In this document: positions 1-64,000 of the stretch, in pieces
Layout of the letters: each line of letters opens with the position of its first letter
How positions within the stretch are numbered: the stretch's first letter is position 1
Assembly: GCA_964558645.1 (NCBI GenBank)
Contig: CAZLEV010000012.1
Span: 1-64,000 of the forward strand
Direction of reading: 5' to 3'
DNA: 64,000 nucleotides
Origin: an uncultured archaeon
GTDB taxonomy: Archaea > Asgardarchaeota > Thorarchaeia > Thorarchaeales > Thorarchaeaceae
Made by a program: the position numbers and the translations under genes
The notes under the pieces: generated by a model
The model's input: only the letters and a program-made list of their open reading frames with translations
The model's database searches: none
Told to the model about the DNA's origin: nothing

Positions 1-91
1 TATCATGATGTTCTTGGCCACAGGAGGCACCTCGTACACAGTAACACAGAATCTCTATTTATACATAGCTGTGTTCCACCAAGGGCGGTAG
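1..91 (+). CDS. 3' end of an upstream gene (partial, hydrophobic)
   Basis: Open frame from position 2 reads IMMFLATGGTSYTVTQNLYLYIAVFHQGR-stop; truncated by the window edge. Confidence 0.3.
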   Translation, partial: IMMFLATGGTSYTVTQNLYLYIAVFHQGR

Positions 92-226
92 TTGGCCTCC
101 TAGATACGAGTTCTTTAATACACTTCTTGGAGAAAAGACATGGGAAATATGGTGCCCATCGACATTCACGATCATCGGATGGTACACTAGATTCACACAG
201 AATGCTAACAGGAGTGGAACACGACA

Positions 227-724
227 ATGAGTCAAACAAAAGAAGAAGAGGCGATACTTGATCATTTGAAGCAAGTTCTGAGTGAACAGTGCCTACAGGG
301 AGGACAAGTGGCCCGTGAACGCCGAGTATTTGTCGAGATATCCAGAGATTGTCTTGTTGACACCGCTACTCTGCTTCACAGCAAAGGTTTCACACACCTA
401 TCAACAATCACTGGATTGGAGTTGGATGATGAGATAGAGCTGATATACCATCTCATGAATGAGGGGATCCACCTTGGTCTAAGGACGAAGCTGCCCCTGA
501 ATGACCTGCTCGTTCCAACTCTGACTAATCTGATTCCCGGAGCATCACTCTATGAGCGCGAGATACACGATATCTTAGATGTTACTTTTGAAGGGCATCC
601 AAATCTCACCAGACTCATACTTCCTGACATGTGGGACCAGAAGACCCCACCGCTACGCAAAAAACAATCAACTGAAAAAGAGCCAATCGATGTAACTCCA
701 CGAAAGAAAGGATCCCGAAGATGA
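227..724 (+). CDS. NuoC/HycE-N-like (30 kDa) subunit of a group 4 hydrogenase/complex I-like enzyme
   Basis: HLSTITGLE...ELIYHL...GASLYEREIHDILDVTFEGHPNLTRLILPD matches the complex I 30 kDa subunit signature. Confidence 0.9.
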   Translation: MSQTKEEEAILDHLKQVLSEQCLQGGQVARERRVFVEISRDCLVDTATLLHSKGFTHLSTITGLELDDEIELIYHLMNEGIHLGLRTKLPLNDLLVPTLTNLIPGASLYEREIHDILDVTFEGHPNLTRLILPDMWDQKTPPLRKKQSTEKEPIDVTPRKKGSRR

Positions 725-831
725 GAGTCCTCATTCAGTGAGTTATTGTTTCATTTCTGATTGCTACCATCTCGAGATTCATAGACCAAAGGCGTCACGA
801 CAGAGAGATGCCCCCATAGAAGGATTGATAT

Positions 832-847
832 ATCGAGATAGTTCGAT
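832..847. promoter_or_regulatory. Palindrome ATCGA-N6-TCGAT upstream of the Cys-rich operon
   Basis: Inverted repeat 20 nt before ATG 868, adjacent to TTATAT. Confidence 0.35.
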
Positions 848-867
848 GTTTATATGAGTTAAACGAG

Positions 868-1242
868 ATGGCCTCTGAGAAACCTGCATTCATAATGTGT
901 GTATGTACGGGCAAGTGTCCCGGATTTGAGAAGATGGACATCTGGGACTTCATTAACACCGTTCGAATGGTTCTCCCGGTGAAACATGGCGTAGTCCACC
1001 CGCAGCTATGCGAGGAAGACGGAGACCGATACCTCGAAGATGTGCTTCAGCCGGGACAGCAGGTCTTCATAGGAGGGTGCGCCCCAATAATGCAATACAA
1101 GCTCTTCCGAGACGCATTCAAGAATCGTGGGACGGATGTCAAGAAGGACTTGGTGCCAATCGATGTACGTGACATGACCACTGAGGAAGCCATTGAGAAG
1201 GTGACTGAGGAGTTGAAGAAGCATGGTTACGACGTCGAGTGA
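868..1242 (+). CDS. Stand-alone HdrA N-terminal-like Cys-rich protein
   Basis: CVCTGKC...HPQLC...GGCAP...FRDAF...IDVR resembles the HdrA N-terminal CxC...C...xACxP...F...NIR domain. Confidence 0.6.
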   Translation: MASEKPAFIMCVCTGKCPGFEKMDIWDFINTVRMVLPVKHGVVHPQLCEEDGDRYLEDVLQPGQQVFIGGCAPIMQYKLFRDAFKNRGTDVKKDLVPIDVRDMTTEEAIEKVTEELKKHGYDVE

Positions 1243-1531
1243 TTCAGGACCTGATACAACCTTCATGGGAGTCGACCGCAAGAAAATTCCTTGGTGGCCC
1301 TCCATAGATGCTGACAAGTGCGATGGATGTGATGGTGAATATGATTGCTTGAAGTTCTGTCCGCATCGCGTTTTCAAGCCTCTTGAGGATCCGTTCCTGG
1401 TCACTGTTGAAAATCCCTACAACTGTGTGGTCTTCTGTACGGCGTGCAAGAAGATGTGTCCTAAAGATGCCATCTCATTTCCATTGAAGGCGGACATCCT
1501 CAATATCATCAAGACCGAGCGAGCCAACTGA
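1223..1531 (+). CDS. Ferredoxin (2x Fe-S)
   Basis: CDGCDGEYDCLKFCP and CVVFCTACKKMCP...AISFP. Confidence 0.85.
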   Translation: MVTTSSDSGPDTTFMGVDRKKIPWWPSIDADKCDGCDGEYDCLKFCPHRVFKPLEDPFLVTVENPYNCVVFCTACKKMCPKDAISFPLKADILNIIKTERAN

Positions 1532-1542
1532 GGTGATGATTC

Positions 1543-2379
1543 ATGACCCGAAAGTACATCATCCCGTGTGCAGGATACGACCGACCTGGCGGTGAGGTCA
1601 CTAGGGCAGTAGTGGAACGATTGGTCAAGAATCATGATGATGTTGTCATAGGAAGCATGGGGGCTCTCTTTGCGGAGCGTCCTGGCGAGATGCGTGATTA
1701 TAGAACGTCTGAGATCATCTGTCTAGACGGATGTGGAACGAACTGTGCCTCAGAGATTGCACTGGCACGTGGACGTGAAGATATTGTGGTCATCTCAATC
1801 CCTGAAACGGTGGGTTCTACTGAGAGCTTCGAAGAGAAGGTCAGACTCGCAATTGAAGCCATAGAAGAGAAGTTTGAGGAGCTGGCAACTGAAGAGCCAG
1901 AGCCGGACCCTGAAAAGCCTTTACAAGAGATTGAGTACTTGGAGGAGAACTTTGACAAGTTCACACTCAAAGTGGCAGAGGGTTTCAAGTACTCTGATAA
2001 CGACTTCTGGGTCCGTATTGAAGGCGAGCATGCTCGAATAGGTGCCTCGGACTTCCTACAGCAGATGATGTCGGATGTCTATTTCGTTGAACTGGCAGAG
2101 CCAGGCACTCATGTGGAGATGTTCGATGATGCTGGAGCAATGGAATCGACAAAGATACTTGTTGAGATCATAGTTCCTCTATCAGGGACCATTGTGGAGG
2201 CAAATACGGTACTTGAGGACAGTCCTGAGCTTATCAATGAGAGTCCATATGATAGAGGCTGGCTCTACCTAGTCGAGCCCGATGATCTTGATGAGCTGGA
2301 ACTACTCGCTGAAGCCTCTGACTACATGGCAAGGGCCCTGAAGAAAGCAGAAGAAGAGATTGGAAAGAAGGTGGAATAG
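1543..2379 (+). CDS. DGC-domain / glycine cleavage H-like (lipoyl carrier) fusion
   Basis: N-terminal IPCAG...LDGCGTNCA (DGC); C-terminal RIGASDF...ESTK...PLSGTIVEAN..L..SPELINESPYDRGWL (GcvH fold, lipoyl Lys retained). Confidence 0.85.
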   Translation: MTRKYIIPCAGYDRPGGEVTRAVVERLVKNHDDVVIGSMGALFAERPGEMRDYRTSEIICLDGCGTNCASEIALARGREDIVVISIPETVGSTESFEEKVRLAIEAIEEKFEELATEEPEPDPEKPLQEIEYLEENFDKFTLKVAEGFKYSDNDFWVRIEGEHARIGASDFLQQMMSDVYFVELAEPGTHVEMFDDAGAMESTKILVEIIVPLSGTIVEANTVLEDSPELINESPYDRGWLYLVEPDDLDELELLAEASDYMARALKKAEEEIGKKVE

Positions 2380-2382
2380 TTA

Positions 2383-2766
2383 ATGAAGAAGATAGTAATC
2401 CCATGCAGTGGAATAGGAAAGGCATTTGGTTCGGTAGCAAGAGAAGCGACCTACCTGTTAACAGAGAACGAACACTCTGATGAATTCACAACCGTCTGTC
2501 TTCCGCTGTTGATGGTGGATGATGAGGAGTCGATACGGGCTGTTCGCGAGTCGGATGTCTATACCATTGATGGTTGCCCGAAGAAATGCGCATCAGTTCT
2601 CGTTCGACATGTAGGGGGCGACCCGGTCATGGAGTTGCTGACAGCCAAGGTGCTGGCCAAGAACAGGGGACACAAACCAGACACAGTACTCGACATAGGT
2701 GAAGGTGGCAAGTCCCTTGCTGAGGATATTGCCAAGTTGATCCGTAATAACGGGGGGACTGAATAG
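2383..2766 (+). CDS. DGC-domain putative zinc-binding protein
   Basis: IPCSG...VCLP...IDGCPKKCA. Confidence 0.85.
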   Translation: MKKIVIPCSGIGKAFGSVAREATYLLTENEHSDEFTTVCLPLLMVDDEESIRAVRESDVYTIDGCPKKCASVLVRHVGGDPVMELLTAKVLAKNRGHKPDTVLDIGEGGKSLAEDIAKLIRNNGGTE

Positions 2767-3182
2767 TGACATTCAAGCCCAAAGTCGGACTAATCTCCTG
2801 TAGTGGTGAGGCATGCTCAGGTGGGAGTGTCTCACGTGCTGTAACACTTGAGGTGCTCCATCATCTGAAACCAACTGAAACAGTGACCATCTGTCTTCCG
2901 CTCTTCTTGGCTGGAGATGAAGCAGAACGGGAGTTCGCCAATAACTTCCCAACAATCACCATTGATGGGTGTGGCAAGCTCTGTGCAGCGAAGGGTACTG
3001 AGAAGTACAGTAGCGAACCGGCTGTGAAGATCAACTTACAGGACTACGTTGAGGATGCCTGTTCAGCAGCCAATCCGAATTGGAGCGCTGAAGAGAGAAG
3101 TGATTTTGTCGAAAGAATCGCAAATGATATCGCAGAGCATGTTGAACGCCTAAGGGAGGAATGGGGTGATGACTATAACTGA
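2766..3182 (+). CDS. DGC-domain putative zinc-binding protein
   Basis: ISCSGEAC...ICLP...IDGCGKLCA; start overlaps the previous stop. Confidence 0.85.
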   Translation: MTFKPKVGLISCSGEACSGGSVSRAVTLEVLHHLKPTETVTICLPLFLAGDEAEREFANNFPTITIDGCGKLCAAKGTEKYSSEPAVKINLQDYVEDACSAANPNWSAEERSDFVERIANDIAEHVERLREEWGDDYN

Positions 3183-3453
3183 CAAGATTCCAGTGATGGT
3201 TTTCAATGCTGTTGGGGTATGTGGCTGCAGTCAGACCGGATTCCTCGGCAGAATCTATGAGGCTGTTAAGAAGCATAGAGAGATAGTGGAATACAAGGAA
3301 TACTCAGCCGACAGCGAGGTCGCCAACCAGTACGGAGTTCGTTATCGCGGTGTCGTGGTTGGCAACAAGCTGCTTGGTAGCAATCCAACTGCATCTAGGA
3401 TAGAAGAGGCGATTCTGGAAGAGGCTGAGAAGCAGGGCATAGAAGCTTCATAG
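3166..3453 (+). CDS. Small thioredoxin-fold-like protein (CGCS)
   Basis: VCGCS near the N-terminus; ANQYGV..GVVVGNK resembles the thioredoxin/glutaredoxin C-terminal half. Confidence 0.45.
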   Translation: MMTITDKIPVMVFNAVGVCGCSQTGFLGRIYEAVKKHREIVEYKEYSADSEVANQYGVRYRGVVVGNKLLGSNPTASRIEEAILEEAEKQGIEAS

Positions 3454-3612
3454 AGTATCAGGGGCACAGGACGACAGCTGACAAGTTGGGATGACCGATG
3501 CCCCGCCCCATATTCTGTTGGTATCAATCTGAACCAAACTCGATACGTGACAAAGGGATTGGGGCCCCTATCACATTGATAACTATGGAAGGACCGAAGG
3601 TGAGAACTCCGG

Positions 3613-4209
3613 ATGGAACAGAACAGTCAGACTGGCATCACAACTGAGCTAGAGCAAGACAAGGAAGGTCTTCAGAAGATAACCACAGAAGTCAGGCTTC
3701 AGCACGGATCCTCTATCCTGATAGAGTCCACCTGGAAATCTGATCAGGCTGGGTCAGTAGTGGAGAAGACAGGCACATCGATCCGAATCGGTGATTTCTC
3801 TGTATCCTTGCCCAACGGACCTGCACTCTTGGCACATGCCAACATGATTCAGATGAACCATAAGTCATCCTTAGGAGATTCGTCTAATACAGATGCAGTT
3901 GAACCTCCCCGAGAAGAAGTCAAGATGGTTCACATGGTGACTCGTCATGATGGAGTCGAAGTGTTCTTGGATCCTTTGACAGCGGCCTTTTGGGCTGGAA
4001 GTCGTGAAGGTGTCAAAGAAGTTTCACTACAGACAGCTGCTTTTGTCCTTAAAGCAGATACAGAAAGCGTAATCGACAGCGCCGTTGAGGCTTCGAAGAA
4101 GACTCGAGAAACAATTGACGTGATTCGTTCCATCGTGTCACTCGTGGAGCAGCTCGATGACCGTATTAGTGACATGGGCATTTCTACCGAAGAGCTGGAC
4201 GTGAGATGA
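3613..4209 (+). CDS. Hypothetical protein
   Basis: 198-aa ORF with no recognised motif, between the redox operon and the antiporter-like genes. Confidence 0.6.
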   Translation: MEQNSQTGITTELEQDKEGLQKITTEVRLQHGSSILIESTWKSDQAGSVVEKTGTSIRIGDFSVSLPNGPALLAHANMIQMNHKSSLGDSSNTDAVEPPREEVKMVHMVTRHDGVEVFLDPLTAAFWAGSREGVKEVSLQTAAFVLKADTESVIDSAVEASKKTRETIDVIRSIVSLVEQLDDRISDMGISTEELDVR

Positions 4210-4351
4210 TTATACGCCGACACAAATCTGAGTCCATATTGCAGACAGAGGGAAGGTCCTAGCGTCAAGAATAATAGGGGAGTGAAAAACTGAAAGTGCA
4301 TACGAGAGGCTGTGATGTTACATTGCAGGCTCGGATGAAGAGGTAAGCTAG

Positions 4352-6304
4352 ATGATAGACACTACTATACTGGGTGTGCTTGTTGTTGGCGTTCCTCTCG
4401 TCACCGGCGCGCTCTCTCATCCGCTAGGAAAACTATTACAATCAAATACTCTTTCAAGATGGGTCTGTCTTGCTGCGGTCCTCTTTGTCTTCGTTGGGTC
4501 GATTGCCTTACTTCCAACCATCCTCCTTTCGCCCTTGCAAATTAACCTATTCACACTTACCCTGCTGACAACAAACATTCAGGTCGGAATGTACATCGAC
4601 TTGCTATCCATTTCTTTTGCTCTCGTCGGGTCGCTATTCGGAGTCCTAGTCGTCGCATATGGCATTGACTACTTCAGGAGAACTGAAGATAACACTCACA
4701 AGTCAATGGCTGACAGGTCTCTTTCCATCTCAACGATAATGGTTGGCGGACTCCTCGGAACGCTCTTTTCACTTGATCTCTTCACCCTACTCATCTTCTG
4801 GGAGATAATGACTCTCTCCCTTTATGCATTGATCGTCCAAGAAGACAGTTCTGAAGCTGCTTTCAAAGCCTTCCTGATGACTCATGCAGGCGGTCTTGCA
4901 CTACTTGCACTCACCATAATCATCTCATCGACCTTGGGAACGCTTCAAATACATGAGATTGCTCAGTATCCGGGTCTGCTGGGAGCGGCACTGCCAGCCT
5001 TGATTCCTTTGTCACTACTTGCAGTCCTTCCCAAGAGCCTTCAGTTTCCGTTTCATACATGGTTTCCTGACGGGACTATCGCGCCAGCTTCAACCATGGT
5101 TCTGTTCCTCGCAACTGACTTGACCGGAATCTATCTTCTCCTGCGGCTTGTTGTACAGGCATTTGAGCCTGCTCTGGCTCTCTTCCCAACAGTGGCGCTT
5201 GTTCAGATACTGGGGAATCCGAGCGTATTGGGGCTAGTCATATCACTGGTGGGAACAGTTACCCTTCTCATCGGGGCCATTAACGCTGCAATAGAAACGG
5301 ATTTGCCCAGAATCATCGCCTACGGCGCTTCTTCTGAGCTTGGCTTTGTGTTTATTGTTCTGGGGTTGGAGTCACCACTGGGAGTCACTGCAAGTCTCTT
5401 CTATGCAATATCTCATACATTGGTTGTGGGTCTCCTGTTTCTGAGCGCAGGGGCGGTCATCATGGAAACGGGGATGCGCCACATCGACAATCTAGGTGGG
5501 CTCTATCACTCAATGCCTATTACCGCATCATGCACAGCAATAAGTGTTCTAGCTATAGGAGGGCTACCTTTGCTTAGCGAGTTCATCGCCAAGTATCTTG
5601 TTATGATGTCCGCAGTTGCGGCCCGTTCACCCTTCTTTCTGTCCGTTGCGATACTCGGGGAGCTAATACACATCGTGATAGCAACTCGAATACTCTATTC
5701 TGTCTTTCTCGTCAAGAGCGAAGTGACAATACCTTCTGACGTCACGGATCCTCCCATCTTTATGCTGCTTCCTATGCTTCTGATGGCCGGACTGATAGTG
5801 ATAATTGGAATCGACCCGATGCTTATTCTTGATGGTCTAATCCTCCCAAGTGTTGTTCAGCTCGGTATGTCCGTTCAAGACGTAATTCCCTTCCTAATCT
5901 TGCCAGTCTTCGGCGGAATCTGGAGTCCTATCATAATCACGACGGCCACATTGGTATTACTCTCTGTGGTCCTTGTAGCAGTCATTTTCTCGAAGAACAG
6001 AGGGATGTACAAGCACGAACCACATGAACAGGCTTTCAAGCCGTTCATCTGTGGAGAGGACAGCGGAGAGTATAGACTATCTCATTCAGACCTATTCTAC
6101 ACAATTCGATCAGACATCTTCAACGTGGAACGCCTTGTTCGGTCCACTGACATCGACCGACTCTATGAGTACCTCTCTAAGAGAGTATACGACGCGGGTA
6201 GGAGGCTACTGGAGCTGGATGTCCGGCATCAGTTTGCTCGCGCCTTCCTATGGTTCATCTTGGGGTTGACAGCTTTGCTGCTGATGGCTTTCTTGGTGGT
6301 GTAA
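4352..6304 (+). CDS. Proton-conducting antiporter-like subunit (NuoL/HyfB/MrpA-like)
   Basis: Multi-TM; FWEIM, KSLQFPFHTWFPD, LGGLYHSMP, EFIAK motifs. Confidence 0.9.
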   Translation: MIDTTILGVLVVGVPLVTGALSHPLGKLLQSNTLSRWVCLAAVLFVFVGSIALLPTILLSPLQINLFTLTLLTTNIQVGMYIDLLSISFALVGSLFGVLVVAYGIDYFRRTEDNTHKSMADRSLSISTIMVGGLLGTLFSLDLFTLLIFWEIMTLSLYALIVQEDSSEAAFKAFLMTHAGGLALLALTIIISSTLGTLQIHEIAQYPGLLGAALPALIPLSLLAVLPKSLQFPFHTWFPDGTIAPASTMVLFLATDLTGIYLLLRLVVQAFEPALALFPTVALVQILGNPSVLGLVISLVGTVTLLIGAINAAIETDLPRIIAYGASSELGFVFIVLGLESPLGVTASLFYAISHTLVVGLLFLSAGAVIMETGMRHIDNLGGLYHSMPITASCTAISVLAIGGLPLLSEFIAKYLVMMSAVAARSPFFLSVAILGELIHIVIATRILYSVFLVKSEVTIPSDVTDPPIFMLLPMLLMAGLIVIIGIDPMLILDGLILPSVVQLGMSVQDVIPFLILPVFGGIWSPIIITTATLVLLSVVLVAVIFSKNRGMYKHEPHEQAFKPFICGEDSGEYRLSHSDLFYTIRSDIFNVERLVRSTDIDRLYEYLSKRVYDAGRRLLELDVRHQFARAFLWFILGLTALLLMAFLVV

Positions 6305-6308
6305 GACG

Positions 6309-6953
6309 ATGAACATGATATTCTTCTATTTGATATTCGTTCTCGCGATTCTGACAGTACTAGCATGCTACATTCGCACCTCGGAACAGCTCATTCTGAT
6401 TCTCGTCTTACAGGCTAGTATTGTGACCATGGCATCTCTGGCACTGGCCCTAGTCGAGGTCTATATGGCCTGGAATGCCACGTCAGCTATCAAGATGATG
6501 GCGGCAGGAGTAGAGTTTTTCTTCGCCGCAGTGGTCACACCACTCATACTATATGCGGGTGTGAGGAAGACGCAGAACGTATCTGACTTCCCGAGAACAG
6601 GCATACGTGTCACAAGTTCTGTGATTCTTGTATTGATTGCCGCACAGTTCATGATTTGGATATGGATATGGCCAGTCGTACCAGGAGACCTCGTCTTCTT
6701 CGCACCTGTCACTCTTGTGCTCTCTATCGACTTTGTATTGATTCTAACACGTGACGATCCCTTGAAGATTCTTGTAGGCCTCAATATCGCAGAAACGGCG
6801 CTATTCCCGTTTTTCGAACAAGCACCCTTAACCATCGTATTCCCCCTGCTTCTTCTTGTTAGTCTCGTCAACTTGACAGGCGTGTATATCATTATCCAAG
6901 GCTATCGTGAATATGGTGTCTTGTCTGTAACAGAATGGAGGCGACTCGTCTGA
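6309..6953 (+). CDS. HyfE-like membrane subunit
   Basis: About 7 TM; L.LQA and LKILVGLNIAET motifs; lies between two antiporter-like subunits as hyfE does. Confidence 0.6.
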   Translation: MNMIFFYLIFVLAILTVLACYIRTSEQLILILVLQASIVTMASLALALVEVYMAWNATSAIKMMAAGVEFFFAAVVTPLILYAGVRKTQNVSDFPRTGIRVTSSVILVLIAAQFMIWIWIWPVVPGDLVFFAPVTLVLSIDFVLILTRDDPLKILVGLNIAETALFPFFEQAPLTIVFPLLLLVSLVNLTGVYIIIQGYREYGVLSVTEWRRLV

Positions 6954-8407
6954 TGGCGTCCCTCATCCCCCTCGCTGTCTTAGGCATTCCGTTGCTGGTT
7001 GCAGTGGTTTCTCTATTGATTGCTCGCTTGTCGCGCCTTGAACACCTTTTCGAGGATGTTGACAAACCATCTGTTGTTGTGGGCACAGCTTTGACACTGC
7101 TTCTTCTCATCGTCATATCCCCAGCGGTCTTCAGCGGGGTCATCTATGAGTTTCCTTGGGCCGCCATCAGGCTTGACTCAGGGAACATGGCACCCCTGCT
7201 TGCAATTGGAGTCATCTTCTTCCTCACTTCTATCTACAACATCAAGGCAGAACAGGGTGGACGGCTCAGCCCAGAGATCTATAATCTCGTTGTATTATCG
7301 TTCTTGACTTGCATGCTGGGATTAGTTCTAGTCTATGATATATTCGCTGTGGCTCTATTCATCGAGCTTGTCATTGCCGTTTCCGTTATACTGGTGGTGC
7401 ATGCAAAAGGAAAAGACGCAGTGGAAGCTTCATTTAAGTACGTCATCATTACAGCAGTAAGTGCCCTTCTTGTGATCCTCGGCAGCATCTTGGTCTATGT
7501 CACTGCTCAGACCTCAAACATCCATGAGATTTTGGCCAATCCTGACCCACTAGCAGCCGAGTCAGGACTTGTCATTCTCGTAGGTGTGTTCTTCATTGTT
7601 GGAATTGGTGCAGATATCGGGATTGCTCCATTCCATGGGTGGCTACCGGATGCATTCCCTGCATCGAAACCAACCGTCAACTGCCTCTTTGCCGCTGAAC
7701 CAATTGCTCTGTTTGTTGCATTGTATAGAGTCCTCCATCTATTGTATTCGGTTTCACCGTCAGCAGTCCTCCCATTACTAGTGATTGGTGTTGGCCTCTT
7801 CTCACTCGTTTTCGGGGCACTTCTGGCTTACGCACAGACTAACTTCATGAGATTAATCGCCTATGCAACCATCGAAGAGTTCGGGTATGTTATGATCGTG
7901 TTTGGGTTGTTCACGCCACTCAGCTATGCTGTTGGACAGCTCTACCTCATGAATGCATCAATCATGAAGCTGGCCATTCTTCTCTGTCTAGGATCGGTCA
8001 TTGTTGCCACTGGTACCATGGATATGAAATCTCTCGGGGGATTGGGCAGGCGGATGCGGCGTACTTCTCTGGTTTATCTGATTGCAATCCTATCTTTGGC
8101 CGGCATAGCCCCACTTAGCGGCTTTATCACAAAGTGGCTGCTCTTAGGCACCGTCTATCAGCATCTTCTTGTAAGTGTGGGAATGATGCCCGCTATCGGA
8201 ATGCTACTGCTACTTGTAAGCACATCGCTAGTTGCGTTTATCTTCCTAATCAGGTCATATCACCTGATTTTTGCAGGCCCAGAAACAGAATCGCTAAAGG
8301 ACACAAAAGAGATCCCCCGGGAGATGTGGATTCCGGCAGTCATAACTGCGGCCATCATCATCGCTTTTGGACTCATGCCTCATCTATTCCTAGCTTTCGT
8401 CACATAG
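6935..8407 (+). CDS. Proton-conducting antiporter-like subunit (HyfF/NuoM/MrpD-like)
   Basis: EASFKY, APFHGWLPDA, RLIAYATIEEFG, LAGIAPLSGFITKW. Confidence 0.9.
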   Translation: MEATRLMASLIPLAVLGIPLLVAVVSLLIARLSRLEHLFEDVDKPSVVVGTALTLLLLIVISPAVFSGVIYEFPWAAIRLDSGNMAPLLAIGVIFFLTSIYNIKAEQGGRLSPEIYNLVVLSFLTCMLGLVLVYDIFAVALFIELVIAVSVILVVHAKGKDAVEASFKYVIITAVSALLVILGSILVYVTAQTSNIHEILANPDPLAAESGLVILVGVFFIVGIGADIGIAPFHGWLPDAFPASKPTVNCLFAAEPIALFVALYRVLHLLYSVSPSAVLPLLVIGVGLFSLVFGALLAYAQTNFMRLIAYATIEEFGYVMIVFGLFTPLSYAVGQLYLMNASIMKLAILLCLGSVIVATGTMDMKSLGGLGRRMRRTSLVYLIAILSLAGIAPLSGFITKWLLLGTVYQHLLVSVGMMPAIGMLLLLVSTSLVAFIFLIRSYHLIFAGPETESLKDTKEIPREMWIPAVITAAIIIAFGLMPHLFLAFVT

Positions 8408-8551
8408 ACTTCCATCTCAGAATTCTAGCGAATTCAAACGTTGAAGCAAGAGGCTCGAGGCATTAATACTTCCTCTTCCCAGTGCAGTCAAGACTAGAGC
8501 ATCTGAGGAATCATGCGGTTCAACCAACCATCATGAACAATGCCATTCGAT

Positions 8552-9037
8552 TCAGAGGTCCTTGACCCGGTGGAACGACCAGTCAGATTTTGAGATAACA
8601 AGGCCGAGATCAACGACCAGTCTGTCGATGAGCTTCTGAATCGCGTATCCGCTGTTACTACTAATCCTGATCATCTGATAGGTCGTGGTGTAGTTAGACT
8701 CCTGTTCATCAGAGTTGATCTCGATCACGGTATGCGTGCAAGTAACATCACCGAGAATGCTAACTCGTATATTGGCATCGAGATAATCACCAGACAGTTT
8801 CTTGTGTTTTGAGTACTTCTTGATCTCAGCTTTCACAATCTTGTCGTTTTCTCTCTCTTCAAGTGACTGAGTAATCGGTTTCTGTTCCTTCGACACTTCC
8901 TGCGTATCATCCTCAATCCTCGTGAAGCCATACTTGTCCTCTAGGAGGTCACTCAGAAGAGGATGCTCAGTCGAGTGATACACGAGATTCTCCAGCGTTA
9001 TTGTGACAGTTTCTTGATTCACTAACAGACCCCACAA
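8552..9037 (-). CDS. Hypothetical soluble protein, last gene of the minus-strand hydrogenase operon
   Basis: 161-aa ORF starting 21 nt after the NuoI-like stop. Confidence 0.6.
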   Translation of the reverse strand: MWGLLVNQETVTITLENLVYHSTEHPLLSDLLEDKYGFTRIEDDTQEVSKEQKPITQSLEERENDKIVKAEIKKYSKHKKLSGDYLDANIRVSILGDVTCTHTVIEINSDEQESNYTTTYQMIRISSNSGYAIQKLIDRLVVDLGLVISKSDWSFHRVKDL

Positions 9038-9058
9038 AGGTAGAGACGCTCACCAGCT

Positions 9059-9406
9059 TTATTCAACATAGAGGCTCTCTCGATCATGTGTACCCATCAA
9101 ATACTGTGTTGATAGTTCAATAGCGTCCACAGGACATATGTCCCTGCACTGACCGCAAAACAAGCAGCGACTCAAATTAAACCTTACCTTCTTGTTCTCT
9201 TTCACCAATATTGCACCAGCCGGGCACATTTTGGTGCAAAGAAGGCATCCGATGCAAGTATCCCGATGGTAAACTATCTTCCCTCGTAGGCGCTTTGCTA
9301 CGGGTTCTCTCTCTTCAGGCGTCGCATCCCAGGGAATCGTATATGCTCTACGAAAGAGCGACCTTATTGCGTCACGCAGCATCTGAACCACTTTCAAGTA
9401 TATCAC
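9059..9406 (-). CDS. NuoI/HycF-like 2x[4Fe-4S] subunit
   Basis: RLRGK..CIGCLLCTKMCPAGAI...CLFCGQCRDICPVDAI. Confidence 0.92.
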   Translation of the reverse strand: MIYLKVVQMLRDAIRSLFRRAYTIPWDATPEEREPVAKRLRGKIVYHRDTCIGCLLCTKMCPAGAILVKENKKVRFNLSRCLFCGQCRDICPVDAIELSTQYLMGTHDRESLYVE

Positions 9407-10360
9407 CTACAGTCCTATCATCACAAAGAAGATCGACATTACCACAAAGAGCATTGGAATTTTCCAGTAGAACCTGAATGCCTGATATGGCTTCGAGCGT
9501 GCGAAGATTGTGCTGGGAAGCGTGGCAGCAAAAAACATCACAATAAATGCAAGCAGAAGTCGTATCATCATTGAACCATAAACACCCGTCCAACCAAATA
9601 GCAGGGGATGATTGAAGAAGAGCATTGTTGCTAGAAGAGCTAGATTGAACGACAGCATTGTCTTGCTGAGCTTCATCAGAGCAAGATGAGATCCTGTGTA
9701 TTCTATTAACACACCATGGGCAATCTCAGTCTTGGCTTCGGACACATCGAAGGGCACCACAGCCACGGCCGCAGGTATGCAAAGCACAAATGCTGCACCC
9801 GCAAACAACATGCTTGGATAAGCTAACACCATCGCAGTACCCAAGGATTCTTGCACCTGAATGATTGAATAACTTGCCAATGTGAACTCGGTCTTGAACA
9901 TTGTGAGTGCCAGCGACAAGATGAAGGTCAGCTCGTATGCCAGAATCATTGTTATACTCCTGGAAAAGCCTATGGCGCCGAAGGGATTCCCAGAAGATGC
10001 TCCTCCAACAGCGTACATCAATGAGGGTATTGTAAGCAGGTATAAGATCAAGATGATGTCTCCCTCAAGAGGTACTTGGAAAAGCACTACTGCCATTGTC
10101 ATGACAGAGCCAATGAGCGGACTGATGACAGCGATTACTGGGGCAAGAGTGAAAATGACAGACGCGGAGGTCTCTGGTACGAGTTGCTCCTTGCCAAACA
10201 GCTTTATGAAATCGTAGAAGGGTTGGACAATTGGGGGGCCTCTCCGATTTTGCATTCGAGCCTGAAGCTTCCTGCTCATGCCCTCAAACAGGAGTCCGAG
10301 GATGATTGACATCGGAACCAGGAGAACCACAGTTAGTATTAGGATGAGTGATTCCAGCAT
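9407..10360 (-). CDS. NuoH/HycD-like membrane anchor subunit
   Basis: RKLQARMQNRRGPPIVQPFYDFIKLFGKE; PFDVSEAKTEI..G..IEYTG. Confidence 0.93.
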   Translation of the reverse strand: MLESLILILTVVLLVPMSIILGLLFEGMSRKLQARMQNRRGPPIVQPFYDFIKLFGKEQLVPETSASVIFTLAPVIAVISPLIGSVMTMAVVLFQVPLEGDIILILYLLTIPSLMYAVGGASSGNPFGAIGFSRSITMILAYELTFILSLALTMFKTEFTLASYSIIQVQESLGTAMVLAYPSMLFAGAAFVLCIPAAVAVVPFDVSEAKTEIAHGVLIEYTGSHLALMKLSKTMLSFNLALLATMLFFNHPLLFGWTGVYGSMMIRLLLAFIVMFFAATLPSTIFARSKPYQAFRFYWKIPMLFVVMSIFFVMIGL

Positions 10361-10380
10361 CTCTTAATCATCCCTCTCCA

Positions 10381-11517
10381 TCATCTGTCAGTACAGCTCA
10401 TACAGGGGTCAATTGATGCAGCAATGACCGGAATATCAGCGATCTCACGGCCCTTCAACATAGTTGTCATGCTGATAATATTCGCCAATGTAGGGGATCT
10501 CACTTTCAGTCTTTCCAGCCCCTGTTTGCCATTTGTCTTGACATAATGAATCAACTCGCCCCGTGGTGCCTCGACACGAGACACAGCCTCACCGGCGGGA
10601 ATACTGCGCATGCGTTTCATGTCACTACCCTCGGCAACGATCGGCCCAGTGGGCATTTCATCGAGGACAGTTCGTATCAGTTTCGCAGACTCGAATATTT
10701 CAAGGTTCCTCACTTCGGTTCTTGCGAGACTATCTCCTTCTTCGCTCAATACTACATCAAAGCTGTCTTGCAGATCGTCATATGCCGCATAAGGATCATC
10801 CCTTCTAACATCGATTGGAACACCAGAAGCCCTTGCTGTTGGGCCAACCAGGCAGAGCTCTTTGGCTTGACTGGTACTCAACACGCCAACACCCTTCAAT
10901 CGCTTCACCGACGTTCTGTCCGCAAACACATCTTGTATGTAGGTTGCAGCCTTCTCGACCTCACCGATTGCTGAAACTATTTTTCGAGAGATATCATCGT
11001 CTATATCGTATCGAACGCCACCGATTGTGTTGTGTCCATAGTGGATTCTGTTTCCTGTGATCTCCTCAAAGAGGTCGTTCACCTTCTCTCGATGCTTGAA
11101 GGCATACATGAATAGGGTATCAAACCCGATTTCATATGCATTGATTCCAAGCCAGAGGATGTGGCTTTGGATACGTTCCATCTCTGAAAGAAGCACCCGC
11201 AGGTACTTGGCACGTTCTGGTACCTCGATCTCCCCTATCTCTTCTACTCCGTGGATATAACATGTTGAATGGCAATTGGAGCATATACCGCATATTCGTT
11301 CTGTAAGGAATATATTCTGCATCAGGTTTCGTGTTTCGGCTAGGGCCTCAATACCTCGATGAACAAAACCCACTCGGAGGTCCACATCTCCGATGCGATC
11401 TTTATCGATTACTATGTTGAACTGAACCGGTTCTTTGAGAGCAGGGTGGACAGGTCCAACAGGAATCCGAACATGTTTGGTGTTTGGTTGTGCTTCGTTA
11501 TTCGTTGTCATTCTCAT
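10381..11517 (-). CDS. Group 4 [NiFe]-hydrogenase large subunit
   Basis: GPVHPALKEP; L1 ERICGICSNCH; EAPRGE; L2 DPCMSCTDR (all four Ni-ligand Cys present). Confidence 0.93.
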   Translation of the reverse strand: MRMTTNNEAQPNTKHVRIPVGPVHPALKEPVQFNIVIDKDRIGDVDLRVGFVHRGIEALAETRNLMQNIFLTERICGICSNCHSTCYIHGVEEIGEIEVPERAKYLRVLLSEMERIQSHILWLGINAYEIGFDTLFMYAFKHREKVNDLFEEITGNRIHYGHNTIGGVRYDIDDDISRKIVSAIGEVEKAATYIQDVFADRTSVKRLKGVGVLSTSQAKELCLVGPTARASGVPIDVRRDDPYAAYDDLQDSFDVVLSEEGDSLARTEVRNLEIFESAKLIRTVLDEMPTGPIVAEGSDMKRMRSIPAGEAVSRVEAPRGELIHYVKTNGKQGLERLKVRSPTLANIISMTTMLKGREIADIPVIAASIDPCMSCTDR

Positions 11518-11938
11518 CAGACCCGTATTTCTTTTCTAATGCTTTGAGCACACCGTCCATGATTGCCTCTGGTTTCGGTGGGCATCCGGGGACATAGGCA
11601 TCAACAGGCAAGAGCCGGTCAACAGGACCTTCAACCATGTCACTACCAAAGACGGGGCCAGTCGATAGAGCGCATGCACCAATGGCAACGATTGCCTTTG
11701 GCTCCGGAATCTGGTCATAAACCATTATAGCTCTCTTGACCATCTGGCGAGTCATCGGTCCCGTGATGAGCAGAACATCAGCATGGCGAGGGGTTCCCAC
11801 CAATACACAACCCAGCTGCTCCAGATCAAATCTGGGGGTCAACGAGGCTACAATCTCAATATCACATCCGTTGCAGGATCCTGTGTTGATGTGAAATAGC
11901 CAAGGAGATTTCATTCGACTGTGTTTTGTTATGCTCAA
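11498..11938 (-). CDS. Group 4 hydrogenase small subunit (NuoB/HycG-like)
   Basis: GSCNGCDIE, TPRHADVLLITG, GACA, VPGCPPKP. Confidence 0.95.
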   Translation of the reverse strand: MSITKHSRMKSPWLFHINTGSCNGCDIEIVASLTPRFDLEQLGCVLVGTPRHADVLLITGPMTRQMVKRAIMVYDQIPEPKAIVAIGACALSTGPVFGSDMVEGPVDRLLPVDAYVPGCPPKPEAIMDGVLKALEKKYGSDENDNE

Positions 11939-11965
11939 TGTGTTGTGCCTGCCATTTTGTCTTAA

Positions 11966-11993
11966 TTATGCAGAACTACGCAGAATCGCATAA
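11966..11993. promoter_or_regulatory. Palindromic operator TTATGC-N16-GCATAA over the hydrogenase operon promoter
   Basis: Perfect 6-bp inverted repeat with a 16-nt spacer, 28-55 nt upstream of the small-subunit start. Confidence 0.4.
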
Positions 11994-12357
11994 AACGATT
12001 GTCAAATGACATCCGATTTTTCGCGATATCATCACACGTAATTGCGGTCATCATGTTCATCTTAGTGTCAAACTAGTCTGAGAACATAGAACACGTCTCC
12101 AGATCTGTTAGAGTTTCACAATAACCTTGACAAGATGAATGACCATCTAGCCGATCGGCTGGAAGAGCTCTTTGGAGCGATGTGGTTTGGTTGGAGGGAG
12201 GACATGCAGTAGACCTCTGCTGATGGATATCTCGCGATGCAGACGAGTTAAATAGCGCACTCACAGGAGTGCCATTCTATCCTGGTCAATGTCTAGTTTT
12301 CATTGAACGACTCAGATGAAATCGATTACTACGAGCGGCCAGATAGATGGCGGAATA

Positions 12358-13095
12358 CTAAGGCCAATAGCCGATCTTACTAACGAGTGACTTGTCATGC
12401 ACTTCTGATATCCAGAACTTGTAGGCACAAGGGTAATCGCCTTTCTTGGTGTCCACAAATCGGGATGAGAAGAGACCACGAAGCACTCTCATGTACCTGA
12501 AGAAAGGGTCATTCGGAGGAGACACCTCAGATATGCAGTTCAGCTGATAACCACAGGCGGTTCCTGTCTTTGAGTCACGCCACTGAAATGAAAGTGTGGT
12601 TCTGGAATCCATACAGATATTGTGGTAAGTGGATTCCCCATACATTTCAACGGCCCCCAGTCTGAGTAAATCAATCTCACTCTCGTCAACATAGAGGTCT
12701 CTGTAAAGCTGCATTCGCTCACCAATTGTTTCCTCAAAGGGTCTACCTTGAAATGACAGGAGCTCACTCTCCAATTCATCGATTCTGTCTTGAATGACCT
12801 CATCGGTCAGACTCAGTCTGACAAGCTTTGTAGAGGTGTTGATTGGAAAGGGACTACGAGGATTCAGGGTACAGACCGACGGTTTCATCACTGAGGAGTC
12901 GTATAGGCGTATCAGCTTGTCCTTAGGAGCCAGAGAGCTGCCTTCAAACACATCAGCCATGGCACTCTTGAGTTTCTCAGGAATTGTGTTCAGCGGATAA
13001 GAAGCAATCACTTCATTCTTGACTAACTCGACTCTTCTGTTCTCACGGTCTATGAGTCTAATCCTCACCTGGTCTTGCTCGGACATAGGCTGCAC
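12358..13095 (-). CDS. Hypothetical protein, possibly pyridoxamine-5'-phosphate-oxidase-like split barrel
   Basis: TYHNI...TTLSF...GYQLNC pattern; weak. Confidence 0.45.
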   Translation of the reverse strand: MQPMSEQDQVRIRLIDRENRRVELVKNEVIASYPLNTIPEKLKSAMADVFEGSSLAPKDKLIRLYDSSVMKPSVCTLNPRSPFPINTSTKLVRLSLTDEVIQDRIDELESELLSFQGRPFEETIGERMQLYRDLYVDESEIDLLRLGAVEMYGESTYHNICMDSRTTLSFQWRDSKTGTACGYQLNCISEVSPPNDPFFRYMRVLRGLFSSRFVDTKKGDYPCAYKFWISEVHDKSLVSKIGYWP

Positions 13096-13203
13096 ACGAA
13101 GACCTGAGGCACGTCTTCCTTAATCAATCCTTATTGCGTGTATCTACCTATCCAATACCGAAAACGCACTTAAGCGAAGATACTGTTATGGTGTCGTGAC
13201 TCA

Positions 13204-13497
13204 GTGAGGAAACACAAGATGGTCGAAGCCTTTGAGATTGATTCACAAGCTAAGATGATTCCGGCCGAAGGTAACATTCACAGGACTGAAACGAATAAGG
13301 TACTCGTCTATATCGATCACGATACGAAGACCATCTACTTGTGGCGTGGAAAGAAGGCAGGGGTTATGAAGAAGCTTGTGGGTACAAGAGTGGCTGCTCG
13401 ATTGAGTCACAAGTACAATGACTACCGAATTCGGCCAATATCTGAGGACAATGAGCCAGCTGTGTTCTTGGATTTGATTAATGAGCCGATTCCCTGA
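13204..13497 (+). CDS. Single-domain gelsolin-like protein (Asgard ProGel-type)
   Basis: VLVYID....IYLWRGKKA...K..G...A...RIRPISEDNEPAVF matches the gelsolin repeat (ilD...iyvWvG..s...k..a...eg.Ep..F). Confidence 0.75.
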   Translation: MRKHKMVEAFEIDSQAKMIPAEGNIHRTETNKVLVYIDHDTKTIYLWRGKKAGVMKKLVGTRVAARLSHKYNDYRIRPISEDNEPAVFLDLINEPIP

Positions 13498-13506
13498 GGC
13501 TGATTC

Positions 13507-13770
13507 ATGTCCTATAATCGAAGGGCCTTTTTGACGTGGATTCGCAACGTAGAGAGTGGACTAAGATCCCGAACTGCAATCCTTGAAGCAGTAGAACAGA
13601 AAGAGACTCCCACCACCACTGAGATCGCGTCAGTGGTGAACATATCGTATAGTACAGTCCTCTACCACCTCAAGAACATGGAGAAGGAGTCAATTGTGAC
13701 AAGAGACCCTGTGACCGGCAGTTGGAGATTGGTCGACCAAGGTCAGTCACAACTCATCGACTTCGCCTGA
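13507..13770 (+). CDS. Winged helix-turn-helix protein with a C-terminal PIP-box-like motif
   Basis: TTEIASVVNISYSTVLYHLKNMEKESIV; ends QSQLIDFA. Confidence 0.8.
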   Translation: MSYNRRAFLTWIRNVESGLRSRTAILEAVEQKETPTTTEIASVVNISYSTVLYHLKNMEKESIVTRDPVTGSWRLVDQGQSQLIDFA

Positions 13771-13923
13771 GTATCGAAAGGACAATGCCATCTTGGGTAT
13801 CAGAGAAGGTCTAATCAGTCCGACACACGCCATGGCCCAATGCTAAAGGTACCTGTTCCAACGACACTACGACAAAGGGCTTCTTGAGCTGAAGTCTCTT
13901 CTTTGTCAGCCAATTGAATGCAG

Positions 13924-14868
13924 TCATATCATCGTCAGGACTTGCTCTTTGAGGAGGGTCATCTGATCAAGTTCCTGACTGTACGGAAACATGAAGATGA
14001 AATGACTGACTCCGCAGTCGGCGTATTCTCGGAGGCGAGAAGCAATCATCTCAGGAGTTCCCCATAGTGCTTTTGAAACTCGCTTGCGATATTCGTCCTG
14101 TTGGATGCCGCGTTCTTTGGCCGCCTTTGTGATCTGGTCTTCCATCTCAGCCTTTGATTTGAAGCATCGCGTCCACAAACCGACAGAACGATTGAATGCT
14201 TCGGGATTCTTGTCGTGATGTTCCAAAAGGCCATCCAGCTTGCCGAAAATCGATTGAAGGTCCCTTGGAGTGAACGACCAAGCAAGGTTGATGCCATCAC
14301 CATGTTCCGCTGCCACTTCGATCATGTGCTCCAGCCCTTTCATCGACCCTACCCAAATCCTAGGATGGGGTCGCTGTACAGGCTTGGGAAACGAAATCAG
14401 ATTATCGACCGAGTAGAACTCTCCCTGGAAGTTGAACACATCTTCTGTCCAAGCACCTCGTATGATCTGAATCCCCTCTGCTAGTTGTCCAATTCGAGTC
14501 ATGTCATCAGGGAATTCTAGCCCATACGCGTTGTAGTCTATCTCCTTCCATCCCGCACCTATGCCGAACTCAAAACGACCTCCAGACAGAACATCCAGTG
14601 TTGCAGCCATCTTGGCGTGGAGTGCGGGCGGACGATAGTTGTTGCAGGCCACCAGAGTACCCACCCGTATTCTCGTGTTGGTTAACACCAATGCAGTCAT
14701 CAGGAGCCAGGGGTCCAGCAGCTCCCGGTCAGTGGCGTTTTTGTCCAGCATAAAATGGTCTGAAAACCATAGCGTCGAATAACCGTGTTCGACTGCTGCA
14801 TTCGATATCTCAATCACATCTTGAAAAGAGTAGCCAAACTGGGGCTCAACTTGCACTCCAAACTCCAT
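13924..14868 (-). CDS. LLM-class (F420-dependent-type) oxidoreductase
   Basis: WFSDHF, DPW, YRPPALHAKMAATLDVLSGGRFEFGIGAGW, PKPVQRPHP. Confidence 0.93.
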   Translation of the reverse strand: MEFGVQVEPQFGYSFQDVIEISNAAVEHGYSTLWFSDHFMLDKNATDRELLDPWLLMTALVLTNTRIRVGTLVACNNYRPPALHAKMAATLDVLSGGRFEFGIGAGWKEIDYNAYGLEFPDDMTRIGQLAEGIQIIRGAWTEDVFNFQGEFYSVDNLISFPKPVQRPHPRIWVGSMKGLEHMIEVAAEHGDGINLAWSFTPRDLQSIFGKLDGLLEHHDKNPEAFNRSVGLWTRCFKSKAEMEDQITKAAKERGIQQDEYRKRVSKALWGTPEMIASRLREYADCGVSHFIFMFPYSQELDQMTLLKEQVLTMI

Positions 14869-14944
14869 CTATCTTGCCTCTTCATGTTTTGAGATAACTC
14901 TCGTTTAAAAGGATTAGAGGAAGTAAGATACCAATCATGAGCTT

Positions 14945-15298
14945 GTGTTTCGCATTGTTCATAAGTACATAACTCAATCACATGAACTGAAGGTGAATCA
15001 GTTGGCGTGGAAGAAGCACGTTAAGGATGTTCCAGAACTCATCAAACAGAATCGCGAAATCGATATGAAAGTCCGAAGCAACTTCGAAGAGATGCTGAAA
15101 GGCATCAAAGGAAAAGGAAAGGCAGTCAGTCTTGAGTTTCTGAAAGACTTCATGCATCTTGAAAGAGATGATGAAGGTGCCGTCGAGGAACTGAAACTCT
15201 TCGTTGAGATGCATGATGACCTGACATATAGGGTTCTTCGTGATGACTCTGATCAGTCGATATACATTGAGTTTATGTCGCCTGAGAAAGCAGAATAG
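14945..15298 (+). CDS. Hypothetical protein
   Basis: Charged 117-aa ORF followed by a terminator-like hairpin; start uncertain. Confidence 0.55.
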   Translation: MFRIVHKYITQSHELKVNQLAWKKHVKDVPELIKQNREIDMKVRSNFEEMLKGIKGKGKAVSLEFLKDFMHLERDDEGAVEELKLFVEMHDDLTYRVLRDDSDQSIYIEFMSPEKAE

Positions 15299-15310
15299 GA
15301 TCATAGCAGA

Positions 15311-15347
15311 GGAGCCACGTACATAGGTGGCTCCGCCCGTTGTTTTT
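15311..15347 (+). terminator. Hairpin plus T-rich tract
   Basis: GGAGCCAC-N8-GTGGCTCC followed by TTGTTTTT. Confidence 0.5.
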
Positions 15348-15419
15348 GTGTACTAATTCTCATATTCCGAGGTCGGCTTTGCATCATATAACATACCCCG
15401 TTATGCATGGCGGTGCATC

Positions 15420-15453
15420 TCGATATGAAATCAAACAACATATCGATTAAATA
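15420..15453 (+). promoter_or_regulatory. Palindrome TCGATATG-N11-CATATCGA abutting TATA-like TTAAATA upstream of aor
   Basis: Perfect 8-bp inverted repeat at 15420-15427/15439-15446. Confidence 0.5.
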
Positions 15454-15498
15454 GGAGGCTGTACACTGTAGACGCACAACACCTAGGATGAGAGAAGG

Positions 15499-17289
15499 AT
15501 GAGTAAGCTACTTAGAATAGATATGAGCGACTTGGAATACCGATGGGAGGACCTTCCCAAGAAGTATTCTACGTATGCTGGAAGGGCACTGACCTCAGCC
15601 ATTGTGCATGACGAGGTTGAGCCCACATGCAATCCACTGAGGGAGTTCAACAAACTCGTGATATCACCGGGGCTTCTCGCTGGCACTCCCGCACCATCTT
15701 CTGGACGTATCAGCTTCGGTGGGAAGTCACCGTTGACTGGGACCATTAAGGAGGCCAATGCCGGAGGGCTTAGCGGTACAAGACTGGGAAATCTTGGAAT
15801 CCGAGGCATCGTCATCGAAGGTATGCCCGAATCCAACAAGGACTGGTACAGTGTCTATATTGGAAAAGACAACGTAGAGATCCTGAAAGCAAACGACTAC
15901 GCTGGAATCGGCCTCTATGACGTGATAGGTAAAGTCTGGAAGAAGTATGACAAGAGACCTGGTATTGTCGGTTGCGGAGTTGCAGGTCAGCGGATGCTTA
16001 AGTCTGCAGGAATCTTCGGAAACAATATAGAGAACACTGATCCAGGAAGATATGCAGGCCGTGGAGGACTTGGTGCAGTGCTGGGTTCAAAACGAATTGT
16101 TGCGATAATCAGCGATGATTCTGGTGCAGAGAAGCCGAAGCCCAAAGACAAGGAGATGTTTGATGAGGGTAGAAAGAAGATTGCTGCTGCACTTAACGAA
16201 CACCCCGTAACTGGAAAACTCAAGGACGACGAAGGAAATCCATATGGGGGTCTAAAGAACTATGGCACCAATATCCTGATGAACATCTTGAACGAAGCTG
16301 GCGGTCTTCCATATCGTGGCTTCAGCGCAGGCAGATCAGATGTGGCTCCCAAGGTCTCAGGAGAAGCAGTCCACGAGCTTGTCGATAAGACAAGAGAAAA
16401 GTTCGGTGACAAGGCCGAGGGCAAGTACGGACATCCATGTCATCCTGGCTGCATCATGGCGTGCTCCAATGTTGTGCCTTACGAGAAGAACGGAAAAGCC
16501 CACGTGTCACCACTCGAATACGAGTCTGCATGGGCTCTTGGAACTAACCTTGCCATAGACAACCTGGAACACGTGGCTGAGTTGAATAGACTCTGCAATG
16601 ATCTTGGACTAGATACTATAGAGGCTGGAAACACCGTTGCCATGTTTATGGAATCTGGTCAGATAGATTACGGCGATGGAGAAGCAGCAATCAAGCTACT
16701 GAAAGAGGCATATGACAAAAGCTCAGTAGTGGGCAAGCTGATATCATCGGGAGCAAAGGTGGCCGGAGAAGCCCTTGGAGTGACAAGAATCCCTGTTGTG
16801 AAAGGTCAGTCGCTGCCGGCTTATGACCCACGACCCATCAGAGGTATCGGAGTGACCTATGCCACATCGACAATGGGAGCAGATCATACCTCAGGATATA
16901 CCATTGCGGCTGAGATTCTCGGCATCAAGGGGGACGTAAGCGATCCCCGTAAGATAGAGAAGGCTGAGCTTTCTCGAACATTCCAAGCAACGACTGCGTA
17001 TATTGACTCGAGTGGATATTGTCTGTTCATCGCCTTTGCTATCCTCGACATCGACAAGGGCTTTGAAGGCATGACTGAGACTGTGAACGGATTCCTTGGC
17101 GAGGCGATAGATGTGACCGAGTACGGTCTCGACATTCTGCAGAAGGAACGAGAGTTCAACAAACTAGCGGGCTTCACTCCACAGGATGACAGACTTCCCG
17201 AGTTCTTCACTACGGAATCTTTGCCTCCCCACAATGTCACTTTCGATGTGCCAGCAGACGAACTTGACGCAGTTTACAAGAATATGTAG
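15499..17289 (+). CDS. aor: Aldehyde:ferredoxin oxidoreductase (tungstopterin family)
   Basis: KSPLTGTIKEANAGG, AGRGGLGAVLGSK, CHPGCIMAC, EYES, CNDLGLDTIE, AYDPR, DRLPEFF. Confidence 0.95.
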   Translation: MSKLLRIDMSDLEYRWEDLPKKYSTYAGRALTSAIVHDEVEPTCNPLREFNKLVISPGLLAGTPAPSSGRISFGGKSPLTGTIKEANAGGLSGTRLGNLGIRGIVIEGMPESNKDWYSVYIGKDNVEILKANDYAGIGLYDVIGKVWKKYDKRPGIVGCGVAGQRMLKSAGIFGNNIENTDPGRYAGRGGLGAVLGSKRIVAIISDDSGAEKPKPKDKEMFDEGRKKIAAALNEHPVTGKLKDDEGNPYGGLKNYGTNILMNILNEAGGLPYRGFSAGRSDVAPKVSGEAVHELVDKTREKFGDKAEGKYGHPCHPGCIMACSNVVPYEKNGKAHVSPLEYESAWALGTNLAIDNLEHVAELNRLCNDLGLDTIEAGNTVAMFMESGQIDYGDGEAAIKLLKEAYDKSSVVGKLISSGAKVAGEALGVTRIPVVKGQSLPAYDPRPIRGIGVTYATSTMGADHTSGYTIAAEILGIKGDVSDPRKIEKAELSRTFQATTAYIDSSGYCLFIAFAILDIDKGFEGMTETVNGFLGEAIDVTEYGLDILQKEREFNKLAGFTPQDDRLPEFFTTESLPPHNVTFDVPADELDAVYKNM

Positions 17290-17296
17290 AATGGCC

Positions 17297-17336
17297 CAGG
17301 GGCACATTGCCCCTGCCAATCTCTTTTTCTTGCTTT
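17297..17336 (+). terminator. Hairpin plus pyrimidine tract after aor
   Basis: CAGGGGCA-CAT-TGCCCCTG then CTCTTTTTCTTGCTTT. Confidence 0.5.
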
Positions 17337-17392
17337 CCTCTTATGTTCAAAAGACATACCAGTACTGAAAATGGATCTGGAGAACGTTCTGA

Positions 17393-17701
17393 GTGATTGA
17401 AGTATATCTGTATGGCAAGCTGCGAAGATTGGTCGAGAACGCAAGAGCAAATGATGATACTATCGTCAAGCTCGAGCATATTGAAGGAGAGACCTTCAGC
17501 CAGCTAGTGGAGAGAATAGGTCTGGAGATGTCCGACTTAGGGGATTGCTTTATCGACGGTCGCATCGCTCATCCAGACGACCAAATAGAAGACGGGGCCC
17601 GCATTGGGCTCTTTCCCTTCAACATGGTCTTGCTGTGTGGAGGCCAGCACCTCAAGGGGCATGGTTACACTCAGTCAGATCACGACGTCGAGTACTACTA
17701 G
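17393..17701 (+). CDS. MoaD/ThiS/SAMP-like beta-grasp protein with an extension after GG
   Basis: IEVYLYGKLR...FIDG....IEDGARIGLFP...CGG then QHLKGHGYTQSDHDVEYY. Confidence 0.75.
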   Translation: MIEVYLYGKLRRLVENARANDDTIVKLEHIEGETFSQLVERIGLEMSDLGDCFIDGRIAHPDDQIEDGARIGLFPFNMVLLCGGQHLKGHGYTQSDHDVEYY

Positions 17702-17711
17702 GGGGAATAAC

Positions 17712-17954
17712 ATGCGGGTCGATGTGAAACTATATGCTACACTTAGACGCTTCGCTCCGGAGGGCACTGCAATTGGTGAATCATTCTCATTGGAAGTGGA
17801 TGATGATACTGTAGCAGGGGTTCTAGATAAGCTTGGAATCCCTCATGAGCAGGCCAAGATTATCATGGTAAATGGAGAGTACGTGAAACGCAGGGCCTCA
17901 GAGATTCAGGATGGAGACCTCATTGTTATCTTTCCTCCAGTCGGAGGAGGTTGA
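17712..17954 (+). CDS. MoaD/ThiS/SAMP ubiquitin-like sulfur carrier
   Basis: MRVDVKLYATLR...MVNG...DGDLIVIFPPVGGG; start set at ATG 17712 rather than 17604. Confidence 0.92.
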   Translation: MRVDVKLYATLRRFAPEGTAIGESFSLEVDDDTVAGVLDKLGIPHEQAKIIMVNGEYVKRRASEIQDGDLIVIFPPVGGG

Positions 17955-17989
17955 AGTCGCTAACGCCCACCGTCTTCCTGCAGAGTCCT

Positions 17990-19648
17990 CTAATTTGCAA
18001 TATCGGGATCTGCAATTCGCACTGGCCCGTGAACGGAATTTACAACAATCACATCTGCGGCGATGTTATCAGCGTGATCCCCAATCCGCTCTAGGTTCCT
18101 CAGTGTTTCAACAAACATAGCGTCCGCGCTCGGGTTACAGATACCTGCTTCCATGCGTTTGACGTGGTTCGCTCTGAGTGTTCGTTCCATCTTGTCAACC
18201 TTATCTTCGAGAAGTACGGCTCTGCGGGCAACATCTTTGTTTCTTGTCTTGAGAGCATTGATTGCCGCACCATAGGTATCCTCCACCAGCAGGAAGAACT
18301 CGGTCAGCTCTGAGCGTGCCTCTTCAGAGAAATCAATGCCTGCTTCTTGTGCATAAATGGCGAACTCAGCGAGGTTATCTGTCAAATCCCCAACGCGTTC
18401 AATGTCCACCAAGATGGCAAGAAGTTTCATCCTCCATAGCTTGTCGGCTTCACTTAGTTCCTCCTCTCGGATTCTATCGATGAATCGTTCAGACTCTCGA
18501 ACACTCTCATCAACCTCGTCCTCGAAACGGATTATGTCCTTGGCTGCCTCTCTATCCCTCATGACAAGAGCTCGCTTGCTTAGCTGGATCATAGACAAGG
18601 TGATATCTGCCGTTCGAATGATATCGCGTTCGGCCTCAAGAAGGGCAACTTGCGGAAAATGCAACATCTCTTCATCAAAGAAATGCCGCCCAATAACCTC
18701 CCCTTCTTTATCTGGAATTGCTCTCTCGCAAAATCGAACCAGAAGCCCAACAAGAGGTATCATTGCGACACTAACAAGGACATTGAAGATAGTGTGCGCA
18801 TTGGCAATCTGGCGAGCTAGGTCAGGTGAGGTTGAAGCCACAATGCTGGAGAACGGCCTGAGGAATGGAATGAACACCAATACTCCGAAGACGTTGATCA
18901 TTGTCTGGGCTAGAGCCGTTCTCTTTGCCGGAGTGGTGGCTCCGACGGCCGCAAATATCTCAAGAAAACATGTTCCTATATTCGCACCCATTACCAAAGC
19001 AATGCCCGCGTCAAGACTGATGACTCCTCCCATTCCCATGGCAATGACTAGACTAGTTGTTGCAGAACTGCTCTGAGTCACTCCTGCTATCAGTGTTCCG
19101 ATCAGGATGGCAACAATTGGAACAGTCCCATAGTCATTGATCAGTGCAACGAAGACAGGGCTGTTCCCAAGAGGTCGAGCCCCGTCTTTCATGAATTCCA
19201 TTGCCAAGAACAAGAGGCCAAGACTAAACAGCACCTTTCCAACCAAGCGGATTCTCTCACTTCGTGCAAACATATGGAGGAAGAAGCCAACAGCCACCAG
19301 TGGCCAGAATGCCATGCCGATATCAAATGATACCAGCTGAGCTGTAATCGTTGTCCCGATTTCAGAGCCGAGCATCACGTTCACCGACTGTCTGAAGGTC
19401 ATCATACCTGCATTGACGAATCCGATGAGCGTTAGCACGGTTATGCTTGAACTCTGTGTCATGAATGTGGCTGCGGTACCCACACCCATTCCCTTCACTG
19501 GATTGTTCGTCGCCTTCTCCAGAAGCTTCGCTACTTTCGAGCCTGAGATCTTTCCCAGAGTTTCTCTGAGTAGTGTAACAGCATACATGAAAAGTGCGAG
19601 CCCGCCTATGATGTTGAACCCTACTGAGAGCCAGTCCATAGTTTGCAT
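17990..19648 (-). CDS. Na+/Pi cotransporter family protein with C-terminal PhoU domains
   Basis: Two QSSS repeats, GANIGT, RQIANAHTIFN, DIERVGD/NLERIGDH. Confidence 0.93.
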   Translation of the reverse strand: MQTMDWLSVGFNIIGGLALFMYAVTLLRETLGKISGSKVAKLLEKATNNPVKGMGVGTAATFMTQSSSITVLTLIGFVNAGMMTFRQSVNVMLGSEIGTTITAQLVSFDIGMAFWPLVAVGFFLHMFARSERIRLVGKVLFSLGLLFLAMEFMKDGARPLGNSPVFVALINDYGTVPIVAILIGTLIAGVTQSSSATTSLVIAMGMGGVISLDAGIALVMGANIGTCFLEIFAAVGATTPAKRTALAQTMINVFGVLVFIPFLRPFSSIVASTSPDLARQIANAHTIFNVLVSVAMIPLVGLLVRFCERAIPDKEGEVIGRHFFDEEMLHFPQVALLEAERDIIRTADITLSMIQLSKRALVMRDREAAKDIIRFEDEVDESVRESERFIDRIREEELSEADKLWRMKLLAILVDIERVGDLTDNLAEFAIYAQEAGIDFSEEARSELTEFFLLVEDTYGAAINALKTRNKDVARRAVLLEDKVDKMERTLRANHVKRMEAGICNPSADAMFVETLRNLERIGDHADNIAADVIVVNSVHGPVRIADPDIAN

Positions 19649-19769
19649 GGTTCTCGTTGGACCGGGTCAGACATATGAAGATGTTGCCTGCCGAGCTGAG
19701 ATTTCACATCACATGGTAGCAAATGACTAATGCTATGCGGGAAGACTAGTTGATTGTGGAGTGTACCTA

Positions 19770-21164
19770 TCAATGACTGAATTCTTGAGCTTCTAGCTCC
19801 TGAACCGTTATTCTTGGCTCGATACTGAACAGAACCAATATTGTGAGGATAGCTATGTTGAGTCCAAGCACAATATAGAGAAGCGGCAGACCTTGATAGA
19901 GCGTATAGATAATGCCAGCGGGAATAGGCCCTAATGTAACAAAGAGCAGCACTATGAACATGGTGAGACTCAGCATCTTCCCCATATCTGCACGAGGCAG
20001 GGATTTCTGGATATAGGTGCCGAGCACGGAAAACCACAAGATATCATTGATCTGTTTCATCGCTGTGGCAATAAAGGCGAGTGAGAGAATCACGCTGAGA
20101 CCAGGATAGATGGAGTTCAGTACATCCACCCACTCCTTGGGCCCAACGTAAGTAATGTATTGTGCTACAATGAGAAGTGCAATAGCGACAGGCATCACAG
20201 AGTAGACGACAACGGTAAGCCTCCGCCCGCCCTTCGTGTCGAACACACGTCCAAGGTACATGGCCAGGGGAACAGAGAACGCCAAAGTGATCAGAAACAT
20301 GAGGTTAATCTCAGAGAAACCGAAATTGAGTGTTTCATTCACAAAGTAGAGACTTGAGAAATTGTAAAAGCTATCGCTGAATGCATCGATACATATTACC
20401 GCAACAAAGACAGGAAGCACCTTCAGAAGCAGTCTGATACCCCGGATATTCTCACTAACGAAGTCCCGCACTATCCCTCCGTGGTGGCTATTTCTCTTGG
20501 GCACTGAAAACGACTTCAGGGCAGTGGCGCGAATCAGCGCAGATACCAAGTAGAGAAAGCCAGCAACCAAGAGCAACAGCCGCATAATGCCAACAAAACT
20601 CAAGCCCATATCCAGAAGCAAGCCAAACGCATAAAGCGGAACAAGGCCAAAGGAAGTGCCCAGCGTGAAGAGGCTGTTCGCAACTCCGCCCAATCTTCTG
20701 TCAACCTGTTGCATGTGATACGCTTGACCGGCAGTCCCGGTAAAGGACGACATTGCTGCGACAACTAGAGCAGATCCAACACCGATGAGATCCGTGAGGA
20801 ATGAAAGCATGAGGAAGCCGGAACCGCTTACCAGCATTGTCACAACTGATAGCTTCCGCCTGTCGTAGTTGTCAGCTAGATATCCTGATACAAAGGACCC
20901 TATCACGTTGACGCCAAACATCAATGACAAGATGACTCCTGTCATGACATAAGATATGCCGATATCGCGGAAGTAGAGCGTGAAGTATTGGCGAAGAATC
21001 CCCATGCTGTTATAGATCCATACAGTCAGAAGATAGATGGCCCAGTTTCTATTGCTGAGTACACGCTTGACGGACTGAAACCAGGTGAGATGTGATATAT
21101 TATCCTGATCTCCGTGGGCATCGTGGATAGTGGCCATACTCGGAGATTGATTTTCTTCACCCAT
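19770..21164 (-). CDS. MFS transporter
   Basis: About 12 TM; GYLADNYDRRK and GRVFDTKGGRR motif A. Confidence 0.88.
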   Translation of the reverse strand: MGEENQSPSMATIHDAHGDQDNISHLTWFQSVKRVLSNRNWAIYLLTVWIYNSMGILRQYFTLYFRDIGISYVMTGVILSLMFGVNVIGSFVSGYLADNYDRRKLSVVTMLVSGSGFLMLSFLTDLIGVGSALVVAAMSSFTGTAGQAYHMQQVDRRLGGVANSLFTLGTSFGLVPLYAFGLLLDMGLSFVGIMRLLLLVAGFLYLVSALIRATALKSFSVPKRNSHHGGIVRDFVSENIRGIRLLLKVLPVFVAVICIDAFSDSFYNFSSLYFVNETLNFGFSEINLMFLITLAFSVPLAMYLGRVFDTKGGRRLTVVVYSVMPVAIALLIVAQYITYVGPKEWVDVLNSIYPGLSVILSLAFIATAMKQINDILWFSVLGTYIQKSLPRADMGKMLSLTMFIVLLFVTLGPIPAGIIYTLYQGLPLLYIVLGLNIAILTILVLFSIEPRITVQELEAQEFSH

Positions 21165-21629
21165 CTTTGGTCCTCAAGGCAAGTTGCTGTCCAAACCAAT
21201 TCCACGGACATATAGATTTGTGGATGTGTGTAATCTCGCATAGAATGGTTAACTTGTTAACCTTGCAGAGAAGGGATGATAACAGCTTCGTAGAAAGGGG
21301 TACCGGAGTGCGGTTCAGCTGCTCACCGTACGATCATCTATTCCTATTCACTTATTGGAGGCTCATCATCACCGCAAGAATTGCGTGCGAAGGCAGACCT
21401 ATTATCTTTTCCAAATAGCGCGCACGGCATGGGATGGCATGCGAGCCATTACAGTCCAAGGTTGTTCTCATGAGAAGTGAATCACCGGTCCCACCGTCAG
21501 CCACAGCCAATTCAATACTAACTGTTATTGGCGTTCATATTTCGCATTAAAGATAGAAGCAGTTAGTGCGTAATATCCCAACGCTTAATACGCCACAGAA
21601 GAGCTATATAAACGAGGTAACAATAGATA

Positions 21630-22298
21630 ATGACTACTAGGACAGATGAACAGATCAAAAAAGATGTGGTGGACCATCTCTACTGGGACCACCGCGTGGA
21701 TGCCTCTGATGTAGAGGTTGAAGTTGAGGACAATGAGGTTGTTTTGCGGGGTTCTGTACCCAGCTATACAGCCTCGGAGGCAGCTCTGTTCGATGCCTGG
21801 AAAGCAGAAGGAGTCACAAAGGTAGACAACCGACTTCTCGTCAAGTACCCGCCCACGATAGAGATTCCCAGCGATGATGACATAGCAGAACGAGTGAAGT
21901 TTGTATTAGAGTGGAACCAATCCACTGCAGATGCCGACATTGATGTCAGCGTTGATACAGGCAATGTGATTCTCAAGGGGACTGTTGACGCTTACTGGCG
22001 GAAGTTCAGGGCGCAGCAGCTGGTCTCTGACGTAAGAGGTGTTATCAGTGTTGACAACAAGATCACTGTCGTTCCGACAGAGAAAGTAACAGATGAGGTC
22101 ATCGCAAAAGATGTGATCAAAGCGATTGACAGAAGTTTCTCGGTAGACGTGAACGATGTCGACGTAAAGGTTGAAGACGGGATCGTTACTCTTTCGGGAG
22201 TAGTACCTGACAGAGCTACCCATCTTGTGGCCCTCGCGTGTGCGGAGAATACGTTTGGGGTCCTCGATGTTGAAGACAGATTAGTTGTAGCTGGATAG
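21630..22298 (+). CDS. Triple BON-domain protein
   Basis: Three repeats D..I...V.......V.V.V.dg.V.L.G.V.......A....GV..V.N.L. Confidence 0.9.
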   Translation: MTTRTDEQIKKDVVDHLYWDHRVDASDVEVEVEDNEVVLRGSVPSYTASEAALFDAWKAEGVTKVDNRLLVKYPPTIEIPSDDDIAERVKFVLEWNQSTADADIDVSVDTGNVILKGTVDAYWRKFRAQQLVSDVRGVISVDNKITVVPTEKVTDEVIAKDVIKAIDRSFSVDVNDVDVKVEDGIVTLSGVVPDRATHLVALACAENTFGVLDVEDRLVVAG

Positions 22299-22317
22299 AA
22301 GCTTCAGTATGCCTCAA

Positions 22318-22356
22318 GGGGAATGCCGCCAAAATCCGATTGGTGGCAATCTCCCC
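22318..22356. terminator. Stem-loop between convergent genes
   Basis: GGGGA-ATGCCGCCA...TGGTGGCA-ATC-TCCCC followed by a pyrimidine tract. Confidence 0.45.
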
Positions 22357-22368
22357 AATCTTCTTCTT

Positions 22369-23334
22369 TTACGACAGATGTAATCGTAAGGCGTTCCTCC
22401 AGTATATGCGCTCCAAAACCTCGTCATCAAGATTCAAGCCGTTGATGAAGGTCCCTCCTGAACCCACCGTGTCTGCATCAACGAAAGGTAGTGGCATCCT
22501 TCTAACGTCACTCTCCCAGAGTAACCTCTCTGACTTGAATCTTCCTTCATAATAGGCGATGTCGTTGTCTCGAGCCACACAATCGCTTCCGAACAGGATT
22601 CGGTCAGAGTATTTCGTCACGAAGCGTCTTGCCTTCTCCGGGTCATTTCCGAGTTCCCGGACCATCCATCGAGCGGATCCCGTGTCGACATTGAGATTGG
22701 AGTACTCGTCGAACATCCGTCCTAGATTGTCAAGGCGATGAACCTCTGGTTGAGCGCCAAAATGAGCCACCTGAAATGTCACTCCTCGGCTCATTTGGAG
22801 TCGTTGCTCCAGTTCCATAAGGTGTTCTTCCTTTGTGCCGTAGACTGATTTCTTTTCGTATCGTGTCTTGTAGTAAGTATCAGGATCGGAGACGTGTATC
22901 AAGACAGGAATGTCTTCTTCAGCCAGCGCGTCAAAGAAGGGATCAAACTCGGAGCTATCTAGCGGCGGGATGTTCTTCACCTCGGATATCCTGTCGCTCC
23001 AAAAGGGGGCAAAGTGCACCTTCGCCACACTGTATCCTTCTTGTCTCATCGAGTGCACTTCTGGTACAGCCTCATCAAGTCCCTCTCCGAATATCATCCA
23101 TCCGGAGAAGTATTTGGCGAAGACAAACCTGCCAGGATACCGCTGTGAGTAGGCATCAGTTCCCGCGTTTCCATGTACGATGAGAAGAGATCTCTCCACA
23201 CCGTAGTCATTGCCGATCCGGACGAGTAGCTCCAAATACTGCTCATCAACAACATGACTATGAGCATCGAAGATCGGCCCGGTGTATCTCGGTTCGAAAT
23301 CCAGGACAAGCACCCACTTCGGGCAAGATAGCAT
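22369..23334 (-). CDS. Amidohydrolase_2 family metallohydrolase
   Basis: IFDAHSH, PVLIHVSD, VAHFG, DRILFGSD, RIYWRNA; start moved from 23649, which overlaps the opposite gene. Confidence 0.88.
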   Translation of the reverse strand: MLSCPKWVLVLDFEPRYTGPIFDAHSHVVDEQYLELLVRIGNDYGVERSLLIVHGNAGTDAYSQRYPGRFVFAKYFSGWMIFGEGLDEAVPEVHSMRQEGYSVAKVHFAPFWSDRISEVKNIPPLDSSEFDPFFDALAEEDIPVLIHVSDPDTYYKTRYEKKSVYGTKEEHLMELEQRLQMSRGVTFQVAHFGAQPEVHRLDNLGRMFDEYSNLNVDTGSARWMVRELGNDPEKARRFVTKYSDRILFGSDCVARDNDIAYYEGRFKSERLLWESDVRRMPLPFVDADTVGSGGTFINGLNLDDEVLERIYWRNALRLHLS

Positions 23335-23470
23335 CCCTTTTGAAACTCTTGCTCTGACCAAGCGAGCAATCTGTTCAGAGTGACGTCGAATCAATAAGCG
23401 AAGACCTTTTTTAGGAGTGTAATCAGAAACTGATATCCAATTCGTAGATTGGTTAAGGAGAAAAACACAC

Positions 23471-24148
23471 ATGAAACGCACGCTAAGCATTATACTCGCT
23501 CTAGCAATAACCGGAATCTTTCTGATCACTCCCGTTACTGCGGCCACTTCCCAAGGTCTTGAATGGGGAATAAGTGTTGGCGACCAGTTCAACTTCCAGA
23601 TGAGCATCTCTGAAATCGATAGTGAGGATGAGGATGTCAACGAAGGCATCTATATGGAAGTGGAAACCAGAGACACCATCCCGAACGTGTTGACCGACTG
23701 GGCCGACATGCCTGACATCGATATCGACCTTGCATGGACAAACGGAACCTCAATGGGATTCAGCGCTTTGATTTTCTTGTTCATTGGCGCTACTGGCGGT
23801 AAGATTGCAGTTCCGATAGGGAATTTCACGCTTCTCACCGAGCTTCTGTTGGACACGTACGAGAATCTCACCGTAAGTGAGAACTCAGCATACTGGGAAG
23901 TTGTGGCTGAGTATGAATACCTTAATCAGACAGGCACTGTGACGACTTCCTACCTCAAGGAAGATGGCTTCCTTGCCAAGTACATAGTGTCAGTAGCTAA
24001 TCAGACACACACGGTAGCAGACCTTTCGGTCATCCGAGATGGGCTCCCATCGGAAATCATGGTTTTGATTCAAGACAACATCCTGATAATCGGCGGGGGA
24101 ATAGCCGTGATAGTGATACTCGGTTTAGTTGTCTGCAAGAAGAAGTAG
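23471..24148 (+). CDS. Secreted, C-terminally membrane-anchored protein
   Basis: Signal peptide MKRTLSIILALAITG..., acidic body with N-x-T/S sequons, C-terminal TM plus CKKK. Confidence 0.8.
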   Translation: MKRTLSIILALAITGIFLITPVTAATSQGLEWGISVGDQFNFQMSISEIDSEDEDVNEGIYMEVETRDTIPNVLTDWADMPDIDIDLAWTNGTSMGFSALIFLFIGATGGKIAVPIGNFTLLTELLLDTYENLTVSENSAYWEVVAEYEYLNQTGTVTTSYLKEDGFLAKYIVSVANQTHTVADLSVIRDGLPSEIMVLIQDNILIIGGGIAVIVILGLVVCKKK

Positions 24149-24343
24149 TACACGAGTCTAAGACAAATACTCAGAACCGGCCATTGCATGGTTCGGAACG
24201 AGGCATGGGAGTTAACGGCTTCACCGACTTTCTGCCTCTCTTCCTCTTTTTATCCGAAGGATACGACTCGCTCTCAAGAGTTTTGGATACAGACGACCTG
24301 ATGCAGTTTCCAAACGATCCTTCAAGGAGAGAATCAGCAACGC

Positions 24344-25711
24344 CTAAGCATTCATCCTGGACCACAGGTCTCTGGCAGACTTCTTGGACATCCGGACGAC
24401 CTCAGATTCATTGACCCGGGTAAGTCGCCCATCTCGCACGACGATTTCACCGTCAACGATTGTGTCGCGCACATCTCTCCCTGAGAAGGTGTTGATGATA
24501 TGACCAATGACTGATTCGGGGGTGAGTGGTGTCGGAGCGCGCGAACCGTCGATGATTACGAGGTCGGCAAGCTTGCCCGCTTCTATGCTCCCTATCGCGG
24601 CGTCGAGTCCATAGCACCGTGCGCCTTCAACTGTTGACATCCTCACAACAGCCAATGGTGATATGATGCTTGGATTCTTGTGCGAGAGTCTGTGAACGGT
24701 ATAGGCACACCTCATGTTTTCGAAAGGGTCGAATATCCAACCGTCATTACCTAGTCCGACGACGATGCCCCTAGAAAGCATCTCAGGTACAGGGGCAATT
24801 CCAACAGCGTTGAGCATATTGCTCATGGGATTGTGGGCCACAGAGGAGCCGGTCTTAGCTATAAGGTCTAGCTCGTTATCATCCACGTGGACACAGTGAG
24901 CGAGAACCGTGTTGGGGCCCAGAGCCCCGAGACGGTCAAGGCGCTCCACTGTCCGTTCCCCATAGCGCTCAAGATTATGGTAGAGGTCGACTGCACCTTC
25001 GGAGGTGTGGATTGTCAATGGTACACCCATGACCTTAGCTTTCTCTGCAGACTTCTCTATGAGGGAATCAGAAACAGTAAATGACGCATGTATGCTTACC
25101 ATCAGCGAGGCAAGATTCTCACAACTGTCGCACTGTCCTGCAAAACGAAGATTCTCCTCGAGACCTCGTTCAGCCTCCTCCTTGGTGTGGCGCTCAGTCA
25201 TCTCGAAGGCTAGGACTGCACGGATTCCCACACGGTTGGTTGCCTCTGCGATGCGATCCAGACTTCCATCAATCGAGTTCGGGCCTGAGTATGTGTCAGC
25301 AAGGAAAGTAGAACCGTTCTTGAGTAGCTCTGCAGAGGCAGACAACCCGCTCGCATAAGCATCATCGAGATTCAGGGCCTCGTCCAAGGGCCACCAGACT
25401 CGTTGAAGGACCTGTGCGAAATCACTGGGGGGGTCAATATCTAGAGAAGCTCCTCGTAATAGAATACCGTAGAGATGGGTATGAGCCGTCACAAAGCCCG
25501 GCATGACTACACAACCGGATGCATCAACTCGTGAGTCGACATCCGTGTCACAGTCGCCCGCATTCACTTCGGAAATTCGGTTGTCCTCGATGAGGACATA
25601 CCCCCTCTCAATGATAGTGTTCCCATCATCCATTGTGACGATAAGACCATTCTCTATCGCATTGACGTCGCCCAATTCGTTCACCTGTTGTGGCAACATA
25701 TGCTGAGTCAT
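24344..25711 (-). CDS. Amidohydrolase (SsnA / MTA-SAH deaminase-like)
   Basis: PGFVTAHTH, IHTSEG, LAHCVH, HNPMSN, GLGND, GSIEAGKLADL. Confidence 0.92.
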   Translation of the reverse strand: MTQHMLPQQVNELGDVNAIENGLIVTMDDGNTIIERGYVLIEDNRISEVNAGDCDTDVDSRVDASGCVVMPGFVTAHTHLYGILLRGASLDIDPPSDFAQVLQRVWWPLDEALNLDDAYASGLSASAELLKNGSTFLADTYSGPNSIDGSLDRIAEATNRVGIRAVLAFEMTERHTKEEAERGLEENLRFAGQCDSCENLASLMVSIHASFTVSDSLIEKSAEKAKVMGVPLTIHTSEGAVDLYHNLERYGERTVERLDRLGALGPNTVLAHCVHVDDNELDLIAKTGSSVAHNPMSNMLNAVGIAPVPEMLSRGIVVGLGNDGWIFDPFENMRCAYTVHRLSHKNPSIISPLAVVRMSTVEGARCYGLDAAIGSIEAGKLADLVIIDGSRAPTPLTPESVIGHIINTFSGRDVRDTIVDGEIVVRDGRLTRVNESEVVRMSKKSARDLWSRMNA

Positions 25712-25724
25712 AGATTAGTCTTGC

Positions 25725-27188
25725 TCAAAGCTCGATATCCACGTAGCTGACCGTCCCCTCACCTGATCGATACACGATTCCGCTCCTTTCAAGCTCTTCG
25801 AGCGTCGCGTTGAACTCATCCTCATCCATACCATGACCTGCCAGCTCAGCTCTGAGCAGCTCAATAGTGACATTTTTCCCTTCTTGGTGATGAAGAGCTT
25901 TCAGAGCCATCAAGAAGCGCTCCTCGGGTTCTAGGTCAGAATCATCTATGTTGAAGTCGTCTACCGACGCTATCTCTGGTAGTTTAGGCCGTTCATTTGT
26001 TGATTTCTTCTGTGCTGACATTAGAGCACCTAGCAGACTCTTGCGGGCGTTCTCTGTCGCTTTGTCTCTTGCTGGCTCCTCCTCAAGGTCCGAGAGAGAC
26101 ATCCCCTCTGGTTGCGTGTCGTCTTCGATGTCGGATTCATCCATGTAGGGGATTGGGTCTTGAGCTTCGACGTCTACTCCCAGCCACTCAGACTCTACAT
26201 CTTTGTTGACCGGAGCTGCTCTCAGAAGTTGTTTCCGAAATCTCTTCTGAATCTGCTTGCGTTGGTTCTCCAAGCTAGAGCCCTTACATTCCTTCATTCC
26301 AAGCTGTAGAACGAGTCGCTCCGCTGCTCTCCGGACGCGTGCGTGAGAATCCTTAACCATGTACTCCAGTATCTTCATAATGGAAGTAAGCTTCGATTTT
26401 TCAATAGCGATGTTTTCAAGAAGTGCTTGTTTGACCCGCCAGTCCTCATCTGCGACTACCTCCATGACTATACCGCTAGCACGAGATATGCCTATTACCC
26501 CCACGCGAGCGGCCACCTGGACTCGTTCTTGCCATCTATTGCTCTGAAGATATGAACTGGCGTACTTAATCGACTTGACGTCCATTATCTCCAGTATATA
26601 TGGGAGAAGTTCCCTCCTCTTCTCTACCGACTTCTTGACCAGGACCTTAGTGAACCGGTTTCTTGTTCGACGTGGAAAGTCGGTAATCTTCTGGATGGAA
26701 CCGAGAGAAACAGAAGTTATTCGCTCCGAGATAATCTTCTTTACATGATTGGCCCCTTTACGATCCAGAGTAGACAGAATTCCAAATACAGTGGGTTGGT
26801 GTTCACGCCCAAGGTCAGCCAAGGCCTCAATCCAGTAGTCCTGTTCTGAAGATGACTCAGGACCGCCAGTTGTCTTGAAACGTTCCTCGATGACCTGAAG
26901 AACCTGCTCGCGCTCCGCAGGATTAAGATCTGCCAGCCTCTCGAAGAGCTCCTTCACGTACTTCCCGTAGACATTCTGGCCTAAGGTTCTGAATGCAAGT
27001 TTGCAGACAGTCATATCATCAGAGGAAGTCAGGACAAGCGCCTTAGGAATCAAGGAGAAGCCATTTGGAAAGGTGACCATCTCACCCGCTGCTGAATACA
27101 TAGTCTCTAGGTCTTCGGACTCCAATGAGTCAGAGATCCTTCGCATCTCGTTGATCTTTGCAGACTCGATACTCCGAAGAGCCTTCAA
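25725..27188 (-). CDS. HEAT-repeat protein with acidic linker and C-terminal winged helix
   Basis: WQERV, DEDWRVK, DSHARVR repeats; C-terminal VTIELL...MDEDEF...LEELERSGIVY. Confidence 0.7.
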   Translation of the reverse strand: MKALRSIESAKINEMRRISDSLESEDLETMYSAAGEMVTFPNGFSLIPKALVLTSSDDMTVCKLAFRTLGQNVYGKYVKELFERLADLNPAEREQVLQVIEERFKTTGGPESSSEQDYWIEALADLGREHQPTVFGILSTLDRKGANHVKKIISERITSVSLGSIQKITDFPRRTRNRFTKVLVKKSVEKRRELLPYILEIMDVKSIKYASSYLQSNRWQERVQVAARVGVIGISRASGIVMEVVADEDWRVKQALLENIAIEKSKLTSIMKILEYMVKDSHARVRRAAERLVLQLGMKECKGSSLENQRKQIQKRFRKQLLRAAPVNKDVESEWLGVDVEAQDPIPYMDESDIEDDTQPEGMSLSDLEEEPARDKATENARKSLLGALMSAQKKSTNERPKLPEIASVDDFNIDDSDLEPEERFLMALKALHHQEGKNVTIELLRAELAGHGMDEDEFNATLEELERSGIVYRSGEGTVSYVDIEL

Positions 27189-28078
27189 TTCTTGCCCCCT
27201 CCTGCATCAATTGATTCTGATTCATTGATGAACTCCGTGAGAGCCTCTTGTTCGCCCTTAGCTTCCTTCTTCTTCTTCGTCTGTGTGCGTTCTTCGCCCA
27301 CATGGCTCTCGATTGTTTCTCCATTCAGAGTAACTTGGCGGGTGGAGTCAGGGAAGACCTGCGCCGAACTCAAATCAACTTCCATGTCTACGAGTGCATG
27401 TTCGTAGGCCTGCATCAGCTCTTCGAAACGGGGGTCGTCCTTCGAGAGTCGATCTTCGGTTATAGATAGACTCCGCAGAAGTTTCCGACCTTCTCTCGAT
27501 TTCCTGAGCGGCTCCAAGTACGCATATTTCCGCTTGAGGTCAGGTTCTGCTTCACGATACTTATCCAGACGCGCCTCGCGAAGCTCGTCTAGAAGGTATC
27601 CAAACCCGTCGAGTTCGAGTCCTATATCTTCGATGTGGTTCAGATGGCCACGGTTGATTTGCTTGACAAGAAGACCGACACAGTGGTTCCGAGCAGCCCT
27701 TCGACCTGCTTTCCAGGACTCTTCTGATAGAACCGTCTGCAAGAGCTCGGAAGTGGTTATCTTGATGGGAAGACTGAGTGATTGCATATCCAGGGAAGCG
27801 AACACACCATCTCTGAGCAGCAAGAGGGTTTCTGCAAGTTCTTCGTCTGGATGTTCCTTCGCCCAAAACTTCTCTATATCGGTGTAGACTCTGTCCCATG
27901 GATGCGTTTCTCTGTCGTCCCAGAATCCCTCCAGAGACTCCCTGACAGCACTCATGTCTCCACGGCGGATACTCTCGCACATACATCGCACGAATTCTAG
28001 TCTGCCTCTGTTCGAAGTCTTTGAATTCTTGGGCAGAGTCTTTACCTCCGAGGTAGTACTCTGATTGCTGGCTGGCAC
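27185..28078 (-). CDS. Hypothetical helical protein with a C-terminal PIP-box-like motif
   Basis: 297-aa ORF overlapping the next start by 4 nt; KKKKEAKGEQEALTEFI. Confidence 0.65.
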   Translation of the reverse strand: MPASNQSTTSEVKTLPKNSKTSNRGRLEFVRCMCESIRRGDMSAVRESLEGFWDDRETHPWDRVYTDIEKFWAKEHPDEELAETLLLLRDGVFASLDMQSLSLPIKITTSELLQTVLSEESWKAGRRAARNHCVGLLVKQINRGHLNHIEDIGLELDGFGYLLDELREARLDKYREAEPDLKRKYAYLEPLRKSREGRKLLRSLSITEDRLSKDDPRFEELMQAYEHALVDMEVDLSSAQVFPDSTRQVTLNGETIESHVGEERTQTKKKKEAKGEQEALTEFINESESIDAGGGKN

Positions 28079-28152
28079 TTAACCCTTTTCTGTGGTTGTA
28101 TTGCACGGCTACTCCCTGAAGAGTCGCTGAACCTAATCAGTGGAACAAAGGC

Positions 28153-28770
28153 CTAAGAGAGGTATGGTCTAATCCTCTTCACTCCTTGGCTCCAGATTGC
28201 TTCGCCCATCCTTCTGTATCCACTGACACTCAGGTGTAGACCATCACCGGAGTCGTACTCAGGCTTGAGAAGTCTGCCTTCATCACTGAGAGCATTGAAT
28301 AGATCCACTAGGACTGCCTTCTGCCGGTCGGCTATCGCCTCATCCAGTTGCCTGTTGATATTCGCCTGCATCGACTGAATGCCACCATAGATGTGTCCGA
28401 TTGGTGGAATTGTGCATCCTATGACAGGTATGTTCTCGTCCAGACAAGTGTCCCAGAGTGCTGTTATGGCCGACACTACCGCCTTTATGGAATAGCCCCA
28501 GCCAATATCGTTTGATCCCCCTAGGATCACAGCAACATCATACACGGAACCTCGTCGTTGTAGAGTTCGCCTCATCCTCGGATACATATTCTGTGCCAGT
28601 TCTCCGGGAACACCGCGATTTTCGAATTGGATATCCAAATCTGCCTCATCCAGTGCTCGCTTCTCGAGCCAGTAAGAATACTGAGATTCTTCATCGCCCT
28701 CTTTGAGTTCTGGGTCATAGCCCGGCGTTCCGGCTGTGAGGCTATCCCCAAATCCAAGAACTCGAATCAT
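28153..28770 (-). CDS. SGNH/GDSL hydrolase
   Basis: GDSLTAG, RGVPGE, GGSND, DGLH; likely start MIRVLGF. Confidence 0.93.
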   Translation of the reverse strand: MIRVLGFGDSLTAGTPGYDPELKEGDEESQYSYWLEKRALDEADLDIQFENRGVPGELAQNMYPRMRRTLQRRGSVYDVAVILGGSNDIGWGYSIKAVVSAITALWDTCLDENIPVIGCTIPPIGHIYGGIQSMQANINRQLDEAIADRQKAVLVDLFNALSDEGRLLKPEYDSGDGLHLSVSGYRRMGEAIWSQGVKRIRPYLS

Positions 28771-28809
28771 TGAAGGCCACGACATCCTCGCGCAGTCCAC
28801 CTATTCTCT

Positions 28810-30009
28810 TCAGTAAAACGTGGGTTCAGTTTCACTTACGCCTTTCGGCGCCTCCATCTTCATGGTTTCCTCAGGAGATAGCACCTCTAGGAGCTCGTAG
28901 TCCTTGCTTCCCAAGCCCAGTTTTTGGGCATAGTCCAGTACGATGTAAGGATTCTTCATTGGTCCATGCAGGCGTGCAAAGGGATGCAAGTCAAAATCAG
29001 AATCTAGATTCGGACGCATGAAGGGAGGGATCATGCTCTCAATCAGCCCCTCTTTGGCAATCAGATCGAGTGACGCAGCCTCAACCGCGACGATATCTCG
29101 ACTGCCGAGTAAACCTATGTCGTTGACGACTGGTGGCTGTCCTATCCCCCAGCAATCACAATATGCTGTGATATCGATTAGGAAGCTGAGGAAGAAGACC
29201 TTGTTCTTGTCGAAGGTATCGAGAATAAGCTTTGCCCCAATGGCCATGAGCTCCTGAAACGCAGAGAAGTGTTCCTGCTTGAGTTCAAGGCAGCCAACGC
29301 CCTCATCAACTCTAAGACACTCTCCACACTGATTACACATGTCGAAGCTGAGATTCAGCTTGTGTTCATCCTCATCATAGCTGATACAGTCATCGGGACA
29401 GGACTGTACTAGGCGCTTCGCGTGCTCAGGTGTGCACTTGTCAGCATCCCAATAGGGGGTCGACTGTTGAATACCGTGATACTTCCGCCACCGGGTAGGT
29501 CCGGAGTAACCACCCAGAGCTATGTTCTTGATTGCTCCGCCAAAGCCGCATGAGTTGTGCCCCTTCACATGTGTCAGATCAATGAGCACATCGGCATCAT
29601 GTAGGACTCCTGCAAGCTCCATCCTCTCAACTTCGCGGAAGCCAACCTCCTGGGTGTATGTATATTGGTCTTTCACCCCAGCAACTGGAATGAGAGGGCA
29701 ACCACAGGTCTCCTGGGTATATCCGCGATGTGCCGCGTTGTACACTGAAGTGGGGTTGTCCGTAACGAACGGGAACGCACCCTCTTTCTTGATGGCCTCG
29801 GCAATACGCCTGACAAAGAATGGAGAGAGTGTCTGATATCCATCTCTGAACCCAAGATGCATCTTGATTGCAACTTTTTCTTTCTTCTCGATGGTGGAGA
29901 AGTCTAGTCGCTCGATCACCTCATCCAGCTTGGCAGCAAATGAGGCGAACCTTGCACGGTTACCGTGCTGTACTGACCCGAAATAGACTTTGGATGATTT
30001 TCTTGGCAT
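28810..30009 (-). CDS. DUF362 family Fe-S protein
   Basis: VAIKMHLG, THVKGH..GFGGAIKNIALG, CNQCGEC, CDCW, DIVAVEAAS. Confidence 0.85.
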   Translation of the reverse strand: MPRKSSKVYFGSVQHGNRARFASFAAKLDEVIERLDFSTIEKKEKVAIKMHLGFRDGYQTLSPFFVRRIAEAIKKEGAFPFVTDNPTSVYNAAHRGYTQETCGCPLIPVAGVKDQYTYTQEVGFREVERMELAGVLHDADVLIDLTHVKGHNSCGFGGAIKNIALGGYSGPTRWRKYHGIQQSTPYWDADKCTPEHAKRLVQSCPDDCISYDEDEHKLNLSFDMCNQCGECLRVDEGVGCLELKQEHFSAFQELMAIGAKLILDTFDKNKVFFLSFLIDITAYCDCWGIGQPPVVNDIGLLGSRDIVAVEAASLDLIAKEGLIESMIPPFMRPNLDSDFDLHPFARLHGPMKNPYIVLDYAQKLGLGSKDYELLEVLSPEETMKMEAPKGVSETEPTFY

Positions 30010-30148
30010 GGACTCTACATTGAAACACCTGGTTTTGATTGTTCCGCAAGGTGCCGTTGCTTACAACACGTGTTCGGGCCAATGGATTGCTAGGAATAGA
30101 ACACTTATCTCAGGGCATGAGAATAATGCTGCAGCGGGTATTGTGAGC

Positions 30149-30613
30149 ATGACCTCAAGTAGGAACACGTCAATGCCAGTCATCAGCTCGGTACTCTTGC
30201 TGATTGGAACAGTGCTTCTTCCCTATGGGTACCATGAAACCGTTGGTCTGGGTTCAGCAAATCATTTGATTCGATGGCCATTCTGGGTGTTCTTGGACTC
30301 CTTCTACCACACAGGATTCACGTGGATTAGTGTACAGGAGATACTGGAGTTCATTCCCTTCTGGCTCATGAGACTCGTTCCTGTCTACTGGGTTTTCCGG
30401 TACTACTCCGGAGAAACCACACGGCGACAGACACTTGTCGTGGCCATCATCTCAGAGTCGCTGCCGCTCATCTTGACCCTACCGGGCTACCTGTTCAACC
30501 TCATGCAGCCGTCCCCATTCTCATCGCTCGTTCTCCCGATACCTGCCCTGCTGGGTCTAACCCTCATCCTTCTCTATTTCACTCCCTACGGCAGCATAGA
30601 AAGTGCCTGGTAG
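30149..30613 (+). CDS. Hypothetical membrane protein (about 4 TM)
   Basis: Hydrophobic segments; start set at ATG 30149. Confidence 0.6.
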   Translation: MTSSRNTSMPVISSVLLLIGTVLLPYGYHETVGLGSANHLIRWPFWVFLDSFYHTGFTWISVQEILEFIPFWLMRLVPVYWVFRYYSGETTRRQTLVVAIISESLPLILTLPGYLFNLMQPSPFSSLVLPIPALLGLTLILLYFTPYGSIESAW

Positions 30614-30712
30614 GTACTGCTGCATTATGACCAGAGTACCAGAGTATTGCCCTAAGACGTGCGGTCTGCATGCATTTCTAGGTCAGCGGCGGGAATCCGT
30701 ACTAAGGTATAA

Positions 30713-31372
30713 ATGGATTCTATGCCTTATATCGCTGAGGTTGGGCGTAGTTTGACCGAACGGCAAGAAAAGGGTTACTTGATTGAGTTCGATCCCGAAA
30801 GGGTAGATTTCCCAACATTCTGCCCAGTGTGCGAAGCTCCCGCCACGTCAGTCGGCTTCATTGAGGCATCTGGCTCCGAGATTGGAAGTGCTCGAAAGCA
30901 TCATTACGGGGCATGGGATCAAGTCACCCCGTTTGCATTCCTCTATCGCAGAGGACCAGGCAGGCCTCTCGATGGATACTACTCACGTAGGAAGCTGAGT
31001 ATTCCAACCTGTGAAGACCATGCGTATCCAGCTTACGAGATGAATAAGAAGAAATGGATCTGTTTGGTAGCTAATGCCTTCTCCACTCTCTTCTTCATCT
31101 TCTTCATCACGTCTGTCCTGATAGAATCCGTGTACAGAAATCAAATCTGGGTTCCTCCATCATTGGTTCTGCCCTTGCCGCTAGTGACCATTGTAATGCT
31201 AACATCGTATCGTCTACTTGGTCCCAATGATCTTATGAAATCATTCACCATTCTAGGTGGCGGCGAAGAGGGAATGATGGTCGTACGAATTAGGAATCGG
31301 GCCTATGCCCAGGAGTTTCTGCACCATAATCCCGAGTCCGAAGTGATAGTCGACCCCTCTCAGAGTCTGTAG
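30713..31372 (+). CDS. Membrane protein with a putative Zn site
   Basis: FPTFCPVC...IPTCEDH followed by two TM helices. Confidence 0.65.
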   Translation: MDSMPYIAEVGRSLTERQEKGYLIEFDPERVDFPTFCPVCEAPATSVGFIEASGSEIGSARKHHYGAWDQVTPFAFLYRRGPGRPLDGYYSRRKLSIPTCEDHAYPAYEMNKKKWICLVANAFSTLFFIFFITSVLIESVYRNQIWVPPSLVLPLPLVTIVMLTSYRLLGPNDLMKSFTILGGGEEGMMVVRIRNRAYAQEFLHHNPESEVIVDPSQSL

Positions 31373-31457
31373 ACGAAATGCGTGGGGTTCACATCAGGAT
31401 TCTAGATCGGCTATCACTTCCGAAACCTCTTCTTCGTATGTTACCGCGAAAGGACTC

Positions 31458-32783
31458 TCATGCATCTCGGATCTTCTGTTTGCCTCTCTGCAGGAATGGA
31501 GTGAACTTGATACGCGATGGGCAGACGTAGGAACACAGTCCACATTCTATGCAGACTTCGACATGGAGCTTCTTCAGTTGCTCAATATCGCCCGCCTTCT
31601 CAGCCTCCATTATCAACTGAGGATAGATATCGACTGGACAGACCGTATTGCAGTAGGCGCATCGGATGCAAGGTAGCGAGTCCTCGTAAGGATCGGTTTC
31701 GGCTTCTGTGAAAGCAGTGATCCCTGAGGTTGCCTTCAGGAGAGGATATGATGGATCTGGTATCGATGGACCCATCATCATAGAGCCGATGGCAATTCTC
31801 TGGAATTCAGTGGGGGCGACTCCTAGGAATTGCAGAACGTGTTCGACTGGTGTGCCCATTCGCACCCACAGATTGTTTCCCCCAGTCTTCTGCGAATACG
31901 CTGTGAGACCTCTGCTGACGAGCGATTCTCCATCAACAATTGATCGCTTGACGGCATGAGCAGTTGAGACATTATGAACCACGACCCCAATATCCGGCGG
32001 AAACTTCCCTGATGGAACCTCCCTGCCCAGAACTTCCTTCACCAGGAGCTTCTCACTACCGATTGAATAGCAGGGCCGGATTCTAGCAATGTTAACATTG
32101 TTTTCACTCAGGATCCGCTCAAACTCTGGCGTTTCACCCTCTTTGGTACGTGTGGCAAAGATAATCTCATCTGCGTCCAGCATCTGTGTCATCAGCTGTA
32201 TCCCTGTCATTATCTCATCGGGACTCTCCAACATCAGACAAAAATCACATGCTATGTTCGGGTCGCTCTCCTTCGCGTTGATGATCAAATGGGATATTGG
32301 TTTGCCTGGAGAGAGCTTGAAGTGAGTTGGAAACGCGGCCCCGCCTAGACCCACAATCCCTGCCTCTCTCACTCTCTCCACGAGTTCATCTTTTGTTGCA
32401 TTATCCGGATCCAGAGGTTTGTAGTATGGCTTATGATCTTCATCCTTGGTCTCAATCACCACGGCATTCTCTACGCGACCTGACACAGGATGGACCATCT
32501 CTGTCAACTTGGTGACGACGCCGTTGACTGGACTGTGCACGGGGACCACCAGCGGGCCTCCATTGGGGTCGTCTCCAATCTTCTGTCCGTACGCCACTTG
32601 GTCACCTACCTTCACAAGGGCTTTTGTCTCAGGGCCAATATGCTGACGGAGGAATACAACCATCTTATCAGCCGGGGGAACCGTAGTGAAGGGACTGCTT
32701 AGTGCATCAATCTTCATGGACAAGTCCATCTTGAAGCCACCCTTCTCGACGAACTCAGTGACGCGTTTGCCCTCGTTATTCAT
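31458..32783 (-). CDS. rnfC: Rnf complex subunit C-like (flavin/2x[4Fe-4S])
   Basis: LRQHIG...VKVGDQV..GQKIG, VHSPVNG, AGIVGLGGAAFPTHFK, CIRCAYCNTVCP, CIECGLCSYVCPS. Confidence 0.93.
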   Translation of the reverse strand: MNNEGKRVTEFVEKGGFKMDLSMKIDALSSPFTTVPPADKMVVFLRQHIGPETKALVKVGDQVAYGQKIGDDPNGGPLVVPVHSPVNGVVTKLTEMVHPVSGRVENAVVIETKDEDHKPYYKPLDPDNATKDELVERVREAGIVGLGGAAFPTHFKLSPGKPISHLIINAKESDPNIACDFCLMLESPDEIMTGIQLMTQMLDADEIIFATRTKEGETPEFERILSENNVNIARIRPCYSIGSEKLLVKEVLGREVPSGKFPPDIGVVVHNVSTAHAVKRSIVDGESLVSRGLTAYSQKTGGNNLWVRMGTPVEHVLQFLGVAPTEFQRIAIGSMMMGPSIPDPSYPLLKATSGITAFTEAETDPYEDSLPCIRCAYCNTVCPVDIYPQLIMEAEKAGDIEQLKKLHVEVCIECGLCSYVCPSRIKFTPFLQRGKQKIRDA

Positions 32784-33832
32784 TGTTCATCTCCTCCGCC
32801 TGACTCTTTGAGGCCGTAGGGTGTTTTGATTCCAACCTTGTCTAGATATGGCGTAGCGAAATTCAGCAGTACGAGAGCAATGATTGAGCCGCCGAGAACG
32901 TTGAGGAGTTGCAGCACAAATGTCAGAATAGCAAGAACAACACCGAAGATGATCTGGGAAGTCTCGGGCATAGGAGTTGACTGGGGCTCGGTTGCCATGA
33001 AGAAGATCATGAATATGACACTTCCAGTGAACACATGGAATGCAACCCGCAACACAGGGTCTCCTCCCACAGCGACACCGGTGATGATTGCTAGTGCCGT
33101 GATCGTTGACAGAGTGGCTGCGATAATACGCCACTTGAACCTGAGCCAGTAGGCAGCGACCAGACCCACAACTAGGACGACAGCTCCACATGCTCCGCCA
33201 ATCCAACCATGGGTTTGCCAGAGAACAAGAGCCTGAGCCGGCGTTAGTTCGATGTTCAGGATTGGCAAAACCTTTCCGCTGAATATCCACATCGAACTCT
33301 GGAAACCCTCGGCAGTAAGAAGATTCAAGCTAAGATGATGCGGATGGAAGAGCATTCCAACATCAAGCGAGTCCTCGAGGAAAATCATCAAGGAGAGCAA
33401 TACTAGGAGGAGAGTCTTTGATGCTGCGGCTGGATTCAGGTATTTCCTCCCGAAATAGGCTCCCTGACCATACTTGAAAACAGCGATTGTGACTAGCGCA
33501 ACGGCAGCCGTTACCTCAAATGGACTTGCAATGGGCATGGCAAGCGCCACAATCATTCCTGCAACCATCGGGGACGAAGGCGATTGATAGGTCGGCTTCT
33601 CCTTTCTCCATCTCTGATACGAGTAAACCAAACCATGGAATAGCAAGACTGTACTCATAGCTACCAGTATATGGATGAGGGCGTTCAGTCCCATCACAAT
33701 CACTGATGAAAACGCGATGATTAGCAGCGCCACAAATGTCTTGAACATGAGCTCATCCTTGGTGAATCCCAAGTGCATGTGTGGCGGCTTAACCTCCTGA
33801 TATTTCGCTGGACTTCCTTCTTCACCAGACAT
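32780..33832 (-). CDS. rnfD: Rnf complex subunit D-like membrane protein
   Basis: PPH...M, K..G.YFG...LNPAA, FFMATEP.STP, NFATPYLD; start set at MSGEE. Confidence 0.85.
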   Translation of the reverse strand: MSGEEGSPAKYQEVKPPHMHLGFTKDELMFKTFVALLIIAFSSVIVMGLNALIHILVAMSTVLLFHGLVYSYQRWRKEKPTYQSPSSPMVAGMIVALAMPIASPFEVTAAVALVTIAVFKYGQGAYFGRKYLNPAAASKTLLLVLLSLMIFLEDSLDVGMLFHPHHLSLNLLTAEGFQSSMWIFSGKVLPILNIELTPAQALVLWQTHGWIGGACGAVVLVVGLVAAYWLRFKWRIIAATLSTITALAIITGVAVGGDPVLRVAFHVFTGSVIFMIFFMATEPQSTPMPETSQIIFGVVLAILTFVLQLLNVLGGSIIALVLLNFATPYLDKVGIKTPYGLKESGGGDEQ

Positions 33833-33971
33833 GTCAGCAACACCTAGCCGTTTTTCCAATAGACAACACTCAATCTTAAAAGCTCTTGCCATCGAATTGA
33901 CCGTGCGGTTAAGGATTCGGTGCAAAGAATAGGAAATTCTATTGCTCGATGCACAACCACAGTTTCTTGGT

Positions 33972-34526
33972 TCACATACCAGGTGTGTTCACGCCGAATG
34001 CTCTTCTGACGAGGTTCCCAAGTGCAAAGCTAGCCATCGCATACCATGGCCAGAAATACAGACCAAAACCAAGCCCACTAACAGGCGTACCCAAAAACCC
34101 TACCAGGAAGGGCAGCAACTTGTGGGCGTTAAATGGCAGAATGGCGACGGGGGTTGCACCATAGAGCGAGTTGAGGATCCAGAATATTATCAGAAAGGGG
34201 ATGTAGAAAATACACATGGGCTTCATTCTTGAACCCATCATCTCAGACTGGAGTCTCAGTATCCTCCCCTGCGAATCCTGAACCTCTTGAAGCAGATACG
34301 GATCCATTGTCCTCCGGGCTTCTTTGAACTTCTTCTGCCACTCTTGGACCTCCTCCATGTCCTTCTGAAGTTTCTCAACATCGCTGAAACGTAGTGTAAC
34401 CCATGAAGATATCAACGCTAATCCTACACTCACGAACACAACAAATGCTGCGGAGCTAGGATACGAGGATACGGGCTGCAATGCGTTGACGAAGAACTGA
34501 AGTATATCACCAAATAGGTCCAACAA
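33972..34526 (-). CDS. DUF106 / EMC3-TMCO1 (Oxa1 superfamily) membrane insertase
   Basis: TM1, coiled coil, MKPM...IPF, terminal WY...S. Confidence 0.85.
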   Translation of the reverse strand: MLDLFGDILQFFVNALQPVSSYPSSAAFVVFVSVGLALISSWVTLRFSDVEKLQKDMEEVQEWQKKFKEARRTMDPYLLQEVQDSQGRILRLQSEMMGSRMKPMCIFYIPFLIIFWILNSLYGATPVAILPFNAHKLLPFLVGFLGTPVSGLGFGLYFWPWYAMASFALGNLVRRAFGVNTPGM

Positions 34527-34960
34527 TCATCACGCGCCTTTGACGTCAAGCAGTCTGAACCAGTTTTAAGGCTTCTCGTTCCACAGAAGTAAAAGCTGGT
34601 CTGCTACCTCCCGTAACAACATACTCTCCTAAAGGAACGGCTATGAATGCCTCTTTCCGGCAAGAGAGCATGTTAGGAGCTCTGCTCTTCCGGAGGGCGT
34701 GTATTATCTTCGTATTACGTCCCCCGCCCCCGGATAGTCTTCCATTTTGTAAACGTTAGGGGTATGTTTGGGCTATGATGCGAGTCATTGTTGTACACGA
34801 TAGCTAAATCGCGCCAAACAGATTGCCAGCTAGAGGGCAAATGAGGGCAATATTGACCCAGAGAGCTTGATTAATCCGTGTACTGCTTAGAAAGTGTAGG
34901 ATTTATATTAGGGTAACATGTACTCGTTGAGTTGTCTGCCGCCGGGAGGGCTAGACAAAC

Positions 34961-35227
34961 ATGATGATGCTAAGAATGCTAAGACGACAAGGTTTCTACA
35001 GAGTGAAGAATCAAGATCAACCTGTCTACATGAAACATCAAGTAGGCATTGGTGGCGTGTACGTTCGTATCGAGAAGCGAAAGGCCACCATCACTGTACG
35101 TGATCTTGATATTGAAGAAGAGTTCACAAGAGTGAAGCGACTGGAAGACTTCATCTCATCACTAGATGACGAGTCATACCGACAGAAGTGCTTCATCGTC
35201 AACAAGATGAAGGGCATGGGTTCCTAG
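34961..35227 (+). CDS. Small basic hypothetical protein
   Basis: 88-aa ORF with upstream TATA-like TTTATATTA. Confidence 0.6.
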   Translation: MMMLRMLRRQGFYRVKNQDQPVYMKHQVGIGGVYVRIEKRKATITVRDLDIEEEFTRVKRLEDFISSLDDESYRQKCFIVNKMKGMGS

Positions 35228-35277
35228 TCCTGACATCTCGCCCTCATTGTCTTCTCTCTATGAGATGATGACAATAC

Positions 35278-36684
35278 GTGAGGTTCAATAAGCCAGCTTC
35301 ATCTGTCCACGTAATGTCCACAGACGCACACCGCTTTCACAAGGCAGTTCAACTCGGAAATTTCGATGAGAGTCGACTAATCATTGACAGGATAATGCAT
35401 GAGGGAACCATAGACACGTTCGCGAACTCGTTTACCTTTCTCTACGGCTCCACACCGGAGTCACACCTCAGAGTAAGAGACCATGTCTTCTTTGCGTTAA
35501 ACGCCCGTCCGATTTATACAGCACTTCAAGTTGACTCTGCAGAGTTACTGCTGCAATTGGGTGATGCCAAGGACCTTGAAGATGCAGGAGCAAAGCTCCT
35601 TGCGTCGACAAGGGAGATGTTTGATGGGGGAAACCCTGATCTAGTGAAGAGGCGCCTAGAGTTCGAACTCCTGTCTCTTAACGAATATGCACTCATGTCG
35701 TCAGAGGTCATCCAATATCATACGGACATGCTCGCAAATATTCAGATTCCGTACTCTATCCTACGCCGGTCGGGACATGAACTCATCAGGTATTCGTTGA
35801 GAGGGCTCTTTGATAGCCACTACGGAGAGATGGTTCTGGCCTCGATTGGAATAGATAGGAACTCAACGGTTATTGGAGAGCAGCAATGGCTTCAGGTTGG
35901 AAGCCTCCTCGAGCAGCTTGATCTTGAACTTGACCAGATCCTTACTGAGGTTGCCCCGGAGGTCTGGCAAGATGCTCTCGATGGGTTCCGGCCCACCGAT
36001 AGTACTTATCCAGACCAAGCAGTCCTTGAGAGAGTATATCAGACACGATTACTCTTCAAAGCCGGTTCCGAGGATAGACGGAGAGACGCGATTGCATCAT
36101 TCAAAGATTCTCCCACCTTCTTCTTCCTTGACCAGATTGTCGAGCTCCTCAACACTGGAAACTCCTCTGAAAGGTTGGAAGCTCTCCGTGCGGTGGAAGC
36201 AATGTCAATGCCCAGATCCGAGTCACAGGCAATTGTATCTCCGCTGCTCTCAGATCCTAGTTCACGCGTTCGAAAGAAGGCTGCCGAGATATTCTCAAAG
36301 GTTGTATCACGAGATTTTCAGATAAGAACAGACCCGGGCAGTATCGAGGTTGCGGCAAAGAGCCTAGAGGACTACATCATGGGATCCGATTGGTTCAAGG
36401 CATCAAATCTGAAACTGCTCGAGTCTTACCTCTCTCACTTCTCTCCACTCGTCAGGGTTTCAGCTGTTCGAGGCCTTAGGCATGTACCGCCGGGTAAGAT
36501 TGGTAATCTACTCCTCCCCTTGATGAGTGACGAGGATTACAGAGTAAGAAAGGCTGTAGTCGAATCGGCGCACCATCTCTCCGAGCCGTATTCGACGACG
36601 GTAATCAGACAGGCACTAGAAGACGACCATGAGGAAGTGAGGATTACAGCAGACAGGCAACTGAACAGGGAAGGAGCCGGCTAA
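35278..36684 (+). CDS. HEAT-repeat protein
   Basis: LSDPSSRVRKKAA, SPLVRVSAV, MSDEDYRVRKA, LEDDHEEVR. Confidence 0.8.
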   Translation: MRFNKPASSVHVMSTDAHRFHKAVQLGNFDESRLIIDRIMHEGTIDTFANSFTFLYGSTPESHLRVRDHVFFALNARPIYTALQVDSAELLLQLGDAKDLEDAGAKLLASTREMFDGGNPDLVKRRLEFELLSLNEYALMSSEVIQYHTDMLANIQIPYSILRRSGHELIRYSLRGLFDSHYGEMVLASIGIDRNSTVIGEQQWLQVGSLLEQLDLELDQILTEVAPEVWQDALDGFRPTDSTYPDQAVLERVYQTRLLFKAGSEDRRRDAIASFKDSPTFFFLDQIVELLNTGNSSERLEALRAVEAMSMPRSESQAIVSPLLSDPSSRVRKKAAEIFSKVVSRDFQIRTDPGSIEVAAKSLEDYIMGSDWFKASNLKLLESYLSHFSPLVRVSAVRGLRHVPPGKIGNLLLPLMSDEDYRVRKAVVESAHHLSEPYSTTVIRQALEDDHEEVRITADRQLNREGAG

Positions 36685-36741
36685 TCTTTCGGCCACACTG
36701 GGAGTTTGAGCAGGAATGCTTTGGAACTACCAACTCATCCA

Positions 36742-37935
36742 CTAGAATCCAATCTTGGCGCGCAGATATCCCGGTGCGCAGGCTAGAATTGCATGCCTTA
36801 CCGACCTCTCACCGACCAGCATCTCAGCGATGATTCGCTGGTATTTCTCTGACTTCAGTAAAGAGCTTCCGAGTGAGCCTGATCCCCCACCAAGGAGTCT
36901 GCTTTGCAGCCACGCACCCCAGCGTAGATCAGAACCAATTCGAGACCTCCACATCTCTTCATATCGACTGAGGGCTTTCTTAGAAAAGTCATCCTCCTGT
37001 ACCGCTTGGGAGGCCACTGTTCCAGCGCACTCACCTCCCACAGCAGAGTAAAAAATCCCCTCTCCGGAAATAGGTGAACAATGTCCTGCTGCATCACCAG
37101 CAAGCAGAACTCGGTCGGAGAAAGAAGGTGTCACGACGCCAGCAAGGGGCATGAGGGCAGCCTCCTTGCGAATGACATGGCTTCCGCGGAGTTGCTCACC
37201 TATCACAACATGGTCCATAAAGCGATGTAGATAGGCATCGATTGGTGTTGCGTCTTCACGCACTCTTGAAACAAGTCCGCCCGAACCTACCACCGCAGTG
37301 TCTCTGCGAGGATACAACCAAGCATAGCCCCCTGGACTGTATTCGTGACCATAGAAGAAGTCAATGGCATTGCCGTACTCATCAGCGCCTGGCTCGCGCT
37401 CAAAGATGTATTGTCGACCATAACCCATCTTGGAATTGGGGATTCGGGGCCTAACGTACCCGTGCCGAAGACTGACAGGATTGGCTCCGCTGCAATCAAT
37501 CAGTATCTTAGCTTTGACTGGCTCTTGCCCACTTGGTCCGTCAACCGTTAGCTCACAACCTGAGGAATCGATAGACGCACTTCTGACCTCTGTTTCCAGC
37601 TGAACGAATTCCTCGTAGTGACGCACTCTCTCAAGGAGAGCAAGACCAAGTTGATCCCGGGCGACATCATAACCAACCGGTCTATGAAACTCAACTCGGA
37701 CTGGATCCATCTCAGGAAACTTCAACCTCACAGCGTCGATGGCCCAGCAGCCGGCAAAGGGCCTGAGTCCGAGTTCAGTGAACATTCGAGCAGGTACGAA
37801 CCCTCCACAAGACTTCTCTTGTCCGGGGACTCGCTCGCGACTGAACAGTCTGAAATCCACACCGTTCTCACTGAGTACATGGGCTGCCAGCAGACCCGCA
37901 GGACCCGCGCCGACCACAACCACATCAGGGCACAT
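36742..37935 (-). CDS. Geranylgeranyl reductase family FAD oxidoreductase
   Basis: VVGAGPAG, KSCGG, PGGYAWLYP, LAGDAAG..SPISGEGI. Confidence 0.92.
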   Translation of the reverse strand: MCPDVVVVGAGPAGLLAAHVLSENGVDFRLFSRERVPGQEKSCGGFVPARMFTELGLRPFAGCWAIDAVRLKFPEMDPVRVEFHRPVGYDVARDQLGLALLERVRHYEEFVQLETEVRSASIDSSGCELTVDGPSGQEPVKAKILIDCSGANPVSLRHGYVRPRIPNSKMGYGRQYIFEREPGADEYGNAIDFFYGHEYSPGGYAWLYPRRDTAVVGSGGLVSRVREDATPIDAYLHRFMDHVVIGEQLRGSHVIRKEAALMPLAGVVTPSFSDRVLLAGDAAGHCSPISGEGIFYSAVGGECAGTVASQAVQEDDFSKKALSRYEEMWRSRIGSDLRWGAWLQSRLLGGGSGSLGSSLLKSEKYQRIIAEMLVGERSVRHAILACAPGYLRAKIGF

Positions 37936-38297
37936 GATGGAGGCTGGACTGCGTACATGTCTAATAAGTCTGGTCACTGCCTAACGTGTACTAACGAGGT
38001 GGATTGTACACCCACGTCTAAGACCGATGAGAACCCGTGATAGTATCGTGTACTGTTCCCTTCGTGCTTCCTGTAATTCCCTTCTGAGTCAATTAGTTGC
38101 TTCGAGAAACAAGGGGGTGAATACGGCGTAAACGGATACTCCCGGATAGTCATCGTAAGGTCAGCAGACTTGCCGCTGTACACGCGAGCACACCCAGAGT
38201 ACATGTTTCGGCCCAATCAGAAACAAGCAACTGAGCTATCACCGCTTCCCTAGCCTTTATTCGTGCCAATCTGCTAAGTACTGAGTGAAGGAAACAA

Positions 38298-38867
38298 TTG
38301 ATAATCATGGCTATTCTACGACTCATACCCTACGCGCAGATTCCGAACGATCTTCTATTCTATCTGAGAAACAATGTCGAAAAGGGACTCCCTGATGAGC
38401 TGTTTCGGAAGGTAACCGCTTCTTCAGAAAGGCTCGCCATTCCGGACGACAGCTTCGTGCAGACCAGAAACCAGTATCGCGCAGATGATTTCATCAGTGA
38501 CCTCGTTTCCCATATGCCAGAGGATGGTCGTGCCGTTGGCGTTATTGACAAAGACCTATTCTCTGCAAAAGAGGAATTCGTCCTTGGACTGGCCGAACGA
38601 GGACGTAACGCAATCGTCGCACTACCACGCCTGAGAGAGGAATTCTATGGACGAGCTCCTGACGAGGATCTCTTCAGAAGGAGAGCAATCACTGTCATCT
38701 TGCACGAGCTGGGGCTAGCGATGAAGCTCGAAACCTGTGACAATGAGTGCGTTATGCAGGCTTTTAGCAGTGTGAGGGACCTCGATTCGATGCCACAGGT
38801 CTTCTGCTCTGACTGTACTCAAGAACTTAGAAAGAGATACGTCACTCAGATTGGAGAGAAGCGATAG
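38298..38867 (+). CDS. Archaemetzincin-like protein, catalytic Zn site degenerate
   Basis: RNQYRA, DLF....FVLGLA, HELGLAMKLETC..CVM...FCSDC. Confidence 0.8.
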   Translation: MIIMAILRLIPYAQIPNDLLFYLRNNVEKGLPDELFRKVTASSERLAIPDDSFVQTRNQYRADDFISDLVSHMPEDGRAVGVIDKDLFSAKEEFVLGLAERGRNAIVALPRLREEFYGRAPDEDLFRRRAITVILHELGLAMKLETCDNECVMQAFSSVRDLDSMPQVFCSDCTQELRKRYVTQIGEKR

Positions 38868-38999
38868 AGCAAGCATCGCTCCTTGAAAGTAGTTTGATAG
38901 AATCCCTTTCATCACTCTTCTGAGCCGAGAAACCACTTTGTCAGGATTTATCAGTAGGCGTTTCGCGCTCTCTATGAATCCCTAAGAGTGTGAATCCGC

Positions 39000-39671
39000 T
39001 TGCCAAGTCCCGAATGGAAACGTTTCATGGCCGATTACTACGGTGATCCATACATGATGTGGCATGACGGGATTGATGAGAAGTCAGTTACCCGTCTGAC
39101 AGGTGATGAAAGATCCAGGGCTGAAGAAATGCTCATCAGTTCTCTTGAAGAAGGGAATCACTACGCAGCAATAGGACTGCGAGAGCTGAAGTCAACTAGA
39201 GCTCTCCCTGTTCTCGAACGGCTTCTACCATCGAGTGCAGGGAATTTCAGAATTCAGATTGCTGTTGCCCTATGTATGATTAAGGACTCCCTCGAGTACG
39301 TTGGTCATGTAATCGCTGTTCTCAAGAGCTCTGCTTTTTGGTCATACAGAATAGATGCAGCCAGGGCACTCAGAAGGTATCCCAGCGAACAGGTTGTCCA
39401 AGCTCTATTCGAGGCGGTAGCGAACGACCCGGACTATCTTGTGAGAAACCATGCCTCCGAAACCATTCTCTTTCTGCATGGCATGCCCCCAAGAATAACA
39501 GATCACAAGGAGATCTTTCAACACATGATAGTCGAGTTTGAGGAAAACGACGAAGAATCAGTCAAATCGGCGTTTGTCCACTATCAGATATGTGCAGACT
39601 TGCTTCGAAAACTCATTGAGCGTGAAGGAGAGCTCCGCAACGAATCCATTGTTGAGGACATCTGGCAGTGA
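39000..39671 (+). CDS. HEAT/PBS-lyase-like repeat protein
   Basis: RIDAARAL, NDPDYLVRNHA. Confidence 0.7.
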   Translation: MPSPEWKRFMADYYGDPYMMWHDGIDEKSVTRLTGDERSRAEEMLISSLEEGNHYAAIGLRELKSTRALPVLERLLPSSAGNFRIQIAVALCMIKDSLEYVGHVIAVLKSSAFWSYRIDAARALRRYPSEQVVQALFEAVANDPDYLVRNHASETILFLHGMPPRITDHKEIFQHMIVEFEENDEESVKSAFVHYQICADLLRKLIEREGELRNESIVEDIWQ

Positions 39672-39909
39672 TCTCTGCTAAAACTCGATTGTTCTTAGGG
39701 TGCACCAGTAGCCACAGGAATCTTGAGCAGCTCGTTCTCTGTGACCTAGTGCACCAACGTGGCCCGTGCCTTTACTCGTTGTGTTCTGTTCTTAAGCCAG
39801 ATGCACGATTATCCCGACTACATGCATTCCTTACAAGTTCCCGTTGAGCTTGCGGTAGCTTGAATACACACAATCGTATCTTGAGACTTAGATGTGGAGA
39901 GAATAGGAA

Positions 39910-40560
39910 ATGCAGGAGCTGCTATCACCACTCGTCACCTTACTTGCTGCTACAATAATTCTCTTCGGATGCATCATCTCGCGGAACTCCAAGAGTGAAG
40001 ATAGTGTGGAGCAGGAGGAGAGTTGGCTATCTGAGGTCTTCACAGAAGAAGTGGAGGATGGCGGATCCCAGCGTAACGGCACATCTTTGCTACTGGAACG
40101 GATAGATGAACTGACCGATAGAATCTCAGACACAGCATCATTTGAAACTGAAAAGTGGAATGAGAGAGCTGCTGAGAGAGATCTCGAGGCGCTTCTCAAG
40201 AGAATCTATAGCATAGCAGACCGAATCCGTCACCAGACTCCAGATGTTGAACTACCCGAGACCCCAGATGCACTTGATATGGCTCTGGAAACAGTAAGAG
40301 TGCGTATGCTGCAGGCTAGAGAGGATATCCGAAGACGAACCGAGGGGGAGAGAGAGTATTATCAGAGAGTGACTCTCCTCAATCAGGCGGTTCTTCAAGT
40401 AAAGAGCGGGATGAAGACAGGTGAAGAGGGGCGAGAGATTGTAAGAGAAGCCTTGGAAAACCTAAAGGCCAGAGAGGTCCAGCCCTGTTTTTCAAGGCAA
40501 CTCCTTCGTCGCGCTGAGAGAGCAAAGAGAGAGGCTCATAATATCTTACACAGTGCCTGA
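39910..40560 (+). CDS. N-terminally membrane-anchored helical protein (paralog 1)
   Basis: Single N-terminal TM; C-terminal 88 aa shared with the next gene. Confidence 0.75.
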   Translation: MQELLSPLVTLLAATIILFGCIISRNSKSEDSVEQEESWLSEVFTEEVEDGGSQRNGTSLLLERIDELTDRISDTASFETEKWNERAAERDLEALLKRIYSIADRIRHQTPDVELPETPDALDMALETVRVRMLQAREDIRRRTEGEREYYQRVTLLNQAVLQVKSGMKTGEEGREIVREALENLKAREVQPCFSRQLLRRAERAKREAHNILHSA

Positions 40561-40682
40561 ACTTCTGAACCTTCATCGTATGCTGGACAAACTTGCATAC
40601 CAAGAACGGTTCGAGTCGGTTCATGCTTGCCAGTACGAAAAGATTATCTCAGGCCCATTTGATGAATAGGTGAGGAAAAAGC

Positions 40683-41552
40683 TTGCAGACACCTGGGTCG
40701 CCAGATCTCTTACTGCTGGCACTGACAGTCATACTTGCAACGGTTGTACTGGTAGTCCTTCTCCGAAAACACCTTACACGTACTGAGAAAGAATTTGGAG
40801 AGCCTTTCGAAAAGGAGCCAGAGCTGTCAGCGGACGTTTCTCCTGATACTCTTCCAGAAACAGAAGACTCCACAAAAGTACTCCGATGGCTGAAGGAAGA
40901 AAAGGCACAAGTCCGAAAGGATCTGGACAATGACGAATTCAAGGGGGCTGCACACAAAGCAAGACACCTACTGCAGGTCTTAGATGAGCACGATGATGCA
41001 GAGACCCTCCTAGGTCCCGAGAAGTACAGAGCAGTCCGTGATGAGCTAGATCACATGATCCTGATGGCCGAATTTAATATGCGCTCTCAAGATGTCCGAA
41101 GACTCTCGAAAAAAATGCTAGAGATCGCACACCAGGATATGGATGAGTGGAATCAGGATGTGGCGGAGAAGGAACTAAACGAATGGCTCGAGAAGTGCTA
41201 TGCAGTCACCGATAAGCTCACGGATATGCTCGTGAACCTAGGAGAGACCCACCTCGCTGATGATCTTAAAGAGATCCGTGAACTCGTTCGGTTAAGGGTC
41301 CTTGAAGCCCGAGAAGATATGAGGAAACGAACCGAGGCAGAGAGAGAGTATTACCAGCGAGTCACGCTCTTGAATCAGGCCATACTTCAGGTAAGGAGTG
41401 GTCTAAAGAGTACTGAAGAAGGCAGAGAGATTGTGAGAAAGACCTTAGAGAATCTGGAGGCTTACCCAGTTCAACCATACTTCTCAAAACAACTCAAGCG
41501 TCGCGCTGAGAAAGCCAAGGAAGAGGCTCGTGACCTCCTGCATAGCATGTGA
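40683..41552 (+). CDS. N-terminally membrane-anchored helical protein (paralog 2)
   Basis: Single N-terminal TM; shares EREYYQRVTLLNQA...EEGREIVR...VQP.FS.QL.RRAE. Confidence 0.75.
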   Translation: MQTPGSPDLLLLALTVILATVVLVVLLRKHLTRTEKEFGEPFEKEPELSADVSPDTLPETEDSTKVLRWLKEEKAQVRKDLDNDEFKGAAHKARHLLQVLDEHDDAETLLGPEKYRAVRDELDHMILMAEFNMRSQDVRRLSKKMLEIAHQDMDEWNQDVAEKELNEWLEKCYAVTDKLTDMLVNLGETHLADDLKEIRELVRLRVLEAREDMRKRTEAEREYYQRVTLLNQAILQVRSGLKSTEEGREIVRKTLENLEAYPVQPYFSKQLKRRAEKAKEEARDLLHSM

Positions 41553-41579
41553 GAAGCTGCTGTAAGACTCAGAGCAGGA

Positions 41580-42794
41580 CTAACCAATTTCTGTTCCCGG
41601 ATTGTTCGTCGTGGAGAACAGCCGACCCCCTATGAATATGACCAGAAGAGACAGTAGTTCGATAACTGACGCAAGCACAAAGGCCGTGATGAAATCCGCA
41701 TAGAGGAGAGCTAGTCCAAGAACAACAGGCCCGGCAATCATCCCGATGTTCCCGAAGAGGTTGAACAGCCCCATCCCGGTTGCACTATCGACAGGAGAAA
41801 CAGAGTCTCCGATCCATGCCATGGTAGGAGGAGCTGTAAAACCTGAGAAGATGCCCAGGAATATCAATGTCACAATGAGAGCGGAGAGGGATAGATGGCC
41901 AGCGACCCCCACCAATCCAAGAACCAATGCGTAGGAAACACTCCCGAAGATCACGAGTTTACGCCTTCCGATTCTGTCAGACATTCGGCCGACTGGATAT
42001 TGTAGAAGGATGAATGGTGTCGCAAAGAGACCGAGGATCATTCCACGGAGCGACTCAGAAACCCCCAGAAGCTGAACCAGCATTAGTGGAAGCGCCGTCA
42101 ACAAGAAACCCATATGCAGTCGGTCTACGAAGTTGACAGTACAAGGAATCACAACCTGTGGGGACCGCTTCGCAAGAAGCACGCTTTGAGTCACAGATGG
42201 ACGAGACTCCAGATGTCGGGGTTCACCTATCCCTGCAAATCCAACGATGAATACGGTGAGGCTGAGAATTGCAGCGCCGTAGTAAGGAAGGAAGACACCC
42301 TGTTCCGCCAACACACCTCCAACAATTGGTCCCGTACCCATAGCGGCGGCCATGAATGCTCCAAAGATGCCCATGTTCTTGCCTCGATTCTCAGAAGTGG
42401 AGTTATCGAGAACAAGTGTCATCAAGGTCTGCCAGACCAACACCGTGAACGCTCCCTGAGTGAATCTGAGAATGAGCAGCAAAGAGTAATCGAGCACCGT
42501 AGTCATAAGCCAGTAGAATACCGATGCGCCAAGAGCGCCTGTCACCACGAGCATCTTCCTCTTCCCGTACCTATCAGAGAGAAGACCGCCTATCAGTCCG
42601 AAGATCAGGTACGAGAGGTAGAGCACTGTATCAAAGAGCGAGTACTGAAACTCTGACACTGCTGGAAATCTTGCGAGAATGAACTCCGGCTCATTTGTGT
42701 AGAGTAATGCCGCTCCAGTCACAGTGAACAAGACCAGGATGCCTAAAAGCACAACCTGTTTGGCTTCTGTCAAATCTTCTTGCCTTGCCTCCAT
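41580..42794 (-). CDS. MFS transporter
   Basis: GLLSDRYGKRK, GRMSDRIGRRK; likely start MEARQ. Confidence 0.9.
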   Translation of the reverse strand: MEARQEDLTEAKQVVLLGILVLFTVTGAALLYTNEPEFILARFPAVSEFQYSLFDTVLYLSYLIFGLIGGLLSDRYGKRKMLVVTGALGASVFYWLMTTVLDYSLLLILRFTQGAFTVLVWQTLMTLVLDNSTSENRGKNMGIFGAFMAAAMGTGPIVGGVLAEQGVFLPYYGAAILSLTVFIVGFAGIGEPRHLESRPSVTQSVLLAKRSPQVVIPCTVNFVDRLHMGFLLTALPLMLVQLLGVSESLRGMILGLFATPFILLQYPVGRMSDRIGRRKLVIFGSVSYALVLGLVGVAGHLSLSALIVTLIFLGIFSGFTAPPTMAWIGDSVSPVDSATGMGLFNLFGNIGMIAGPVVLGLALLYADFITAFVLASVIELLSLLVIFIGGRLFSTTNNPGTEIG

Positions 42795-43788
42795 CTTTAC
42801 CAGAAACATTCCACACATTGACGTGATAATAAAGCTCGCCATTCCGTCCAAGGCCAATTCTGCCCTAACATTAGAATCTCCCTTGTCCACAATAGCTGTC
42901 GATTTTTCGAATACCATCTTCATTGAGTGTCAAAAGAGTATTCACAATAGTTACTTTTAATCAAATGCTCACCGATGCAGTTATGTCTTCATGCTCCTTT
43001 ACTTGTCCTTATACGTACCAAATATCGGACTATAAAACCAACAACTGTTTAGACTTAGTATCGATATATCAATATAATCAACGTCATAGATTTACCAATT
43101 CTTGCCGCTCGAGATCAGGCATCCTGATACTAATAGATGAAACCAAAATCGCACCACATACTCACTTATCATGTTATAGTGTCTGCTCACCAGGAAGGCA
43201 AGCAAATAGGGGGGATTATCCTCGTGAAAGCTACCCAATACACACCTACTGAGTATGGATCAGCCATAGGTTCCGCCTTTTAGTCTGCATCTGTACCCAG
43301 AAAATAAATACAAATCATTAGGTGGCTGGAGTAGCTCTTGGAGAATGTATCCAAGAACCAGCTCTTCGATTAGCAGTACATTGCCAGCCGATTAGGAGTT
43401 AAGACGCGAAATGGGCTCCTCCACCTTCCTCTGAATTCCGTTGAATGTCAATGAGTGAAAGGAATATCTATCAAAACTGTGTTAGTATAAATCTTTGTGT
43501 AATATAATGGCTACGTAGAAGTCTTTCGAAAAATCGTCAGGAAATGAGTGTTGAGCGGCGTTTCGTAGTATGTGAGAACTGAGGGATCGAAATTAAAGGG
43601 CGACTAGAAGAAGCAGGAGGGGGTTATCACGTATTCATTTATAACGCATTTCGCTCTGTAGGCTGTACGTCCACTTAGATTGAACCCAAGCGACAGAAAG
43701 ATAAGAGAGTATGTCGTGAACAGGACAACTGACCGCCTCGTGTCAAGGGACTACTAGTGCGAAAGCAGCAAGGGACGTACAGGGAGAA

Positions 43789-44151
43789 ATGGTGTCCATA
43801 TTCATAATCGACGATGAAGCGATTCTTCACAGATTGTATAAGGACGTGTTTGCAATCAAGGGACACCATGTTGTAGCTGATGCTTTTGATGGCGAAGAAG
43901 CGATCAGGACCTATGAGAATCTTGAGCCAAGACCCGACGTAATCATCCTGGACCATAGAATGCCAAACAAGGATGGTCTCGAAGCAATGTCTGAGATTCT
44001 AAGTATAGATCCCGATGCTCGGATAGTCTTCATCAGCGCAGATGCAAATGTCAGAGATCAAGCACTCAGAGGCGGGGCTGTGAGTTTTGGGCTGAAACCG
44101 GTCACAATCAGACATATGTTGGACTTGGTTGAAGGCGCCGCTGGCGACTGA
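43789..44151 (+). CDS. Single-domain response regulator (CheY-like)
   Basis: IIDD, ILDHRMPNKDG, ISA, KP. Confidence 0.93.
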   Translation: MVSIFIIDDEAILHRLYKDVFAIKGHHVVADAFDGEEAIRTYENLEPRPDVIILDHRMPNKDGLEAMSEILSIDPDARIVFISADANVRDQALRGGAVSFGLKPVTIRHMLDLVEGAAGD

Positions 44152-44572
44152 ATCTTCCATTGAATCCTCGATTTCGAGGGAGGGATCTGCTATCCTCGGC
44201 CAAGATAGAGCTAAGACTGTGGTCATAGCGGGAGAGATACCGTTTCTTAGGTCCCTTCTTAAGATTGCAATAGAAGACGAAGCATTTCAGGTGGTAGGAG
44301 AAGCTTCATCGAGCGATGAGTTACTAACCAAATGCAGAAACCTCGAGCCCGCAATCGTGATTCTGGACTTGGAAATCAATGAGGAGGAAGGCCTTCGTCT
44401 CATAGAATCGATTCTGGACATCAATCCATCTACTACTGTCATAGCACTATCAGAACCGGGACGGGGTCTGGGAGAGAGTGCATTTGCAGCAGGCGCACGG
44501 GGGATACTACAGAAACCGTTCACCACATTCGATCTGGTAGATATCCTTCGAAAAGTCGCACCTCTGAAATAG
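44129..44572 (+). CDS. Atypical single-domain response regulator
   Basis: Acidic DD pair replaced by GE; ILDL, LS and QKPF retained. Confidence 0.8.
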   Translation: MKAPLATESSIESSISREGSAILGQDRAKTVVIAGEIPFLRSLLKIAIEDEAFQVVGEASSSDELLTKCRNLEPAIVILDLEINEEEGLRLIESILDINPSTTVIALSEPGRGLGESAFAAGARGILQKPFTTFDLVDILRKVAPLK

Positions 44573-44720
44573 CACCAGCAACGTAGCATATAACCTACAA
44601 GGAATGCGAAGAGATATCCTAGAATCCTTTTTTTGGCCACATGTCTTCAGCCAGCGTCAGAGGACTAGTGCAGATACTACGCGAGGATTCAGATCAGCAG
44701 AAATGGATGACTGACCAAGA

Positions 44721-46304
44721 GTGACAACAAATCCAGTAATCCCGGAATTCATCATGTACAACACCGGACTCACGAGAGATGAAACCAAGTACTTACGTGA
44801 GTCAATCAAAGCACAGGCTAGTAGCGGGAAGGATAGATTCAGACTCTTCACGGATGTACTGATCAATTTCATTGAAAACGAAGACTGGGAGGAAGCCTCA
44901 TCTGATATGCTGGCTATATGCGGTAAGGCCGCCTATCTGCGAGGAAGATATGATCTCAATGAGGTCCTCTCCAATAGCTGCCAAAACCTTGCATGTCGAG
45001 GCTATGCAGCTGCTTCATTCTGTACCCAGAGTCTTGACCCCCGATGGCTTAACAACCTTCGAAACTACGTCAACCACGCATGGCAATCTAAGAGGTATGT
45101 GGTCTTCGCTGAACTGGTCGGCAAGCTGTCGGAGGTATTGATGAACCTCGGTTATGCAGACCAAGCCAGGACCATTGCAGAGGATGGCATTGAACGTGTC
45201 ACTGAATCCACCAAAGCGGATGAGAATCTTCGTTCCAAAGTTCAGGCAGCTCTACTTGAAACAAGACTGATACTTGCTCATCTCGCTGGCCTGGCAAAGA
45301 AGAGAGATGAGGCAATTCTTCGACTCAACTCCGCAGAGGAAACAGCAAAACTCCTTGATCACATCCTCGCGTTAACGGACATAGCATACTACCGAGCAAA
45401 TGTGTTGACATATAGCCATGAATACGAGAAGTCCCTCAGCTATCTCAGGTCATGCATCGGAAAATACGAGCGGATGGGAGTATTGCAGGGAGTTGCCAAT
45501 GCAAGAAACCTAAGAGGCATCATATATCTGAATCTTGGTCAATTGCAGGATGCAAGAGACCAGTTTGAGGAGCTTCTACTAGTTCAGCAGCAGCTTAACA
45601 ATCAGATTGGCCTGGCTAAGACCCTGATTAACGTCGGAGAGGTTGACAAGGCGCTTGGACAGCTCGAGCAGATGGAAAGCTACAACCAACGAGCTTTGGA
45701 GATCAGTCAAGAAGCCGAGTATATGCGAGGAATGGCCATTGCAAAAACAAATCTGGGCGATGTAGCACTTCGAAAGGGAGAATTCAGCAAGGCAATAGGT
45801 CTCTATAAGGAGGTCATGAATATTGCCGATAGGGCAGGTCTACTCGCAATACACATGGCCGTGCTATTTCAGCTAGGCGACACATACCATCTACAATGCA
45901 ACATGAATCAGGCAATGCATGCATATTCCAAGGCAAGGAAGGTCGCTGAGGAGATATTATATCCTCTCGCACAGTATCACGCTGATGTCAGTGAACTTAT
46001 CTCTACTCTCAGTACAGACACAGCACCTTCCTCAGAACTCATTGAGAAGATAAGGAAGAGTCTTCCAGACCGCAAGATATGGGATGAGGCCGGTGATTCA
46101 ACTCCAATGATAGAGGTACGAAGAAAAGTGTTTGATGACAGTTCGATTGATAGCGACTTGTGCATCTTCTTTGATCCGGAGAAGAACTACGAGTGTAGAG
46201 TCGAACGGACTGCTCTCGAAAAGGAGTGTTTCGGGAACCTTTACTGGATGGGCGGGCTATGTCCCCACTTCAATGAGTTCCTTGATACGCTCAAGTCCCT
46301 GTGA
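44721..46304 (+). CDS. TPR-repeat protein with a C-terminal 4-Cys segment
   Basis: Repeated A....NLG.....G....A...Y..AL units; tail LC...EC...EC...LCPHF. Confidence 0.85.
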   Translation: MTTNPVIPEFIMYNTGLTRDETKYLRESIKAQASSGKDRFRLFTDVLINFIENEDWEEASSDMLAICGKAAYLRGRYDLNEVLSNSCQNLACRGYAAASFCTQSLDPRWLNNLRNYVNHAWQSKRYVVFAELVGKLSEVLMNLGYADQARTIAEDGIERVTESTKADENLRSKVQAALLETRLILAHLAGLAKKRDEAILRLNSAEETAKLLDHILALTDIAYYRANVLTYSHEYEKSLSYLRSCIGKYERMGVLQGVANARNLRGIIYLNLGQLQDARDQFEELLLVQQQLNNQIGLAKTLINVGEVDKALGQLEQMESYNQRALEISQEAEYMRGMAIAKTNLGDVALRKGEFSKAIGLYKEVMNIADRAGLLAIHMAVLFQLGDTYHLQCNMNQAMHAYSKARKVAEEILYPLAQYHADVSELISTLSTDTAPSSELIEKIRKSLPDRKIWDEAGDSTPMIEVRRKVFDDSSIDSDLCIFFDPEKNYECRVERTALEKECFGNLYWMGGLCPHFNEFLDTLKSL

Positions 46305-46430
46305 ATGCAGTGGTCAACTAAGCAATGGTATGAAGCATAGCTTCGTTCTTAAGGGGGATATGCAACCGTTTCACAGCACGAATACCCCCTGGCCCAGGAG
46401 GCTCAAGTGTGGTTGAAGAGGAATGCAGCC

Positions 46431-46835
46431 ATGAACGACGAAGCCAAAGAGAAGACAATCCTAATAGTTGATGACGAGAAGGTAACTGTCAAGCTGGCAA
46501 AGACTCTTTTTGAACGTCATGGATTCAATGTTCTCACTGCTTATGACGGCAGTGAAGCACTGAGAGTAGCTGAATCCGGCCGACCGGACCTCATTCTACT
46601 TGATGTGATGCTCCCAGAACTCGACGGGTTTGAGGTCTGTCGGAGACTTCGGTCTCAGACTACCTTTGAAAAGACTCCAATCCTTATGTTTACTGCACGA
46701 GGGCTGATGGAAGACAGAGAGAAAGGAAAGGAGCTCGGCGCTGATGAATACATAGTCAAGCCGTTCCAGGGCAGCGAACTGGTTGAGATTATCAAGAAAC
46801 ATCTGGCAACACCCCACGAGTCACCCAAGAATTGA
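46431..46835 (+). CDS. Single-domain response regulator
   Basis: IVDD, LLDVMLPELDG, FTA, GADEYIVKPF. Confidence 0.95.
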   Translation: MNDEAKEKTILIVDDEKVTVKLAKTLFERHGFNVLTAYDGSEALRVAESGRPDLILLDVMLPELDGFEVCRRLRSQTTFEKTPILMFTARGLMEDREKGKELGADEYIVKPFQGSELVEIIKKHLATPHESPKN

Positions 46836-47085
46836 ATGGCAACTATGATGCCCAACAGGGGTGGCTTCATTCTCAGTCACTCTGTTAATCTCTGAGAACG
46901 ACATCGTTCGCCTCCCGAAACATAACGTCAGGCTAAACTGACAACACCTTCGATGAATGCCGTTCTCTTTTTTTCTGGGAAGATATGAAATGTCGTATGT
47001 GGATGAGCTAGGCACGTGGCTCTGCTCAAGACATAATCGCTCTAAGGCAGCATATCACATTAGAGCCGATGTTTCGACTTCACCT

Positions 47086-47772
47086 TTATTCTCTCTGAGG
47101 TTCATCAATTCGATCCATGAAATCGTCAAAGAGCTGAAGTATCTCGTTAACGGACTGAGCCCATGTCCTCCTCACGATATCGGTGGTTTCGGGAACTCCT
47201 CGCTTCACAGGATTCAGGATTGAACGTAGCTCTCTACATGTATCAGAGTCAAAGGAGCAATCCGACAGTATCTGTTCAATCCGGGCAATGACCTGACCGC
47301 GTTTGTATGCATATCTCATCCTCTCTTCATCAAGCTCTGAGAGTCTTCCATTTATCTTCCCGAGATCATCCAGGAGATGTCGGATTTCCTGCACTTCTGC
47401 CAACTGTCTTCCTCGAGTCTTCGATTTCGGTTCCAGCTCTAGAAAGGAGGTCTTACCTGGACTCAGCCTAATGACAAATGAGTTGGGGAGAATAGTGGTT
47501 GAGAGACCAAAGCTAACAGTGAGAGTGTAGTATGTGCGATCAGGTCCTACATCACTTGCCCCAGCCTTGTGGCTCACAAGCCCAGCATCCTCCAGAGCCT
47601 CAAGATGCTTTAGGACAACCCGACGATTCATGTCGAGGAGCTTACTCAATTCGTATGGATAGCGCCGTCCTTGAGCAAGCAGTCTCAGGATTCTGCGTCT
47701 TGTCGTGTGACCTAAGGCCTTGAAGACCTTGTCCAAGTCATATTGCTCGTCAGTGGACATTCCAATCACCAC
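47086..47772 (-). CDS. ArsR-family wHTH regulator with coiled coil (archaeal Phr/HSR1-like)
   Basis: FKALGHTTRRRILRLL...ELS...VLKHLEALEDAGLV...GPDRTYY. Confidence 0.85.
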   Translation of the reverse strand: MVIGMSTDEQYDLDKVFKALGHTTRRRILRLLAQGRRYPYELSKLLDMNRRVVLKHLEALEDAGLVSHKAGASDVGPDRTYYTLTVSFGLSTTILPNSFVIRLSPGKTSFLELEPKSKTRGRQLAEVQEIRHLLDDLGKINGRLSELDEERMRYAYKRGQVIARIEQILSDCSFDSDTCRELRSILNPVKRGVPETTDIVRRTWAQSVNEILQLFDDFMDRIDEPQRE

Positions 47773-47773
47773 A

Positions 47774-47980
47774 TCAATAGTCTGTATGTTCTTCTGAGCT
47801 GTCCATTACAGGGAGTCTACTCCGTTCCACGCAGTGCAGAGAAACACCACCCACTCTCGAAGAAGCGTGTCCGGCTGCTATCAAGATGGATGATGTCCAT
47901 TCAGGGGAATTGGCTTTCTCTTCTTTTGAGAGTAAGGTCTCCATGTAGTTCACTGTCTTCCCGTTCAGTCTCAGTTCCAA
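47774..47980 (-). CDS. Small hypothetical protein
   Basis: 68-aa ORF ending 1 nt before the regulator start; TTG start. Confidence 0.35.
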   Translation of the reverse strand: MELRLNGKTVNYMETLLSKEEKANSPEWTSSILIAAGHASSRVGGVSLHCVERSRLPVMDSSEEHTDY

Positions 47981-48126
47981 TTAATCAGACTCTAGTGTCT
48001 GTTTAGTCCCTAGCATTAAAAACGATTCGTTAGTAACAAAAGAACCAAACTGAATCAGACCGTTGGAAAAGAACAGCTCTTAGGAAACATCATGCTAAGC
48101 AGATCCACATAACATTGAGAGAGCGG

Positions 48127-48411
48127 TTAACTAGGCTCGTCGGCATTGACTGCGTCTGTGATATTGTCCCGTTTGTCGTATAGAGGGCCATGCCCTGTCA
48201 GGAACCCAGATGCAACGCCCTCCTTGGAGGAGATAACCGGTCTTGATGCTCGTACAAGTAGATACCTCAGGAACTGGAGATCTGTGACTTTCTCTCCAAC
48301 GCGGCGTTGGTATCGCATTTTCTCCTCTTCCCACGCGAGAACGTCATGTTCTGTGAGCCCTTTCAGTAGCTTGTTCTTTGAACCCTTAACCTGCCTCAAA
48401 TTCGTCACCAA
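48127..48411 (-). CDS. Small hypothetical protein
   Basis: 94-aa ORF flanked by identical 10-mers GTTAACTAGG. Confidence 0.45.
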   Translation of the reverse strand: MVTNLRQVKGSKNKLLKGLTEHDVLAWEEEKMRYQRRVGEKVTDLQFLRYLLVRASRPVISSKEGVASGFLTGHGPLYDKRDNITDAVNADEPS

Positions 48412-48482
48412 GTTAACTAGGTTAGAGGGTTAACCATCTATAGTTCTCTGTACTATCGGCGTCATACTCCGAAAACAGAAAA

Positions 48483-49667
48483 TCATGACTGATTGTGATT
48501 TGACTCCTCCTCTTCCGTCGAAGAGATTCCCTTCTGGGACGGTTTCTCTTTCGAACTCTCGGCTGGCTTGAAGGATGCAACAGCCGAAGGCTCAATTGGC
48601 TTCTCGGGAGTTTGGGCGATAACCTGTGGTGGAGGATGATGATACAGAGTGGTAGTTCCAGTCTTCTGAAACTCTGTCACTGCCTTCCATGTGGCAGACT
48701 TGTCTGCTATGGCAGTTAGTTTCTTGATTCGGAACATGATGATTGCAGATATGTCTATGATCACGATGTTCATTACAAGAAGCATCAATGATCCAATACC
48801 GATTTGCATCAATGCCGCTGACGAGCTGACAAGTCCCAGAACTATCATGAGCCCAACATTGACAGCTGGTGGCATCAGAGCAGCAGATATCGCAACACCG
48901 ACCAGTGTTGACATATCGCCACGTGTCATAGAAACAGCAACTGCCGCACCCGAGAATATGGCAACCCCGACATCGAGAGGGCTGAAGCCTGCTCTCCGAG
49001 TGATCTCAGTGAGAACACCGCCGTCTATGTCTGACAGAACCGTCGGAATCAGGGCGGGATATACCAGGGGTAGAACAAGTGCCATAGCCGCGCCTACAGC
49101 AAAGGACAGGGCAAGTGCAATCATCTCATTCCGAGTGCCTTGGATAAACAAGGAGTGATCGCCTAGGACGTAACCAAGTGCAACACCGAGCATCGGTCCC
49201 ATGAGCGGTGACAGCAGCATGGAAGCAACGATGACGGTAACATTGTTTTGTGCCAGGCCCAAGCCTGCCATCAAAGCTGCCAGCATAACAAATGCAATGA
49301 AATCAAAACTGAGCGAGGCCTGCCGCCTCACATTGTCATATATCTCTTCAACTGCCAAGGCTGCCTCTCGCTGAATTCGCTTCTCGCCGCTCTCGTCGGC
49401 CTCACGAGGGAGGGATGTTCTCAAATCCATGATGTCTATGAAACCGTATTCTACCCCAACACCGCGACTTTTTAGCTTCTCAACAGTCTCTAATACTGCG
49501 TCGTCAGGTATCCTGAACTGCATTATGTGTGCTGTATCAGTGGCGAATCGCAGTACATTCTTGACATTCAGGTTATCTATTACAAAACCAAACACAGGCT
49601 CAGTCTTGTCATAGGGTACCACAATCTGGACTTGCTTCAATACAGTAGCAGCTCCGAGAACTAGCAT
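48483..49667 (-). CDS. TIGR00341 / DUF389 family membrane protein
   Basis: VIVASMLLSPLMGP, LVGVAISAALMPP. Confidence 0.9.
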   Translation of the reverse strand: MLVLGAATVLKQVQIVVPYDKTEPVFGFVIDNLNVKNVLRFATDTAHIMQFRIPDDAVLETVEKLKSRGVGVEYGFIDIMDLRTSLPREADESGEKRIQREAALAVEEIYDNVRRQASLSFDFIAFVMLAALMAGLGLAQNNVTVIVASMLLSPLMGPMLGVALGYVLGDHSLFIQGTRNEMIALALSFAVGAAMALVLPLVYPALIPTVLSDIDGGVLTEITRRAGFSPLDVGVAIFSGAAVAVSMTRGDMSTLVGVAISAALMPPAVNVGLMIVLGLVSSSAALMQIGIGSLMLLVMNIVIIDISAIIMFRIKKLTAIADKSATWKAVTEFQKTGTTTLYHHPPPQVIAQTPEKPIEPSAVASFKPAESSKEKPSQKGISSTEEEESNHNQS

Positions 49668-49846
49668 GATGCACTCTTGGCACGATTATTAAGGATTTCT
49701 CGACTACTCACTTCTGTACATCGACACGGTCTGTATTGCTTGTAATACACACTTCACTGCCGTTTCTGCTACCTTGAACATCGCGGGTCGTCGCGTAAAC
49801 CTCACATCGACCGTGTGACTACATGGAACATAACAGCTTGCACAGG

Positions 49847-50515
49847 TCATCCGAAAGAACCCGTAAGCAATGAGATCAACCACATGATAAGAATGAGTAC
49901 CAATCCAGTTCCCAAAGTCTTAAGGCCATATACATAGCGATTCCCTCCAGCCACCTTGCCAAGGAAGAGTCCAAGACCAAAGAGCAAACCTACTCCTGCA
50001 ATGATTGACAGATAGAAAGAATCTAGGTAAGGAATCAGACCGATAGCTGCTAGAATCATGGGGGATACGGTGATGATGACCGCAACTGCTGGTGATAAGC
50101 CATTGATGAGCGACACAATCCGCGTCGTTGTCTTCGTAGCCTTTGCATAAGCACTTCGACTCATGTCCGCTAACATCGCTCTCTCAAGTTCCTTGAACTC
50201 CTTTTGACGCTCTGCCTTTTCTGTAAGATACGAGGAACCAATACCAGACACAAACATTGCAACACTGGTCCCGATTGCTGCCAGGAGAGTTGTTGCAAAG
50301 ACAATCTCAACTGGCTGTACAAGGGTGGAGATAATTGCGCCCATCACGATTCCTATCACCGGTAGGACGCCGTCAAATGCGTTCATGGCGAGATACCTAC
50401 GGGCTATCTCCATCCCCCCGGTGAGTTCCAGTTGATCACCTATGCTCGATATGAAGCCAAAATTGCCATCTTCTTGATCTCCAAAGGCATATCCGTCTTC
50501 GTCGCTTTCATCCAT
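49847..50515 (-). CDS. VIT1/CCC1-family transporter-like protein
   Basis: ARRYLAMNAFDG, SYLTEKAER...ELERAML. Confidence 0.85.
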   Translation of the reverse strand: MDESDEDGYAFGDQEDGNFGFISSIGDQLELTGGMEIARRYLAMNAFDGVLPVIGIVMGAIISTLVQPVEIVFATTLLAAIGTSVAMFVSGIGSSYLTEKAERQKEFKELERAMLADMSRSAYAKATKTTTRIVSLINGLSPAVAVIITVSPMILAAIGLIPYLDSFYLSIIAGVGLLFGLGLFLGKVAGGNRYVYGLKTLGTGLVLILIMWLISLLTGSFG

Positions 50516-50735
50516 TCTGATGCAATCCGTCCTGTTACGCCCAACCTATTAAGACCTCCTAATGCATCAAGGCTCCACTTCTTGGCAGAACAAGAGAAAA
50601 GGAAGTCTCAATTTCCTGCATTACTAATTCAGAAAAGCACCTGGAGATTCTGTGAAGACACATATAGGATACATGTTTCCGCTATTTCTAAGGACATCAA
50701 GCTGTGGCTAGACGGGGAAAATAGCTCGACCGACA

Positions 50736-51458
50736 ATGATTTCAGAGAAAGACCAAGTCTGGAGCATTGAGGTCAAGCACTTGGCAGTCATTGAGACTCT
50801 TATCGCATGGTTTGCTCTTTCTCTAACAGGAGCACTTGCTCCAGGTCCCCTATCTGCTGCAGTTGTTATGCAGGCTAACCGACACGGCAGGCTGCATGGG
50901 ATCTTGCCTATGGTTGGCCATGCAATCGTAGAGATCGGTATTGTGGCTGCAATTGTTCTCGGAGTACAGGCACTGACCCTCACGCCCATGGCAATCTCCT
51001 TCATACTCGGATTTGGAGGGGCAGTTATTGTAGTCTTCGGGATGATTGCTCTCAGAAACTATCGCATAACTGACCAGACGAAGAAGCTCGACAGTCCTTC
51101 AGAGATACCAGCGAGCACGGCGCTAGAGGCCACTGCACAGGGCGCAGCAGTGAGTGTTCTGAGTCCCTACTTCCTTCTCTGGTGGTTCGCAGTTGGCTTA
51201 TCATCAGTCACCATGCTTGTTGCCGAGCTTCAGATGGGTGTCGGCACGGTGCTGCTAGCCGGTATCCTCATCTACTTGACACACGTATCCACAGACTTCT
51301 TATTCGGAGCGTTCTTGACAGTGAGTACCGAGAAGGCCACAAAGAAGGCTAGGATCGGAGGCATCAACTGGATCACCTTGATCATTGGCGTCTTTCAGTT
51401 CGTCTTAGGGGGTTGGTTTATGCTCCAGGCTCTACAGATTTGGCTCGGAGCAGGGTGA
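50736..51458 (+). CDS. LysE-type translocator
   Basis: LTGALAPGPL, GHAIVE, SPYFLLWW. Confidence 0.85.
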   Translation: MISEKDQVWSIEVKHLAVIETLIAWFALSLTGALAPGPLSAAVVMQANRHGRLHGILPMVGHAIVEIGIVAAIVLGVQALTLTPMAISFILGFGGAVIVVFGMIALRNYRITDQTKKLDSPSEIPASTALEATAQGAAVSVLSPYFLLWWFAVGLSSVTMLVAELQMGVGTVLLAGILIYLTHVSTDFLFGAFLTVSTEKATKKARIGGINWITLIIGVFQFVLGGWFMLQALQIWLGAG

Positions 51459-51704
51459 TCTCCCTATATTCCACGCAAATCACGAAGAAGGATTCCAACG
51501 GTTAATAACTCGGGTCTCTTCATTTCACAAGAGAGTCGTTCCAATCGTCCTGATGAATCGCTGCGCTTGCCCAAATTCTTCACCTCACTGTCGTATTCCG
51601 TGAGAAATTGCTCAATCACCAATAATACTGATTAAGTTCAGCTCAAGAATGAGAGAATCCTACACATGAACACTAAAGTAGGACTCTTTCGTCCGCTCTT
51701 CATC

Positions 51705-52484
51705 ATGAAGACCATTACCCTGCATAGTTACAAGGGCGGAACAGGAAGGACGACGCTATGTGCAAACATCGCGGCGACTCTCGCCCAGAAAGGGCACAGT
51801 GTTGTGGTATTGGACATGGACTGCTGGTCCCCAACCCTTCATACCATATTCAGAGTAGAATCGCCCTGTAGCTACATTCACCAGTACCTCTCGGGAGAAG
51901 TCGGGCATAAGGAACTACTCATCGATTTAACAACAGATCTGGGAGTTAAGGGTCGGCTCAGCATCGGTGTCGCTGATTCAAGCATCGATGTCATAAGGAG
52001 CAATCTTACGCAAGACCGAAAGTGGCACAAACAGTCCCTTTCGAGAATTTTGAAACTAAAGGACACACTCCGCAATGAGGGTTTCGAGTACGTTCTCTTA
52101 GATGCATCGTCAGGGGTCCATCCTGCCACCGTGAATACAATTGTAGCCTCAGACTTTGTTCTCGTGCTCTGTAAGGTTGACAATTTCGATATGGACGGAA
52201 CGCTTCAACTCCGAGATGTCATCTACGACCGCTTAGACAAGGGAACTGCATATCTCTTCAATAAGGTTCCAGCAGCGATGCTAGATAGTAACATGAAGAA
52301 AGACGTGACGGAAACAGCACTGAATACCTTCGGGTCTGATGCGGTTATTCTTGGATATCTAGAATACTATCCGGAAGTACCAATGGCCATGGGCGTGGAG
52401 ATTCACGCCCTTACAAGCCCAGATACTGAATTTGCGTCTGAACTAAGGATGATCGTGAACCAACTCCAGTCATCTATCGAATAA
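51705..52484 (+). CDS. MinD/ParA-family ATPase (variant Walker A KGGTGRT)
   Basis: HSYKGGTGRTT..ANIA..LA..G..V.VLDMD, YVLLD..G, FNKV; alternative start 51666. Confidence 0.9.
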   Translation: MKTITLHSYKGGTGRTTLCANIAATLAQKGHSVVVLDMDCWSPTLHTIFRVESPCSYIHQYLSGEVGHKELLIDLTTDLGVKGRLSIGVADSSIDVIRSNLTQDRKWHKQSLSRILKLKDTLRNEGFEYVLLDASSGVHPATVNTIVASDFVLVLCKVDNFDMDGTLQLRDVIYDRLDKGTAYLFNKVPAAMLDSNMKKDVTETALNTFGSDAVILGYLEYYPEVPMAMGVEIHALTSPDTEFASELRMIVNQLQSSIE

Positions 52485-52508
52485 GCTGCAGATAGGAGGT
52501 AATAAGTC

Positions 52509-53120
52509 ATGATTCACTCGGTCTATGTCTTAACTGAAGGTGGTGTCTTACTCTACAAGAGAGTCTATAGCGACGAAATGCCTAATCCCTTTATTGTGAG
52601 TAGTTTTGTTTCTGCAATCTCGAGCTTCAGCCAACAAGCTATGGGTGACAATCTGAAACGCATTGAAATCGACGGAAGTTGCATGCTCCTCTTCGAACAA
52701 AACCCCATCAAGGTACTAGTCTTGACAGATGAGAGCACCGACGCCGGATCCAATCTCTTGGAAGAGATTGCAGTGAACTTCATCAGTAGGTACTCGAAGG
52801 CAATCTCCAGCGGGAATCACAACTCAGATTCCTTCAACGATTTCGATGCTGTTCTAGAAGAACTGATTTCTGAGATGACCAATGCATGGGACTCGAGTCG
52901 CCCTACTCACTCGCTCGACGGACTGAGCTTTCTTGAACTTGAGCCACCTATCCAGAAGATGGCTCAGTATGTTCTCCGAAGGGATGAAGTCACTGCGCAG
53001 GAGGCTGCTGAAGAACTCGAGATCAAACTTGATGAGGCTGAACAGCAGCTTGAACACCTAGTTGACCTTGGTATGATTGGCTGGAAGAGAGGGGAACAAG
53101 AGAGGATGTACTACTCCTAA
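52509..53120 (+). CDS. Longin-like domain fused to a C-terminal winged helix
   Basis: MIHSVYVLTEGGVLLY...SFVSAI..F...LLEEIAVNFISRY (longin pattern); TAQEAAEEL...LEHLVDLGMI. Confidence 0.65.
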   Translation: MIHSVYVLTEGGVLLYKRVYSDEMPNPFIVSSFVSAISSFSQQAMGDNLKRIEIDGSCMLLFEQNPIKVLVLTDESTDAGSNLLEEIAVNFISRYSKAISSGNHNSDSFNDFDAVLEELISEMTNAWDSSRPTHSLDGLSFLELEPPIQKMAQYVLRRDEVTAQEAAEELEIKLDEAEQQLEHLVDLGMIGWKRGEQERMYYS

Positions 53121-53179
53121 TCCATCTGTTGATGAGCAGGTCGAAGGACTAATCTAGGGGAGTAGATGAACTGAGTAAT

Positions 53180-53785
53180 ATGAGGAATGTCCTGATCACA
53201 GGGTTCGAGCACTTCGACGGCTACAGCTTGAATCCATCTGCAGAAGTAGCCAAGCGGCTCGATGGCGAAGAGATAGATGATAAGGACGTAACGGGGGCAA
53301 TCCTTCCCTTAGACTACCGGACGATGATATCTGTGTTTCAAAGATACGCAACTGAGGTGTCAGCTGAAGTCATTCTACTCATGGGCCAGTCAAATCGGGG
53401 GTCTGTCACCATAGAAAGAATGGCCGTGAACGCTGTCAGCACCGAGAGAGAGGACAACAAGGGCTACAAACCGGAGAGCGATCTGATATCATCTTCAGGG
53501 CCAGTGGGGTATTTCTCAAACGTCGATGTCAACACGCTAGCAAAGAAACTCAGAGAGAAAGGCTTACCCGTCTTCACCAGTTATCACGCAGGAACCTACG
53601 GCTGCAACTTCATCTTCTATAGAGTCTTAGCCATGGTAGCCGAAGGAGTTCTCAATGCCAAAGTCCTCTTTGTCCATGTGCCGCCCCTTCCGGCTCAGGC
53701 AATCGAGAAGCATGATCAATCAATGCCGACTATGGAGCTAGATGAGCTCGTCGAAACAATCCGAGTTCTCATTCGAGAGCTGTGA
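53180..53785 (+). CDS. pcp: Pyroglutamyl-peptidase I
   Basis: LITGFE.F...NPS, ERMAVN, AGTYGCN, FVHVP. Confidence 0.93.
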   Translation: MRNVLITGFEHFDGYSLNPSAEVAKRLDGEEIDDKDVTGAILPLDYRTMISVFQRYATEVSAEVILLMGQSNRGSVTIERMAVNAVSTEREDNKGYKPESDLISSSGPVGYFSNVDVNTLAKKLREKGLPVFTSYHAGTYGCNFIFYRVLAMVAEGVLNAKVLFVHVPPLPAQAIEKHDQSMPTMELDELVETIRVLIREL

Positions 53786-53798
53786 CATAGTTCTGATA

Positions 53799-54566
53799 CT
53801 ACTCCTTCCAAACGGAGGGGAAGGTTGTCAAGACCACCGCAGAGAGTAGGGAACTGATGATGATGGCCGTAACACGTTCGCTCAACATAAGGGGAAAGAT
53901 GACATATCCGAATAGATTTGCAGGAAGGTTCAGAATATAGACTGCACCAAGAGTCATCATGGAGAAGTCAGTCATGGTTCCGATGAGAGTGAATGGCAAT
54001 ACCTGAAGGTACCTCCGCCAGCCCCTCTTGGACCAGTCGAATTGGATGTCCAGAATCTGCAGTCCGAGTGATGTGAGAGCTGCAACCATGTAGAGGCTCA
54101 TGAACCACCAGGCCGACAAGTTTGGAATAAGGTAAAGCAGTATGATGACGAACAAGTAGCAAGCAGTAACAGTCGGGCCGGGAATACGAAATCGTCCTGT
54201 ACTGACTCTCTTCTGCATAGCAAAACCCGTGAACAGCCCTGACACAGCCGGGCCGAGAATGATTGTAGGAACTGCGAGGCTGATATTGAAAACGAAGACT
54301 GATAGAAAACCTTGCAGAATCCCTGCTACGAGACCGAAGGCGAAACCTCTGCTGGGACCCAGTAGTATTCCGAACAAAGGAGCAATGCAAATCGTCAGAC
54401 TGATTGATCCAACTGCACCAAGAAAGGCACTGATTGGAACCAGCGTACTGACTCCGTAGAGAGCTGCTAGGATAATGCCGATAGCTGCAAGCTTGCTATC
54501 ATCGCTGCTGTCGAAGAGCTCCATCTCACCTATCTCATCCTCTTCATGAATGGCCATTGGCATCAC
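53799..54566 (-). CDS. ECF transporter S-component-like membrane protein
   Basis: AALY, APLFGILLGP, P.M..ER; multi-TM. Confidence 0.6.
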   Translation of the reverse strand: MMPMAIHEEDEIGEMELFDSSDDSKLAAIGIILAALYGVSTLVPISAFLGAVGSISLTICIAPLFGILLGPSRGFAFGLVAGILQGFLSVFVFNISLAVPTIILGPAVSGLFTGFAMQKRVSTGRFRIPGPTVTACYLFVIILLYLIPNLSAWWFMSLYMVAALTSLGLQILDIQFDWSKRGWRRYLQVLPFTLIGTMTDFSMMTLGAVYILNLPANLFGYVIFPLMLSERVTAIIISSLLSAVVLTTFPSVWKE

Positions 54567-54741
54567 AACAGGTGTTCTCGAACGGCGGGCTATTTGCTAA
54601 TATTGTTTCGGTCCACTCAGCAAAGGGAAGAACAAGCATGGAGAAACCTTGTGGTTAAGGCGTCATCCTCGACACTCACGACATGGCAGTCGAGATACCG
54701 GCGAATGAATGACTAGCAGCTGATTTTCGTCATGCTTTTTC

Positions 54742-55752
54742 TTATGTGGGATAGAATGGCCAGAAATGAGTGAACTTCCACCCCTTACCAACATATTTCT
54801 CGCTGCGTGGAAGATCGATGAACTCACTGCCGCTGAATGGATAGAATCGCATCTCGTCGTCATCATCGCATACAATCAACTCGGGTGAACCAAGCTCCCT
54901 CCAATAGCCAACAAGGTATGTCCAGTCCTCTCGGAATCCACGACCAACTCTCTCGTAAGGTCCGTCGCTGAAATGCAGATGGTCCTTATCTGAATCAAAT
55001 CGTCCATAGGGATAGAGCCTCAGGTCTCCGTTCTTGCTCCGCACGATGAGGTCAGGACTACCATTCTTTGTCCATTCGGCCACAAGATAGTTTGTGAAAT
55101 CATCATCAAAACCTCTACCCACCTTCTTGGGTTTACTCTGACCTTTGAAACTCTTTCCGTCAAAAGGATATACCCAAAGGTTTCCGTTGTCTTCGCGAAC
55201 TAATAGATCAGGAGTGGGTCCCCCGGTCCAATGACCCGGCAAGAGATGCGTGTATTTGTCCGTATGAAATCCCTGTCCAACACGTTCATCTCTGCCAAGG
55301 TCCTCAAACCGAGTTCCATCCCATGGGAACAATCTAAGATTGCCGTCATCATCTCTCACAAGTAGGTCTGAGGTTCCATTGCCTGTCCACGAACCAACAA
55401 CATAGTCCCACTCAGCCCGAAAGCCACGGCCTACCCTTTCTCCGTGTCCGTCAACATAGAAGGTTTCATTCTTGAACGGATAGAATTTGAGGTCACCGTT
55501 ATCCTCAAGGACCACCAATGAGTTCCCACCTGGAATACTTCTGAGTAACGTATCATCCGAGGGCGCCAACCAGAACCCCGGAAAATACTTCTCGAAATCG
55601 AATCCTTTTCCAACTTCGAATGCGGTTCTGGTCTGATCGTGGTCTTTCGATGTGTAGAATGTGTGAATCGTTCCCTGTTTGAAGAATGGGTACCACCGCA
55701 GGTCGCCATTGCTCTTCCTGACAACTAGTCCGGGCATATGTAACATCTCCAA
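54742..55752 (-). CDS. Six-repeat FG-GAP/VCBS-like beta-propeller protein
   Basis: Six repeats of about 52 aa, DL.VR...G.L..YPF......VG.GF....Y...W. Confidence 0.75.
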   Translation of the reverse strand: MEMLHMPGLVVRKSNGDLRWYPFFKQGTIHTFYTSKDHDQTRTAFEVGKGFDFEKYFPGFWLAPSDDTLLRSIPGGNSLVVLEDNGDLKFYPFKNETFYVDGHGERVGRGFRAEWDYVVGSWTGNGTSDLLVRDDDGNLRLFPWDGTRFEDLGRDERVGQGFHTDKYTHLLPGHWTGGPTPDLLVREDNGNLWVYPFDGKSFKGQSKPKKVGRGFDDDFTNYLVAEWTKNGSPDLIVRSKNGDLRLYPYGRFDSDKDHLHFSDGPYERVGRGFREDWTYLVGYWRELGSPELIVCDDDDEMRFYPFSGSEFIDLPRSEKYVGKGWKFTHFWPFYPT

Positions 55753-55854
55753 CTCTCGACAACGGGCTGTGAATATGGCTTTTGTGCCAATGAATCTACA
55801 GAGTAGTATTCTTTAGTATGATTCGTACAGCAACAGAAGCGAGGAATACTGCAC

Positions 55855-56520
55855 ATGACCACAGAATCTATCTTAGAGATGAAACGAGTCTCGATGTCAT
55901 ACGGACAGAAGACTCTATTCAAGGACTTCACGCTTAGTCTTCACAAGAACGAGATTATCGGGATCAGCGGTGAGTCCGGGAGCGGCAAGAGCACTCTTCT
56001 TCGGATCGCCGTTGACTTGGCAACTCCAGATGAGGGAGAAGTTGTATTTCAAGGCAGGAATGTTCAAGATTGGGATCCACAGGAACTTAGGAAGTGCATC
56101 ATCCTTGTACCGCAACAGGCCAGCATGTTTCCAGGCACCGTACGCGATAATCTGCTCTGGGGTCTCAAGATCCACAATCAAGAGGCATCAGAGGAAGAGC
56201 TTGTGAGCATTCTGAAGGAGGTCAACTTGAACGGTGAGTATCTGGATAGAGTAGCTGAGAATCTCTCAGGAGGAGAGAAACAACGTGTAGCCATAGCCCG
56301 CGCACTCTTGCTTGAGCCCTGCGGCCTATTGCTGGATGAGCCGACTTCAGCACTAGACGAAAAATCCACCCTCGCAGTTGAGAAGACAGTTAAGGGGCTA
56401 CTCAAGTCCCGCGACATTGGAGTGCTGGTGGTCACGCACAATCGAGAACAGTCCGAGCGATTGACGGATCGTGTCATCGAGGTAACTACCGGAGAGGAGG
56501 TCGACTACAATGCAAACTAA
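55855..56520 (+). CDS. ABC ATP-binding protein (FetA-like)
   Basis: GESGSGKS, LSGGEKQR, LLLDEPTSALD, VTH. Confidence 0.92.
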   Translation: MTTESILEMKRVSMSYGQKTLFKDFTLSLHKNEIIGISGESGSGKSTLLRIAVDLATPDEGEVVFQGRNVQDWDPQELRKCIILVPQQASMFPGTVRDNLLWGLKIHNQEASEEELVSILKEVNLNGEYLDRVAENLSGGEKQRVAIARALLLEPCGLLLDEPTSALDEKSTLAVEKTVKGLLKSRDIGVLVVTHNREQSERLTDRVIEVTTGEEVDYNAN

Positions 56521-57340
56521 TCTTGACCTATACGAGGCGATACTCAACTTCGTGCAGAGCTTGGATGCAGAAGTATACGAGGCTGCATTCAGTTATGCTG
56601 CGGCAATGGTTCTGCTCGTAGTTTTGATAGCACTCAGCAAATGGCAGAAGATAGGAATAACAGAGAAGCTCATCATAGGAACAGCTAGAGGCACCATTCA
56701 AATCATCCTCATGGCGCTGATACTTGTAGAGATTTTCGCACTTCGGAACCTGATCATCATCTTCGGGGTCCTTGCTTTCATGGGGCTCTTTGCGGCCCAT
56801 ACCTCACAGTCGAATCTAGATGAGATCCCCGGTATCTTCAAAGCGGGCGCGCCAGCAATTCTTCTCTCTGGACTCTCGGTTATGGTGATAAGCGTCCTTC
56901 TCGGAATAGTCCGTCCTGTTGGCGAGTACATCATCCCAATGGGAGGGATGGTGATTGGAAATGCCATGGGCATCAATTCCCTGGTCATTGAGAGAATGTG
57001 GTCCAACGCGCAGAAACAGAGAGCTCTAATGGAAACGGCACTGGCACTAGGAGCATCACCCCTGCAAGCAACCAACATGACGATCCGTGAATCCATCAGA
57101 TCTGGACTCCTTCCCAATCTGAACAGGTATGCATCCCTCGGAATCGTTTCCATCCCGGGTCTGATGTCAGGAATGATTATCGGAGGCACTCCCGTTTTGG
57201 CAGCCGCGCTTTACCAGGTAATCATCTTCGTGATGATATTCCTTGCGTGCATCATGTCTGGTCTTATCGCATCGAGAATCTTCCTGCAGGAGATGTTCAA
57301 CGAGCGAGCGCAGATCACGGTTCCCCCTGCTGAAGGTTAG
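56510..57340 (+). CDS. UPF0014 / FetB-like permease
   Basis: RGTIQ, IPMGGMVIGNAM, LALGA, GIVSIPGLMSGMIIGG...YQ. Confidence 0.9.
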   Translation: MQTNLDLYEAILNFVQSLDAEVYEAAFSYAAAMVLLVVLIALSKWQKIGITEKLIIGTARGTIQIILMALILVEIFALRNLIIIFGVLAFMGLFAAHTSQSNLDEIPGIFKAGAPAILLSGLSVMVISVLLGIVRPVGEYIIPMGGMVIGNAMGINSLVIERMWSNAQKQRALMETALALGASPLQATNMTIRESIRSGLLPNLNRYASLGIVSIPGLMSGMIIGGTPVLAAALYQVIIFVMIFLACIMSGLIASRIFLQEMFNERAQITVPPAEG

Positions 57341-57620
57341 CCGCATCGCAGTTGTGCGACATGTTTGCAGACGCTCCAGACGCGTTCCATAGCATGGTCT
57401 TCAGAGCGCATCTCGACCGTGCTGTGATGGGAATCCGAGTTTATGGGCCGCCAGAAGGCCGGCGATTCCGATTCGATTCACTCCGACATCGGAATGCTTC
57501 TCAGTCCAAAACCACGCAGTGGTGTAGCATCTCAGAAGGTATGACAATTGCATAGAGCTCTTAAGGCGGTATTTGCTAGCCAAGAAACGGAAAGACATCT
57601 GCAGTAGATGGCGAAGAATC

Positions 57621-58895
57621 ATGCAGCCCGTAGGTCTCATAATCATTGGAGTCTTTGTCGTGATGCTGATTAGTATCACAACCGAGCATGCCAATGATAC
57701 TGCCGCAGCGCTTCTTGCATTTGCCGTGGCGGCAGTCGCAGCGTATTTGTTCGGCGGGCATTCATTCACCGTGATTGCAAAAGCAATGGCATGGGATGTC
57801 GTCCTCTTTCTTGCTTCTATGATGATAATAGTTGCAGTGGTTGCCTCATCGGGATTGTTTCAATGGACCGCATTGGTCATAGCAACAAAGGCCAAGGGTA
57901 ACGCAAAGAAAGTGTTCTTCTATTTCATGCTCTTGACGTTTTTCATATCGCTATTCTTCAGTCCAATGCCTACCATGATGATTGTCAGTACCTTCACCGT
58001 AGAGGTCTGCAATGCGCTAGACATTGATTTCCGACCATACCTGATGACTGAGGCTGTAACGGCAGGGGTCAGTTCTATCGTCTTGCCAATAGGGTCGGTC
58101 CCCAACCTCGTAATAGTGTACTTCGCAGAATTTGACACCGGACTTCTCTTTGTGACAATGCTTCCACTGTCATTGATTCTATTCGCTATTACGTTGGCAT
58201 ACATGCTGAAGAAGTCTGCAGCTGTCATCAACACCAGGAAGAAGAGGAATCTAACCATCCTGCTCGGCATAGATCCAAAGAGCATGATAAGGTCAAGATT
58301 TGGGTTCTTTGCCTCTTGCGCAGGTCTCATTGCTCTTGTGGTGGGTCTGGTACTACTTCCGAGAGATGCACCACTAGTCGCTCTTGTGATAGCAGGAGCG
58401 CTTCTCGTGACTTCAAAGGACAGGGCACACGACCTTCTGAAGCATCTATCGTGGGATAGTGTATTCTTCCTCGTGGGAATCTTGGGTATCATTCAGACAA
58501 TGATTGCCACAGGGGTAATAGATGTCCTTTCTCAGCTACTTGTCGGAGTGGCTGAGACCAATCTGTTTCTGGGCGTTGTTGTCATGTTATGGCTACCCGG
58601 GGCGGTGCTCTCTCCACTGGACAAGAAAGCAGTAGGCATACTCGTGGCTCCGGTGGCGAAAGTGTTGGGTGATGTCAACAACATGTTACCCATTGCTCTT
58701 GTAGCAGGCACGAACATCGGAGGGTATTGCGTTCCTTTTGGTGATTCACCGAATATGGTCGCTGTTTCAATTGCTGAGGAGAAACAGAAACCGCTGACCT
58801 GGAATGAATTCAACAAGACCGTATTCCCACTCGGGATTATTCATCTCATTGTATCCACAGTATACGTGATGATTCTTAGTCAGTTCTTCGTCTAA
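57621..58895 (+). CDS. ArsB/NhaD/SLC13-type (IT superfamily) permease
   Basis: WDVVLFLASMM, PIGSVPN, WDSVFFLVG, NIGG..PFGDSPN. Confidence 0.85.
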   Translation: MQPVGLIIIGVFVVMLISITTEHANDTAAALLAFAVAAVAAYLFGGHSFTVIAKAMAWDVVLFLASMMIIVAVVASSGLFQWTALVIATKAKGNAKKVFFYFMLLTFFISLFFSPMPTMMIVSTFTVEVCNALDIDFRPYLMTEAVTAGVSSIVLPIGSVPNLVIVYFAEFDTGLLFVTMLPLSLILFAITLAYMLKKSAAVINTRKKRNLTILLGIDPKSMIRSRFGFFASCAGLIALVVGLVLLPRDAPLVALVIAGALLVTSKDRAHDLLKHLSWDSVFFLVGILGIIQTMIATGVIDVLSQLLVGVAETNLFLGVVVMLWLPGAVLSPLDKKAVGILVAPVAKVLGDVNNMLPIALVAGTNIGGYCVPFGDSPNMVAVSIAEEKQKPLTWNEFNKTVFPLGIIHLIVSTVYVMILSQFFV

Positions 58896-59060
58896 TCATT
58901 CCTCCAGTGATTTTGCCATGATTATCAGCAGGGAAGAGAATCTGCCGCCATATCTGGCGGGCAATGTAATCTGGAACAATGAGACTCAGCACCAAGGCCA
59001 AAGAGCCAGAAGATTACCGTTAGAGTCAACAATGAGTCTTGTTAATGTTTTGAGTTAACA

Positions 59061-59624
59061 ATGCACAGACTTAATACGGAGAGCAAGAATACTACATCCA
59101 TAAGATGTAATGAATTTTCTCGGATGTGGTTGCTCGTGAAGAACTCTCAGAGAGTCGCTGGTCTATTGCTCACAATTGCTACTGTTATTGGAATGTATCT
59201 GATAAGGGCTTATCCGTTGGAATCACTCCCTACTGATTCTTTGTTGATTCTTCTTTCCTACCTACTGACTGTATTCCTGCCAGGCCTCTTGATTGATCTG
59301 ATCTTTGGAATGCTGGGAAGCGGAGATAGCTTCGCGGACAAATGCGGGGGTCTCCGAAATGGAGGATATCTGATTGGATACACGGAGCGAAGCCTCTTGT
59401 TCTTGGCAATGATGATCACTCACTACGATGAAGCCATGTCATTTCCATCGCTTCTGAGCTTTCTCTCCGTGATAGTTGCTGCCAAGGCAATCTTCAGATA
59501 CTCCAGTCGAGAAACGGATGACCGCGCCTGCGCTGACTGGTACATCCTCGGGACGCTCATGAGCATCACGATGGCCTTAGCAATCTCTTGGCTAGCCTTC
59601 CGCTTCCTCTTGGTGGGGGGGTGA
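59061..59624 (+). CDS. DUF3307-like membrane protein (SatD partner)
   Basis: GYLIGYTER...AAKAIFR...YILGTLMS; start uncertain. Confidence 0.65.
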   Translation: MHRLNTESKNTTSIRCNEFSRMWLLVKNSQRVAGLLLTIATVIGMYLIRAYPLESLPTDSLLILLSYLLTVFLPGLLIDLIFGMLGSGDSFADKCGGLRNGGYLIGYTERSLLFLAMMITHYDEAMSFPSLLSFLSVIVAAKAIFRYSSRETDDRACADWYILGTLMSITMALAISWLAFRFLLVGG

Positions 59625-59628
59625 TGCA

Positions 59629-60246
59629 GTGATTGCAGTGATCGTTGACATTGTAGCCTCAAGAGAAACAGAGATCGGTAAACGAAGAGAACTTGACAAA
59701 GCCTTGCGAGAACTCTTGAAGCGCGTACACAACCGGTTCGAGGAAGACTGTCTAGCACATCCAGCACTCACTCAAGGGGATAGTCTTGAGCTGTTGGTGA
59801 GCAGTTGGCGCCCCATTGTATTCGTATTTCAGAGCCTTCTCATGAAGGAACTAGAGTTTCGCGTCGGCCTAGGTACAGGGGAAGTCACGATTCGTAAGAA
59901 GAACGCAGATGAATGTGATGGCCCAGCCTTCTGGAACGCAAGAGAGGCTCTCAACGAGATAAAGGAGATGAAATACATGACGCGAACTGCGGGGTTCAAG
60001 ATCGACGATAAAAGCTCCGAAGAGGAGTCCAATATGGTCATAGTGTCTCTTCTCTTTCTCACTTCGTTGCTCGGCATGACTCCGACTCAGGTACGACACT
60101 GCTACCACTACATTTGGGAGAAGAAGCGTGTTTCAGAGATTGCACCGGTGGTGGGGACGTCGAAGGGAAACGTGAGCAGATCATTAAGCAAGACACCCTG
60201 CTATCTCCTTGAACGTATCATGGCTCATATTGACATGCATGGTTAG
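59629..60246 (+). CDS. satD: SatD family protein (palm domain plus C-terminal HTH)
   Basis: DIVASR, TQGDSLE, RVGLGTG, DGPAFWNAREAL, C-terminal EIA..VG.SKGNVSR. Confidence 0.85.
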   Translation: MIAVIVDIVASRETEIGKRRELDKALRELLKRVHNRFEEDCLAHPALTQGDSLELLVSSWRPIVFVFQSLLMKELEFRVGLGTGEVTIRKKNADECDGPAFWNAREALNEIKEMKYMTRTAGFKIDDKSSEEESNMVIVSLLFLTSLLGMTPTQVRHCYHYIWEKKRVSEIAPVVGTSKGNVSRSLSKTPCYLLERIMAHIDMHG

Positions 60247-60588
60247 GCGTTGACAGCATCCCTTCATCTTCGAGATTATGGTTTCCCAGGAATCACAGCT
60301 CTTGGTGGTATCCACTCATTGGTTCCTTCATCTCCAAGACGGCTTTGACCACACCTTGAATCAACCTCCTCATTGGTGCTTTACTCAATACGAACGATCA
60401 GAGCTTGCGAGAATCCGACAGACATCTGTCAAAGAGCCTCTGCTGTTTTAATAGCTAATTGGAGATTATATTTATCACATATCGATTAAAATCAATAATT
60501 ATGTCTGGTTTTATTAGTAAATTACATGAAAAATACAAGTAATGTTTATAACATACGAATCTCGCAAGCGCGAGAAGGTGCCACCATT

Positions 60589-63500
60589 ATGTCAAAGAAA
60601 CTGACCAGCTTACTCTGTCTGATTGCGCTCCTGTTAGCATTCGCATCAGCAGCGGTTAATGTGAACCAGGAACAGATGAACACTGACCGATATATCGAAG
60701 AGCCAGCAGCCACGAGAATCCTGACCCCTTCTTATACGCCTCATGCTCCCATCGTTATTACCTCCAATGCAGACTTTGAAACCTACGCTTTCGAGGGAGA
60801 TGGTTCTTCTGAGCATCCCTATCTGATAGAAGGCCTGAATATCACATCCTCAGATGTCTGCATCAATGTAAGTAACACTGATGTGTATTTCGAGATTATT
60901 GATTGCTTGGTCAGTTCTCCTGAGGGGACTTCACAGGACGGCATCGTCCTGAATAACGTAAGCAACGGCCGGGTCCGTAACTCGATAATCGAATTCCACG
61001 GGAACGGAATCTTTGTAGAACTATCCAACAGCTGTATTTTGGCCGACAATACATTTAGAAGCAACGAACGTGGAGTATCGGTTTTGAACTCGCTGAGTTG
61101 TATCGTAGCCAACAGCACTTCTTCGGGCGCTTATGATAGCTCCCAGTTTTATCTCACCAATTCGCCATATTCAACTCTTATCAATAACACGGGTAGCGGC
61201 AGCTATAACGCAAGGGGCTTCTTGCTATCTGGCTCTCCCCACTCTATTCTCATCAACAACACGGCATTCTACAATTACCGCGGATTCCAAGCCTCTACTT
61301 CAGCCAACGTAACTCTCATAGGCAACAATGCCACCATGAACTACCAATATGGTTACTACCTCGACAGGTCTTGGAACTCCAATCTCACAGACAACATAGC
61401 TCTGGACCAAGATGACACTCATATTGTCCTCACCGACTCTGGCTCCTCGCATCTGAAGAACAACACTGTGGGCCGTGATATGTGGCCCTACGATGCAGGG
61501 ATTGGAGTTTATCTCTGGAACTCAACTTCATGCAATCTTGATGAGAACACTGTTTCAGACAATAGCTATGGGTTCTACATAAAGGAATCAGACGGGTCAA
61601 GTCTGATCGGGAACACTATTTCCGATAATTCGATTAGTGGGATACATCTAGTCGAGTCCTCAGGATGCGAGGTTAAGCTGAATATACTCACTGGCAGTGG
61701 GCTGGTCATAGAGGGTACAACAATCGACAAATGGCTCCACAGTATCCTCGGCAATATGGTCAACGATAAGTCTTTGGGATACTTCAACGGCTATGCAGAC
61801 GGTGATCTGGATATATCCGTGAGAGGGCAGGTTATTGTAGTAGATTGCAGCAACTTTACATTCAGGAATGGAGATCTCGTCGACGCATCCATCGGCATAC
61901 AGGTCGGGTTCTCCTCAAATTGTACCCTCACAGACAACACTGCCTCGAACAACTCGCTCTATGGTTTTCACCTCTATGAGACTAACACAACTACATTTAC
62001 GCAGAACACAGCCCTGCACAACACCCAAGATGGGGTTTACCTCTACCGCTGCTCGTCGAGCAACCTGACCCACAACACTGCTTTCGCAAACCTGCGGCGT
62101 GGGTTCTACATACGAGAGTGCGACGGTACCAGACTCTCCGATAATACTGCAATCAACAACGTAAGGGATGGGTACCACTTCCATCTCAGCACCAACGTCA
62201 CCCTCAACCACAATGTTGCTGAGGATAATGGGTACAGCGGATACTACTTCTTGCAGTCGCCTTACGTCAACGTAACAAGCAATCATGCAAAGGGCAACCA
62301 ACAGTACGGGTTTGTCTTGAATTTTGCACACAGAGGAGTGTTGAATGGCAATACAGTTGTTGACAACATTCAGGGCGGCGTACAGCTCTACAACACTAAG
62401 CATGCAGTCATTCAGAAGAACTCTCTCACGAACAACGGTGTGATGCTTGAGGTCCTGTCTGTAGATTACTGCTTCCACGAGATGTCTGACAATACCGTCA
62501 ACGACAAACCTCTCGGATATTTCGCGAATCTAACCACAGGCACAGTGGATGGCGCCATATACGGACAGGTGATTCTGGTCAACTGCACAGGAGTTGTGGT
62601 GCAAGACGGCGTTTTCAACAATGCCTCAGCTGGAATAATCGTTGCATTCTCTCCAGATTGCACCCTGACAAATAACACTTCAACAGCCAATTACTATGCG
62701 GGGATATATGTATTCCAGTCGCCCAGATGTACTCTATCGGACAACGCAGCCGATGTGAATACAGGCTCAGGATTCGTAGTCCGACAATCCTCCTCCAGCA
62801 ATCTGACTGACAACTCAGCCACAGACAACTCGAATTATGGTTTCTTGCTGACATATTCAAACGACTTGACCCTCATCGACAATGCGGCAATGGGTAACGA
62901 ATATTCAGGATTCTATCTGCTATATTCTGCCAATTCGGTACTGTCATGGAATGCTGCAAGTGACAACATGCAATCCGGATTCTACATTCGCGACTCCACA
63001 AATTGCACACTGTACGACAACAACGCCGTGGCAAACTACGAAGGTTTCAAGATCAGCCAACTAGAGGGAGCAAATCTCACGGCCAATACTGCAATCAGCA
63101 ACTCAATGCGCGGAATCCATCTGGACGTTTCTACGCAATGTATTCTGAATGCTAATGTTCTCGAACAGAACGGAGTTGCCATATATGGCACATCTGTGTC
63201 TCAGTGGGCTCACGTTATGAACGCGAACGAGGTCAATGGCAAGCCGCTGGCGTATCTCGTTAACCTGACTGGTGGCATCATCGATGGTGGCCTTTATGGC
63301 CAAGTGATCATGGTTGAATGCTCGGGTGTGACTGTCCGATACGGAACGTACGTCAATGCATCATTCGGAGTTCAAGTGGCCTTTTCTGAGAGCTGTACCT
63401 TCGAAGGTAACATCATCGCAGGCAATATGTATGGATTCTACTCGTATCAGTCAGGCGGTTGTACTTTCACAGACAACAATGTTTCCGACAGTTCATTGTA

Positions 63501-64000
63501 CGGGTTCTACATCCGCAGTGGAGGGCAGAGTAACCTTGTTGATAATATTGTTTCTGGCAGTCTGAGAACAGGATTCTACATATACCAGTCCGATGAACTC
63601 ATCATAGAGGGAAACAATGCAACCAATAACGCAGAACATGGCTTCATGGTTTACTTCTCGGACGCGTGTGTCTTTACAGAGAACCTAGCGACGGACAACT
63701 CTGAATCGGGGTTCTATCTCTATGATTCGAACATTTGCTCATTCAGCGACAACTCCGCGACTGCTAACGCAGAGAACGGAATCCATCTCAAAAACTCGCA
63801 GAACGTAACCCTTACTGGTAACATTGCCAGTGACAATTGCCAGTATGGCATCTACTTGGATGGTTACAGCTATAACAACACTCTCTATCTGAATGGAATA
63901 TACTACAACGAGGTATCAAATGCACAGGATGATGGAGAATCCAACTATTGGGATGATGGCTCGTCATTCGGAAACTGCTGGGGTGACTATCAGGGAACAG
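60589..64000 (+). CDS. Large secreted right-handed parallel beta-helix (NosD/CASH-like) surface protein, partial
   Basis: ATG 60589 MSKKLTSLLCLIALLLAFASA (signal peptide), HAPIVITSNADF...GDGS..PYLIE, many N...N..GF.L repeats, in frame to the window end (NAQDDGESNYWDDG..GNCWGDY); absent from the ORF track. Confidence 0.9.
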   Translation, partial: MSKKLTSLLCLIALLLAFASAAVNVNQEQMNTDRYIEEPAATRILTPSYTPHAPIVITSNADFETYAFEGDGSSEHPYLIEGLNITSSDVCINVSNTDVYFEIIDCLVSSPEGTSQDGIVLNNVSNGRVRNSIIEFHGNGIFVELSNSCILADNTFRSNERGVSVLNSLSCIVANSTSSGAYDSSQFYLTNSPYSTLINNTGSGSYNARGFLLSGSPHSILINNTAFYNYRGFQASTSANVTLIGNNATMNYQYGYYLDRSWNSNLTDNIALDQDDTHIVLTDSGSSHLKNNTVGRDMWPYDAGIGVYLWNSTSCNLDENTVSDNSYGFYIKESDGSSLIGNTISDNSISGIHLVESSGCEVKLNILTGSGLVIEGTTIDKWLHSILGNMVNDKSLGYFNGYADGDLDISVRGQVIVVDCSNFTFRNGDLVDASIGIQVGFSSNCTLTDNTASNNSLYGFHLYETNTTTFTQNTALHNTQDGVYLYRCSSSNLTHNTAFANLRRGFYIRECDGTRLSDNTAINNVRDGYHFHLSTNVTLNHNVAEDNGYSGYYFLQSPYVNVTSNHAKGNQQYGFVLNFAHRGVLNGNTVVDNIQGGVQLYNTKHAVIQKNSLTNNGVMLEVLSVDYCFHEMSDNTVNDKPLGYFANLTTGTVDGAIYGQVILVNCTGVVVQDGVFNNASAGIIVAFSPDCTLTNNTSTANYYAGIYVFQSPRCTLSDNAADVNTGSGFVVRQSSSSNLTDNSATDNSNYGFLLTYSNDLTLIDNAAMGNEYSGFYLLYSANSVLSWNAASDNMQSGFYIRDSTNCTLYDNNAVANYEGFKISQLEGANLTANTAISNSMRGIHLDVSTQCILNANVLEQNGVAIYGTSVSQWAHVMNANEVNGKPLAYLVNLTGGIIDGGLYGQVIMVECSGVTVRYGTYVNASFGVQVAFSESCTFEGNIIAGNMYGFYSYQSGGCTFTDNNVSDSSLYGFYIRSGGQSNLVDNIVSGSLRTGFYIYQSDELIIEGNNATNNAEHGFMVYFSDACVFTENLATDNSESGFYLYDSNICSFSDNSATANAENGIHLKNSQNVTLTGNIASDNCQYGIYLDGYSYNNTLYLNGIYYNEVSNAQDDGESNYWDDGSSFGNCWGDYQGT

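Follow-up and report, generated by a model that had tools for sequence, protein, structure and literature searches.

Organization of the Locus

The window, by which we mean the whole 64-kb stretch of Thorarchaeota DNA analyzed here, contains six closely packed ORFs at 868-3453, all on the plus strand. The genes and features of the locus are as follows.

227-724: NuoC-like gene, upstream flank of the cassette
745-4225 (approximate), plus strand: inserted segment of ~3.5 kb between the NuoC-like gene and the first antiporter-like gene
830-847: operator-like palindrome ATATCGAGATAGTTCGAT, 21-38 nt before p1, overlapping the TATA-like box TGATATAT
868-1242, plus strand: p1, 124 aa, free-standing HdrA N-terminal-like Fe-S protein
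1223-1531, plus strand: p2, 102 aa, 2x[4Fe-4S] ferredoxin-like protein; 20-nt overlap with p1
1543-2379, plus strand: p3, 278 aa, DGC domain, linker, and GcvH-type carrier; 11-nt gap after p2
2383-2766, plus strand: p4, 127 aa, DGC protein; 3-nt gap after p3
2766-3182, plus strand: p5, 138 aa, DGC protein; 1-nt overlap with p4
3166-3453, plus strand: p6, 95 aa, small CxC protein; 17-nt overlap with p5
3613-4209, plus strand: u198, 198 aa, no cysteines and no family match; travels with the cassette
4352-8407: antiporter-like genes, downstream flank of the cassette
9059-11938: NuoI, NuoH, NiFe large subunit, and NuoB, convergent to the cassette

The six genes are tightly coupled, with overlaps or with gaps of at most 11 nt, and have the NuoC-like gene of a group 4 hydrogenase on one side and its antiporter genes on the other, both as the original prediction had it. 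It was also right that no glycine cleavage gene (gcvP, gcvT, or lpd) is found within the 64-kb window. Spacers of 143 nt and 159 nt separate the cassette from the NuoC-like gene and from the next gene downstream, respectively; the genes are therefore packed internally and not against those of the hydrogenase. In the NiFe large subunit the two cysteine motifs of the metal site, RICGICSNCH and DPCMSCTDR, are intact.

Association with Arsenic Genes

Across 43 Asgard loci, 40 loci titled as bacterial, and 23 additional archaeal ones, the five-gene core of the cassette keeps the same order. The anaerobes that carry it include Asgard archaea, acetogenic clostridia, Moorella, Desulfovibrio, and members of the Actinomycetota. 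The original proposal of a coherent, conserved, and undescribed module with a lipoyl carrier is supported. A literature search covering few subscription journals returned no description of the cassette, so that "undescribed" is provisional, and no ars system with a lipoyl carrier and Fe-S proteins. It brought up papers on diguanylate cyclases and other unrelated work, and papers on lipoate in which neither arsenic nor DGC is mentioned.

What the original prediction missed is the true conserved context, which, judging from gene neighborhoods, is an ArsR/ACR3 arsenic regulon. Genes for ArsR or ACR3 flank the cassette in 38 of the 43 Asgard loci (ArsR in 33, ACR3 in 25) and in 29 of the 40 bacterial ones (ArsR in 26, ACR3 in 14). 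The ACR3 neighbors score 428-471 bits on TIGR00832 (cut-off 283), and the neighboring ArsR proteins carry ELCxC(D/E) in helix 3, the arsenite-binding site of R773 ArsR. Recurrent partners in bacteria are ArsA, ArsD, ArsC, ArsM, and dihydrolipoyl dehydrogenase (Lpd). The order in Clostridium ljungdahlii is ArsR, cassette, ACR3, ArsA (854 bits), ArsD, and an ArsC-like gene; in Formimonas it is Lpd (507 bits), cassette, LplA, two ArsR genes, ACR3, and ArsM; and in C. tepidiprofundi it is Lpd, cassette, and LplA. Other neighbors encode DUF5714 (MbdU-like metal-binding) and DUF166 proteins. In the window no ArsR, ACR3, or lipoate ligase gene is adjacent to the cassette; such genes are found on contig C15, where ArsR and ACR3 are encoded together, and elsewhere in the genome.

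The cassette and ACR3 share a cis-element. Almost every Thorarchaeota locus has the palindrome motif ahead of p1, and among the relatives it is also found before ACR3 in nine loci and before DUF5714-LplA in two. The strict pattern derived from these relatives matches the genome once, at 830-847, for a chance expectation of about 0.015. In a matrix search of the genome the same site ranks first (37.8 bits); of the five matches that follow, two, both weak (19.7 and 16.6 bits), fall within the C15 promoter of ACR3.

From gene context and motifs, then, we consider it somewhat more probable than not that the six genes and u198 form a self-contained cassette of an ArsR/ACR3 regulon, inserted into the hydrogenase locus with its own promoter and operator, and encoding a ferredoxin-fed relay of lipoyl and cysteine groups that acts on arsenic. 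The alternative that survives best is a module for soft metals or thiol stress in general (Sb, Cd, Zn, or disulfide stress) that often resides in ars islands without acting on arsenic, for example a ferredoxin-dependent back-up reductant replacing arsenic-poisoned thioredoxin or lipoyl enzymes. ArsR/SmtB sensors with a CxC motif answer several soft metals, responding also to Cd, Pb, Sb, or Bi; NCBI names the DGC proteins "putative zinc-binding protein"; 5 of the 43 Asgard and 11 of the 40 bacterial loci have neither ArsR nor ACR3 in their flanks; and the DUF5714 and DUF166 neighbors would also fit such a role. However, the strongest and commonest partners (ACR3, ArsA, ArsD, and ArsM) are arsenic-specific, and the operator-like motif is common to the cassette and ACR3. 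We therefore regard this alternative as unlikely, if still deserving attention.

The Fe-S Proteins p1 and p2

Although p1 has no match in Pfam or NCBIfam, its profile matches the HdrA N-terminal domain (7bkb_A residues 4-93, E 0.0018) with all four HdrA cysteines aligned, and the top seven Foldseek matches of its predicted model (pLDDT 89) are all HdrA chains, which bears out its description as HdrA-N-like. Bacterial counterparts and those of other Asgard classes share 59-72% identity with it. Five of its cysteines are invariant (C11, C13, C17, C48, and C71), four of them aligning with those of HdrA and C17 being extra. The predicted fold thus resembles the electron-entry module formed by the HdrA N-terminus and MvhD in methanogens (7bkb, 5odc, and 8rvu; TM 0.60-0.64), with the same four cysteine positions. 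Unlike that module, p1 is a free protein of 124 aa with a fifth invariant cysteine (CxCxxxC), and its partner is a separate small ferredoxin, not a fused flavin domain: it lacks both the thioredoxin-reductase-like FAD domain and the ferredoxin domains of HdrA, and stops where the FAD domain would start.

The small ferredoxin p2 matches only 4Fe-4S families in Pfam, Fer4 exactly at its cut-off (21.1 bits) and the rest below theirs. It follows p1 in every cassette locus compared, in Asgard archaea and bacteria alike, and in one protein (P0217) p1 and a ferredoxin are fused. Distant relatives of p1 are also paired with a small ferredoxin, and adjoin genes for ArsR, ArsD, ArsA, or LMW-PTP. Because Lpd stands alongside p1 and p2 in two bacterial operons, the Fe-S pair is not just a substitute for Lpd.

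DGC Domains and Small Proteins

The DGC domains of p3, p4, and p5 score 36.9, 53.8, and 60.2 bits in Pfam, above the cut-off of 27 (E-values of 2.3e-14 for p4 and 2.3e-16 for p5). Four cysteines are invariant in p4 (C8, C39, C65, and C69), together with a CSG..G...R loop, and p5 has the same invariant four-cysteine pattern. The DGC domain of p3 keeps three of the four in Thorarchaeota and all four in other lineages. Sequence profiles against the PDB gave only spurious matches to repeat proteins for the DGC proteins and p6, and the ESM Atlas returned only "zinc-binding/DGC" for p5. The best structural match of the p3 DGC model is 3pu6_A, a small uncharacterized alpha/beta protein, at a modest Z of 9.5. 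Other fold matches are flavodoxin-like background (Z ~7); among them is LMW-PTP, which at Z 7.3 is at background level only and was rejected as evidence. Instead of arsenic, the four-cysteine site might hold Zn or an Fe-S cluster.

The p6 protein has an invariant CxC motif (C19 and C21) and no family or fold match in Pfam, NCBIfam, or PDB profiles; the thioredoxin-like character given to it in the original prediction is putative. Its gene is inside the operon in Thorarchaeota and in a divergent ArsR operon in other Asgard lineages. The gene for u198 is present in eight Asgard loci, mostly after ArsR; the protein has no match in Pfam or NCBIfam and no usable one in the ESM Atlas.

None of the six proteins matches ArsC (PF03960) or LMW-PTP (PF01451), an analogous activity being still conceivable, nor do Pfam and NCBIfam place any of them in the ArsD or thioredoxin families. 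A replacement of ArsC by the cassette was also considered. The case for it is weakened by an LMW-PTP gene in the genome (C2:423230) and by the ArsC-like gene in the island of C. ljungdahlii; since the latter has both ArsC-like and ArsD genes beside the cassette, the cassette is no simple replacement of either. The closed genome G117, a single case, has neither type of ArsC.

The Lipoyl Carrier

The p3 protein consists of a DGC domain (residues 1-115; PF08859, 3.9e-9), a linker, and a GcvH-type domain (residues 140-278; GCV_H PF01597, 3.1e-31). The lipoyl lysine expected from the original prediction is intact: K204 (nt 2152-2154), in the motif ESTK, is invariant in 26 homologs of 29-72% identity. 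A lipoate ligase gene adjoins the cassette in eight Asgard and eight bacterial loci. From these sequence features we infer that the domain is lipoylated. There is no cysteine in the H domain of p3 and hence neither of the two signature cysteines of LbpA.

These parts invite comparison with the LbpA of sHdr systems, in which, according to the published description (PMC6067878), two conserved cysteines lie near the N and C termini. As in the sHdr-LbpA system of sulfur oxidation (Cao et al. 2018, PMC6067878; Tanabe et al. 2023, PMC10332631), a GcvH-like lipoate-binding protein would act outside glycine cleavage; it is accompanied by one or more Fe-S proteins derived from Hdr and by small cysteine proteins of the alpha/beta type, and many loci also encode a dedicated lipoate-protein ligase. 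However, the cassette has the HdrA N-terminal domain only, with no FAD domain, HdrB, or HdrC, and its H domain, besides missing the LbpA cysteines, is fused to DGC. LbpA genes belong in or beside an hdrC1B1A-hyp-hdrC2B2 cluster, and no CCG-domain HdrB or HdrC occurs in the cassette or among its recurrent neighbors. The regulon of the cassette is one of arsenic (ArsR, ACR3, ArsA/D, and ArsM), not of sulfur oxidation, and its hosts are strict anaerobes. The analogy between LbpA/Hdr and the cassette, drawn at the outset, is thus useful as a working analogy only and does not extend to the cysteines or to HdrB/HdrC-type proteins.

One could still read the cassette as a sulfur relay like that of sHdr-LbpA, in which the DGC domains would be DsrE-like sulfur carriers, the lipoyl arm would carry sulfane sulfur, and ArsR would sense sulfur species or thioarsenate. 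The parallel parts (lipoate-binding protein, HdrA-derived Fe-S domain, DGC domains, and dedicated ligases) speak for it, as does the match of the DGC model to 3pu6_A, and the BigR and TsoR models, too, give the ArsR neighbors 43-64 bits. Pfam places the DGC domains in the DsrE-like clan. Nevertheless, neither TusA nor rhodanese, any more than HdrB/HdrC, is found among the recurrent neighbors; the regulator has a CxC site of the metalloid type and not the cysteine pair of BigR/SqrR; and the partners ACR3, ArsA, ArsD, and ArsM are arsenic-specific equivalogs, all above their cut-offs. Together with the missing LbpA cysteines, this makes a sulfur relay decidedly improbable.

An ordinary H protein of glycine cleavage or of a lipoyl relay, fused to DGC and serving C1 metabolism or lipoate transfer, is less credible still. 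The H domain model is indeed close to the pea H protein (TM 0.94 to 1htp; Z 23.7 and ~40% identity to 1htp/1dxm), its 110.8 bits on TIGR00527 are near, though below, the equivalog cut-off of 115.85, and in C. tepidiprofundi the fused H protein is the only one. Yet in the genome of the window a canonical gcvH neighbors gcvT on contig C6, where gcvP is also found, and a stand-alone H protein is encoded on C1, p3 being the third; and in about 100 loci the fused H domain never adjoins gcvT or gcvP. The phylogeny of the H domain, built only from GcvH and the fused H domains of archaea and bacteria, agrees with this: on one side of a branch supported at 100/98 are 21 ordinary GcvH, and on the other 35 fused domains and one long-branch row, the latter a "canonical" sequence (from genome G002) that falls on the fused side in the best tree. 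Monophyly of the fused H domains is not rejected by the AU test (p 0.43), a result that is compatible with monophyly without proving it. The fused H domain is therefore distinct from the housekeeping H protein: it lies outside ordinary GcvH on the tree and is not the only H protein of the genome, the two points on which the original prediction had let the matter hang.

Insertion into the Hydrogenase Locus

In two other Thorarchaeota genera (genomes G386 and G324), the orthologous hydrogenase clusters pass directly from NuoC to an antiporter gene, and they lack u198 as well as the cassette. The hydrogenase subunits of G386 are 77-94% identical to those of the window, and no DGC-GcvH fusion is found anywhere in that genome. 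The spacer that precedes the antiporter gene in G386 can be aligned with the window spacer at 4215-4351. Since these clusters are uninterrupted, the cassette and u198 constitute an insertion of ~3.5 kb, and the window documents a recent insertion that split a hydrogenase operon.

The proposal that the module is the electron input or thiol relay of the surrounding group 4 membrane hydrogenase drew on the location of the cassette between NuoC and antiporter genes on the same strand, an arrangement repeated in a genome of the same genus (G384), and on its ferredoxin-type carriers. Synteny largely refutes it, and we give it hardly any credence. The cassette is beside the hydrogenase only in the genus of the window, and in none of the 42 Asgard loci outside that genus are subunits of this hydrogenase found near it; the neighborhood search originally suggested for co-occurrence thus speaks against the coupling, as do the G386 and G324 clusters, the spacers, and the conserved operator-like motif of the cassette itself. 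Counting the six genes as subunits of the hydrogenase is a tempting misannotation, which is hereby corrected and should be avoided in Asgard metabolic reconstructions. A second "hydrogenase" neighborhood, the sole bacterial locus near NuoC/D/I-like genes (C. tepidiprofundi), was judged a coincidence, as a phosphofructokinase gene on the opposite strand sets these genes apart from the cassette.

A Possible Lipoyl Relay in Arsenic Defense

Under the arsenic reading favored above, arsenite would detach ArsR, a regulator of the CxC type whose gene accompanies ACR3 on C15, from the 830-847 palindrome, and the operon would be expressed. Reduced ferredoxin could then pass electrons to p2 (two [4Fe-4S]), from there to p1 (an HdrA-N-type [4Fe-4S] and the extra cysteine), and on to the lipoyl disulfide of p3; in some bacteria the co-encoded dihydrolipoyl dehydrogenase would provide a route from NADH to the same disulfide. 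The swinging dihydrolipoyl arm may engage the CxC protein and the three DGC domains, the latter at their four-cysteine sites, in an exchange of thiol/disulfide or of arsenic. Either arsenate or an arsenic-thiol adduct would be reduced in this way, or arsenite would be held on dithiols and passed to the ACR3 pump. Within this scheme we infer both the arsenic chemistry and which way the electrons flow.

Lipoic acid is a classic cellular target of arsenite. A tentative extension, which we hold to be possible but less than probable, is that in many anaerobes it has become the working cofactor of a dedicated arsenic-defense machine, serving either arsenate reduction without ArsC and thioredoxin or the chelation of arsenite and its delivery to the pump. 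The lipoylated carrier, fused to a four-cysteine domain, would be kept reduced by the Fe-S pair of ferredoxin and HdrA-N protein.

Canonical ars operons comprise ArsR, ACR3 or ArsB, an ArsC coupled to thioredoxin or glutaredoxin, and the chaperone-pump pair ArsD-ArsA. The cassette resembles them in its ArsR-type repressor with a CxC site, in the operator-like motif shared with ACR3, in its small cysteine-rich proteins, and, in bacteria, in being co-located with ArsA, ArsD, an ArsC-like gene, and ArsM. It differs in having a lipoyl carrier and Fe-S proteins and no ArsC, ArsD, or thioredoxin member. Another defense system, the Lpd-DlaT-AhpD-AhpC relay of Mycobacterium tuberculosis, uses a protein-bound lipoyl group to shuttle between a reductase and thiol proteins of the CxxC type. 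The cassette is similar as a putative lipoyl redox shuttle, and Lpd is directly upstream in two bacterial cassettes; by contrast, its acceptors would be DGC proteins, it has an Fe-S input branch, its presumed substrate is arsenic and not peroxide, and it has no E2 core protein.

If this interpretation is correct, many anaerobes carry an arsenic-handling system that lies outside the textbook ars schemes and relies, surprisingly, on a cofactor that is itself poisoned by arsenite. It would bring new enzymology, a first function for the DGC domain family and for a free HdrA-N-type protein, and a third noncanonical role for protein-bound lipoate. Cultured acetogens that are genetically tractable, Clostridium ljungdahlii among them, carry the cassette, and the question is thus open to direct testing.

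The Six Genes and Their Proteins

The six + strand ORFs (p1 to p6) proposed at 868-3453 lie at exactly these coordinates on contig C12, of which the window is the initial 64 kb, in a Thorarchaeota (Asgard) genome bin of 3.63 Mb. Neighbouring ORFs either overlap, by 20, 1, or 17 nt, or are separated by 11 or 3 nt. Pfam, profiles, and structural models agree with the content first assigned to this cassette: an HdrA-N-like protein (p1), a two-cluster ferredoxin (p2), a fusion of a DGC domain with a GcvH-type H domain carrying the lipoyl lysine (p3), and two proteins of the DGC family (p4 and p5). The fusion matches DGC (PF08859) and GCV_H (PF01597, 3.1e-31), and p1 has no match in Pfam. A profile of 24 p1 homologues aligns to residues 4-93 of HdrA (7bkb_A, E 0.0018); each of the four HdrA cysteines has its counterpart in p1, and a fifth cysteine is invariant (CxCxxxC motif). 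The seven best Foldseek matches of the p1 model (pLDDT 89) are HdrA chains (TM 0.60-0.64), MvhD coming lower down. In the p3 model (pLDDT 88), the H domain nearly superimposes on the pea H protein (TM 0.94, ~40% identity, Z 23.7), and the N-terminal α/β domain has its best structural match in 3pu6_A (Z 9.5), over a generic background. The lipoyl lysine of p3 is invariant among homologues, as are four cysteines in the DGC proteins and the CxC motif in p6. The genome contains no DGC domains other than the three of the cassette. The Fe-S pair p1/p2 is translationally coupled and sometimes fused: a metagenome protein of 437 aa (P0217) joins a domain resembling p1 to a ferredoxin resembling p2, with another cysteine-rich domain at its C terminus, which supports p1 and p2 acting together.

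Distribution of the Cassette

Homologues of the fusion group into about 100 protein clusters, with lengths that all lie close to 278 aa; within the phylum, 6 of 33 families have them. When one genome per species was scanned, the fusion appeared at 117 sites. Its bacterial hosts include Clostridium ljungdahlii, C. ragsdalei, C. thailandense, and C. tepidiprofundi, as well as Neomoorella, Moorella, Formimonas, Acetobacterium, Desulfovibrio, and Desulfofundulus, and among higher groups it is found in Actinomycetota, Armatimonadota, Synergistia, and Dehalococcoidales. Genes 1-5 are colinear in 43/43 Asgard loci, where p1 is the best conserved (60-95% identity, against 30-86% for the fusion). The bacterial loci have the same five-gene order, with a p1 59-69% identical to that of the window.

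The Hydrogenase Locus

The cassette is indeed embedded between the NuoC-like gene and the two antiporter-like genes of a group 4-type [NiFe] hydrogenase, which also comprises a convergent set of NuoI, NuoH, large subunit, and NuoB. The large subunit has the two cysteine motifs of the metal site, RICGICSNCH and DPCMSCTDR. Among 43 non-redundant Asgard loci, only that of a genome of the same genus (G384) has subunits of this hydrogenase near the cassette. The NuoC orthologue is present in 8 of the 86 genomes of the family. In another Thorarchaeota genus (G386), with hydrogenase subunits 60-94% identical to those of the window, the antiporter genes come immediately after NuoC, and the convergent NuoI-NuoH-large subunit-NuoB set lies beyond them; a further genus (G324) has the same uninterrupted order as far as its contig extends. 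No DGC-GcvH fusion was found in the G386 genome. Both clusters run uninterrupted, and the spacer that precedes the antiporter gene in the window, from about 4215 onward, can be aligned to that of G386; hence ~3.5 kb (roughly 745-4225) containing the six genes and a 198-aa gene was inserted in the genus of the window. The 198-aa gene accompanies the cassette in 8 loci.

The original prediction saw in the cassette a possible electron input module of the hydrogenase. With the cassette unlinked to the hydrogenase in relatives, and with G386 and G324 clusters that lack it, this coupling is largely refuted on the prediction's own terms. What is peculiar to this window is the displacement of the cassette into a hydrogenase locus, separate from ArsR, ACR3, and the ligase.

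The convergent two-operon layout, with NuoC and the antiporter genes on one strand and NuoB-D-H-I on the opposite one, is kept across genera (window 227-11938; L107 in G386; L109/L110 in G384). At the end of the NuoB-large subunit-NuoH-NuoI operon, a 161-aa protein without family (8552-9037, - strand) has 78% identity in G386 and 93% in G384; as it is conserved together with this operon, it probably serves the hydrogenase as a subunit or partner not described so far.

Arsenic Genes and a Candidate Operator

The conserved context of the cassette is arsenic genes, not the hydrogenase. Once neighbours were clustered and assigned names, ArsR/SmtB regulators were found in 33 of the 43 Asgard loci, ACR3 arsenite pumps in 25 (428 bits, cut-off 283), and a lipoate-protein ligase in 8; other recurrent neighbours are DUF5714, DUF166, and a PF04060 Fe-S protein. 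Outside Thorarchaeota, ArsR is mostly divergent and directly beside p1. The neighbouring regulators have ELCxC(D/E) in helix 3. Among bacteria, 29 of 40 loci have ArsR or ACR3 in their flanks: the C. ljungdahlii cassette has ArsR on one side and, on the other, convergent genes for an ArsC-like protein, ArsD, ArsA, and ACR3, and the Formimonas genes run Lpd, cassette, LplA, ArsR, ArsR, ACR3, then ArsM. The C. tepidiprofundi locus (L175) reads Lpd (dihydrolipoyl dehydrogenase), cassette, LplA (lipoate ligase); neither ArsR nor ACR3 occurs within 6 kb of this cassette. More distant relatives of p1, taken from a search of 1.8 billion representatives that gave only 133 matches, are again paired with a small ferredoxin and lie beside an ArsR, ArsD, ArsA, or LMW-PTP gene.

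Nearly all Thorarchaeota loci have in common, upstream of p1, the palindrome TGATATATCGA..T....CGAT, with half-sites ATCGAA/TTCGAT, overlapping a TATA-like box. The strict pattern derived from relatives matches the genome exactly once, at 830-847 of the window (about 0.015 matches estimated by chance). This site scores 37.8 bits with a weight matrix, far above every other genome site. Two of the next five matrix sites lie within 175 nt upstream of an ACR3-ArsR pair on another contig (C15; ArsR at 47746-48030). Among relatives, the motif is also found ahead of ACR3 (9 loci), a DUF5714-LplA operon (2), and a p6-ArsR operon (2). Since the matrix drew in part on p1-upstream sites, matches at p1 are circular; those at ACR3 are not. 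The best reading of these sites is that the cassette still belongs to the arsenic regulon in this genome, through a candidate operator common to ACR3. A weak match to the operator matrix (18 bits) at 60474-60501, ending ~25 nt before the start codon of a long ORF at 60526, is probably due to chance.

Several Thorarchaeota loci of the cassette have, next to ACR3, a membrane thiol-disulfide protein of CcdA/DsbD type (family assigned by eye) with a 191-aa partner; in the genome of the window this pair is away from ACR3, at C5:137589-138869.

The Fused H Domain

The genome has three H-type genes, with gcvP on C6 and Lpd-like genes on C1, beyond the window.

H-type genes of the genome (location; score)
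H-type gene 1: contig C6, adjoins gcvT; 153.8 bits
H-type gene 2: contig C1, stand-alone; 132.4 bits
H-type gene 3: window, fused, p3; 109.8 bits

A tree was made of 35 fused H domains, archaeal and bacterial, together with 22 stand-alone H proteins taken from genomes of the same kinds. A 100/98 branch divides 21 ordinary GcvH from all fused domains and one long-branch row, and constraining the fused domains to one group lowers the log-likelihood by 0.9 units (AU p 0.43). That the lipoyl domain is distinct from ordinary GcvH and is not the only H protein of the genome is thus borne out, and the fused H domain is not the housekeeping H protein. In its cysteines it also differs from LbpA, the lipoate-binding protein of sHdr sulfur-oxidation systems: two conserved cysteines mark LbpA proteins (PMC6067878), and the H domain of p3 has no cysteine at all.

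The long-branch row, CAN_G002_can (G002:C1:1856358-1856789), comes from another Asgard family and is a stand-alone H protein, perhaps a diverged paralogue, perhaps an artefact. In C. tepidiprofundi DSM 19306 (L175), only the fused H protein was seen in the genome, with no stand-alone GcvH.

A Putative Reductive Thiol Relay

The cassette combines a lipoyl carrier having dedicated ligases nearby, an Fe-S pair of electron-entry domain and ferredoxin, three four-cysteine domains, and a CxC protein with an arsenic-type repressor and a common operator; from this we infer that it is probably a reductive thiol relay acting on arsenic. Ferredoxin would reduce the putative lipoyl disulfide of p3 via p2 and p1, with NADH through Lpd as a possible alternative reductant in some bacteria. 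The reduced lipoyl arm would then serve the DGC and CxC sites, which would act on arsenic, the end reaction being either reduction of arsenate or arsenic-thiol adducts, or arsenite binding and hand-off. With Lpd present together with p1/p2, electrons may flow in either direction. In C. ljungdahlii, an ArsC-like gene and an ArsD gene adjoin the cassette, which argues against its simply replacing ArsC or ArsD.

No published description of the cassette was found in the literature searched, the coverage of which was incomplete. The nearest described systems are sHdr-LbpA in design and ars operons with thiol accessory proteins in context. Provisionally, the cassette can be regarded as a variant of these two types not previously described in that literature.

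On one metagenome contig (L092), a distant relative of p1 is immediately followed by a gene for an aldehyde:ferredoxin oxidoreductase and adjoins ArsR-ArsD-ArsA-ArsA, suggesting that reduced ferredoxin is supplied locally.
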